NCBI GenBank assembly: GCA_964016885.1
Contig: OZ024740.1
Span: 287,866,001-287,930,000, forward strand
DNA: 64,000 nt
Reading direction: 5' to 3'
Source of the DNA: Eledone cirrhosa
Taxonomy: Eukaryota
The first letter of the stretch is position 1. Every line of letters begins with the position of its first letter. Below the pieces are notes generated by a model that was given only the letters and a program-made list of their open reading frames with translations, ran no database searches and was not told the origin of the DNA. This document shows positions 1 through 64,000 of the stretch, in pieces. The position numbers and the translations under genes are program-made.

Positions 1-3000
1 ACAACCTAAAGACTGCCATGACACTATTATGACACCCTCAAGACTACCATGACACATATGACACCCACAAGACTGCCATGACACTATTATTACACCCACA
101 AGACTGCCATGCCACTATTATGACACCCTCAAGACTACGATGACACCCACAAGACTACCATGACACTATTATGACACCCACAAGACTGCCATGACACTAT
201 TATGACACCCACAAGACTACTATGACACTATTATGACACCCTCAAGACTACCATGACACTATTATGACACCCTCAAGACTGCCATGACACTATTATGACA
301 CCCACAAGACTACCATGACACTATTATGACACCCTCAAGCCTACCATGACACTATTATGACACCCACAAGACTGCCATGACACTATTATGACACTATTAT
401 GACACCCTCAAGACTACCATGACACTATTATGACATCCACAAGACTACCATGACACATATGACACCCTCAAGACTACCATGACATCATTATGACACCCTC
501 AATACTGCCATGACACTATTATGACACCTTCAAGACTACCATGACACATAGGACACCCACAAGACTACCATGACACTATTATGACATCCACAAGACTACC
601 ATGACACATATGACACCCTCAAGACTACCATGACACTATTATGACACCCACAAGACTACCATGACACATATGACACCCTCAAGACTACCATGACACTATT
701 ATGACACCCACAAGACTGCCATGACACTATTATGACACCCTCAAGACTGCCATGACACTATTATGACACCCTCAAGACTACCATGACACTATTATGACAC
801 CCTCAAGACTGCCATGACACCCACAAGACTACCATGACACTATTATTACACCCACAAGACTAGCATGACACTATTATGACACCCACAAGACTAGCATGAC
901 ACTATTATAACACCCACAATACTACCATGACACTATTATGACATCCACAAGACTAGCATGACACATATGACACCCTCAAGACTACCATGACACTATTATG
1001 ACACCCTCAAGACTACCATGACACTATTATGACACCCTCAAGACTACCATGACACCCACAAGACTACCATGAGACTATTATGACACCCACACGACTACCA
1101 TGACACATATGACACCCTCAAGACTACCTTGAGACTATTATGACACCCACAAGACTACCATGACACTATTATGACACCATCAAGACTACCATGACACTAT
1201 TATGACACCCACAAGACTACCATGACACATATGACACACTCAAGACTACCATGACACATATGACACCCACAAGACTGCCATGACACTATTATGACACCCA
1301 CAAGACTACCATGACACTATTATGACACCCTCAAGACTACCCTGACACTATTATGACATCCACAAGACTTCTATGACACATATGACACACTCAATACTAC
1401 CATGACACTATTATGACACCCTCAAGACTACCATGACACTATTATGACACCCACAAGACTACCATGACACTATTATGACACCCTCAAGACTACCATGACA
1501 CATATGACACCCAGAAGACTGCCATGCCACTATTATGACAACCTAAAGACTGCCATGACACTATTATGACACCGACAAGACTACCATGACACATATGACA
1601 CCCACAAGACTACCATGACACATATGACACCCACAAGACTGCCATGACACTATTATTACACCCACAAGACTGCCATGACACTATTATGACACATATGAAA
1701 CCCACAAGACTACCATGACACTATTATTACACCCTCAAGCCTACCATGACGCTATTATGACACCCACAAGACTGCCATGACACTATTATGACACCCATAA
1801 GACTGCCATAACACTATTATGACACCCTCAAGACTACCATGACACTATTATGACATCCACAAGACTACCATGACACTATTATGACACACACAAGACTGCC
1901 ATGACACTATTATGACATCCACAAGACTACCATGACACATATGACACCCTCAAGACTACCATGACACTATTATGACATCCACAAGACTACCATGACACAT
2001 ATGACACCCACAAGACTGCCATGACACTATTATTACACCCTCATGACACCCACAAGACTGTCATGACACTATTATGACACCCTCAAGACTACCATGACGC
2101 TATTATGACATCCACAAGACTACCATGACACATATGACACCTTCAAGACTACCATGACACTATTTTGACACCCTCAAGACTACCATGACACTATTATGAC
2201 ACCCTCAAGATTACGATGACACATATGACACCCACAATACTACCATGACACTATTATGACACCAACAAGACTACCATGACACATAAGACACCCTCAAGAC
2301 TACCATGACACTATTATGACATCCACAAGACTACCATGACACATATGACACCCTCAAGACTACCATGACACTATTATTACACCCATAAGACTACCATGAC
2401 ACATATGACACCCTCAAGACTGCCATGACACTATTATTACACCCACAAGACTGCCATGACACTATTATGACATCCACAAGACTACCATGACACTATTATT
2501 ACACCACAAGACTACCATGACACATATGACACCCACAAGACTGCCATGACACTATTATTACACCGACAAGACTACCATGACACATATGACACCCACAAGA
2601 CTGCCATGACACTATTACGACACCCACAAGACTACCATGACACTATTATTACACCCACAAGACTACCATGACACATATGACACCCTCAAGACTGCCATGC
2701 CACTATTATTACACCCACAAGACTGCCATGACACTATTATGACATCCACAAGACTACCATGACACTATTATGACATCCACAAGACTACCATGACACATAT
2801 GACACCCACAAGACTGCCATGACACTATTATGACACCCTCAAGACTACCCTGACACTATTATGACACCCTCAAGACTACCATGACACATATGACACCCTC
2901 AAGACTACCATGCCACTATTATGACACCCTCAAGACTGCCATGACACTATTATGACACCCTCAAGACTATCATGACACTATTATGACACTCTCAAGACTA

Positions 3001-6000
3001 CCATGACACTATTATGACACCCAGAAGACTGCCATGACACTATTATGACACCCAGAAGACTGCCATGACACTATTATGACACCCACAAGACTACCATGAC
3101 ACATATGACACCCTCAAGACTACCATGACACTATCATGACACCCTCAAGACTACCATGACACTATTATGACACCCACAAGACTACCATGACACTATTATT
3201 ACACCCACAAGACTACCATGACACTATTATGACACCCTCAAGACTACCATGACACTATTATGACAACCTCAAGACTGCCATGACACTATTATGACACCCA
3301 CAAGACTACCATGACACATATGACACCCACAAGACTGCCATGACACTATTATGACATCCTCAAGACTACCATGACACTATTATGACACCCTCAAGACTAC
3401 CATGACACTGTTATTACACCCACAAGACTGCCCTGACACTATTATGACACCCACAAGACTGCCATGACACTATTATGACACCCACAAGACTACCATGACA
3501 CTATTATGACAACCTCAAGACTACCATGACACTATTATTACACCCACAAGACTACCATGACACTATTATGACATCCTCAAGACTACCATGACACTATCAT
3601 GACACCCTCAAGACTACCATCACACTATTATGACACCCTCAAGACTACCATGACACTGTTATTACACCCACAAGACTGCCCTGACACTATTATGACACCC
3701 ACAAGACTACCATGACACTATAATGACACCCTCAAGACTACCATGACACTATTATGACATCCTCAAGACTGCCATGACACTATTATGACACCCACAAGAC
3801 TACCATAACACTATTATGACACCCAGAAGACTACCATGACACTATTATGACACTCTCAAGACTACCATGACACTATAATGACACCCTCAAGACTACCATG
3901 ACACTATTATGACATCCTCAAGACTGCCATGACACTATTATGACACCCTCAAGACTACCATGACACTATTATGACACCCTCAAGACTACCATGACACTGT
4001 TATTACACCCACAAGACTGCCATGACACTATTATGACATCCACAAGACTACCATATCACTATTATGACACCCAGAAGACTGCCATGACACTATTATGACA
4101 CCCACAAGACTACCATGACACTATTATGACACCCACAAGACTGCCATGACACTATTATGACACCCTCAAGACTACCATGACACTATTATGACACCCACAA
4201 GACTACCATGACACATATGACACCCTCAAGACTACCATGACACTATTATGACACCCTCAAGACTACCATGACACTATTATGACACCCTCAAGACTACCAT
4301 GACACATATGACACCCTCAAGACTACCATGCCACTATTATGACACCCTCAAGACTGCCATGACACTATTATGACACCCTCAAGACTATCATGACACTATT
4401 ATGACACTCTCAAGACTACCATGACACTATTATGACACCCAGAAGACTGCCATGACACTATTATGACACCCAGAAGACTGCCATGACACTATTATGACAC
4501 CCTTAAGACTACCATGACACTATTATGACACCCACAAGACTACCATGACACATATGACACCCTCAAGACTACCATGACACTATTATGACACCCTCAAGAC
4601 TACCATGACACTATTATGACACCCACAAGACTACCATGACACTATTATTACACCCACAAGACTACCATGACACTATTATGACACCCTCAAGACTACCATG
4701 ACACTATTATGACACCCACAAGACTACCATGACACATATGACACCCTCAAGACTACCATGACACTATTATGACACCCTCAAGACTACCATGACACTATTA
4801 TGACACCCACAAGACTACCATGACACTATTATTACACCCACAAGACTACTATGACACTATTATGACACCCTCAAGACTACCATGACACTATTATGACACC
4901 CACAAGACTACCATGACACTATTATGACTCCCTCAAGACTACCATGACACTATTATTACACCCACAAGACTACCATGACACTATTATGACACCCACAAGA
5001 CTACCATGACACTATTATGACACCCTCAAGACTACCATGACACTATTATTACACCCACAAGACTGCCATGACACTATTATGACACCAACAAGACTGCCAT
5101 GACACTATTATGACACCCTCAAGACTACCATGACACTATTATGACACCCACAAGACTGCCATGACACTATTATGACACCAACAAGACTGCCATGACACTA
5201 TTATGACACCCACAAGACTACCATGACACTATTATGACACCCACAAGACTACTATGACACTATTATGACACCCTCAAGACTACCATGACACTATTATGAC
5301 ACCCTCAAGACTACCATGACACTATTATGACACCCACAAGACTACCATGACACTATTATGACACCCACAAGACTACCATGACACTATTATGACACCCTCA
5401 AGACTACCATGACACTATTATTACACCCACAAGACTGCCATGACACTATTATGACACCAACAAGACTGCCATGACACTATTATAACACCCTCAAGACTAC
5501 CATGACACTATTATTACACCCACAAGACTGCCATGACACTATTATGACACCAACAAGACTGCCATGACACTATTATGACACCCACAAGACTACCATGACA
5601 CTATTATGACACCCACAAGACTACTATGACACTATTATGACACCCTCAAGACTACCATGACACTATTATGACACCCTCAAGACTACCATGACACTATTAT
5701 GACACCCACAAGACTACCATGACACTATTATGACACCCTCAAGACTACCATGACACTATTATGACACCCACAAGACTACCATGACACTATTATGACACCC
5801 TCAAGACTACCATGACACTATTATGACACCCTCAAGACTGCCATGACACTATTATGACACCCTCAAGACTATCATGACACTATTATGACACTCTCAAGAC
5901 TACCATGACACTATTATGACACCCAGAAGACTGCCATGACACTATTATGACACCCAGAAGACTGCCATGACACTATTATGACACCCTCAAGACTACCATG

Positions 6001-8092
6001 ACACTATTATGACACCCACAAGACTACCATGACACATATGACACCCTCAAGACTACCATTACACTATTATGACACCCTCAAGACTACCATGACACTATTA
6101 TGACACCCACAAGACTACCATGACACTATTATTACACCCACAAGACTACCATGACACTATTATGACACCCTCAAGACTACCATGACACTATTATGACACC
6201 CACAAGACTACCATGACACTATTATGACTCCCTCATGACTACCATGACACTATTATTACACCCACAAGACTACCATGACACTATTATGACACCCACAAGA
6301 CTACCATGACACTATTATGACACCCTCAAGACTACCATGACACTATTATGACACCCTCAAGACTACCATGACACTATTATGACACCCACAAGACCACCAT
6401 GACACTATTATGACACCCTCAAGACTACCATGACACTATTATGACACCCTCAAGACTACCATGACACTATTATGACACCCACAAGACTACCATGACACTA
6501 TTATGACACCCTCAAGACTACCATGACACTATTATGACACCCACAAGACTACCATGACACTATTATGACACCCTCAAGACTACCATGACACTATTATGAC
6601 ACCCTCAAGACTGCCATGACACTATTATGACACCCTCAAGACTATCATGACACTATTATGACACTCTCAAGACTACCATGACACTATTATGACACCCAGA
6701 AGACTGCCATGACACTATTATGACACCCAGAAGACTGCCATGACACTATTATGACACCCTCAAGACTACCATGACACTATTATGACACCCACAAGACTAC
6801 CATGACACATATGACACCCTCAAGACTACCATGACACTATTATGACACCCTCAAGACTACCATGACACTATTATGACACCCACAAGACTACCATGACACT
6901 ATTATTACACCCACAAGACTACCATGACACTATTATGACACCCTCAAGACTACCATGACACTATTATGACACCCACAAGACTACCATGACACTATTATGA
7001 CTCCCTCAAGACTACCATGACACTATTATTACACCCACAAGACTACCATGACACTATTATGACACCCACAAGACTGCCATGACACTATTATGACACCAAC
7101 AAGACTGCCATGACACTATTATGACACCCTCAAGACTACCATGACACTATTATTACACCCACAAGACTACCATGGCACTACTATGACACCCACAAGACTA
7201 CCATGACACTATTATGACACCCTCAAGACTACCATGACACTATTATGACACCCTCAAGACTACCATGACACTATTATGACACCCACAAGACCACCATGAC
7301 ACTATTATGACACCCTCAAGACTACCATGACACTATTATGACACCCTCAAGACTGCCATGACACTATTATGACACCCACAAGGCTACCATGACACTATTA
7401 TGACACCCTCAAGACTACCATGACACTATTATGACACCCACAAGGCTACCATGACACTATTATGACACCCACAAGACTGCCATGACACTATTATGACACC
7501 CACAAGACTGCCATGACACTATTATGACACCCACAAGACTACTATGACACTATTATGACACCCACAAGACTGCCATGACACTATTATGACACCCTCAAGA
7601 CTACCATGACACTATTATGACACCCTCAAGACTACCATGACACTATTATGACACCCAGAAGACTGCCATGACACTATTATGACACCCACAATACTACCAT
7701 GACACTATTATTACACCCTCAAGACTACCATGACACTATTATGACACCCTCAAGACTACCATGACACTATTATGACACCCACAAGACTGCCCTGACACTA
7801 TTATGACACCCACAATACTACCATGACATTATTATGACACCCACAAGACTGCCCTGATACTATTATGACACCCACAAGACTACCATGACACTATTATGAC
7901 ACCCACAATACTACCATGACATTATTATGACACCCACAAGACTGCCCTGACACTATTATGACACCCACAAGACTACCATGACACTATTATGACACCCACA
8001 AAACTACCATGACACTATTATGACACCCACAAGACTACCATGACACTATTATGACACCCTCAAGACTGCCATGACACCCACAAGAATGTCAT
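1..8092. repeat. 31-bp satellite GACACTATTAT-GACACCC(T/A)CAA-GACT(A/G)CCAT, roughly 260 monomers, runs off the left edge
   Basis: Directly visible tandem array; 29-bp (GACACATAT) and 20-bp variants present. Confidence 0.99.
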
Positions 8093-8256
8093 GATCAAGA
8101 CACCTAACAGTATTGACAATGTCTTTACTCAGAAACAAGCCATGTATCTGCTGTCACTCAATCACTGGACTTATTTATCACAGTTGTTTTTCATGTCTCT
8201 GAAGCTAGTTTCCTTCTGTAGTATCTAATATTCTCATATGTTGCCTGTTGTTTCAG

Positions 8257-8374
8257 CAAAGCCGAAGCACCACCACACCATTGTAAAGCAGAAGGTATGT
8301 TGTACCTGCTGAACACAATTGAATCATTCAAGCAATTTAATCAAAAAGAAATTTTGGGAAAAACAGCAGAGCAG
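8257..8374 (+). CDS. ATG7: ATG7 exon a (KAEAPPHHCKAEGMLYLLNTIESFKQFNQKEILGKTAEQ)
   Basis: tttcag acceptor, gtgagg donor; NTIESFK matches conserved NT(L/I)ESFK. Confidence 0.9.
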
Positions 8375-8431
8375 GTGAGGGATCACTGATATGACTATCT
8401 ACATTATTTAATGTATTCTTTCTTTACTTAT

Positions 8432-8715
8432 GAAGGCATGCAGCCAAGTGGTTAAGGTGTTGGGCTCACAATCATAAGGTCATTAGTTTGATTACTGGAA
8501 CAGACTGTGCATTGTGTCTTTGAGCAAGACACTTCATTTCACATTGATCCAGTCCATTCAGTTGACAAATGAGTACCAGTAGTAGTAGCAGCTGGGGGTT
8601 AACCCTGAAATAGACTGGTGGGAGGGGAGCTACCATATACTCTCAGTCGCTTAATGTCAATGAAACCAGGTTAAATTCTGGCTTGATGAACCACTAGGCT
8701 TGAGACAGACTTTAA
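8432..8715 (+). mobile_element. tRNA-derived SINE family B (further copies near 11619, 19760, 45410 on +; 23300, 27065, 46850, 57700 on -)
   Basis: tRNA-like head ..agtggttaaggtgttggg..; body GTGTC(C/T)TTGAGCAAGACACTT..TTTCACATTG. Confidence 0.75.
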
Positions 8716-9277
8716 CAAACTAAACTATTAGTCCTTACTTAAAGCAGTTGGATTGATTTGAGGGAGATATTGTTGCTATTTCCTGTGTTTAATAAGATTC
8801 ATGTCTGAATTTATAAAAAGGACATTTAACAGATTGCCAACACACTGCAACCCTTTGCTCATCAACATACTGTATCCTCTTACTTGTCTTTTCTATTGAT
8901 ATTGCAATGGCTCCTGCTTGTGTGAACTAGTAATAAGCTGTGTAGCACCTGATACTGCCACCTCACTTGTTCTCATTGTTTCTACTGAATCTTACTTGTC
9001 AAACCTTTTACTAAATGCTTCATCTAATCCTTCCTTATCACAACTGCATTCCTCTAGAAGACCTTCCATGTTTATGTTTTCCCTACAGACATCAGTTATA
9101 TCTACCTCACAAGGGCTATAGGTAGTGTGCTTCTTTGTTGGACTACATAACAAAAGAAACCCTAAAATCTACTAATACTAATCCTGTGTGATTTTTCATT
9201 TGTTACTGCATCTCTGAGGACTGGATATCATTGAGATCAACATGATCTAGAGCATATTTACCTTCTACATGGATTAT

Positions 9278-9872
9278 TTCACAACTATTGAACCAGTCAT
9301 GTTGAGATGTTCCGCAACTGTTGAATCAGCTATGATGAAATGTCTCACAACTGTTGAACCAGCCATATTGAGATGTTCCACAGCTGTTGAACCAGCCATG
9401 TTGAGATGTCTCACAACTATTGAACCAGTCATGTTGAGATGTCTCACAATTCTTGAACCAGCTACGATGAAATGTCTTACAACTGTTGAACCAGCCATAT
9501 GAGATGTTCCACAGCTGTTGAACCAGCCATTTTAGATGTCTCACAACTGTTGAATCAGCCATGATGAGATGTTCCACAACTGTTGAACCAGACATGTTGA
9601 GATGTCTCACAACTATTGAACCAGCCATGATGAGATGTCTCTCAACTGTTGAACCAGCTATGTTGAGATGTCTCTCAACTGTTGAACCAGCTATGATAAG
9701 ATGTTTCACAACTGTTGAATCAGCCATAATGAGATGTGACACAACTGTTGAGCCAGGCATGTTGAGATGTGACACAACTGTTGAACCAGCCATGTTCCAC
9801 AACGGTTGAGCCAGCAATGTTGAGATATATCATAACTATTGAGCCAGTCATGTTTAGATGTTGCACAACAGT
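9278..9872. repeat. 33-bp minisatellite ACAACTGTTGAACCAGCCATGTTGAGATGTCTC, ~18 copies
   Basis: Visible tandem units; gives spurious 11-aa-periodic ORFs. Confidence 0.97.
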
Positions 9873-10636
9873 TATGACTCTTCAGTGATTCATATGATTT
9901 TTATCACATTGGATTTGTAACAGAATTTACAGTGGATGTGACAGAGAAATAATGGATGTTGTGTAGTAATAGTAGTTTGGTTACTGCCACACTTGAGTAG
10001 TAGTAGTGGCAATAGTAGTAGTCATATATGTAATCTACAGTGGATATATAATCTATATAACTTAGTCGCTTTCGCCACAAACTCTGGTACTGTGGCCCAC
10101 AATGTAAAGGACAGGAAGACAAGCAAATACCAGGGTTTGTCTGGCTACTTCCTCTTTGCATTGGTCGCTGTCAAGATCTCAGGCATCCTCGGACCCTGTA
10201 CAACTGTTCTCCCCTGTAAAGTAAAATCAGAATGACAGCAGCCCGTCTGAAGAAGGAGCCCAGCAAGGTGGAGCTGACTGTTGCAGTAGGTGTTGTTGGC
10301 CATTGTACAGGGGACACAGCCAAAACACTGCTCTAACATAAGTGTAGAGTCCATTACCCTCTCCCCCTTTTCCTTTTTTCTTTCATTGCTTAATAATCCT
10401 TGCTCTTTCCCTCCCATTTATAGTCATTTCCAATGCTACTTTATTTTTCTATATGTTGGACTAAATATTGAATTCTTTATTATTATTTTTATGTAATTTT
10501 ATCCATTAATTGATTAAAGAAGTTTCTTTCTGAGCCTTAAAAAAAGCTCTATAATTATAATGATTATTTAAATACATGCTGAATGAGAAACTGCTATTAT
10601 ATGTGAAATATTTGTAATGCTGTAATGTATTTTCAG

Positions 10637-10714
10637 ATATTCAATGATATTAAATCAGGGAAAGCAATGGAGAACCCCAATCTACTGACTCAGTTTATCA
10701 TGCTGTCATTTGCT
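10637..10714 (+). CDS. ATG7: ATG7 exon b (IFNDIKSGKAMENPNLLTQFIMLSFA)
   Basis: tttcag / gtaagt; matches IWESIKSG..LENP.LL.KF.LL.FA. Confidence 0.93.
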
Positions 10715-10877
10715 GTAAGTAGAGGCAGTGGTTATATCTAATTTCATTGTTTAATCAGCCTTTTGTCGACTGAGTTGATAGGGTCAGCTGGCCTAAGAGT
10801 CAGTGGTTCATATCCTTTCATTGATACTGTGTTCTTGGTCAAGGCAGTTGATACTTAACAGCCATGTCCATTTAGCT

Positions 10878-11106
10878 TTAACCCTTTAGCATTTAAACCG
10901 GCTGTATCCGGCCAGAATTTTCTCACCTCTCTCTGTTCAAACTGGCCATAACTGGTCCCTCATACTGATATTCAGGTATTGTTCTCAAAATAAATAATAT
11001 CAAAATCTCATAGATTCAATATTATGTGAGATAATTATGTGAGATAAAGCCTTTACCATGAAAATATAATAGTAAATATAGAGTAACCTAAATGTTAAAG
11101 GGTTAA
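10878..11106. mobile_element. piggyBac-type MITE copy 1
   Basis: TTAA-CCCTTTAGCATTTA ... TAAATGTTAAAGGG-TTAA. Confidence 0.85.
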
Positions 11107-11342
11107 ATAAGCACCACAGGATGGTAATCATTGTTGTTTTTATTGTTTAACCCTAGATAAGACCTGATTGAGCAGACCTATAATCAGAGCCATTCTAGTC
11201 ATCCCATCTCTTTTGACATAGTTTATATCAAATTACATTATTCAGTGTGTCATTTCTTATTTTTAAGAGATGGTAGGGTGTGATTTGAGAGAGATTTGGT
11301 TACTATTTCTGGCAGGTGAAACGACCATGTAGAAGTTGTAGC

Positions 11343-11478
11343 ATAATTTGCTGCAGTGTAAATTTGTAACATAAGTTGCTGCAGTGTAAATTTGTAACAT
11401 AATTTGCTGCAGTGTAAATTTGTAACATAAGTTGCTGCAGTGTAAATTTGTAACATAAGTTGCTGCAGTGTAAATTTG
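11343..11478. repeat. 28-bp minisatellite ATAA(G/T)TTGCTGCAGTGTAAATTTGTAAC, ~5 copies
   Basis: CTGCAG recurs every 28 bp (11351, 11379, ...). Confidence 0.95.
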
Positions 11479-11804
11479 ATAAGTGTCTTACCATCTTAGA
11501 AAGCTCAGTTCAAGTCCTCTTGTGAACCTGAGGGCCATCACAGAAACATTAATAACATGACCCCACTTTTAATGATATTACTAGCACTCTAGAAATAAAA
11601 TATATATGTATATGAGTGAAGGTGTACGACTTAGTAATTATGGTGTTGGGCTTAGGAGTGTAATATCATCAGTTCAATTCCTGGACCAAGTGGCATATTT
11701 TATGTTCATGTAGTCAACTGAAAATGAGTACCAAGAGCAGCAGTAGTTGGGAGTTAACATTGCCAAATAGTTTTATACAGACATCAATGTGTAATAGTAA
11801 TATA

Positions 11805-12915
11805 CATAACCAGCAAAGCATATTACACATCCACCAGAGCATGCAAGCTTCATTTCTTTCTAATCTGTGTAGGTCCTCTGCACACAGTGCTTGGGTCTCA
11901 CTACTGTGCAGCATTGCTGTTCATATACATGCATCATACAATCTGCCCTTCATTTTGAGAGAAAACCCTAGCTAGCAGTGGTAAATAGCTCCCTGAACTT
12001 CATCCCATTTCTCACTCTGGCTACTGTATTTTTGGAACACCTATCTCTACTGCTAATTTGGTCACGTTGGTAACTGAAGCTGTTAACTGATGAATTTGAT
12101 AAAGCTTGTTTCTTGTGATTGCTTACTGCTCCTGTGCTTCGACTATATGTAAAATTTATGTTCTTTGCTAGCCTACCCGAGATCCCATTACATTTCTTGA
12201 GTATTCATAGTTTGCATTTGGGACAGAAGATGGAATTTCTACACACTGAGCAGGGCCATTTCCCTGAAGGGATCAGGGCCTTGTTTTCCTTTCTACTTAC
12301 TAGGAGTTTAGTCTTTGCCAAGTTGACTTTACAACCTTTTGATTCCAGGTTATGCTTTCACGTCGGGAATTTTTTCTGTAGTTCTGTCATAGATTCAGTT
12401 ATGAGAGTTAGATCATCAGCGTATAGGAGTTCCCAAGGGTATCCTATTTTAAACTCTTCTGTGATAGCCTGGAGAACAATAATAAATAGGAGAGGGATGA
12501 TGGACTCCAGCTTGCATGCTAAACTCCTTACAACAGTCATTGTTAATTTTAACCTTACTGACTGCACTTTTGTTCATAGCTTGTACCTCCCTCACAAGCC
12601 ACTTGTTTAATCCCTAGTCTCCCAAGTGCCCACCAGATTACAGAACTGATGACCCTGTCAAAAGCTTTCTCCAGCTCAACAAATTACTTTTAGCTAGGTA
12701 CTTCTCCTGCAGTTGCATCACAAGGAAGAGAGCATCCGTGGTACTTTTACTTGGCACAAACTCAAACTGCATCTCATCTAGGTTAATTTGATCCCTAATC
12801 AATTGTACAAAAATTCTTTCTGTAATGTTCATGACCTTGTCCATTCGTTTGATGCCTCAGTAGGTTTCTCTGGCTAGAGCATCACCTTTGCCCTTGTAGC
12901 TATTGATGAGGATCC
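11805..12915 (-). mobile_element. Degraded RTE-clade LINE fragment
   Basis: Minus-strand fragments YKGKGDAL, DEMQF, PWELLYADDL, LHSSET..RLERNEA. Confidence 0.9.
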
Positions 12916-12928
12916 TGCTATGCCAGTC

Positions 12929-12979
<51 letters not shown>

Positions 12980-13133
12980 GGATATGGATAAAGATCCCAT
13001 AACTCCTTGATGATGATGATGATGATATATATATGTAATAAGGTAGTAATAAATTACTGACCTTCCCTGTTTATAGCTTAAAATATACATAACTATAAAA
13101 AGTTTAAAATATACATAACTATAAATAGTATCC

Positions 13134-13204
<71 letters not shown>

Positions 13205-13615
13205 AAAGAAGAAATTAAAAGATGGTTAAAGAAGTTCCATATATTTTATTATGCGCATTTCGAAAACAACATCATCCTGGGACAAAAGTTGTGTTCACAT
13301 CAGATAAAATAAGGTAACATGTTATGAGGCCTAAAAACACTTGTCAACAGGAAAGTGCAAGGTCTACAACAGCACTTTCCTGTTGACAAGTGTTTTTAGG
13401 CCTCATATCATGTTACCTTATTTTATCTGATGTGAACACAACTTTTGTCCCAGGATGATGTTGTTTTCGAAATGCGCATAATAAAATATATGGAACTTCT
13501 TTAACCATCTTTTAATTTCTTCTTTAATATATACTCCAGTTCTACCAATTGTTGAGTGCTACTTATCTGATATATGCATAGTTTTATTGTTCTACAATAT
13601 TACTCACTTTCTACA
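13205..13615. mobile_element. Foldback element, hammerhead family 1 (154-bp arms, 13-nt loop)
   Basis: 13205-13358 is the reverse complement of 13372-13525 (one mismatch seen); (TA)n flanks. Confidence 0.85.
13419..13488 (+). ncRNA. Type I hammerhead-like motif, family 1 (A9->U variant)
   Basis: TATTTTAT-CTGATGT-GAACACAAC..GTTGTTTTC-GAAA-TGCGCA-TA-ATAAAATA. Confidence 0.7.
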
Positions 13616-13630
13616 TATATATATATATAT

Positions 13631-14408
13631 ATAAATGGAAAAAATGAAACGAAATTTCATTTCTACTTAAATATAAGTATGTATACGTACATACATATAT
13701 GTATACAGACGTACAGTAGTATGTATATATATATACATACATGCACACATATATATATGTACGTATGGATTTACCGAGCATTTATTATAATGCTCAGTTT
13801 GTTTGAAAACAAACATCCCGAATTAAGTCGTACAGTGTTTAGCAACCATCGTTGCCCTTTTGTTCAACACTGACAAAGGAACGCTGTACTAGTTTCAAGC
13901 TTATTAGCTATCGTCAGCACCGTATACCTTCCTGCCAGATGATTGAACGTCTGAAAGTATATAGTTTCCTTATGCATATTAACGGCTGAGCAGCCTAATT
14001 TGCATATCGAGTGAGTTAATCGGCCAGGCGCACCGAAAACGATAAATGGAAAAAATGAAACGAAATTTCATTTCTCACTCTTAGTACGGCTGTTACTTAA
14101 ATATAAGTATGTATACGTACATACACATATGTATACAGATGTACAGTAGCATAGACGATAGTATAGACGATAGCTAATAAGCTTGAAACTAGTACATCGT
14201 TCCTTTGTCAGTGTTGAACAAAAGAGCAACGATGGTTGCTAGACACTGTACGGTTTAATTCGGGATGTTTGTTTACAAACAAACCGAGCATTATAATAAA
14301 TGCTCGGTAAATCCATACGTACATATATATATGTGTGCATGTATGTATATATATACATACTACTATACGTCTGTATACATATGTGTATGTACGTATACAT
14401 ACTTATAT
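13631..14408. mobile_element. Hammerhead family 2 element, locus 1 (minus partial tandem + inverted arm)
   Basis: 13631 unit restarts at 14042; 14166-14408 is inverted; homologous to 38452-39600. Confidence 0.85.
13880..13923 (-). ncRNA. Minimal type I hammerhead, family 2
   Basis: ACGGTG-CTGACGA-TAGCTAATAAGCTT-GAAA-CTAG-TA-CAGCGT. Confidence 0.72.
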
Positions 14409-14451
14409 ATATATATTTATACCCTTGCAAGCAGGGAAAAGCGGACGTAAA

Positions 14452-14483
<32 letters not shown>

Positions 14484-15686
14484 ATATATATATATGTAAA
14501 AAGTAAACAGAAATAACAACACAATCGGTACAGTATATGGAAGGTATATATTAGGTTAATGCTTGATATAGCAGGAAGAGGGTCTCTTCGGATGCTAGTC
14601 CTTCATCAGAAGAAAGAAAGAATGAGAAATAAAATAGATTGAGGGGACGGGCGGGGTGGAATTGGATAAAATGTCTTTAGATAAAAATAACATGTCCATT
14701 CATGTCGACATCTCTTGCAATATATATATATATACACACACACATCAGGGGCTTTTTCTTTTTAACCTAGAAGGATGAATGGCAAAGTGAACCCAGGCAA
14801 GTTTTGAACTCATCAAGTATAAGTGTAACTAAATACCTATTGCAAAATATATATGTATCTCAACACTTTACTACAACTGCTACTTGACTATCCATAACTT
14901 ATCATCTCCATACAATCTACTTAGTACATTGTTGTTATTGTTGTTGTATAGAGCTATGATAAATGATGTTCCAGTTCTAATTATCTTATCTTTTATTCAG
15001 ACATAGTGTGTATAAGAATACTTATATTCACCCTTCCTTTGTTTTCATGAGAATAGGGCGTTATTTAAAGGAGATCTTGCTGTTATTTCTAACAGCTTTA
15101 GTGACCATGTAGAGGCCATCTTACTGGCTTGAACTGTTTATATATTGTCAAATATAGCAATAAACACAGGTTGATGGAACAAGGCTGAAAACATCATCTT
15201 CACTTCACGCAGTGTCTCAAACATCATGGGGTCCATCTCTTCCTCTGGTAGTTAAACATGGCTGGAAATTGTATGTATGGACCTGTTATTTTTGATGGAG
15301 CTGTAGGGGTACTTTAGTGACATACATCATGTGTTGGGCATTTTAAACCTGTTGGAACCCATCCTTCTCCAGATCTGAACACAGACAATTTCTTCCAGAG
15401 AAGGAGAAAGAGGAAATAAGAAAAAGATATAGAAGAATTGCTCCCAGTACTGGACTGGTACATTTTTTATTGACTTTGAAAGGATGAAAAGCAAAATTAA
15501 CCTTAGCAGGATTTTAACTCAGAGCACAAAGATTTGTATTCAGCATTGTTATGACAGTAAATTGGAGTAAGTAAAATGATCTGACTCAACCATGTTATGA
15601 ACTTACCTTGTTGGGAATCTACCATTATTTTCATGTCTTTCTCAATGTTTTTGTAAAATAATATATGTTCTGTTTATTTTGTACAG

Positions 15687-15800
15687 GATCTGAAGAAATA
15701 CCACTATTATTACTGGTATGCATTCCCTTGCATCTCTTTACCAGACAATGTTCTTGTCAACCAACAGAGATTATTGAAAGATTGTTTCACCAGTGACATG
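15687..15800 (+). CDS. ATG7: ATG7 exon c (DLKKYHYYYWYAFPCISLPDNVLVNQQRLLKDCFTSDM)
   Basis: gtacag / gtaata; hallmark DLKKYxxxYW motif. Confidence 0.93.
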
Positions 15801-16076
15801 GTAATAAATTTTCAATCATCATCAAAGCGGACGTAAAATGATGATGATAATGATGATTCACTCTATTATCTTTTTCTATTTTCTTTCTTTTCTGGCTTCT
15901 ATCATAATTTCTTTCTAATGGTTTATTTTTCTTGTTCTTTTTTAGTTCTCTTTTTTCCTTTAGTTCTTCTTTTGTCCTGCAAACCATCATGTGTGTATGT
16001 TTGTGTGAGTTTTTAGATAAATATTCTTTTTTTGAATTTGTTAACCAAATTGATGTTGAGTCACATTAAATTACAG

Positions 16077-16262
16077 TGGCGGTGGATTGGCAGTATCGGT
16101 AGAGGGTCGGACGCCATGCTTTCCAGCATAGTTACGTCCCTTTATGATCTGAGTTCAAATCCCGCCGAGGTTGACTTTGCCTTTCATCCATACGGGGTCG
16201 ATAAAATAAAGTACCAGTAACGCACTGGGTAATTGCTGGCCTTGTGCCTAAAGTAGAAACAA
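16077..16262 (+). mobile_element. tRNA-derived SINE family A (further copies near 40447, 47160, 56292, 56575, 58556 on +; 52610, 53058 on -)
   Basis: Pol III A box TGGCAGTATCGG, B box GAGTTCAAATCC, body GCCTTTCATCC..GGGGTCGATAAAATAAAGTACC. Confidence 0.88.
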
Positions 16263-16584
16263 TTAAATTACAGTCATAATTTCTCATGGCATGTGAAGTG
16301 AAGAGGTATATTAGTTTCACTAAGCTAAGTCATAAGGGAGGCTTGGTTTAGATTTCAGCTTTTTTCATATATGTCATCAGATAGTGGGTTGTTGTTGTAT
16401 TGTTACAGCCTAAGTGTTGGTTAAATGAGTGTTAAGAATGGATTTCACTATGGATTCAATCCACTTCTTACCAATTCTGGCAAACTGCTTGAAAGTATGA
16501 AAAACTCATTATCAAACTGGATTACAAAAATTCAATTTATAGTATATTTAACAAGCATAAAGGAAAAACTATATCACCACAGAT

Positions 16585-17172
16585 CATCATCATCATCGTT
16601 TAACGTCTATCTTCCACGCTAGCATGAGTTAGACGGGAGTTGTCCCACTTGAGGCAAGGTTGGTCGGGTGACCGTGTCTCGCTCATATAGGACTATCTGG
16701 CAGGTTTTCTATGGTTGGATGCCCTTCTTAACACCAACCACATTTACAGTGTGGAACTGGGAACTTTTTTACCGTGTTACCTACACGGCCACATTACAGC
16801 ATGGACTGTGTGTTTTTTTTTTTTGTGACACCTACACAATCTCGATCTCATTATCTCATTTATTTGGACTGGATGTTGTGGTACCAACTTTACAGAGAGA
16901 GGGTGGTGTTGGTGGGAGGATAGGGTAGGGGTAGTGGGTTGGGGTGTATATTTGGTTGAGGGGTGCCTACTGACTGTAGGTTTCGCTTTGTACATAGGCA
17001 TTATTACTGCGTAGCGCCAAAGATCTCGGTCCAGTGACATTGTCTTAAAGAGGTGCAAGTGTGTAAGGTCGGAATTTATCAAATTGTCCCAGGTTTTTCT
17101 GGGTCTACCTACTCCATAACTACTATCAATTTTGATCGACTTGCACTTTTTTATACAGCTGTCGTCTTTCAT
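16585..17172 (-). mobile_element. RTE LINE 3' end with long 3' UTR and (GAT)n tail
   Basis: MKDDSCIKKC..GRPRKTW; close to the reverse complement of 53971-54575. Confidence 0.88.
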
Positions 17173-17759
17173 GTTTATATCTATCTATTAATCTCTCTCT
17201 CTCTCTCTCACACACACACGGATGCATGCACACACACACACACACGGATGCATGCACACACACACACACGGATGCATGCACACACACTTACATCCATTTT
17301 TCATGCTGGCTTGATCTGAGACTAGGATGGTTGTGGAACCATGACATTGCTGATAGGTTCCATTTTTGGCAGAGCTCCTATTGGCTGGATGACCTTCCTA
17401 ATGTCAACCACTTTACATATATGTGTACATCATCATTAGTTTTGTTGTCCATTTCTTCATGCTGGCATGGGTTGTACAAAACATTTTCAGGCAGAATTTT
17501 ACGTCTAGATGCCCTTACCTTGTTCAAAGAAACAATACAATGACTGTAAGTTATTGAAGTTTGACCTTACAAATATTCATAAGCTCAAACTTCAATAACT
17601 TAGTCATTGTATTGTTTCTTTGAACAAGGTAAATAACTCTGTTTGCTTCAGTTCATCTGACCGAGTAAATAGATATAGGAATAAGCATCCACCCATCCAT
17701 AAAATCAGTTTCTCCAGAAATAAAATGTGCAAGCATGGAAAAGATGGATATAAAATAGT

Positions 17760-18390
17760 GGTTTCAGATTTAGGCACAAGGGCAGCAATTTTGGGGGAGG
17801 GGAAAGTCATTAAATCGACTCCAGTGCATGACTGGTACTTTATTTTATCGATCCTGTAGGGATGAAAGGCAAAGCTAACCTCGACTGGATTTGAACTCAG
17901 AACGCAAAGGGCTGTAACTCTATGCCACGAAGCCGGGTGTCCGATGTTCTACCGCTACTGCCAATCCACCACCGTTGATGGATATAAAATTATAAAAAAA
18001 ACATTTAGTAATAATTGTTTCTCTTTTGGCACAAGGCCAGCAATTATCTCAGTGTATTACTGGTACTTTATTTTATCGACCCCGTAAGGATGAAAGGCAA
18101 AGTTAACCTCGGCGGGATTTGAACTCAGAAAGGGAAGGGCCGTAACTCTTTGCGGCAAAGCATGGCGTCAGACCCTCTACCGATACTGCCAATCCTACAC
18201 ATTTAATAATAATTGTTTCTACTTTAGGCACAAGGCCAGCAATTACCCAGTTCATTACTGGTACTTTATTTTATCGACCCCGTAAGGATGAAAGGCAAAG
18301 TCAACCTCGGCGGGATTTGAACTCAGATCGTAAAGGGACGTAACTATGCTGGAAAGCATGGCGTCCGACTCTCTACCGATACTGCCAATA
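17760..18390 (-). mobile_element. Three consecutive same-orientation copies of SINE family A
   Basis: GGATTTGAACTCAGA at ~17888, 18116, 18313, each with body and tail. Confidence 0.88.
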
Positions 18391-19009
18391 ATAATTTCTT
18401 TTATGGAACATATGAGCAAGATGAAGTCATCGCAACCCATTTGATATCAGATTGCGAAAACCTGTCCAACCCATGTCACCGTGGAAAATGGACGTAAAAT
18501 GATAATGATGATGGTCACAAGGGCTCAACATGGGGACAGTATGAGAGAGAAATACAAAGGAAAATAACAAGGAACAGGGGGTCGGGTAGATGGAGTAAAA
18601 GAGTGGATGCAGCAATAAAAATGAGGACAAGTTAATGAATAGAACTAATAATACAGAGCAAAGTAGGAAACAAGAAAGGGTTTTAAAATTGGGGGACAAA
18701 CCACATAGTGTTTTGGGGGCACCCCAAATACAATCCTGGACTACCCTGATAAACCAAAGGTAATGACTTCTATTCTTGCCTCAAGTCTACATCCATATAG
18801 TTACTATGGACCCATTTAGCCACACACTTTTTGCTGCTCTTACTCACCTTTCATAAAATTTACCAAAGGAGCAGCACATTTCTTTCAGTCCTTACCTTCC
18901 ACCTTAAGTGTTTAAAGAAGTTGATGAAGACTTATCTTGAGAAATAAATTCATATATTCAAACCTTTCAACCATGTCCCCCAATAATAATATTATATCTC
19001 AAAGATTAA

Positions 19010-19452
19010 TCATCATCATCATCGTTTAATGTCCACTTTCCACGCTAGCATGGGTTAGATGGGTTGTCCCATTTGAGGCAAGTTGGGTCAGGTGACTGTC
19101 TTGCTCATATAGAACTGTTTCTTGCTAGGTTTCTACAGCTGGATGCCCTTCCTAATGTCAACCACATTTAAAGTGTGTGCTGGGTGCTTTTTGACATGAC
19201 TCTTACATGACCACTTTACAGTGTGGGCTGGGTGCTTATTGTTGTGACACCTACACAACCACTTTACAGTGTGGGCTGGGTGCTTTTTGTCGTAACACAT
19301 ACATGACCACTTTACAGTATGGGCTGGATGCTTTTTGTTGTGACACCTACACGACCACACTGTAAGGTAGTCGTGTAGGTGTCACAACAATATGTTTATA
19401 TATTAATCTAGCATGGAAGAACGGACGTAAAACGGTGATGATGATGATGATG
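19010..19452 (-). mobile_element. RTE-3'UTR-related short repeat with internal 48-bp tandem units (other copies near 22145, 23115, 26110, 45510)
   Basis: Signature TTAGGAAGGGCATCCAGCTGTAGAAA and (GAT)n tail shared with RTE 3' ends. Confidence 0.8.
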
Positions 19453-19474
19453 ATTAATGTTTATATATTCACAG

Positions 19475-19621
19475 CTTGAAAATCTCATGAAAGCCTATGA
19501 TGAATTCCAGTCATTAAACAAAAGACTGCAAGCCTTTTTTTTATTTCAACAAACAAATGATGGTAAATTTGTTGTACATCCTGTCAGCATGTTGACCAAG
19601 TTGATGTCTGAGAATGAAAAG
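19475..19621 (+). CDS. ATG7: ATG7 exon d (LENLMKAYDEFQ...LMSENEK)
   Basis: tcacag / gtcagt; 49 codons, phase 0-0; fills the variable region between exons c and e. Confidence 0.85.
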
Positions 19622-20252
19622 GTCAGTACCAATAGCTTGTTCTGTTGTTAGTCAGTTGTATTGTGTTTACTGGTTAAATGTTGGCTATACTTCATTTCTG
19701 TAATCTCTATGTCTGTATTTATGAGTATGTGTGTTATGAGTATGTGTGTATAGAGCAGTCAAGGTACATGGCTTAGTGGTAAGGGTGTTGGACTTACGAT
19801 CGTTATGGTGTGGGTTTGATTCCTGGGCTGGGTTGCTCCAGCACACTCAGCTGAAAATGAGTACCAGCAATAGCTGAGGGTTTAACCCTGCGATGGACTG
19901 GCATCCTGTCCAGGAGGAAGTCTTGTATTTTCAGTCACTTCACATTATGAAACCGGGATAAGCACCGACTCAACGTGCTGCTTGCAGTGCACGAGGGCAT
20001 GCATGTGTATTACACTATATATGTCTTTGAATTATAGAACCAGGGGCAGTTTCAGGCAGTTTTGTTATCAAAAGGATTAAATGTAGGTTTTACAATATGT
20101 CTCAGATGTTTTAACATTATGTCTGATCTCTGCCAGCATTACCAAGTTTTCTCTGAGCTACATCCCAATAATAACAACTAACACAGCAATCTGAACCACC
20201 TATGTCACCATTATAACAACAGTAAATTGTAATGATGTTTTCTTTTCTACAG

Positions 20253-20341
20253 GTAATCTTTGCCTTCTACGACCCTTGCCCTGCAAGTGATTTCGCTGGT
20301 TGGCCACTAAGGAATTATCTCTACTTTATCTCATATGTCAT
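20253..20341 (+). CDS. ATG7: ATG7 exon e (VIFAFYDPCPASDFAGWPLRNYLYFISYV)
   Basis: ctacag / gtaagt; YDPC and GWPLRN motifs. Confidence 0.95.
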
Positions 20342-20378
20342 GTAAGTATTTCTTTATAATGAGCCATTTTTTTCTTTC

Positions 20379-20606
20379 TTACCCTTCAACATTCACATTA
20401 CTCTATATATACTATTGTATTTTCGCAGTAAAGGCTTTATCTGACATAATTATTCACAGCGAATCTATGAGATTTTGATGATATTATTATTTACTTTGAA
20501 AACAATACCTTAACATCAGTATGAGTGGCTAGTTACGGCTGGTTTGAACAGAAAGAGGTGAGAGAATTCTGGCCGGATACAGTTGGATTAAATGCTAAAG
20601 GGTTAA
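20379..20606. mobile_element. piggyBac-type MITE copy 2 (opposite orientation)
   Basis: Same family; ends TAAATGCTAAAGGG-TTAA. Confidence 0.8.
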
Positions 20607-21504
20607 TGCAGCTTGAGTTTCATCACAGCCCCTCCAGACAATATTATACATTGTAATCATTATTTCCCACATCCAATATAGTCAAACTCCAAGAAATTGG
20701 CTACTTCTGTTTTTTCATGCTTTAAGTTTGTTTGTTTTCTTGATTAAGAAAACATTTTGCCCTTCCTTTTAGTAAGTTATTTAAATATTAACTTTTTTGA
20801 TACAAATACCACATGAAACTGCTTCTGCTTATATGATACAAAACCACTTAAAACTGTCCCTAGTCCTATGGTACAAAACTGTTTATTTTAAAGTGTTTTT
20901 ATTTATCTAAATTGCATTCTTTGTTAATGATATGTATCAAGTAAGACAAAATGGATGTAAACAAAATAGTAGTTCAAAAGTGAATTTTTTTCTGTTTATT
21001 CACACTTGTATTTACCTTTTAATTATATAATATACATCTAATTTTATTTATAATTTACCCCCTGGCCTATCTGAGAACTCAGTAGAAGCGAGATAGTGCA
21101 TCTCCCAGTTCAGTGGCTTCGCTTAAGTACTGACTCTGTCAGTGATGACCCATCCAACCCTTGCTAGTTGGGAAAATGGACATTAAATGATGATGAGGAG
21201 GAGGATGATGATATTTTATTAATTTTTAAATAGTAGCTTTAGGGTTAGACCTTTGGTTTTGGTTGAGATTTGGGAAGGAATTGTCCTGAAATGCATCTAT
21301 TTTAGTTGATGTGGTAATGAATCAAGCTCTGGAATGAATTTGTTACCAAAGGGTCCACTGTATTTTTCTCAAAAAAGCAATGCATCACCTGGTCCAGGAA
21401 TTGAGCCCATAGCATTACGAATATTAGCCCAATACCCTAACCACTTGGCTGCATACCTTTACACACAAACAAAGAAGTAATGTAACTTATTTACATATTT
21501 GCAG

Positions 21505-21626
21505 AGGTGACAAAACGAAAGAAATTGAAGTTATCTGCTTCAAAGACAAGATGCAGAATGGTGTTCGCAGTATATCTCACAGTCTTGCTCTGAGCCTGAA
21601 TATTCCACCAGTTTCACATATTACAG
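21505..21626 (+). CDS. ATG7: ATG7 exon f (GDKTKEIEVICFKDKMQNGVRSISHSLALSLNIPPVSHIT)
   Basis: ttgcag / gtgagt; phase 2-1 fits neighbours; EVICF..HS pattern. Confidence 0.92.
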
Positions 21627-22299
21627 GTGAGTACCATGGCCTTTGTTGATATTCTGATGTTGCTTTTGGTCTTACTTTTAACTAATCATTCCTGTTACAA
21701 TAAAATGCACCCAATCCACTCTGTAAAGTGGTAGTACTAGTGCCACAATAAAATGCACCCAGACAATTCTGTAAAGTAGTAGAGCTGATGCCACAACAAA
21801 ATGTATCCAGCTCGCACTTAAATAAAAAAAAAAATTTTAAATGAATAACTGGTTGAAATTAAACCCATGTCTTCTAGTTTTGTTGAAAGTTTTGTAGATT
21901 AATCCCTGTGTTATAAATATCTCTTTATATTTCAGCACAGACAATTAGAAATAAGCAATTGTAACAAAGCAGTTATAGCGGTTATAACTTCAAAATTAGT
22001 TTAGGGCAAGTCTAAATATTCAATCCTACTGTTATATGATATGTAACATCATTTTCCTTATACATTAATTGCCAGGTATTCACTACTGAGTATTACTTCA
22101 CAAAATAATTAAGAAATATACACCTCTATATTCCGTTTATTATATGGTGTTAGGAAGGGCATCCAACTGTAGAAAACCTGCCAGACAGTCCTATGCGAGC
22201 AAGAAAATCACTCTTGCCTGAAGTGGGACTACCCCCGTCCAAACCCATGCAAGTGTGGAACACGGACGTTAAACGTTGATGATGATGATGATCATGATG

Positions 22300-23015
22300 A
22301 TAATCCTCCAAGCCATAACAGAGTAATTTAAGACTGGCTGTCCATGGGAACTTCTGTATACTGATCTGATCCTCATATTTGAATCTGTGGAAGAACTAGA
22401 GAATAAATTCCTGCTGTGGAAACAGAATTTACTGCTTTCTGGGTGACTTAATTAGCAGCAGAGGAGGGTGCTGTAAGAGCATAATAGCTAGAATAAGGAT
22501 AAGATGGAAAATGTTTAGGGAGCTACTCCCACTGTTGACTCCAAAAGGATTCTCCCTCCATACAAAGGGATGACTGTATGATGTCTGCATGCAAAGTGCT
22601 ATGCTTCATGGTAGTGAAACATAGGCTGTGACTGTAGAGGACATGCATAGACTGGAGAGAAATGTGGCAACCATGCTTTGTTGGATGTGCAATGTAAGTG
22701 TGAGAGAAAAGCAGAGTTTGGATGAGCTGAGGGAGAAGCTGGGTTTAAGAGGAATCCGAGGTGCTGTGAAAGAGAAGACTGCATTGGTACAGACATGTGA
22801 TGCACATGGCTGATGATTGATGGATGAAGAAATGCCAGTGGAAGGAAGCCACAGTAGAGGTAGACCAGAAAAACTTGAGCAGAGGTGGTGAGAATTGACC
22901 TCAAATCACTGAGCCTCACAGAGATGTCAAAAGAACGTGGCGACTGGAGAGATGCCAAGAACACATCCAACCCATGTAAACATGGAAAACGAATGTAAAA
23001 ACGATGATGATTATG
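22300..23015 (+). mobile_element. Degraded, internally deleted RTE LINE 3' fragment
   Basis: KTGCPWELLY, GSET, RLERN motifs; (GAT)n tail. Confidence 0.88.
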
Positions 23016-24078
23016 ATATATATATGTATATATATAAATATGTATGTATATATATATATATATATATTTGTATATATTATATTCATATATACATATATGT
23101 GTGTGTGTATATATCATCATCATCATCATTTTACGTTCGCTTTTCCCTGCTTGCAAGGGTGGGACGGGAACTGATTCTGGCTTGATTTCTACAGCTGGAT
23201 GCCCTTCCTAACACCAACCTCATTTACAGTGACTGCTGGGTGCTTTTTTGCCGTGGCACCTCGACGACCACTTTGCAGTGGAATGATAAGGACTGGGGTC
23301 CCTATATCTCATTTCTACAGCTGAGTGAACTGGAGCAATGTGAAATAAAGTGTCTTGCTTAAGGAAACAACACATCACCCGGTCTGAGAATTGAACTCAC
23401 AACCTTTCGATTGCAAGGCCAATGCTCTAATCACTAAGCCATGTACCTCCATATATATATCTATAAATATGTATGTATATATGTGTGTATATATATATAT
23501 ATATATACATGTGTATGTATGTATATATGTGTTTATATATAAAGAGAGAGAGATTACGAAAGTTACCAAATTTATTTTATCAATGAGATAACAAGCATGT
23601 AGTTGATTGGATGCATGTTGCATTACAGAGTGCACACAAATAGTTAGTGTGTTTTATGGCAGTGTTCTGGTATTGATGCACTGTAACAAACTCATGGACG
23701 GAATTCTGTTTCATTGTAATCTTCTGCTTATAACAGTTATTAAAATTGTGCGCGGAGGACTGTGTAATATCGGCAAATATTATCTAATCTGGGAAGATTA
23801 CAACTCATCAGCAGAGTACTTGTGCAACATCCTATTGGTCTTTAAAATGTATACAACTTCCAAGGCTGCCAGCTTCCTGATTCTCACAGTTCGATGCCGT
23901 TATAATGTGTGACTTCCAAAATTGAGGGAGTCTGCTGTGAGAAGAATACACTAATTGCTGGGTAAAATTTTTAAAATGGAATTCCTATTAAACCTTCTGA
24001 TAGAAATAGTTCATGTGAGTTTGACATTGTTGTATGATGTTTTATGTGATTCTTACATTTGTATTTTCTGTTCACCAG

Positions 24079-24169
24079 ACTGTCCATCAGTAGTAGGCTG
24101 GGAGAAGAACGAACGGGGTAAGATGGGGCCTCGTATGGTCAACTTAAGCCAATCCATGGACCCTAATAT
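24079..24169 (+). CDS. ATG7: ATG7 exon g ([30 protein letters not shown])
   Basis: caccag / gtaaga; highly conserved motif. Confidence 0.96.
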
Positions 24170-24885
24170 GTAAGATTTCTATGATTTTGTTGCCTTTTTT
24201 TTTACTTGATTATTTATTTGTGTGCACACGTGCTTGTGTGTGTGTACAAGTGCATATGTGTGTGTATGTGTGTGTGCCTGCACGCAGTTTCTATTCTTAA
24301 GTTTTAAGGATACAGTTTTTGCTTAGTCTACCACAAACCTACCATGGTCCACAAATATCTTTTTACTGGCACTGATAGCAGTCAGCTGCTAGTGTAAAAG
24401 AAAACAGAAAATGATGATGATAATCTGACAATGATAACTTTGGAGCATTAATGATGACTAGGCAGCAACAGAGAGCAGCCTTGACTACTTACTCTACCTT
24501 AAAGTGCAGGTATGTATTGTTTCTGAGAAGAGACCAACTGACTCATGTTTGACAGCTATTAAGGTGAACTCTTCTCCACTTTGGTCTTTGAAGATCTTCT
24601 TTGCATATGTACTATCAGCTAAACAACCAGACTCATATAATAGCTTAGTCGTATCTCTGGCTTTTTGTTTATCTATATGTTAATATTCAAATGAATCCTT
24701 CATTATTGTTGTTGGCATTGTCATTATCATTATCATCATTGTCATCATCAAATGTTTTCAAATGTTGGCATGATTAGGTTAGGTTAATGATTCTAAATAT
24801 GGTCTAATATAATCTACCTTGTATTAATCAATTTTTCTGAAATTTCAGCTAATCCACATGTTAATCAGTGTCTTTCACCTTTCAG

Positions 24886-25030
24886 ATTAGCAGAATCTGC
24901 TGTTGATCTCAACTTAAAGCTGATGCGTTGGCGCCTAATCCCAGACTTGGACTTGGAGTTAATTTCTAAAGCACGATGTCTTTTACTTGGATCTGGAACT
25001 CTCGGCTGTAATGTTGCAAGATGTCTTATT
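24886..25030 (+). CDS. ATG7: ATG7 exon h ([19 protein letters not shown]...[17 protein letters not shown])
   Basis: tttcag / gtaagt; GxGxxG ATP-binding loop. Confidence 0.97.
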
Positions 25031-25067
25031 GTAAGTCAGTAATCTTAATAGTTCTCTTATTGTTAGT

Positions 25068-25293
25068 TTAATTCTTTAGAATTTAAACCGGCCATATCTG
25101 GCCAGAATTCTGTCACCTCTGTCTAGTAAAACCGGCCATAATTCGCTGCTCATACTTATGTCAAAGTATTCTCAAAATAAATAATATCAAAATCTCATAG
25201 ATTCGATATTATGTGAGATAATTATGTGAAATCAAATGTTTACTGTGAAAATACAATAGTAAATAAAGAATAATGTAAATGCTAAAGGGTTAA
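25068..25293. mobile_element. piggyBac-type MITE copy 3
   Basis: Same family; TTAA at both ends. Confidence 0.82.
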
Positions 25294-25501
25294 ATCTTTG
25301 ACTTAGACATTTGCATTTTATATTTCCTATGTTGCACCATTAGGCTACAATTCTGTAACATGTCCTAATGTATTGGTCATTAGACTACTGTTGTAACATT
25401 TCCTATTACATTTATTATTAGACTACAGTGTGGTAGCATGTCCCAATATTTTGACCACAACACTATAAAATGATAGCATGTGTTTTTTTATTTTATTGCA
25501 G

Positions 25502-25660
25502 GGATGGGGTGTTAGGAATTTGACATTGGTAGACAATGGGAAGATTTCATACTCTAATCCAGTACGGCAGTCACTATTTGTCTTTGAAGACAGCCTTAAT
25601 GGTAGAAAACCAAAGGCTGAAACTGCTGCAGAATCACTCAAGAAAATAATTCCAGGTTTA
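25502..25660 (+). CDS. ATG7: ATG7 exon i ([23 protein letters not shown]...KKIIPGL)
   Basis: ttgcag / gtaagt; SNPVRQ motif of the adenylation domain. Confidence 0.97.
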
Positions 25661-26739
25661 GTAAGTAAATATTCTTCCACTATGCACCACAAACATCATT
25701 CCTCCCAAACTATTTACCATAATCCTACTCCTCTCCCACTTAATTATCACTGGCACTCTCCCTATTATCCTTAGTTATCTCTAGCTAAGCCCGATTCTAA
25801 TAATGTGGACTTTGTCTAACCTTTAATTAGTGCTCAAAAGATCTCAAATTTGACTCCTGTTTCATGACTGATACTTGCAAAAAAGATTCCTTTAAAATGG
25901 ACAGAACCTGTTGGTTAAAATGTATCTATTTAGTTAGTGTTGATGACATATATCTCCATTAATCTTTACAATATAACTGGAATGATCTATCTATCATTTT
26001 TGTGTTAAAAAAGAAGGCTGATTTCTTCAAGAGTATATATTTATTTCTTTATCTATTGAAATTCAGGTGTTTCATTTTGTAAAATTTTGAATAACACTCT
26101 TGGCAACACAGAAAAAGTGCCCAGCCCACACTGTAAAGTGGTTATGTAGGTGTCACAACAAAAAGCACCCAGCACACACTGCAAGTGTGGTTGACGTTAG
26201 GAAGGGCATCCAGCTGTAGAAACCAAGTGAAAATCAGTTCCATGATCTCTCACAAAGGGATAGCCCATCCTACCCATGCTAGCATGGAAAATGGATGTTA
26301 AATGATTATGGTGATGATGAAGATGAAAAATGAATCCGTTTTATTTAGTGTAGAAACATCAACAGTCTTTAAGGGACATTTATTAATTGGACTATAAATA
26401 TAATTTGACCAATTTGGACATAATTGTAAAGGGATTCTTTTGCGTACCTGAACATATACAGGAATGAGTCTGTAGTTTTCTGTATCTTGTTTGAAATTAT
26501 TTGGAAATTGTTCATTTTAACCTGGTTGGACATTGTTTTTCAATTGTCTGTACACATCTGTAAATGAATCTTTTCAGCCTTCCAGAGCACATTTAGTAAG
26601 GAACCATTGAATTCTGTTTGAGCATACATGAAAAAGGGTTCTATTAAATCTATAGAAACATACAATCTGTATCCTCCATTTATTGAAAGTATATGTTGAC
26701 TACTGTGTACTATGAAGATTCTTCCTTCCTTTTCTCCAG

Positions 26740-26791
26740 AATGCTGTTGGTAAAACATTGTCCATCCCAATGCCGGGACACCATGTTACAG
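26740..26791 (+). CDS. ATG7: ATG7 exon j (NAVGKTLSIPMPGHHVT)
   Basis: ctccag / gttggt; SIPMPGH motif. Confidence 0.92.
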
Positions 26792-27444
26792 GTTGGTACA
26801 TCATATGTTATTTCTGATATCTTAATTCTTCCTGCTTCACACATCATTGCATCACTTGTTGCACTTTTCACCTCACTCACCTCACTAGTAATTCCCATCA
26901 CACACCTATCTCATTGACTAATGTGTTGACAGTGTCATATGTAGTGTACAACCATAAAGGTGGTCCTTTCTTTACTTTAGCATTTTGTAGATTTTCTTAC
27001 TGTAGTTACTCTTGGTTTTTCGCCCATGTCACAATATCTGTATGTATAATGTCTTCTTCTTTTCTGGCACTCTGTTGGTTATGATGACAAGTGTTCCAGT
27101 TGAACCAATCAACGGAACTGCCTGCTTGTGAAATTAACGTGCAAATCGTTGAGCATTCCAGAGACACATGTACCATTAACATAGTTCTCAGGGAGATTCA
27201 TCGTGACACAGAATGTGACAAGGCTGGCCTTTCAAATTACAAGTACAACTCATTTTTTCCAGAGGAGTGGACTGGAGCAACGTGAAATAAAGTCTCTTGC
27301 TCAAGGACACAATACACCACTGGGAATCGAACCCATGACCTTGCGAATATGAGCCAAATACTCTAACCACAAAGCCATGCACCTTCACAAGTATAATGTA
27401 TAACCACAGTATTATCACTATTTCATCCAATGGTCATCATCCAT

Positions 27445-28596
27445 GCACATTACATGTTCATACCAGTGCACATTACATGTTCATACCAGTGCACATTACA
27501 TGTTCATACCAGCGCACATTACATGTGCATACCAGTGCACATTACATGTTCATACCAGCGCACATTACATGTTCATACCAGTGCACATTACATGTTCATA
27601 CCAGTGCACATTACATGTTCATACCAGCGCACATTACATGTTCATACCAGCGCACATTACATGTTCATACCAGTGTACATTACATGTTCATACCAGTGCA
27701 CATTACATGTTCATACCAGCGCACATTACATGTTCATACCAGTGCACATTACATGTTCATACCAGCGCACATTACATGTTCATACCAGTGCACATTACAT
27801 GTTCATACCAGCGCACATTACATGTTCATACAAGTGCACATTACATGTTCATACCAGTGCACATTACATGTTCATATCAGTGCACATTACATGTTCATAC
27901 CAGTGTACATTACATGTTCATACCAGCGCACATTACATGTTCATACCAGCGCACATTACATGTTCATACCAGTGTACATTACATGTTCATACCAGCGCAC
28001 ATTACATGTTCATACCAGTGTACATTACATGTTCATACCAGCGCACATTACATGTTCATACCAGTGCACATTACATGTTCATACCAGTGCACATTACATG
28101 TTCATACCAGTGCACATTACATGTTCATACCAGCGCACATTACATGTTCATACCAGCGCACATTACATGTTCATACCAGCGCACATTACATGTTCATACC
28201 AGCGCACATTACATGTTCATACCAGTGCACATTACATGTTCATACCAGTGCACATTACATGTTCATACCAGCGCACATTACATGTTCATACCAGCGCACA
28301 TTACATGTTCATACCAGCGCACATTACATGTTCATACCAGTGCACATTACATGTTCATACCAGTGCACATTACATGTTCATACCAGCGCACATTACATGT
28401 TCATACCAGCGCACATTACATGTTCATACCAGCGCACATTACATGTTCATACCAGCGCACATTACATGTTCATACCAGCGCACATTACATGTTCATACCA
28501 GTGCACATTACATGTTCATACCAGTGCACATTACATGTTCATACCAGTGCACATTACATGTTCATACCAGTGCACATTACATGTTCATACCAGTGT
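27445..28596. repeat. 23-bp minisatellite GCACATTACATGTTCATACCAG(T/C), ~50 copies
   Basis: Nearly homogeneous tandem array. Confidence 0.99.
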
Positions 28597-29009
28597 AATC
28601 CTCTCTCCTTCACACTGCATATGATTCCTCATATCCCTAATCTTTCTCTCAGCTCATCCATGCTACATTGTTCATGTACCCTAAAATTAGACATCCAATG
28701 GATGTAGATTGAATAGATGATGAACATCCTGTATTGATTTTCAGTTATTATTGGGGTCTCATAAATGGCAGGGAAATATATAAATTTGATATGTTTATAT
28801 GTTTAGATACACAATATGTATATTTTTATACACAGTCACACAATGTCAGATAATTCTCTACTGTGTATGTATTGATATAGAAAAGTGGCAGTGGTTTTGA
28901 TGTTTCAGTCACCTTTCTACTTAGAAAATAAAATTTGCACTCTTCCCACCAATATTGAGTGCTCAATCAATTAATGTGTAAATATTTAAAATATATTATT
29001 GAAGTGAAA

Positions 29010-29602
29010 ACACTGTATGCTTAATTAAAAGCATTTCGAAGACCTTACGCTATTGTTTTAGAGTAGTGACAGTCTCACTTACTTTAAATTTTCAGCAAAC
29101 AGGGGGAGATAAAGCTGACAGAGCTCTGTTTCGTACTTTTTGGTACTTATCAAAGCTAAGTACTACACCTGTCTGCTGAAAATGATGAATGTTTGATTCT
29201 TATAGATTTCTAGTGATAATCAGGAACTGATTATGCTTTTAATTAAGCATACAGTGTATTGCAAAATACACTGTATATACATTCATTTATATATCGCTAT
29301 TTCAGAGCACCAATTCTAATTTTCAATTTCTGCTTGACCGGCAACCGTTCTGTATAATCAGTTCCTGATTATTACTAGAATTCTATAAGAATCAAACATT
29401 CATGATTTTCAGCAGACAGGTGGAGTACTTAGCTTTGATAAGTACCAAAAAGTACGAAACAGAGCTCTGTCAGCTTTATCTCCCCCTGTTTGCTGAGAAT
29501 TTAAAGTAAGTGAGACTGTCACTACTCTAAAACAATAGCGTAAGGTCTTCGAAATGCTTTTAATTAAGCATACAGTGTATTGCAAAATACACTATATATA
29601 CA

Positions 29603-29612
<10 letters not shown>
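29010..29612. mobile_element. Hammerhead family 3 element (inverted arm + 321-bp monomer + partial repeat)
   Basis: 29010-29234 is inverted relative to ~29352-29578; direct repeat starts at 29233 and 29554; ends in (TA)n. Confidence 0.85.
29431..29475 (+). ncRNA. Type I hammerhead, family 3, U3-A8 core variant (antisense copy 29113-29157)
   Basis: AGCT-TTGATAA-GTAC CAAAAA GTAC-GAAA-CAGAGCTCTG-TC-AGCT. Confidence 0.78.
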
Positions 29613-29633
<21 letters not shown>

Positions 29634-29634
29634 C

Positions 29635-32632
29635 ATCATCATCATCATCATTTTACGTCTGCTCTTCCCTGCTTGCAAGGGTGGGACGGGTCTTATTCAG
29701 CACAGCATCTCTCCACTTGTCACGGTCCTTCGTCATCTCCACCGTGAGCTTCAGCGATCTGAGGTCTGTTCTCATCACCTCCGCCCATGTTTTTTGTGGT
29801 CTACCTCTACCACGTCTTCCTTCAACTGGCATTTCCTGGCACTTCTTCACCCATCGGTCATCCTCCATGTGCATCACATGTCCATACCATCTCAGTCTCC
29901 TCTCCCATATACTACATTCTATCCCTCTCAGACACAGTTTCTCTCTCAACACATTCATACTGGGTTGTTCACGCACATTGACACTGCACATCCAACGGAG
30001 CATGCTTGCCTCATTTCTCTCCAGCCATCGCATATCCTCTGCAGTTGCTGCCCATGTCTCACTACCATGCAGCATCGCGCTCCTCACACAGGCATCATAT
30101 AACCGGCCTTTCGTACGCAGGGAGAAACCCTTCTTCGTCAGCAGAGGAAGCAGCTCCCTAAACTTCTTCCAACCCATCCTTATTCTAGATACTATGGCCT
30201 CGGAACCCCCCCTCCCATGCTAATCTGATCTCCTAGGTACCGGAAGCTATCCACCACTTCTATAGCACTCGCCTGCATTTGAAAAATGTGTATATCAATG
30301 CGAATTCTACTGTCTAATTTCCCTGTACATCTACTGCATACATATTTCTCCCTACCTGTTAGTTTGCCTGCTATCCCACTACATCTCTTGTGCACCCAGG
30401 ATCTGCATTGTGTGCATTTTATAGAATTTATGCCAGTTTCTTTTCTGCATATCGAACATGGCCATTTCCCTCTCGGAATCAGAGTTTTGTCCTCTTTTCT
30501 ACTCATCAATACTTTTGTCTTAGATAGGTTCACTCTCAGTGCTCTTGCTTCCAACTGCTGTTTCCATAGCCAGAATTTATTCTCTAGCTCCTCTACTGAT
30601 TCTGCTATAAGAACCAGATCGTCAGCATAGAGAAGTTCCCATGGACAGCCAGTCTTAAACTCCTCTGTTATGGCTTGGAGGATTATAATGAACAAGAGCG
30701 GGATGAGGACTGAACCTTGATGTATTCCTACTTGTATCTGGAATTCCTCACTAAACTCCATTCCTACCCTGACTTTACTGACAGTACCTCTGTACAAAGT
30801 TTGCACTGTCCTCACAAGCCATTCCTCAACACCTAGTTTCCTTAGGGATCACCAGATGACAGATCAGGGTACCCTATCAAAGGCCTTCTCTAGGTCAACA
30901 AAAGCTAAGTATAGTGGCTTATTTTTCTCTAAGAACTTCTCTTGCAATTGTCTCACCAAGAAGAGGGCATCTATTGTACTCTTCCCAGGCACTAAACCAA
31001 ACTGCATCTCATCTAGTTTGACCCTTTTTCTAATTAGTTGTGCTAATATCCTTTCTACCACTTTCATAACCTGATCCATCAGTTTTATACCCCTATAATT
31101 GCTCCTCTCCAGAGCATCCCCTTTACCATACACTACATTCTATCCCTCTCAGACACAGTTTCTCTCTCAACACATTCATACTGGGTTGTTCACGCACATT
31201 GACACTGCACATCCAACGGAGCATGCTTGCCTCATTTCTCTCCAGCCATCGCATATCCTCTGCAGTTGCTGCCCATGTCTCACTACCATGCAGCATCGCG
31301 CTCCTCACACAGGCATCATATAACCGGCCTTTCGTACGCAGGGAGAAACCCTTCTTCGTCAGCAGAGGAAGCAGCTCCCTAAACTTCTTCCAACCCATCC
31401 TTATTCTAGATACTATGGCCTCGGAACCCCCCCTCCCATGCTAATCTGATCTCCTAGGTACCGGAAGCTATCCACCACTTCTATAGCACTCGCCTGCATT
31501 TGAAAAATGTGTATATCAATGCAACTTCTACTGTCAAATTTCCCTGTACATCTACTGCATACGTATTTTTTCCTACCTGTTAGTTTGCCTGCTATCCCAC
31601 TACATCTCTTGTGTACCCAAGATCTGCATTGTGTACATTTTATAGAATTTATGCCAGTTCCTTTTCTGCATATCAAACATGGCCATTTCCATGACGGAAT
31701 CAGAATTTTGTCCTCTTTTCTACTCATCAATACATTTGTTTTAGTTAGGTTCACTCTCAGTCCTCTTGATTCCAACTGCTGTTTCCATAGCCAGAATTTA
31801 TTCTCTAGCTCCTCTACTGATTCTGCTATAAGAACCAGATCGTCAGCATAGAGAGGTTCCCATGGACAGCCAGTCTTAAACTCCTCTGTTATGGTTTGGA
31901 GGATTATAATGAACAAGAGCGGGCTGAGGACCGAACCCTGATGTACTCCTACTTGTATCTGAAATTCCTCACTAAAGTCCATTCTTACCGTCACTTTACT
32001 GACAGCACCTCTGTACAAAGCTTGCACTGTTCTCACAAGCCATTCCTCAACACCCAGCTTCTGTAGGGACCACCAGATGACAGATCGAGGTACCCTATCA
32101 AAGGCTTTCTCTAGGTCAACAAAGGCTAAGTATAGTGGCTTATTCTTCTCTAAGAACCTCTCTTGTAATTGTCTCACTAAGAAGAGGGCATCCGTTGTAT
32201 TTTTCCCAGGCACAAAACCAAACTGCATCTCATCTAGTTTGACCCTTTCTCTAATTAGTTGTGCTAAAATCCTTTCTGCTACTTTCATGACCTGACCCAT
32301 CAGTTTTATGCCCCTATAATTGCTCCTCTCCAGAGCATCCCCTTTACCTTTGTAGCAATTTATGAGAATACTGCTGCACGAGTCTTTGGGTATGACACCG
32401 CCATATATAGCCTGATTGATGATGCGTGCAACCAGTTTAGTGCCTACGTCCCCTGACGCCTTCAGCATCTCAGCAACTATCCCCGACGGTCCAGTGGCCT
32501 TACCATTTTTCATTTCCTTAATCGCCTCTTGGACTCTATATTCATCAATCTCAATAGCTGGCCCCTCTGTCGGATCTACTGAGGGTAATTTCTCTCTCTC
32601 TCATTCGTTCTCCATATTCATCAGTCTCTCTT
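29635..32632 (-). mobile_element. 5'-truncated RTE LINE with an internal 1221-bp tandem duplication
   Basis: ORFs 31413..32513 and 30192..30815 (KAFDRV, GVHQGS, YADD); C-terminus GRPQKTW; (GAT)n tail at ~29635-29650. Confidence 0.96.
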
Positions 32633-32728
32633 TTTATCTTTAGTTCTTCCTCTCCCATAGCCACTTCCTTTCTCGCCTCCTCCTCTTTCTCTCTCACCAT
32701 TCATACTCAAATATTCATTTCTCTGCAG

Positions 32729-32865
32729 ATGGAATTCTTGAACAAACAAAGAAAGATATAGCAGTTTTGGAACAACTAATATCAGAGCATGATGTGATAT
32801 TTTTGTTGATGGACACCCGGGAGAGTCGATGGCTACCTTCTGTTATTGCTGCATCACAAAAAAAG
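32729..32865 (+). CDS. ATG7: ATG7 exon k ([10 protein letters not shown]...[26 protein letters not shown])
   Basis: ctgcag / gtatat; DTRESRWLP motif. Confidence 0.97.
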
Positions 32866-33338
32866 GTATATAAATATATGAACAGTTATATATATATATC
32901 ATCATGAGAAGGGCATCCAACTTAGAAAGTCTGTCAAACAAATAGTCGAGAGGACATTTCAATTGTGTCAAAGATATGATAACCTCCCTAGTGCTGATGC
33001 CATGATAAAATGCAATCAATGCACTCTATAGAGAGTGAGAATGTATGTAAACAAGATGTGGGTCCCATGCCCATCTAAAAGGTCAGTAGCTCCAATTAAG
33101 TATTGACTTAGTCTGTGATGACCACTCCAACCCTTGCTAGCGCAAAGAATGAATCTTAAAACAATGATGATGATCATCATCATTGTTTTTTACATCCACT
33201 GTTTTATGCTGTTGATGATCTCAGTTAATTTATTTGCCTAATGAATCAATATTTTTGTTTTATTAGACCAAAGTGGGTGAACAACATATCTCAACTAAAG
33301 ACTAATCTTGTATGTTTTTTTATCCTTTATCCACTCAG

Positions 33339-33512
33339 ATTGTCATCAATGCTGCCTTAGGATTTGATACATTCCTTGTTTTACGACATGGCCTAAGAAA
33401 CATTGGTGATGGTGATAATGTCACAGAAACTGATGCTGAAATACTCAAGGGTAACCTAGCTGGAGACAAACTTGGTTGTTACTTCTGCAATGATGTAGTT
33501 GCTCCTGGTGAT
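33339..33512 (+). CDS. ATG7: ATG7 exon l ([18 protein letters not shown]...[15 protein letters not shown])
   Basis: actcag / gtaagt; first Zn-binding CxxC. Confidence 0.97.
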
Positions 33513-33829
33513 GTAAGTATTTTAACTCTTTTGGTAGCAAACTGCCTGAAATTGCCCCTTGTTCTATGATACAGAACTGTTTGTTTTTCTGTATATATAT
33601 TTATCTAAAAACCTTCCATCATTCCTATATGTAAGAACGTTTGTAAAGTTATATTCCAAATCCAACTTAATAATGAGAAAGTTAGTAATATAATTACTAC
33701 ATTCTGCCATATTCTGGATTATTTTCAAAATTATTAAAACGTCATAGGTATTATCTTTCATTAAAAATATATTAATGAAAGGGCTAATAAATCTTTCTAC
33801 TAGTTTTAATTTTCCAAACTCCTGGTAGT

Positions 33830-35900
33830 TAGCTGAACCCTAGTAAACTACTGGCAAGACTTGTGGCTGGAGTAAAGTGCCAGCCAGATAGAGGGTGACC
33901 TGGTGGTGGACAGCACAGTAGATGCAGCCATTAAAGCCAAGAGACACGCATGGAAAAACTGGAAAATTGGGGGTAGCAGAAACTGGTACCAAGTAGCTGA
34001 GAAAGAAGCTAGGTGACAGGTATACACAGCTCAGAGAGAAACTGAAGAAAGTAAATTTGCCAATGTCTTGAGATGTGAGGATCAGAGATGTGAAGTGTTC
34101 CATATTGCAAGGCAGTGTGTTAGTGTACATTGAGATGTTGTTGGGGTAAAATGTGTTAGAAATGATGCTGGTGCACTTAGCACCACCAATGCTCAAAAGA
34201 AAGAGGCCTGGAAATGTTATGAGAAATGGATGAATGTAGAGAATGAATGGGAAGAAGGGAAATTACCCCCAACTTACCCAAAGGGAGGACCAGCTATTGA
34301 AGTTGATATTTTGGGAGTCAAAGATGTAATCAAGATGATGAATGGTAAAGCTGTGGGACCATCAGAAATAGTTGCTGAGATGCTAAAATCATCGGGAGAA
34401 GTAGGAGTCAAACAAGTAACCTTGCAAAGTGAATCAGGTAATTCTGACGCAGCAGTACAATCATAAATTGCTGCAAGGGCAGAAGTGATACTCTAGAAAG
34501 GATCAACTATAGAGGAAAAAAACTAATGGACAAAGTTATGAAAGTGACAGCGAGAGTTATAGGGCAGCTAATGAGAAAAAGAGTCAAAATAGATGAGATG
34601 CAGTTTGGTTTCATGCCTGGGAAAAGTACAACAGATGCCCTCTTCTTAGTGAGGCAACTACAAGAGAAGTTCCTAGCCAAAAATAAACCACTATATTTAG
34701 CTTTTGTTAATCTAGAAAAGGCTTTTGACAGTGTAAATTATCTGGTGGTCCTGAAGGAAATTAGGTGTAAAAGAATGGTTTTTGAGAGCAGTGCAAGCTA
34801 TGTACAGAGGAGCTGTCAGTAAAGTGAGAATAAGAAATGAGTTTAGCAAAGAATTCAAGGTACTGGTAGGAATTCATCAAGGTTCAGTTCTTAACCCAAC
34901 GCTATTTATTATAGTTCTCTAGGACATAACAGAGAAGGTTAAAATGGGCTGCCCATGGAACTTCTCTATGAAACCCAAAAAACTGAAACCAAAAAAGAGC
35001 TAGAAAATAAATTCTGATTATGGAAACTGAATTTGGAATCAAATGGTCTAAGAGTAAATTTAGCGAAAACTAAAGTGCTAGTGATTAGAAGAGAAGATAA
35101 GACCTAGATTCCCCCAGGGAAGTAGCCATGCTCAATAAGCAGAAAAGGCGTAGGCATAAACTCAATGTAAATTTTGGGTACACAAAAGATGTAGTGGGAT
35201 AACAAGTACACTAACAGGAGGAATCAAGAGGAAGAGTGCTAATAATATAAACCTTTTCCAGTCACAAGAAGGATCCATAAGCGTGGTTGATAGCTTCTGC
35301 TATCTAGGTGACCTAATCAACAGTGGAGGAGGTTTTGTAGAGAGTATGATAGCTAGAATAAGGATAGGATGGAAGAAGTTTAGAGAACTGCTCCTACTGC
35401 TGACAACAAAAGGTTTCTCCCTATGTACAAAAGGAAGGCTGTATGTTGCATGTGTGCAGTGTGTGCTGATGCATAGTAGTGAAACATGGGCTGTGACTGC
35501 AGAAGACATGCGTAGACTGAAGAGAAATGAAGCAACCATGTTTCGTTGGATGTGCATTGTAAATGTGAGTGAAAGGGTGAGCTTGGACGAGCTGAGGGAG
35601 AAGCTGAGTTTAAGGGGATTCCAAGATGGTGTGCAGGAGAGATGACTACATTAGTATGGACATGTGATATGCATGGACAATGACCGATGGGTGAAGAAAT
35701 GCCTGATAATCCCAGTGGAAGGAAGCTACAATAGAGGGTGACCAAGAAAGGTCTGGGTCGAGGTTGTGTGAGCGAACCCCAAATTGCTAAGACAGGCAGA
35801 AGAGATGACAAAGGAATGCAACAAGTGGAGAGATCCATGCTGAGAAGGCCCTGTCTAACGCATGCATGCATGGAAAAGTAGACTTAAAAACGATGATGAT
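33830..35900 (+). mobile_element. Degraded RTE LINE, 5'-truncated
   Basis: TWWW linker motif, DEMQFGFMPGKSTTDA, GWKKFRELL; (GAT)n tail. Confidence 0.93.
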
Positions 35901-35911
35901 ATATATATATA

Positions 35912-36470
35912 TAGTATACGAGAGAACATAGAGATAAAAATTATATCCACACACAGAAAAGATGCAATGCTCAGACAAATCACAGAGGCAACAAACATAA
36001 ATCAACTCCAACCAAAATTAAACAGAAAATATGAGTGGAATAGCAACATCATAACTAGTAATTCAGGACAAAAGGAAGACATACAGACACACACAAAAAC
36101 CAAACTAACAAAATAAATCAGACACACACAGATAAAACAAACAACCAACTAGTGACAAGTAAATAAACACAAATAAATAAATAAAAATACACACACACAC
36201 TTGGATGTAACATATGCGTAAACTAAGCACACAGCACACAAAAACAAGATGGTGTAGGACAGAACAAAAGAGAGACACACAATAAAAACCTAGTCACTGA
36301 GGAGGTCACAGAATATGTGACGAATGAGCTTTGACAATATATAAACAATCATCTGGTTATCGAACCAACCAGCCAACCAACTGGAAATATTTAATAAATT
36401 GAAGTGAAAGAAAACCAACAGGTGCATGTGTTTTTATTGGCAGCATGACCCTCCCAAAGTATAACAATAT
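35912..36470 (+). mobile_element. 3' fragment of a second Penelope-like family (GIY-YIG C-terminus + 3' UTR with degenerate hammerhead)
   Basis: MLRQITEATNINQLQPKLNRKYEW resembles PLE endonuclease ends (R..xEA..I...LN.K.EW); CTGAGGA-hairpin-GAA at 36297-36324; (TA)n flanks. Confidence 0.6.
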
Positions 36471-36520
36471 CATCATCATCATCACCGTTTTACGTCCGTT
36501 CTTCCACGCTAGATATATAT

Positions 36521-37920
<1,400 letters not shown>

Positions 37921-38130
37921 TTTAACGGCAGATTAGTATTCTAAGTTCCTTGAAACCTATATATTTACTATTTCCCACTAATAATTTTAATCCCCCCGCC
38001 CCAATAATTATATGTATTTGTAAGCGTGGATGTGTGTATGTGTATGTAAGTGTGTATGTATGTTTGTGTGTTTGTATGTGAGTATAAAAATACATATGTG
38101 CGCATGTATATGTATATATATGTATGTATT

Positions 38131-38161
<31 letters not shown>

Positions 38162-38172
38162 GTGTATATATG

Positions 38173-38205
<33 letters not shown>

Positions 38206-38384
38206 ATGTATATATATGTATGTATATGTATGTGTAGAGATGTGTGTATGTATGTGTATATGTGTCTGACTGTGTATATATGTGTGTGTATGTCTCTATA
38301 TATATGTATGTCTGAGTGTGTGTGTGTGTGTGTGTGGTTGTGTGTATATATACATGGGTATGTGTATGTATATGTGTATATATG

Positions 38385-38454
<70 letters not shown>

Positions 38455-38762
38455 AATTGAAACAAAATGAAAACGAAATTTCATTTCTCACTCTTAGTAT
38501 GGCACTTACTTAAATGTAAGTATGCATGTATACGTACATACATATATGTATACAGACGTACAGTAGCATGCACATATATATATATATATATACATATATA
38601 CATACATATGCATACAGGTACACATACATATATGCACGTATCAGTTTAGCGGCGCTTATTATAACGTCGCTTTGTTCGTTTGTAAACAAACTGAACAGCC
38701 TGAATTTATGCCATACGGTGTTAAGGCAACCACGTCACCTTTTTGTTCAACACTGACACAGG

Positions 38763-38807
38763 AACGATGTACTAGTTTCAAGCTTGTTAGCTATCATCAG
38801 CACCGTT
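38763..38807 (-). ncRNA. Minimal type I hammerhead, family 2
   Basis: AACGGTG-CTGATGA-TAGCTAACAAGCTT-GAAA-CTAG-TA-CATCGTT. Confidence 0.8.
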
Positions 38808-39304
38808 TACCCATCTGCCAGATAGTTGAACGTTCGAAATGATAGCTAACAAGCTTGAAACTAGTACATCGTTCCTGTGTCAGTGTTGAACAAAAAGGTG
38901 ACGTGGTTGCCTTAACACCGTATGGCATAAATTCAGGCTGTTCAGTTTGTTTACAAACGAACAAAGCGACGTTATAATAAGCGCCGCTAAACTGATACGT
39001 GCATATATGTATGTGTACCTGTATGCATATGTATGTATATATGTATATATATATATATATATATGTGCATGCTACTGTACGTCTGTATACATATATGTAT
39101 GTACGTATACATGCATACTTACATTTAAGTAAGTGCCATACTAAGAGTGAGAAATGAAATTTCGTTTTCATTTTGTTTCAATTTATCGTTTTCGGTATGC
39201 CTGACCGATTTAACTCACTCAATATGCAAATTAGGCTGCTCAGCCGTTAATTTTCATAAGGAAAGTATATACTTTCGAACGTTCAACTATCTGGCAGATG
39301 GGTA

Positions 39305-39349
39305 AACGGTGCTGATGATAGCTAACAAGCTTGAAACTAGTACATCGTT
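39305..39349 (+). ncRNA. Minimal type I hammerhead, family 2, sense to the ATG7 pre-mRNA
   Basis: Same motif; predicted GUA cleavage after 39342; 7-bp stem I; palindromic stem III. Confidence 0.8.
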
Positions 39350-40091
39350 CCTGTGTCAGTGTTGAACAAAAAGGTGACGTGGTTGCTTTAACACCGTATG
39401 GCATAAATTCAGGCTGTTCAGTTTGTTTACAAACGAACAAAGCGACGTTATAATAAGCGCCGCTAAACTGATACGTGCATATATGTATGTGTACCTGTAT
39501 GCATATGTATGTATATATGTATATATATATATATATATGTGCATGCTACTGTACGTCTGTATACATATATGTATGTACGTATACATGCATACTTACATAT
39601 ATATATATATATGTATATATATATGGGTGTATATTTATATGTATGGATATATGTTTTACTTATTTTTATGTGTGTGCATACAAACAGGTCAATAGGCGTG
39701 AGCGTAAGTATGTGTATGTGTGTGTGTGTACGAATGTATGTATCGAACGTATGGATGTGTAAATGTGCGTGTGTATATAAGCATGTATATTTTATGTCTC
39801 TCCTTTATGTTTTTTTTATATTTCTTTTGTGAGACATGCGTGTCTGTGTATGTATGTACCCCCCCCCCATTTTGTCTTTTTTTGTCTTCTTTTTTTGAGT
39901 TTTTCCTTCCATAAAAAAAATTTTTTATTTCTAATTTATGGATACACTTTTATAAGTATGTCGAGATTGACACTTTCCTTTAATTACTATATTCCCTTAC
40001 CTCTTTTACTTCCGCATCTAAATGTAAGTGTGTGTGGGCGTGTTTATGTGAGCGCCTCAATATCCATATATTTATAATAATAATGTGTATG

Positions 40092-40179
<88 letters not shown>

Positions 40180-40759
40180 TATTCTGTCTGTTGATTGTAG
40201 ACATATGGATACATTAGCCCTAAATTTTTATATTTACATACACTTTTTCAAAATACGTATACATATGAGCATACACTTTTATGCACATCTGTGAGCGTAT
40301 TTACATACATATACACACACCTAACTGTATTTTCTTGATAAATTTTTATGTATCTCAATCCTTATTTCATTGGTCTATTTAAAATCTGTTCCCAAACAGA
40401 CCTATTATTTTGAATTGTCGTTATTATCAATAAACTAGCATCATTATTTCAAATCCCGCCGAGGTTGACTTTGCCTTTCATCCTTACGGGGTCGATAAAA
40501 TAAAGTACCAGTAATGCATTGGGTAATTGCTGGCCTTGTGCCTAAAGTAGAAACAATTATTTCTGAAGACAGCATATATATGTGAAGGTATGTATATTCT
40601 CTCTGATAGTTTGTATAATTTTGTACATAGATCTTTTGAATATGCATACCTATTCTAACACATATATGTCCTAGAAACGATCGTAAAATAATGAACTTTT
40701 TTTGTTTAATATAAGGAACTGTTTCTTTGTTTATTCATTATTTTTTTAATAATTTATAT

Positions 40760-40860
<101 letters not shown>

Positions 40861-40869
40861 TATATATAT

Positions 40870-41878
40870 ACAGGAAGCTTAACTAAGAATGTAGGATTCA
40901 CATGTAGCAGCTGTGCTGGGGCAACAAGCAGCAAACAGCCACAGGAAACAAGTACCACCAAACTCTGGGAGGGCTCTTTAGAAACAGTAGACAGCTTCTG
41001 CTACCTAGGTGACCGAAATTAGCAGCGGAGGTGGGTGTTCGGAAAGTACAATAACTAGGGTAAGAACGGAATGGAAGAAGTTCAGGGAGCTACTGCCACT
41101 GTCAGCTGCAAAAGGCTTTTCCCTCAAAATGAAAGGCAGACTGTATGATCCGTGTATACGAACAGCAATGTTACATGGTAGTGAGACCTGGGCGCTATCT
41201 GTGGAAGACTTGCGTAGATTAGAAAGAAACGGAGCCTGCATGCTCCGATGTAATATACGCGAACAGCAAAGCATAAATGAATTGAGAGAGAGAGACTGAG
41301 CATAAGAGGAATCAAATGCTGTGTGCAGGAGAGGCGGTTGCGTTGGTATGGACATGTGATGCGTATGAAGGATGACACTTGCATAAAAAGGTGCAGAGCA
41401 CTAGAAGTTGATGGAAACCGCGGAGTGGGGAGACCCAAGAAGACCTGGGATGAAATGATAAAAGCCGACCATACCCAATTACACCTCTCAAAGGCGACGA
41501 CACACGACCGTGACCTCTAGCGTCACGCAGTAATACAGAAGACCCGACCCCCCACGGGTACAAGCCGAAGCTGAAGCATATAGACAATATGCCCCCACAC
41601 CCTCCCACTGCAAAGTGGTTGTGGAGGTGCCATGGCAAAAAATCACCCAGCCCACACTGTAAAGTGGACGTGTAGGTGCCACGGAAAAAAGTACCCAGCA
41701 TTCACTGTAAATGAGGTTGGTGTTAGGAAGGGCATCCAGCTGTAGAAATCAAGCCAGAATCAGTTCCTGTATGAGCAAGACAAGGTCAGCCGACCGGACA
41801 CTGCCCACAACAGGACAACCAGTCTAACCCATGATAGCGGGGAAGAACAGACGTAAAATGGTGATGATGATGATGATA
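40870..41878 (+). mobile_element. RTE LINE 3' portion with 3' UTR and (GAT)n tail
   Basis: WKKFRELLPL, MLHGSETW, RRLRWYGHV, GRPKKTW. Confidence 0.92.
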
Positions 41879-42287
41879 TAGTGTGTACTGGATAAACGAC
41901 ACGGTACATGCTGTAAAGTGGTTGGTGATAAGAAGGGCATCCAGCCACAGAACGTTTGCTAAACAAAGTGTCGGGAAGACCCTTCAGTTGTGTCAAGGAC
42001 ACAACAACCTCCCTAGTGTTGGTGATCTACATGATGACAATCTCCCCTGTGCATTCAGTAGAACATGAGACTGTACATAAGTGAGGCAACATATCCCTGG
42101 CTTGTCTGGGAGATCACTAGCCACTGCTTCAGTATTGACTTTGTCCAACCGGCTCTACATAGACCATAAATTGGACGTTAGAACAACGATGATGATGTTG
42201 ATGACACACACATATGTATACATAACACATTTCATTTTTTCTCAGAGATCAGTCTAGAGATTATATATATATATATATATATATATA

Positions 42288-45200
42288 ATGAAAAATTGAA
42301 CAGGGACAGAGCAGAGAGGCAGTACAATAAATGTTTATTAAATTCACGCTCAGGAGAGTGGGGGGTAGGTGGGGGACGACGTTTCGGGCATAAGCCCTTC
42401 TTCAGGTGAGAAGTGTGTGGGAACAGAGTTCAAAAGGTGTGTAGGGGAGTGGTGGAGAGACATATAGCGAAAGGAAACGGTGCGAATGAAAAATTAACAA
42501 ATAAAGACAAAAAATATAATAAATAAAAATAAAGCATGATCAAAATACAAGGAATGAGAAAATTTAAAAATAAAGGCATGATCAAAATAAACTGAAATTA
42601 AAAGGGGGGTAAACAGGCGGTGGAAGGGTGTGGGGTGAGTAGGGGTGGTGGCGGGTGGAGTGGGGAGAGGGAGACGGGGTGTCCGAGCGGGGAGGGCTGA
42701 AGGTGGTGTGTGTGGTTAGGTGTGCATGTGTGTGTGTGTGTGTGTATGTGAAAGTGAGGGTTGGGGGAAGAACGGGGTTGCATGTTCAGGAAGGTGTGTG
42801 TGTGTGTGGGGGGGGGGGGTCGGAGTGTCTGTGCGTGTGTGGATAGGGGGGGGAGGAATCAGGAGGCTGAGGGTGTAAATATGTGGTGGGAAGCACGTGT
42901 GTGTGGTTTAAGCGTGTTGTGGGTGTGGGTGGCGTGTGGATAAAAAATTTTTTTTTTGGGGTGTGTGTGTGGGTGAGTATATAGGTGATGGTGTAAGAGG
43001 ATGGTTGAAAAATTGGTAAGTTACATGGATGTTTGGAGATTTGGTTAGAAGTCAATTTCGCGTGTGGGTAATCCAAGAAGCGGTGGTCGGAAGAGGAGAG
43101 ATGTGGGGTGCGCGCGCAACAGGAAGTGGTCAGCAGTGGGAGTGCTGTGGTCAGTTGGTGCAGAGAGGTGGTCGGAAGGGCATAGCAGCAGTCGGCGGAA
43201 TGGTAGGGAGGCGAGGATGGGTAGGTGTGAGAGTTGGAGTGAGGAGGGTGTGTGTGTGTGTATTAGTAGGGGTGTTAGTGGGATGAGTGAGTGTGGAGCG
43301 GGGAGAGAATGGTGTGTGTGGTGTGTTGGTGTGTGTGTAGTTTGGTGAAGTTTGGTGAAGAGGTGTTAGTGGGTGTTAGTATACGGGAGGTGGGGAGGGG
43401 TGGAATGCAGGTGTGAGTGGGGCTTAGTGGTGGTAGGGTGTGTAGAGTTGGTGGTGTACGAGGGTGTGTGGGTACGTGTGCGTGGGGTTGGGGGGGTGTT
43501 AGTGATGTTAGTTGCGTGTGGGGTGGGTGGTGTAAGTGGGTGCGTGTGTGCGTGTGATAAGGAGGGGGGGAGGAGAAGAGGGGAGGGAAGGGATGTTAGT
43601 ATGTTAGTTGGGGAAGGGTGGTCAGATGAGGGGTGGAGTGGAGGTGTTAGTATTGTTAGTGTGGGGTGGGCGGTGAAAAGGAGGGGTGTGTTAGTGGTGT
43701 GAGTGGGGGATAAGTGTGGGGGGAGGGGGGCGGTCGAACGCTAAAGGAATAAGGGTGGGGAGTTCAGGCCGAGGGGAGTGTGGGTCTGTAAGATGAAGAT
43801 AGTACGTTGTTCGACCGTAAGGCGATGGGCGGGTGTTCCGTGGCACTGGAGTAGGCCACAGACTGTGAGATGGCGTGCGGAGTGTCCAGGGCCACCAAAG
43901 TGGCGGGCGATGGGGGAACTGCCCCCGAGACGAATGTCCCGGAGGTGCTCCGTGACTCAGTCCGCCAGGCGACGTCCCGTCTGTCCGACATAAGTCGCGC
44001 TGCACTCCGTGCAACGAAGTCCGTAGACTAGGTTGGAGCAGGTGCAGCGGAAGGCATGCCGGACCGAGAGAGGGTGGCCGTTGGGACCCTGGAAGGTGGT
44101 GGTGTTGGTGATGTGGGGACAGGTGTTGCAGCGGGGCCTAGAACAGGGGAAGGAAGCGGGGGGGGGGACGGAGCGTGGGTTGGGGGGTAGGGAGCTGTGG
44201 ACGAGGAGGGTGCGGAGATTGCGTGCGCGTTTGAAGGAGGGGAGTGGTGGGGTTGGGAAGATGTGGGAGGTGGAGGGGTCGGACTGGAGGCGTCGGAAGA
44301 GGCGGCGGATGGTGCGGTGGAGGGGTGGTAGGTGATGGGGAAGGGGAGACGGTGGGTGGGTGTGCGGTGGCGTGGGGTGAGGGTGGTGGAGCGGGGGATA
44401 GCACGGGCGCGGGTGAGAGCGGTGTGGACGAGAGAGGGGGGTAACTTCTGCAGATGAAATGGCTGACTAGGGAAAGGGCCTGGGACTCGAAGTCAGCATC
44501 ACGGCTACAGAGGCGGCGGATCCTGAGAAGTTGGGAGTAGGGAATGGAGAGTTTAGTGTGGGTGGGGTGGGAAGAGGTGAAGTCGAGGTAAGAGTGGGAG
44601 TCGGTGGGTTTGAAGAAGGCGGAGGTGACGAGGGAGTGGTGGGAGGGGTCGAAGGCGACGGAGATGTCTAAGAAGTGGACGTGGGTGGTGGAGATAGAGG
44701 TGGTGAAGTGGAGAGAGGGGTGGAAGGAGCAGGAGAAGGAGAGAAAGGAGTCGAGCTGTACTCGGGTGAGGGTCATGGCTCTGATACAGTCGTCAATGTA
44801 ACGACCGTACAGTTCGGGCGTGGGGCCGGTGTACTGGGCAAAGATTTGAGCCTCAACATGGCCAACAAAAAGGTTGGCATAGTTCGGGCCCATTCTTGTA
44901 CCCATGGCTACCCCCGTGACCTGTTGGTAAAACTCACCCGAGAAGGAGAAACAGTTTAGGGTGAGGACCAGCTCGGCGAGGCGAAGGAGGGTGGGGGTGG
45001 AGGGAATGGGGGAGGGGCGAAGGTCGAGGTAGTGCTTGAGGGCACGTAGGCCGTCGGCGTGGGGGATGACGGTATAGAGGGACTTGATGTCTAGGGTGAA
45101 GAGGAATGGCTGAGGGCCGGGTGGGAAGGTGAAGGAGTCGAAAAGGCGCAGGGCGTGGTTGGTGTCGGAGATGTGGGAGGGGAGGGTGGTGACAAGGGGG

Positions 45201-45382
45201 GCGAGGAGGGAGTCGAGAAAGGCGGAGATGAGTTCGGTGGGGCAGTTGCAAGCGGAGACGATGGGGCGGCCGGGGTTGTCGGGTTTGTGGAGTTTGGGGA
45301 GGAAGTAGATGGTGGGGGTGCGGGGGGTGCGGACGATGAGGTGGGAAGCGGTGGGGGGGAGGAGGGAGGAGGCGATAAGGTC
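42288..45382 (-). mobile_element. Penelope-like element (Neptune-type), 5'-truncated pseudogene: RT + Cys-rich linker + GIY-YIG endonuclease + 3' UTR with hammerhead
   Basis: YFLPKLHK..PGRPIVS, GVAMG, YGRYIDD; then CSRPRCNTC, NLVYGLRCTECSATYVGQTGRRLAD*VTEH...PLGLN, stop at 43741; frameshift near 44440; premature TGA at 43957-43959; (TA)n on both sides. Confidence 0.95.
42375..42405 (-). ncRNA. Minimal hammerhead core in the Penelope-like element 3' UTR
   Basis: CTGAAGA-A-GGGC TTAT GCCC-GAAA-CGTCG-TC, followed by AATAAA (42334-42339, minus); stem I not clearly paired. Confidence 0.7.
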
Positions 45383-45692
45383 ATATATATATATGAAACA
45401 ACACATCAATTCTCAGACCGGGTGATGTGTTGTTTCCTTGAACAAGACACTTTATTTCACATTGCTCCAGTTTACTCAGCTGTAGAAATGAGATGATAGG
45501 GACTGGGGTCCCTATCATTCCACTGCAAAATGGTTGTGTAGGTGCCACGGCAAAAAAGCACCCAGCACTCACTATAAATGAGGTTGGTGTTAGGAAGGGC
45601 ATCCAGCTGTAGAAATCAAGCCAGCATCAGTTCCCGTCCCACCCTTGCAAGCAGGGAAAAAGCGGACGTAAAATGAAATGATGATGAAATGA

Positions 45693-45740
<48 letters not shown>

Positions 45741-47513
45741 ATAATAATAAATTTGAAGACTAAAATCCAAAGAGGGCTCGATAAGGATAAATATATATAA
45801 AATATATAAGAACTGTAGAGCAGGGAAAAGCGGACGTAAAATGATGATGATGATATATATAGTGTGTGGTATAACACTGGGAGATTATATCCGTAGTATG
45901 TAGAGCATCAGTCCATGGAACGAGTTTGGTAGAAGTTAATTCCACAACAGTTAATAAACTATTTTCAAGTTGAAAATTCACAAGGTGAAATACGTGCTCT
46001 TGAAAATGGTTTATTAACTGTTGTGGAACTAACTTCTATATATATATATAGTTTTTTTTCTACTGAATATATATAGATATATATTCAGTAGGAAAATATG
46101 CCACATGTATTGATATATATATATTTATTTTCTAACAAACTTTCAAATATAATAGAATGCCAAAAGGTGGGAAGGAAAAGGGTGAGAGATTCTGATAATT
46201 TTTAGGAGAGAGAGAAAGAGTGCACACATAAAAGAGAGAAAAAGAATGGAGGATGAAAATTATATTGTGTATTTATGTGTGTGAGTGTCTATAGAAGTGT
46301 ATGTGTATGTATACATTTACATGTAAATATATTTGTGTACATTTACATGTGTATCCATGTGCATGTGTGTATACATGTATGTAAGATTGTTATTACCATG
46401 AGAAAAGCACTCAGTCCACTGTGTCAGGTAGTAGATGTGGTACCATGAGAAAATGAATCCATTATATTCTGTGAAGTGGTTGGAATTAGGAAGAGACTCC
46501 AGCTGTAGAAACCATGTCAAGATGGAATATATGGGTAAGACACAGTTACTTCACTAGTCTCACCTCAGTATTTGACAAGCTGTCTAACCAATGTAAGCTT
46601 GGAAAATGGACATAAAACAGTGATGATGATGATAATTCATGTGCCTTTGACTTGCTGAAAAGTTAATTCCTCTGGTTAGGATCACCAGAGAACATAACGG
46701 AAGGTTAATTGTTCATTAGTTGGTGAAATCAATAGCTGTCACTATTTAGTTGGTAATCAAAATAAATTTCCCCTGTCCAGTAAAATAGGGTGCAACCAAA
46801 TCATGGTCTAGCTCAGTTTATAATGAAATCAAATCTTTTTTTTTTGTTTTTAGCTCACACCTATGCAGGTTTAGCTGACCTCCTACATGGTTGCATCTCA
46901 TAGGAAATTTCTAGAATGTTGTAATGATAGGGGTCCCATTCACGTTATGAAAAGCAATGTTAAATGAAGTGTTTTACTTAAGAACACAACATGCTGCCTG
47001 ATCCACGAATTAAAACCATGACCTTATGACCATGAGTCTAAAACCCCAGCAACCAGGTCACATTCCTTCATTATAGTTGATAGAACACTGACAATGAAAC
47101 ATTAAACATATTCACTTCAACATGAGATAATTGCTATAAGTGGATATCAGACTATAAGGCGGCGTCATTAGAACATCGGATAGAGAACTTTGTAGTATTC
47201 GGTTCAGCTCTCTGCTCTCGGAGTTCAAATCCCACTGAGGTCAATTTTGCCTTTCATCCTTTTGAAGTCAATAAAAAAGTATCAGTCTAGTACTGGGTTC
47301 GATTCTTCCTCTATATCTTCTTCCTACTTCCTCTCTCTCACTTTCTATCTTTCTCTGGAAGAAATCTGCTGTACTCAGGCCTGGAGAGGGATGGGCTCTG
47401 CCAGGTTTAAAATGCCCAAGAAACACTGTATGCCAATGCAGCATTCCTACAACCCCATCAGGAGTTATGGGACCATACTATGTGTATATCAAACTACATC
47501 ATTTTTATTTCAG

Positions 47514-47629
47514 TCCACTAAGGACCGTACATTGGATCAACAATGCACAGTTTCCCGGCCTGGAATGTCCATGATAGCTGCCGGTATGGCTGTTGAGTTG
47601 ATGGTCTCCATTTTGCAACATCCCCTCAA
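47514..47629 (+). CDS. ATG7: ATG7 exon m with catalytic Cys ([17 protein letters not shown]...LQHPL)
   Basis: tttcag / gtaaga; catalytic TGC at 47544-47546. Confidence 0.97.
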
Positions 47630-48258
47630 GTAAGAAAATATATTCTGCTTTGACAACAACTTTTTATCTTAATTGATGTTTAATTTATGGTTTCTTCTTC
47701 TGTTTCATTATAGGATATCAGTAAAGTTCCATAATCCTTCTTGTTAACTAAGAAATTTTACTTTGCTGGGCCTCTTGATTCTAGCTAGGCTCTGCTTTCA
47801 CTTTTTGAACATTTCATTAAATTTTCTAACCAATTCAGCTATGTTAACTTGGCCATTGACAATCAATGGCTCCCACACAACCAGTCTTGAAATCCTCTGA
47901 GAATTTTAGTAAACTGGAGGCGACTGAGAACCAATCCTTAAAAGACTCTAACTCCATGTTAAATTCCTTGTCAAATTTGTTGTTAACCCTTACCTTATAT
48001 ATGGGTTTCACAGCTCTTGCAAGCTAATCATCTACACCCAATTTGTTCTTAGACCATCTAACTACAAAGTGCAATACTCTGTCATATAATGAGAAATACA
48101 GAAGTTTGAGATAGATATTATGTGGGATATGAAAGTATAATGAGGGATATAATGGCATAATGTGGGATGTAGAGATATACTGTAGGATATATTGATATAA
48201 ATTTATATTTGGAATATAGAGATATATCTATACATTTTTTTAATATATATATGAACAG

Positions 48259-48340
48259 ACTAAATGCACCAGCTTGTACAAATACTGACTCTGATTTCCA
48301 AGGTGACTCTGAATCCTGTCTTGGGTTGGTCCCTCATCAG
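48259..48340 (+). CDS. ATG7: ATG7 exon n (LNAPACTNTDSDFQGDSESCLGLVPHQ)
   Basis: gaacag / gtgagc; LGLVPHQ motif; phase 2-0. Confidence 0.9.
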
Positions 48341-49459
48341 GTGAGCATTAAGGTTGTTTCTTTTATATAAGCACATATCCTTTATTTATCAGTACATATC
48401 TTCCAGCTCCTCTCTTTCACATTCACACTATACACATATGAATACAAATTTACAAATACCTAATCTATATGGTCTGACATACCTTACCATACCCCACCCC
48501 AGACACTTTAGATAATGTAATCCTAGATACATTGTCTGAAAAAACTGAAACTGGATAGTCATGGCTGGAGTGCCTTTGATGAAGGATCTGTTGTACCAGG
48601 ATAACATGGGTTTAAACAACATGTATCAATCTATTTCTGTTTTCTAATACTTTTAATTTTATGCTGTTTGGATGTAAAGCGAAGCTTAACATTTATGAAT
48701 ACACACTCACATGACTATATCTGTATATTGACATGCATACATATTTACATCTCTAAATGTTTTGCTACTGCACTCATCATTTTCTGTTTAAACATATACA
48801 GTGATACCTTGCAGTCTGAGCTTAATTTGTTCCATCACCGAGCTCGTTTTATGATTTACTCATTTTACAAATCAATTTTCCCTATTGAAATTAATTAAAA
48901 TGTAAATAATCCGTTCCAGCCCCTCAAAACCACCCCCAAAATCATTTTTGATGGGTTTTAAAATAGAAAAGGTGCAGTTATTATAAAATAATAGCAAAAA
49001 AACGCACAAAACTAAAAAAAAAAACTCTGGGAAAACAGAATAGGGATGCTGCCGCAACAAGATAAACATGTTAGCTGAGCGAGCGGAGGCTGGGCTTGTT
49101 GGGAGAGCATCTGTGAGCTCAGTGCCGACTAGCGGTGACTTGTATGAAACTTGCTCGTACTGCGGATTTGATTTCCACTCGTACAAGACAAAAATGTGTA
49201 CGAGCCTCGTTTTGTACAGCAAATTACTCATACCATGGGGCACTCGTACTGCGAGGTTCTACTGAACATACATATTTACAAATAAACATATTTGTGTCTA
49301 CTTACACACTCATTATGGATACACATACTTCATAAACATTACAACAATCTATGTAATATATCTACAATTAGAAACTTCACAACTACTAAACATATTACAA
49401 AAATGTAAACCTGAGCAAATAAGAAAACTTCTACATGATAGCTTGAGCTGCTAGAGAGG

Positions 49460-50655
49460 TACAAGCTCTGACAAAAAAGTATACGACCTTAGGCTGGGGA
49501 AAATATTGCATATTTGCTGGGGTTCAGTTGCTAATTCCCTTCAAAGTAGGCCCCTTGTACTTCCATACATTTATCCCAGCAATCCTTTCACTTTTTGAGA
49601 AGTGCTTTTTTAGCCATAGCTCTCAGTTCCACTGTCATAGTTGGCATGATATCCTCTTAGCTCTCAAGGCCTTTCAGTAATAGCTTCATTTTTGGGAAAA
49701 ATCAAAAGTCAGAAAGCTGTGACAAATAATGTCATGATGCAGCTGCCAGTTTTGAGAGGTCCATAGACCTAGTCTGTTGCACTGAACTGCATCCTGAAGA
49801 CATCAGATTTCTTGATAGTTCTCTTTGGAATTGTTTGTCCTTCTGGTGTATAATGATAATACACAAAGCCTTGGTAGTCAAAGAAAACTCTTAGCATTGC
49901 CTTGATTTTTCTCCACACCTGATGTGCATTTTTGGGCCTTGGTTATGTTACATGCTTTCACTGTGATGACTAGGATTTGGTTTCTGGGTCATACTCATGT
50001 AGCCATATCTTATCTATAGTTATCTTGATATTCAGGAACTTGGGTTCCTTGTTGGTAATATCCAGCAAGTCCTGCACAATCTCAAGATCAAGTTGAGCAC
50101 AAATTTCGATGCCATTCTGTGCATGCTCAACTCCTTTAAAATTGTATGTACAGAATCTTTACTGATCCCAAACTTGTCACCAATTTCCTATTCCGTCAAA
50201 TGACCATTATCAAGGTCCACAGTTACTTGATAACAACTGCATTGTGGTTTTTTTTATGGCTTACTGGAATACTTGTTATTCTCCATTGATGTGTGGCCAT
50301 CTTTAAATGTGTTGTATCAATGTTTTATTTGGGAAACAGTCATAGCACTGTCACCAAAAGTCTATTAAATTTTGTGAATTGTTTCCATTTGGGTATTTTC
50401 AAGCTTTTGGCAAAACTTGATGCAAGATCACTGCTCCACATATTCTGTAATCATGGGCAAAATGAAAATGTAAAAAGTAGTATGCCACCTCACATGTTTG
50501 CTGTTTGATAGTGACTGAGGCATCAGGGGAGCTTACTGAAAACCATGCATACACCTGAATGTATGTGACTTCACTCTGAAGACTTTTTGTCTTTTTAATG
50601 TCATTACTTCCCATGGGAAAAAATAAAATCAGATACTTTTTTGACAGACCTCATA
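49460..50655 (-). mobile_element. Mariner transposon relic (~1.2 kb) with TIRs
   Basis: TIRs tacaagctctgacaaaaaagtat / atactttttttgacagacctcata; decayed transposase WLHEYDPETK, PRPK, VFFDYQG, WQLHHD. Confidence 0.88.
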
Positions 50656-50791
50656 TAGCAGTCAAATTTTGTTTATATTATACCTAGCCATCTTAAAAAA
50701 ATGAAAAAGGACAAATTAAATAACATTTTAACATACAGTGTCTGATAAAAATTAGGATGGTCATGGTTGGTAGGTTTTTGATCATAAATCT

Positions 50792-51143
50792 ATGGTAAAT
50801 TTATAGAACAAGCCCCTCAATTTCAGTGGGAAAAACTTTTTTCCCACTGAAAAAAATCGAGGAAAGATAATTATTTCCAACCAAATGCTAGAGGTGTGTA
50901 GATCTGTGAAACTCTGATGGTCTTTTTGCCCCCTTTCATTCACCTTATTTTACAAATCTGGTTGTTTCCGACTGGTTTGGATGTCATATTCGTTGAAAAC
51001 ACATGGAAAAAAAATTGTAGAGAAAAAAGAGAAATAAGTTGATTGCGAGCATCTTGGATATTAGATTAGTTGATAGCACCGAAAAACCTAGGAAAAAAAT
51101 TTTTCCTACTGAAATCGAGGGGGTTATTCTATAATAATACCAT
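50792..51143. mobile_element. MITE-like element with ~50-bp imperfect terminal inverted repeats
   Basis: atggtaaatttatagaacaagcccctcaatttcagtggga ... tcctactgaaatcgagggggttattctataataataccat. Confidence 0.7.
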
Positions 51144-51381
51144 GTCTACTTGATCATAAATCTACCTGAGACTAAACAACAACAGTTATACATACGTCAT
51201 CACACATACATGCACATTGCAGGAGTTTATATACACACACATACAATGTGTGAACAAACATTACACATACACACATACAATATGTGTAAACAAACATCAC
51301 ACAGGCACATATACATTTCAATATACACATACATGATCCCTTGATTATTAAAGCTATCTATTTGACTTGCTTGATCCACAG

Positions 51382-51462
51382 ATTCGAGGGTTTCTTTCTC
51401 ACTACCATATTGTGCTTCCAACTGCCAGGGCATTTAAAAAATGTCCAGCTTGCTCAGATACA
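51382..51462 (+). CDS. ATG7: ATG7 exon o (IRGFLSHYHIVLPTARAFKKCPACSDT)
   Basis: ccacag / gtaagt; IRGFL and second Zn-binding CxxC. Confidence 0.95.
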
Positions 51463-51834
51463 GTAAGTTCTTTTGACCATTTGCATGTCTTTTTTTAAAT
51501 ACTTTAATTATTATTATTTTTTTTTCCTGTATTCAAATCACGCCAAGGGTAACTATTTTTATTTATTTTTCATTTCTGATGCGTTATCCATAAAACATCA
51601 GTGATATACTGGGCTTGGTTTTCATTATTTCACTGTTATGCATTCATTTCCCCCTCCATAGTATGGCTGGGATGGTTTCTAGTGAAGTGTTTGTTTCTGT
51701 CACAGGATGTCATTTCTAATGCTAATTGTCCACTCATTTATTAAGTAGAATAGAAATGGAACTTGTTTATCAGCCAGGCAGAATACTGTAGCCATCATGT
51801 AGTAAGGTTTAGTAGTACAGTCATTGTGGGTCTC

Positions 51835-52063
51835 TTAACCCTTTAGCATTTACATTACTCTATATATACTATTGTATTTTTGTGGTAAAGACTTTATCTC
51901 ACATAATTATATCATATAATATCAAATCTATGAGATTTTGATATTATTTATTTTGAGAACAATACCATGACATAAGTATGAGTGACTGTTTACGGCTGGT
52001 TTTAATGGAAAGAGGTGAGAGAATTCTGGTTGGATACAGCCGGTTTAAATGCTAAAGGGTTAA
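51835..52063. mobile_element. piggyBac-type MITE copy 4 (opposite orientation)
   Basis: TTAACCCTTTAGCATTTA ... TAAATGCTAAAGGGTTAA. Confidence 0.87.
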
Positions 52064-52117
52064 GTTGTCAACAATTATCTCTTCATCTTTGTTGTCAGGA
52101 ATTATTGTCATTGATGT

Positions 52118-52259
52118 CATCATTATTGTCACAACAAATAAAGAAACCATCATTACTGTCACAACAAATAAAGAAACCATCATTACTGTCACAACAAATA
52201 AAGAAACCATCATTACTGTCACAACAAATAAAGAAACCATCATTACTGTCACAACAAAC
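52118..52259. repeat. 30-bp minisatellite CATCATTACTGTCACAACAAATAAAGAAAC, ~4.7 copies
   Basis: Visible tandem units. Confidence 0.95.
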
Positions 52260-52663
52260 AATAAACATTTTAAGACTGTTTTCACTAAAACAGGGATTAT
52301 CTTTGCAGGCCCCATGACAGAGTTCATGCTCATTATGGGATTTTTTTGAAGCAATATTTTATGGTAGGATGCTTTTCCTGGTGGAATGCTTTTAGTTGCC
52401 TTTTATGGCATGTAAGAATATAGTGAATCTATTTTAAACCAGATATACACAGATAGCATCATCATAATCAATTGCGATTATCATTGTCATCATCAATATC
52501 AGTTATTGCCATTATCATCATTATCATTGCCATCATTATTTGATAGATTTAAAATAGAAATAGAGGATGTGATGGGGGTAGGGGTATGACAATAATACTC
52601 CTACTAATAATTGTTTCTAATTTTAGACACAAGGCCAACAATTTGTGGAGCAGGACAAGTCCA

Positions 52664-52878
52664 TTAACCCTTTAGCATTTAAACCGGCCATATCCGGCCA
52701 GAAATCTCTCACCTCTATTTGTTCAAACCGGCTGTAACTGGCTGCTCATACTTATGTTAAGCTATTGTTCTCAAAATAAATAATATCAAAACTCATAGAT
52801 TCAATATTATGTGAGATAAAGTGTTTACCATGAAAATGCAATAGTATATATAGAGTAATATAAATGCTAAAGGGTTAA
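52664..52878. mobile_element. piggyBac-type MITE copy 5, nested in a minus-strand SINE (52610-53035)
   Basis: TTAA duplication; SINE sequence resumes on the other side. Confidence 0.87.
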
Positions 52879-53362
52879 ATTGACACCGGTGCTTGACTAG
52901 TACTTTATTTTATCAACTCCAGAAAGATGAAAGACAAAGTTGCTGTTGGTGGGATTTGAACTCAGAAAGTAAAGAACTGAAACAAATACTGCTAAGCATT
53001 TGTCCAACACTTTAACAATATTGCCAACCCACTGCTATCTAATACTCCTACTATTAATAATTGTTTCTACTTTTGGCTCAAGGCCAGCAATTATCCCAGT
53101 GTATTACTGGTACTTTATTTTATTGACTACTAATAATAATGTTGGTGGTGAGGGTGGTGTTGGAAGTAATGACACCTTTCATGGTCTCTTTGAACTATTT
53201 CCCACAAACTCAGGGTAGCTAGTCTCTTCTCTGCATTCCATTCCACACCTATTTAATAGAGGAGGTGACAGTTTATAAGAGCCAAACACATTAAGAGGAA
53301 CCCAGTTGACACTACACATACTTGCTCTTGCTTACTCTCTCATTCTTTATCTTTCTCACTAG

Positions 53363-53482
53363 GTGATCAAAAGCTATCAAACAGAAGGGTTTGACTTCCT
53401 ATATATGGCCTTTAATGTTCCTTCTTACCTTGAAGATCTCACTGGACTAACTCAGATGCAAATGGAATCCATTGATGCTGAT
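53363..53482 (+). CDS. ATG7: ATG7 exon p (VIKSYQTEGFDFL...YLEDLTGLTQMQMESIDAD)
   Basis: cactag / gtaagt; LEDLTGL motif. Confidence 0.95.
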
Positions 53483-53869
53483 GTAAGTATAACATTTCTC
53501 CCATGTATACTCCATATTTCATCTTTTGAAATCAAAACAATGTTTGTAGAGCTATATACAACCATCTAGCCATCTGGCCAATGGAACAAATAGTGATGTT
53601 CATCATCTATATAATAATAGCTTTGGCTTTATTATATAGAAACTAATAATATCACAGCTGCAGCTTTATAATGTCTGTCTTTCCCATTTGGTTGTTGTGG
53701 TCTGATTACATATGCCAAGTCTGGGGAGATGGGTGGTCCATGTTTGATTTACCGAATTTGAGTGTGAGTACGATTTGATTTGGCAGGAGTAATGGGTACA
53801 GGTTGGTGTTTGGTTTAGAGGCTTTGCTGACTGTGGACTGATTGGAGCAATAATGGTCTTATTTACATA

Positions 53870-54575
53870 TATTGCAAAGCATAAATGAACTAAGTGAGAA
53901 ATTAGGAATAAGAGGGATCAGATGATGTTTACTTGAGAGAAGACTACGTTGGTATGGCCACGTGATGCGCATGAAAGATGACAGCTGTATAAAAAAGTGC
54001 AGGGCGATCAAAATTGATGGAAGTTACGGAGTAGGTACACCCAGAAAAACCTGGGACGATTTGATAAATTCCGACCTTACACACTTGCACCTCTCTAAGA
54101 CAATGTCACTGGTCTGAGATCTTTGGTGCTACGCAGTAATACAGAAGACCCGCCTTGCCTATGTACAAAGTGAAACCTACAGTCAGTAGGCACCTCTTAA
54201 CCAAATATACACCCCAATCCACTACCCCTACCCTATCCTCCCATTAACACCACCCTCTCTCTGTAAAGTTGGTACCACAACATCCAGTCCAAATAAATGA
54301 GATAATGAGATTGAGATCGTGTAGGTGTCACAACAAAACAACACACAGTACACGCTGTAATGTGGCCGTGAAGGTAACACGGTAAACAGTTCCCAGTTCC
54401 ACACTGTAAATGTGGTTGGTGTTAGGAAGGGCATCCAGCTGTAGAAAACCTGCCAGATAGTCCTATATGAGCGAGACACAGTCACCCGACCAACCTTGCC
54501 TCAAGTGGGACAACTCCCGTCTAACCCATGCTAGCGTGGAAGATGGACGTTAAACAAAGATGATGATGATGATGA
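53870..54575 (+). mobile_element. RTE LINE 3' end with long 3' UTR and (GAT)n tail
   Basis: RRLRWYGHVMRMKDDSCIKKC; inverted counterpart of 16585-17172. Confidence 0.9.
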
Positions 54576-54875
54576 TATATATAGGCTTAAAAACAGGAAT
54601 ATGAATAAGAAGAAAGCAAGAATTGGGGGGGGGGGAGTTTTCCTCATCAGTTGTCTACTGGGGGTCTCGGACATTTCAGCGCTTTAAAGACAATATATCT
54701 ACCCCCAGAGCGTTCAATAACTGGGTAAGTTATTGGAAAAATGGAGGAGGGAGGGAAGGAAAATAGAAGGGAAAAGGAAAAAAAGGGAAGAAAAGAGAAA
54801 AACTGAAAAAAACAACAAACTGAGGAATGTGCGAGCAACTTAAAGTAAGAAAATCCAAGTCCACATCGATAGCTG

Positions 54876-54940
<65 letters not shown>

Positions 54941-55094
54941 AACAAGTATGACCCCGACGGCAGAGCTCAAGCCGTTTCAACGGCTATTTCTGCAGAAATA
55001 GCCGTCGAAACGGCTTGTACCCACTCTACTACCCTAAGTATTGAGTACTTTGGTGCGTTATGATCCATCTGGTTCCTTACCACAATTCCTTCGT

Positions 55095-55136
<42 letters not shown>

Positions 55137-55898
55137 AACACACACACACAGACACACATACACACACACACATACACACCGTATAAGCCGATCCAAGTAT
55201 AGGTGAACTCCTGTTTTATGTCTGACAAAGGAGCAAAAATCCAAACCTCATTTATAAACCAAGGCAGCTAATCACATTATGTTTAGATGGTGCAGTTTTG
55301 AACTTCTCATGAGTGGAGAACATCTTTATGAAGTTTTAATATTTTGATATTTAAAATGTTTTAAGAGTCATTTAGAGTATAGTTTTTGTTTCACAACTCC
55401 ATTACATGATGATTTTTTTTACTATCTATCTGTGTTGAACAACTGCCATGATATTTCATAACAGAAATTAGAAAAATTTTGTTTTCCATTATGATCCATA
55501 TTTATATTATTGAGTGAGCTAAATTACAGTAAATTTGTCATCTTTGGTAAATGTGTAGACACCCTGATATACAAAGGTGGCAGCAGAAGTCAACTCTTAC
55601 AGCTACACTTTTATCTCAAATTTTCTCTGGTTTATCCAATATTTCGTTTAACAGTATTCAGTTTAATGAGGATTTACTATATTAATAATAATTCTTTCTA
55701 ACATTAGAACAAGGCCAGCATTTGGGGGAAATGAAAGATGACTATATTGACACCCAATACTTAACTGGTACTTTATTTTATCAACTCTGGAATGTAGAAA
55801 GTTGTAACTAAATACCAATTCTGCCAAGCTATAATAATAATTTTGAGTTTCATTGTTTTTCTTTGTTTTTAATTATTTTTTATGTACATTCTTTTTAG

Positions 55899-55940
55899 AT
55901 CTTGTCACTGAGTGATGACGATGATGACACCTCTTTATAA
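55899..55940 (+). CDS. ATG7: ATG7 terminal coding exon q (ILSLSDDDDDTSL*)
   Basis: Long pyrimidine tract + tttttag; acidic tail comparable to vertebrate IWDMSDDETI; TAA stop. Confidence 0.85.
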   Translation: MLSLSDDDDDTSL

Positions 55941-58900
55941 TGGTTCACTTTGGATGACTTCCCAAGAAAAAAAGATACTATCAAAGACAATTCTTTATAG
56001 GTCAGTGAAAATGGATGGCGGAATGTAAAAATGTAAAAACAACAAAATATCATCACTGACCTTCTTCATTTGAATTTTTCTTTCCTTGTAGAAATTCTTT
56101 TACTCATGAACCTCTCTCCCATTGTCCACTATATTATATTTATATTGACTACCTCACCATTACCCTCTACTTTGCCTTTTGACCACTTTCTCTTCCTTTG
56201 GACCAATATATTATATTTTACCCACTGCCATGGTCCTTTTGTTTAACCCTTTTATCTAAATATATTATATTATTTTTCACTTTGGTGAATTAGCGGTGAA
56301 TTGGCAGTATCGGTAGAGCATCAGACACCATGCTTTGCAGCATAGAGTTATGGCCCTTTACGTTCTGAGTTCAAATCCTGTCGAGGTTAGCTTTGTCTGT
56401 CATCCTTACAGGGTTGGTAAAATAAAGCACCAGTAATGCACTGGGGTAATTACTGGCCTTGTGCCAAAGGTAGAAACAACTATTTTTCACCCTACTTGTT
56501 TATATTTTAATTTCTATTCTTTCTCCACCCCTGTTGTTCATTATATTATTTTTGTATACCCACTCAATATTAAGGTGGCACATTGGCAAAGTCATTAGTG
56601 TGTTGAATTTAAACTGTTTCAGTACTTGTTCCAACTCACTGTGCTCTGAGTTCAAATCCCGTTGAGGTTAACTTTGCCTTTCATCCTTTTGAGCTCAATA
56701 AATATAGTATCAACTGGAGTTGATTCTTTTTATATCTCTTACTTACTTCCCTTCTCATTCTCTTTTTCTAGAAGAAATCGGCTATGATCAGATTTTAACA
56801 TCGCGAGTTAAAGGCCCTCTCTAGCCCTATATTCAGTTTATATTACTACACCCCTATGTGCAATTATATTATCCTTGAGCCTCCTCTAGTCCATTATCTT
56901 AATTTGTTATACCTCTGTGATCCATTATTAATTTTCTATGCTTACATTATGTCTTACATAATATTATTTTTCTATGCCCCTATAGTATATTAAAGTGACA
57001 AATTACTTTTTTATCTTTTTGAGGTAAATAAAAAAGCACCAGCTCAGTACTGGAGTTGGTCCTTCCCCTATGTCTCTGTTTTCCTTTCTCTCACTCTCTC
57101 TTTCTTTGGAAGAAATCGGCTATGAGAAGACCTGGAGAGGGATGGGCTCCGCCAGGTTTAAAATGCCCAGGAATGGCATCCCTATATGTTCATCATGAAC
57201 TAAGAGCCCTCTTTACCTACCCACTGTCTTCCGTTATATGACTTACTATTGTACTATGTCCCTATGTTTCATTATATTATTCTTAAATACCCTAGTAATC
57301 CATTATATTAATTTGTTGCACCTCTGTGGTCCTCTATTCATTTTCTACATGCCTGTGGTACATTATATTATTTTTCTATGCCCCTATAGTATATTACTTT
57401 ATATACTTTTATGATCCATTATATTTATTTTTTACATCCATGCAGTCTACTATTTTTTATTTTATGCAATATCTACTTCCCAATATACATATATACATCT
57501 ATTACATATAAACCTATTAGATATCACAGGATACACATATATTTACATATCTACCACAGTTGGTTCAATCTTCATTGTGTAGCTTCTACAATTCCATCAC
57601 TACCAATATACTTTACCCACTGTAAAAGTAGATGTAAAAAAATGATGATGATGATGAATTATGTGAAGCAGTGAAATAAGAAAATAACCAAGATCAATAT
57701 TTATATGTTGGTGAACCTCCCTCAGTTTTGACGATGAGTGTTGCAATTGGTTTATCAATGGATCAACCTGCTTGAAAGTAACGTGCCAGTGACTGAGCAT
57801 TCGACTGACACACATAACTTTAATGTAATTTTCATGTGTGTGACAATGCTGGCCTTTTTGAATTATAGTTACAACTCATTTTTCCAGTTGGGAGGACTGG
57901 ATTAATGTGAAATCAAATGTCTTGCTCAGGGGCATAACTAGGAATTGACCTCACAACCTAGTGATTGGGAGCCAAACACTCTAACCGTTTGGCCATGTGT
58001 CTTCATACACACATACACACACACACACACACACGCACATGCGTGCTGAATAGGACCTGTCCAACCCTTGCAAGCAGGGAAAGGCGGACGTAGAATGATG
58101 ATGATGATGATGATATATATTTAAAAAAAAAAAATAGGTAGGAATGAAGTGTCAAAGTATCATCATTATATATAAGATACAGAGCTTAGCTTTGTTTTTG
58201 AAAATTAGCCATTACACCATATGGTTAACACAGTGGTCATGATAGTCAAAGATGTGGGTTGTGTCCCATGTATGTTAATGCTCATCCTTTTTCCATTCTG
58301 TGGGTTTTTATAACTCCAACTATTAGACTAATTTACTTAGTCAAAAATACGGTGGAAGCTCTATTTCACTATCTAATCATCATTATATTTATTCAGGTGT
58401 GATGTGCGCTTTGCCATTGATCAGCTCAAGGTACGATCAGTATTGATCGCGCCAAACTCTGGAATCAATAACTAATCAGACTTACGGTTTCTTTAATGAT
58501 ATGCATCATGCACGAATAAATATAATGATGATACTTTGACACCTTATTCCTACTCTGGATTGGCAGTATCGGTAGAGGGTCGGACGCCATGCTTTCTAAC
58601 ATAGTTACGTCCCTTTACGATCTGAGTTCAAATCCCGCCGAGGTTGACTTTGCCTTTCATCCTTACGGGGTCGATAAAATAAAGTACCGGTAATGCACTG
58701 GGTAATTGCTGGCTTTGTGCCTAAAGTAGAAACAATTATCGTTATTATTATAATTATCCTCCATATTTCTGGGGGTGAAGCTTGTGGCAGGTCTTCCAGA
58801 TCGTTTGTCATTTTCTAGGGATGTTCTTTCTCATTTCAAGTACCCATGCCACTTGAAACATTGCGTATGACCCATTGCCTCATTGCCGAAGCATACTCAA

Positions 58901-61900
58901 TGTTGAACGCAAAATTTCACGTTGGCTCTTTGTTCCAACTTCCTGTTCATCACAAAAACCCAAATTTCACAACTTGCAAAGTGAACACAGCGATGTCACT
59001 CGGCACACTAGCGCATGAAGGTCACTGCTAGCTCTTACTGCGCACACAACCGTGTGTTGTCATTCGTTAGCGCACTACAAAACTAGTATTTATATATATA
59101 AGTACCTTTTAAAGAACTGACCTCATTAATATTGATTTTATCTTTTTTAATCTATCAATTTTTTTCTAGTCCCCTTACAATTATTAGCTAATTTATTGTT
59201 TGTTCAAATTTTTCTGTGAAATTGTCTCCCCTAGACTAATCAGATTATCTGCCCTTAGTTTTGGGGCTCTCTCTCACACTATTTTCTTATTTGAGTAAAT
59301 ATTTTTAGGTTCATTTTCTTCAGCACAAGTTGAACAAGTTGGTCCTCAGGGCTAACGAAACGTATGTACCTGTTATGGTGCCGTTGTAGTAAATGGCTTT
59401 AATAATTATATATATATATTTATAGACACACACATGCAGACACTTATATATACATATACATACTCACAGAAACACAAAAATAACTATATTTACCTAAAAA
59501 AGATTATATATTTTGTTTGACTTTTGTTCCATTTTACAAGGTATGTATGTGTTGTATAGAAGGGAAGTTATATAATTTTATGGACTCATTCTGTGAGTGT
59601 GTGCATGCGCGCACACACACACACACACATATATATCCTCTTAATTTTTTTCATTCATTTTTCACACAAGAATGGCTGTTATATGATGATGATGGTCATG
59701 ATGTATATATATATATAGAAAGAGAAATTGTCAACATCATGAGGATTCTGTATAAATGTTATATATCCTTTCGGAATATTGTATACATATCTAACATGGA
59801 AATATTGTACAAATGTTATAACACCTCTATGAAATGTAATGTCCCACTGCCTATATATTGTGTTATATTGCTATATAACATATCAATACATTGTTTAAAT
59901 GTTTTAATACGCACCAAGATATTATTTAAATATACAATAGAAAGATATATTCTATAAATGTAATACAACGTACTGAGATAGTGCATAAATGTTATACAGC
60001 ATGTTGATATAGTGTATAAATATTATACAACACACACATATATTGTATAAACATTATACAACGCATTGATATATTGTTATACAACGTTATACAACACATC
60101 AGTATATTTTATGTTTTGTACACCATTACTATGAAATAATTGTATCTCATTTTAATGTGTGTTTTATATTCTCATGTCTGATGTTTTCAAAATACTACTA
60201 TACTGCCAAGACTAAATCTAGCTGGGTTTTGAGGTCTATTATTATTTTGGGGGGTTCCAAGCAGAGTGCCATTCTTGCCCAGAAATGGACTGAGCGCAAA
60301 CTCTACATGAGAGATTGGTCAATGGTAACAAACACGTACATTGCCTCCATTTTTAATACTGCCTAGCCATTGGGTCTTCCCCAGTTTTCATCTGATCAAG
60401 TTGGAGCATCTGCCTTTTTACTTTTTAGTACTAATATCTTCTGCTTAGAGGGTTTAGTATGCCATGTCTCAAGGTTTCTTAACCTTGGTTCTATGGCTAT
60501 TCCATGCTGCTATTTTAATGCTTATTGCCAGCTTTGCTGCAACATGTTTTTAGGTTTCATAATTTTTCTGTCCAACTGTAGATGTTGTATGAGTTAGAAA
60601 GAGTTGAGAACCTATGCCATAGCTGATGATGGTGAGACTGCTACACTTGCAAAAGTTCTTGTATGATTCCTAGAAAATGAAGTTATTTGTAGAGGCCTTT
60701 TTTGAGATGAGTACATGACAGAGAAACCATTCTGTACATACTTGTACAGTGTTCAACCATTGCTGACTTGTTTAGTGAAACACCTGTTGTATGTAGAATG
60801 AAGCCAACTATCAGCTCAATTCATCATGAATTTTCAGCACCTTTCTTTAGTTGGAAAAGGTAAACAGTTTTGCTCTGTCTGGTGACCATATATATTACAC
60901 CTCGATACTAACATGAACCTAAACATCGAGTGCTCTCCTGGGTGAACCTACAGTAGCTCCACATTACACTCCTTGGAGTTAATTCAGCTTTATTCATGCC
61001 TTATATTTGGGGGAGGACAACATCTGGCTGCTAGGGTAGACAGGTTACCTTGTACACTCGTGACACCTTCTCAATAAACTTCAGCTTTGTTGATGAGTTC
61101 CTGTAACAATTTGGTTTTAGGGTACTATTATTAGGTTGTTAGTAAAATTATTTTTTCAAGAACGATATGTAAATAAAAAATGTACAAAATTCTTTATGTC
61201 AGTATATTATTAGAATATTTATCTGCTTAAATTCTTATAAGTATCTGTTAATATTAAACTATTAACATAATTTAATTAATGGGATGTTAATAAGCCAACT
61301 ATAAATAAATATATGGGGATAATAAAAAACAAAATAATTCTGGGCATGTTTTTGTCTTCTAACCTCAGCAAACCATAGCCTTAATTGTTCAAAGTAGCAA
61401 TGAATTAAACAGTAAAGTAAATGTACAAGATTGTACATTTATTGACAGGAAATAGAATTGTTTAGAAATTAAATAATTCAGAGATGTCATCTACAAGAAA
61501 TACAATAGCTAAGTCAGTGGTAACTTATTTAATGCCGAGAACATTGAAAATTATGTAGAAATTAATATTAACTGTATTGAAGGAATTAAAAATTTAAGAA
61601 AAAAGGTTTTATCCAAACATGGACATTATATTTAGTTTGGTAAGTTACTCCCCTTTCCTTTAAAAAAAACAACCCATATTTCTAATAAAAGAAACTGCTT
61701 ATGATATTCAAATAATTTTGAAAATAAAGAACTTTGAGAGATTTAGTAATTATAACTAACGTTATTAAGTTGGTGTTTGGAACATAGAAGTTTTTACATA
61801 AAATTATGTTCGATGGTTTTTAGATAAATATAAACATTTTAAAACAACAGTTTTGTATCAGAACCACAAATGAGTTCATGTGGTTTGGTATCAAAAAGGT

Positions 61901-62389
61901 TAAAGAAAATACTAAAGAAATTTTAGAAAGTTTTTTGTTAAGCTAGAACCCCAAAATATTCATGGATTACATGAAACTATGAAGATTTACGTTTCACTTT
62001 CCAATAACTATTATACATACTTGTGTGTGTTTTATTTTAACATTCTCATTTTGGGAGTTCCTTTACTACATTAATCATGAAAAGAAAGAAAAAATTCAAA
62101 ACAGACTGCTGTGTTTTAAACATTTTACTGGGCTGCCTCATTCCAAATTATAAAAACTATAGACCATTTTACTCTCAATTTAAAAAATTTTTTTTTTTAA
62201 AACAAAAACAAAAACAATTAAACAAAACAAAATAAAAATGAAAAAAATCTCTACATTTCTAATATATGTTAAAATTAATGTTAACACTAAATAAAATATA
62301 AAACTTTATCAGAAGCTTTTTCCTTACTTCATTTTTTTCATTTCTTTTTCAAAATCTATACCAATATTTTTAATCAAATACAAACATTT

Positions 62390-62594
62390 TATAAGGGTGG
62401 GCTGAAAAGTTCATAGGCTTACTATGAAGGAGTGATTCTAAGGCTGTGAAATCTTGCATGCATTAATTTCAACCCTTCTTATTAATAACTGCATTGTTTC
62501 TTTCCAGAGATTATGTTGAAAAAAAAAAAGACTTCAGTTGGTCATGCCATGAGAGTATCTTGGTCAGCCTATGAATTTTCAGCCAACCATGATA
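62390..62594. mobile_element. Tc1/mariner-type MITE
   Basis: TIRs gggtgggctgaaaagttcataggct / agcctatgaattttcagccaacc. Confidence 0.75.
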
Positions 62595-63564
62595 TTCCAA
62601 GTTCAGCTTTGTTTAAAAAGTGATTCAAATGCTTGAAGCATTGATTTATGGCAGGATTCCTTTTTCTAGCAATAGTTACTTAGGCTATTACTAGAGCTTG
62701 ATCTATATTTTATGAGTAATTTTTTTTTGTTTAAACATATGATTAAAGATAAAGATCTATTGGTTGAGTTTGGAGATTTGCTTTTACCAATATGGTATAT
62801 CAAAATCACATCTCTGTGTGTTGGTAAGGAAATTCAGATTAGCTTATAGTTTTCTTTTTTAAATCTATTCGATTTATTCCATTTTAACTATGGATAAGTT
62901 CATTACAAGTGTGACTCAGGTCAACTTACTTCTCTTTTTGCTACTTTCAGCTAAGTATCTCTGATGTCTCCAGTATCTCAATTCTATAAAATATGTAAAG
63001 TATGTTTTGTAAATAAACTATTTTCAGCTTTAACATTAAAATGTGTTTATTATTACCCCAGAAAATATTTCTCATGAAGCTTTTAATATATAAAAAAATA
63101 GCAAAGCTTTCATATGCTTGTTATGTTATCCAGCCTGAAATCAGTCCTGATCAAGCAGATCTATCATCAAAGGCTTTCCACTAATGACTATTTTGTTATC
63201 CAATATGTTCTTCTGATCTTAGAATATATGATCTTCAATTGGTAAGGTTTTTGTTTTTCTCAGCTGTAATGTGTAATTTTCATAAAACATCTTATAGTTA
63301 CTGAATACAGTGTAACCTTATCTACATTATGAAATTGGAGGTTTAGAGTGAATCTCTTCTCAACCTTATGAATTTGACATTCTCTCTTACAGTGAGCTTT
63401 TTTTTTCACAAACCAACCATGGACTACACTAGCCACCAAATGGGGAAGACAGATGTCATCAAGCTGCAGTTGTCATATTATATAGTTTCTGTATAATAAA
63501 ACTTTTATTATCTGCAGTGACTACAACCACATTACATATGTATGTATGTGTGTGTATACATATG

Positions 63565-64000
63565 TCATTATCATCATCGCTTGTTTTACATCCATTTTCC
63601 ATACTTGTCTGGGTTGGATGGGTCTTTTCCAGCACAGCATTCCTCCAATTGTTGTGGTCCTTCATCATCTGAATTGTGAGCTTCAGTGATTTGAGATCAG
63701 CTCTTACAACCTCTGTCCAAATCTTCCTTAGTCTCCCTCTACTGTAGGTCCCTTCCACTGGGATTTTTTGTCACTTTATCCACTGACCATCATCCATACA
63801 CATCACATGACCACACCAATGCAGTCTTCTCTCCTGCACATTACCTCTGAATCCTCTTATATCCAGCTTTTCTTGCCACTCATACATGCTTTGTCATTCA
63901 TACACATTAACATTGTACACCAATTGGAGCATATTCACTTCATTTCTCTCCAGCCTTCGCATATCTTCTGCATTTATAGGCCATGTCTTGCTACCATGCA
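63565..64000 (-). mobile_element. RTE LINE 3' fragment running off the right edge
   Basis: ERRLHWCGHV, GRLRKIW, (GAT)n-like tail. Confidence 0.88.

What the first reader, a model, noticed from the sequence alone, without database searches (positions are those of the whole stretch)
38452..39600. Family 2 locus: 476-bp monomer delimited by an apparently dimer-dependent hammerhead
The full motif at 39305-39349 has an intact CUGAUGA/GAAA/GUA core and a 7-bp stem I. Stem III is only the palindrome CUAG, which cannot fold as a monomer hairpin, and position 10.1-11.1 is U-U. The upstream truncated copy (38839-38873) keeps GAAA-CTAG-TA-CATCGTT and could supply the partner strand of a dimeric hammerhead in cis. 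The arms are nearly identical, implying a recent insertion.
Basis: partly seen in the sequence, partly recalled or inferred. Interest (0 to 1): 0.75.

Follow-up and report, generated by a model that had tools for sequence, protein, structure and literature searches.

The report
Young retrozyme insertion, Penelope-type ends
This is one recent, back-to-back insertion of a very abundant protein-less repeat that carries a hammerhead (self-cutting RNA) motif predicted to need a partner copy; it is a known kind of element, and its two fixed end points suggest that a Penelope-type jumping gene of the same genome likely copies it into TA repeats.

Summary
Real, but of a known kind: a metazoan non-LTR retrozyme. 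The type I hammerhead motif at 39305-39349 is as described. The 33-nt core has 13,322 exact matches in the genome, many in tandem arrays.

The locus is a head-to-head insertion into (TA)n. Its arms end at two fixed unit positions, one of each kind in 43 of 44 classifiable independent insertions. An intact Hydra-type Penelope family shows the same end pattern (5 of 5 pairs) and the same terminal words.

Correction: in the proposed cis pair, the full copy is the enzyme and the truncated copy the substrate. The cut is predicted after 38866, not 39342, so no monomer is released in cis. The inverted arm would block even that cut.

A block resembling host snRNA promoters lies just upstream (weak score). 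Cleavage, transcription and circles are untested. The scan already reported this system on other DNA of this genome.

The parts
38452..38839 (-). Left (inverted) arm: starts at unit position 407, just past the promoter-like block, and ends at the T-rich '...TTTAT' end (unit position about 320)
38763..38807 (-).
38839..38839 (.). Head-to-head junction, one shared base
38839..38873 (+). Truncated hammerhead copy A: lacks C3-U4-G5 and the stem I 5' strand; can serve only as substrate (GUA at 38864-38866)
38867..39342 (+). One 476-bp unit from cut site to cut site; non-coding; folds strongly (z = -9.0) with its two ends paired together
39223..39271 (+). snRNA-promoter-like block: TATGCAAATTAG 39223-39234 (same 12-mer as upstream of one host U6 gene), TCAG 39240-39243, TATATA 39266-39271; predicted start near 39296 (inferred)
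39281..39367 (+). Extended, internally looped stem I around the hammerhead (predicted)
39305..39349 (+). Complete type I hammerhead copy B: stem I 7 bp, U.U at 10.1-11.1, stem II 4 bp, palindromic helix III ACUAGU, GUA 39340-39342
39343..39598 (+). End of the right arm, stopping at the '...TACAT' end (unit position about 258)
38428..38453 (.). (TA)n target, left side; the same G-interrupted 26-mer stands at 39599-39624 (possible target-site duplication, length uncertain)
39599..39624 (.). (TA)n target, right side
36702..40757 (+). Host sequence: 5'-truncated, diverged (about 67-88%) 3' end of a Hydra-type Penelope-like element, in whose TA-rich tail the retrozyme sits

Best explanation
The locus is one young head-to-head insertion of an abundant non-coding tandem retroposon (a non-LTR retrozyme) whose unit carries a type I hammerhead motif predicted to cut only with a partner copy, and which is likely pasted into (TA)n repeats by a Hydra-type Penelope enzyme. 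Likely cycle: (1) multi-unit arrays elsewhere are transcribed, possibly from an snRNA-type block inside each unit (inferred). (2) Each unit folds back so that the core of copy n+1 pairs with the site of copy n through the ACUAGU helix and cuts it (predicted). (3) Monomers are ligated to circles (inferred from coral, mussel and axolotl retrozymes). (4) The Penelope protein nicks both strands of a (TA)n tract and primes one cDNA from each of two fixed sites of the RNA (...TACAT and ...TTTAT); the two cDNAs run across cut sites and are joined head to head (footprint shown, enzymology inferred). This copy is likely a dead end: only site 38866 has a partner core in cis, and read-through including the left arm would form a long hairpin.
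For: Family size and arrays: 13,322 exact cores, control 0; arrays of up to 18 units; a 100% identical unit on another contig. Ribozyme constraint: of 162 copies found with a tolerant pattern, 153 keep CUGA(U/C)GA, with the free position 7 the main variant, and 159 keep GAAACUAGUA; one two-sided stem I change, G.U to U.G. Folding. End pattern: 22 of 22 classifiable head-to-head insertions in the first set (20 independent; 27 examined, 5 unclassifiable) and 23 of 24 in a second set (34 pairs examined, 10 unclassifiable) have one end of each kind, nearly all into (TA)n. The intact 830-codon Penelope family has Hydra motifs. 28 of its 30 fetched copies stop at one of two places...TTTAT or ...TACAT, and 5 of 5 head-to-head pairs have one of each. 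Tail and inverted arms are described Penelope features (PMC8557442); two reverse-transcription start sites were shown in vitro for an anole element (PMC11167929).
Against: No cleavage, transcript or circle was observed. Covariation is thin: 1 pair of 26, not above the shuffle control for pair counts, and the family is young, so conservation partly reflects age. The retrozyme shares only short end words with the Penelope family: no blastn match beyond a chance hit, and a different hammerhead. The order of the two ends along the linear unit differs (62 nt vs 137 nt apart, reversed unless the unit is read as a circle). One of 24 pairs had two T-type ends. The test that both arms come from one RNA was inconclusive: arms were strictly closest to each other in 7 of 43 pairs. 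Many other Penelope families exist here (49,381 first-look candidates), so the partner is not pinned down. Only 1 of 9 Xenopus retrozyme dimers cleaved in vitro (bioRxiv 10.64898/2026.07.22.740005).
Confidence: 0.8

Rival explanations
1. The units are cut-down terminal repeats (pLTRs) of an autonomous Penelope family not found here, and the arrays are copied from uncut linear multimer transcripts; no circle and no own promoter are needed.
For: Xenopus retrozymes resemble pLTRs (bioRxiv 10.64898/2026.07.22.740005). Uncut RNA was the main substrate of the anole element in vitro (PMC11167929). Some arrays have mixed units (L032, L033, L042). Only one Penelope family was examined in full.
Against: No Penelope reading frame was seen joined in register to the unit in the 10-kb loci scanned for frames; the frame next to L041 is separated by (TA)n. 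Several long arrays are nearly uniform (L031, L036, L210, L219). A promoter-like block sits inside the unit.
Confidence: 0.12
2. One reading: the locus itself makes a 476-nt monomer, the truncated copy completing a double hammerhead in cis that cuts after 39342.
For: Helix III between copies A and B can form, and the fold is near the minimum for 38839-39598.
Against: Copy A has no C3-U4-G5 and no stem I 5' strand, so only one active site forms and it holds A's GUA (38866). The left arm would sequester copy A. The promoter-like block lies downstream of A.
Confidence: 0.05
3. The hammerhead works as a monomer, stabilised by the long extended stem I and tertiary contacts or by a protein.
For: An extended stem I is kept across 12 distinct copies (93.9% of cells paired). 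Newt hammerheads can cut as single extended motifs (PMC6155905, passage). Axolotl monomers cut weakly, 6-22% per hour (PMC7229834).
Against: The monomer active fold lies about 7.5 kcal/mol above the minimum. The helix III palindrome is kept in 160 of 162 copies (the search pattern favours this).
Confidence: 0.15
4. A satellite spread by DNA-level events (unequal exchange, fold-back repair), with a dead hammerhead look-alike.
For: Long uniform arrays and palindromic centres can arise at DNA level. No RNA evidence was obtained.
Against: Dispersed copies with two fixed outer ends, scattered inner ends and (TA)n targets match a retrotransposon footprint.
Confidence: 0.03

Closest known systems
Metazoan non-LTR retrozymes (coral, mussel, axolotl; PMC7229834, parts 2-4 of 6 and passages read; bioRxiv 10.64898/2026.07.22.740005, parts 1-3 of 5 read)
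   Same: Non-coding tandem units with one type I hammerhead each, low GC, thousands of copies, strong folding. Helix III of one pair plus a palindromic tetraloop as in axolotl HHR_Amex1; U.U at the base of helix II as in HHR_Amex2.
   Different: Unit 420-520 bp, at or above the 150-450 bp range given in PMC7229834. Head-to-head insertions with two fixed ends were not described in the parts read. Circles and cleavage are not shown here.
Hydra-clade Penelope-like elements (PMC8557442: section 11, passages, and one supplementary table searched)
   Same: (TA)n targets, inverted 5'-truncated arm, an extension at one end only. The host genome's intact family has RWR, DKT, CxCX5C, CxxC and CxH motifs and the same terminal words.
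   Different: The retrozyme codes for nothing and has no sequence match to that family beyond the end words. Its two ends lie about 60 bp apart and the family's 137 bp apart, against the 30-40 bp tail in print.
Newt satellite 2 (Coats, Zhang and Epstein 1994: not held; seen only as cited in PMC2220036)
   Same: Tandem hammerhead repeat that cuts well as a dimer and is reported to have an internal snRNA-type promoter.
   Different: Here the promoter is only a sequence resemblance, mixing U6-like and U1/U2-like elements. It is untested.
Anole Poseidon element PAc (PMC11167929, parts 1-2 of 4 read)
   Same: Two internal start sites of reverse transcription explain the tail; AT-rich targets are cut on both strands.
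   Different: PAc is autonomous and of another clade; the strict one-of-each pairing of ends was not described in the parts read.

Membership tests
Type I hammerhead ribozyme | Core CUGANGA / GAAA / NUH with three helices in type I order | tested here: met
   helix III reduced to one pair plus CUAG, and 10.1-11.1 is U.U instead of the usual G-C
Type I hammerhead ribozyme | Compensatory changes in the helices | tested here: inconclusive
   one two-sided change in 26 pairs over 12 distinct rows
Type I hammerhead ribozyme | Self-cleavage at the NUH site | not testable with these tools
   needs in vitro assay; Rfam scan gave 0 hits at gathering score
Non-LTR retrozyme | Tandem non-coding units of a few hundred bp, one type I hammerhead per unit | tested here: met
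Non-LTR retrozyme | At least two consecutive complete hammerheads (criterion for an 'active' locus in the 2026 preprint) | tested here: not met
   not met at this locus (one complete copy per strand); met at many other loci of the family
Non-LTR retrozyme | Strongly self-paired monomer RNA | tested here: met
   z = -9.0, 0 of 100 shuffles as stable; part of this comes from the internal TA-rich hairpin
Non-LTR retrozyme | Target-site duplication longer than 4 bp when present | tested here: inconclusive
   8-12 bp readable by eye at L035, L049, L092; up to 26 bp here; mostly hidden by (TA)n; no chance control run
Non-LTR retrozyme | Expressed as linear and circular RNA | not testable with these tools
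   no RNA run was available to test this
Penelope-mobilised element | Partial tandems with an inverted 5'-truncated arm and an extension at one end only | tested here: met
   22 of 22 and 23 of 24 classifiable pairs
Penelope-mobilised element | Sequence homology to the pLTR of an autonomous partner | tested here: inconclusive
   none with the one intact family examined, only shared end words; other families not surveyed
Hydra clade (candidate partner, 830 codons) | RWK-like, DKT, CxCX5C, CxxC and CxH motifs; C-terminal GIY-YIG; (TA)n targets | tested here: met
   read by eye from the translation against PMC8557442 section 11; Pfam gave 0 families for the truncated L041 copy; no tree built
snRNA-type internal promoter | Host PSE-like word and TATA-like word at host spacing | tested here: inconclusive
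   best of 952 unit positions is 39296, score 6.9 (57 of 127,740 window positions as high), but host genes score 13-31 in leave-one-out; one subfamily has an 8-bp deletion after the TATA word

The most novel reading that the evidence does not exclude
A self-promoted, rolling-circle retroposon: each unit carries a host snRNA-type promoter, the RNA is cut copy-to-copy and circularised, and a Hydra-type Penelope enzyme that recognises only short end signals primes from two fixed sites on the circle, one per strand of a cut (TA)n target. This names a specific enzyme-RNA pair for the long-proposed Penelope mobilisation of animal retrozymes, as a SINE-like parasite and not a pLTR derivative.
Probability: 0.35. 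Interest if true: 0.7.

Novelty: new member of a known kind. Interest (0 to 1): 0.42.

Why it matters
How animal retrozymes move is still a proposal: PMC7229834 calls Penelope elements a strong candidate, and the 2026 preprint offers co-occurrence and pLTR similarity. Here a young family of over 13,000 motif copies and an intact, multi-copy Penelope family leave the same two-end footprint in one genome. That makes the step testable in vitro with one protein and one RNA. The locus itself is an ordinary, probably inactive copy; its value is as a natural half-dimer that predicts which site is cut. I found no report of a cephalopod retrozyme in searches. The supplement of PMC7229834 could not be read and may list one.

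Tried and rejected
Rfam gathering scan of the window: 0 hits. Sequencing runs: no RNA holder listed; four contig sets were laid and show presence of the family only.

Search for an autonomous element carrying this unit: none in the loci scanned, nor among the 30 loci of other hammerhead families. I first took the neighbouring Penelope frame for a Naiad; rejected because its endonuclease is C-terminal.

The idea that single-armed insertions always end at TACAT was rejected: 6 of 12 end at each site. Clustering of inner junctions at unit positions 443-450 did not replicate; the narrow 311-315 cluster also did not (1 case). The test that both arms derive from one RNA molecule was inconclusive (the window's own value is an alignment artefact).

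Automatic end calling by pattern failed because of an internal palindrome, so ends were read by eye. One monomer energy used a wrong pair and was redone. Whole-region alignment of U6 upstream DNA to the unit was weak (best 3 of 300 shuffles as high). Four papers were not held.

Full report
Observation. The motif is in the sequence as described: stem I 5' strand 39305-39311, CUGAUGA 39312-39318, U at 10.1, a 4-bp stem II, U at 11.1, GAAA, CUAG, and the GUA site at 39340-39342, followed by CAUCGUU. The direct repeat has a period of 476 bp, and long inverted repeats join 38452-38844 to both copies. The plus-strand copy at 38839 starts at A6 and lacks C3-U4-G5 and the 5' strand of stem I. The left arm differs from copy A by no substitution and from copy B by one. 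Rfam has no match at gathering score.

Family. The genome (3.0 Gb) holds 13,322 exact matches to the 33-nt core, against 0 for the reversed control; 8,203 match a 36-nt pattern of this subfamily. Copies occur singly, in tandem arrays (18 units seen in L036) and as head-to-head pairs. A unit on contig C5 is 100% identical to this one. An older copy of the same build lies at about 13631-14405 of this window. That the animal is a cephalopod is not established by my calls; it rests on recall of its repeats and on earlier scan notes.

Ribozyme. Of 162 copies found with a tolerant pattern, 125 read CUGAUGA and 28 CUGACGA, so the free position 7 is the main variant; 159 keep GAAACUAGUA (the pattern favours conserved copies). 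One stem I pair changes on both sides, G.U to U.G, in a subfamily; this is the only such pair of 26. The unit folds far better than shuffles (z = -9.0) and brings its two ends together, so the 5' strand of stem I of one copy pairs with the 3' strand of the copy before it (probability 0.85-0.96 for six of seven pairs). As a monomer, helix III is one pair closing CUAG and costs 5.4 kcal/mol. Axolotl retrozymes have such motifs and cut much better as dimers (PMC7229834, part 3).

Which site is cut. A hammerhead core needs its own CUGAUGA, stem II and GAAA, and cuts the strand that pairs with it in helices III and I (established hammerhead architecture). Copy A has no CUG, so only one site can form in cis: B's core on A's GUA. 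For 38839-39598 that fold lies 0.8 kcal/mol above the minimum, and B cutting itself lies 7.6 above. The predicted cut is therefore after 38866, not after 39342, and no monomer is freed without a second molecule. With the left arm included, copy A is locked in a long hairpin and the fold lies 78 kcal/mol above the minimum. This copy is likely a dead end; intact arrays are the likely sources.

Insertion footprint. Outer ends fall at two places, about 258 (...TACAT) and about 320 (...TTTAT) nt after the cut site, and run into (TA)n. In the first set I examined 27 head-to-head insertions. 22 had both ends classifiable (20 independent, since three at L093 look duplicated) and all had one of each kind; 5 could not be classified, one of which (L096) may be an exception. 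In a second set of 40 loci, 34 pairs were read: 23 had one of each, 1 had two TTTAT-type ends, and 10 were unclassifiable. Twelve of these 40 loci were picked for showing opposite-strand hits, not for their ends. Single arms ended 6 at each site. Inner ends are scattered, none of 48 at the cut site, and most arms run across one or more cut sites, so the template was a circle or an uncut multimer. Duplications of 8-12 bp can be read at three loci; here a 26-mer with one G stands on both sides, but its length is uncertain. Inverted arms and a one-sided tail are described Penelope features (PMC8557442, passages), and two start sites explain the tail in vitro (PMC11167929).

Candidate partner. The insertion sits in the TA-rich tail of a truncated Penelope-like copy (36702-40757). 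A related family has many intact 830-codon frames with RWR, DKT, CxCX5C, CxxC and CxH motifs, as defined for the Hydra clade. Of 30 fetched copies, 13 end at ...TTTAT, 15 at ...TACAT 137 bp further on, and 2 continue; 5 of 5 head-to-head pairs have one of each (the query could not retrieve ends upstream of it). One other Penelope family checked has different end words. Against this partner: no sequence match to the unit, a different hammerhead with a long stem II, reversed order of the ends on the linear unit, and many unsurveyed families.

Promoter-like block. Host U1 and U2 genes share TCAGT at -56 to -58 and a TATA-like word near -30; host U6 genes share TATGC(A/T)AAT(T/G)AG at about -78. 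The unit has TCAG and TATATA at -56 and -30 from 39296, and the U6-type 12-mer at -73. A profile from 8 U1/U2 loci ranks 39296 first of 952 unit positions, but at 6.9 against 13-31 for host genes left out in turn. One subfamily has lost 8 bp after the TATA word, and these words also lie in predicted RNA hairpins. An snRNA-type promoter is reported for newt satellite 2 (cited in PMC2220036; the original is not held). I found this block before consulting earlier notes, which report the same on other DNA. It remains a resemblance.

Verdict. A new member of a known kind, the metazoan non-LTR retrozymes. Shown: the motif, the family, the footprint and its match to a Hydra-type family. Predicted: dimer dependence and the cut site. 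Inferred: transcription, circles and the enzyme. Earlier notes of this scan reached the same general reading on other DNA of this genome; they are not independent support. Papers seen: PMC4209133 parts 1-2 of 4; PMC7229834 parts 2-4 of 6 and passages; PMC11167929 parts 1-2 of 4; PMC8557442 passages, section 11 and a supplement search; the 2026 preprint parts 1-3 of 5; passages of PMC6155905, PMC2837043, PMC2220036 and PMC6765202. Unread supplements of PMC7229834 and PMC4209133 may list cephalopod motifs.

Noticed in passing
window about 13631-14405: Older head-to-head insertion of the same family (73-88% identity) with the same one-of-each ends; its minus-arm hammerhead has a G.G mismatch in stem I and its plus-arm copy is truncated inside the core.
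   Followed up: partly
window 40555-40693: Hammerhead-like motif of the host Hydra-type element: 7-bp stem I, about 100-nt stem II, palindromic helix III ACGAUCGU, GUA at 40683-40685; standard short-stem searches miss it.
   Followed up: partly
inner junctions of head-to-head insertions: Inner ends seem over-represented in the T-rich tract at unit positions 295-315 (7 of 48 in the first set, about 8 more in the second). Post hoc and unexplained; could be microhomology or a stop at the second start site.
   Followed up: partly
unit positions 1-298 (39343 onward): No run of four or more T from the predicted start until unit position 299, just before the TTTAT end; compatible with a polymerase III terminator or with an enzyme recognition tract.
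   Followed up: no
G000, (L132-L161, L002, L049, L096, L097): Several other hammerhead-like families: 8,230 matches to a generic core pattern that excludes this family, against 974 for the control; some have palindromic helix III.
   Followed up: no
L100-L131: Host U1 and U2 genes carry a TATA-like word near -30 as well as TCAGT at -57, and U6 genes an octamer-like word at about -77, closer than the vertebrate distal element (vertebrate layout recalled).
   Followed up: partly
L106, L107, L109, L111: Some U6 genes in the C19 array have a short interspersed repeat inserted in the promoter, flanked by a repeat of the TATA-like stretch.
   Followed up: no
L032 (G000:C4:212925000-212934999): Array with mixed units and higher-order repeats of about 2-3 kb, unlike the uniform arrays L031 and L036.
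   Followed up: no
window 140-8077 and 27437-28595: 31-bp minisatellite of about 257 copies and 23-bp minisatellite of about 50 copies.
   Followed up: no
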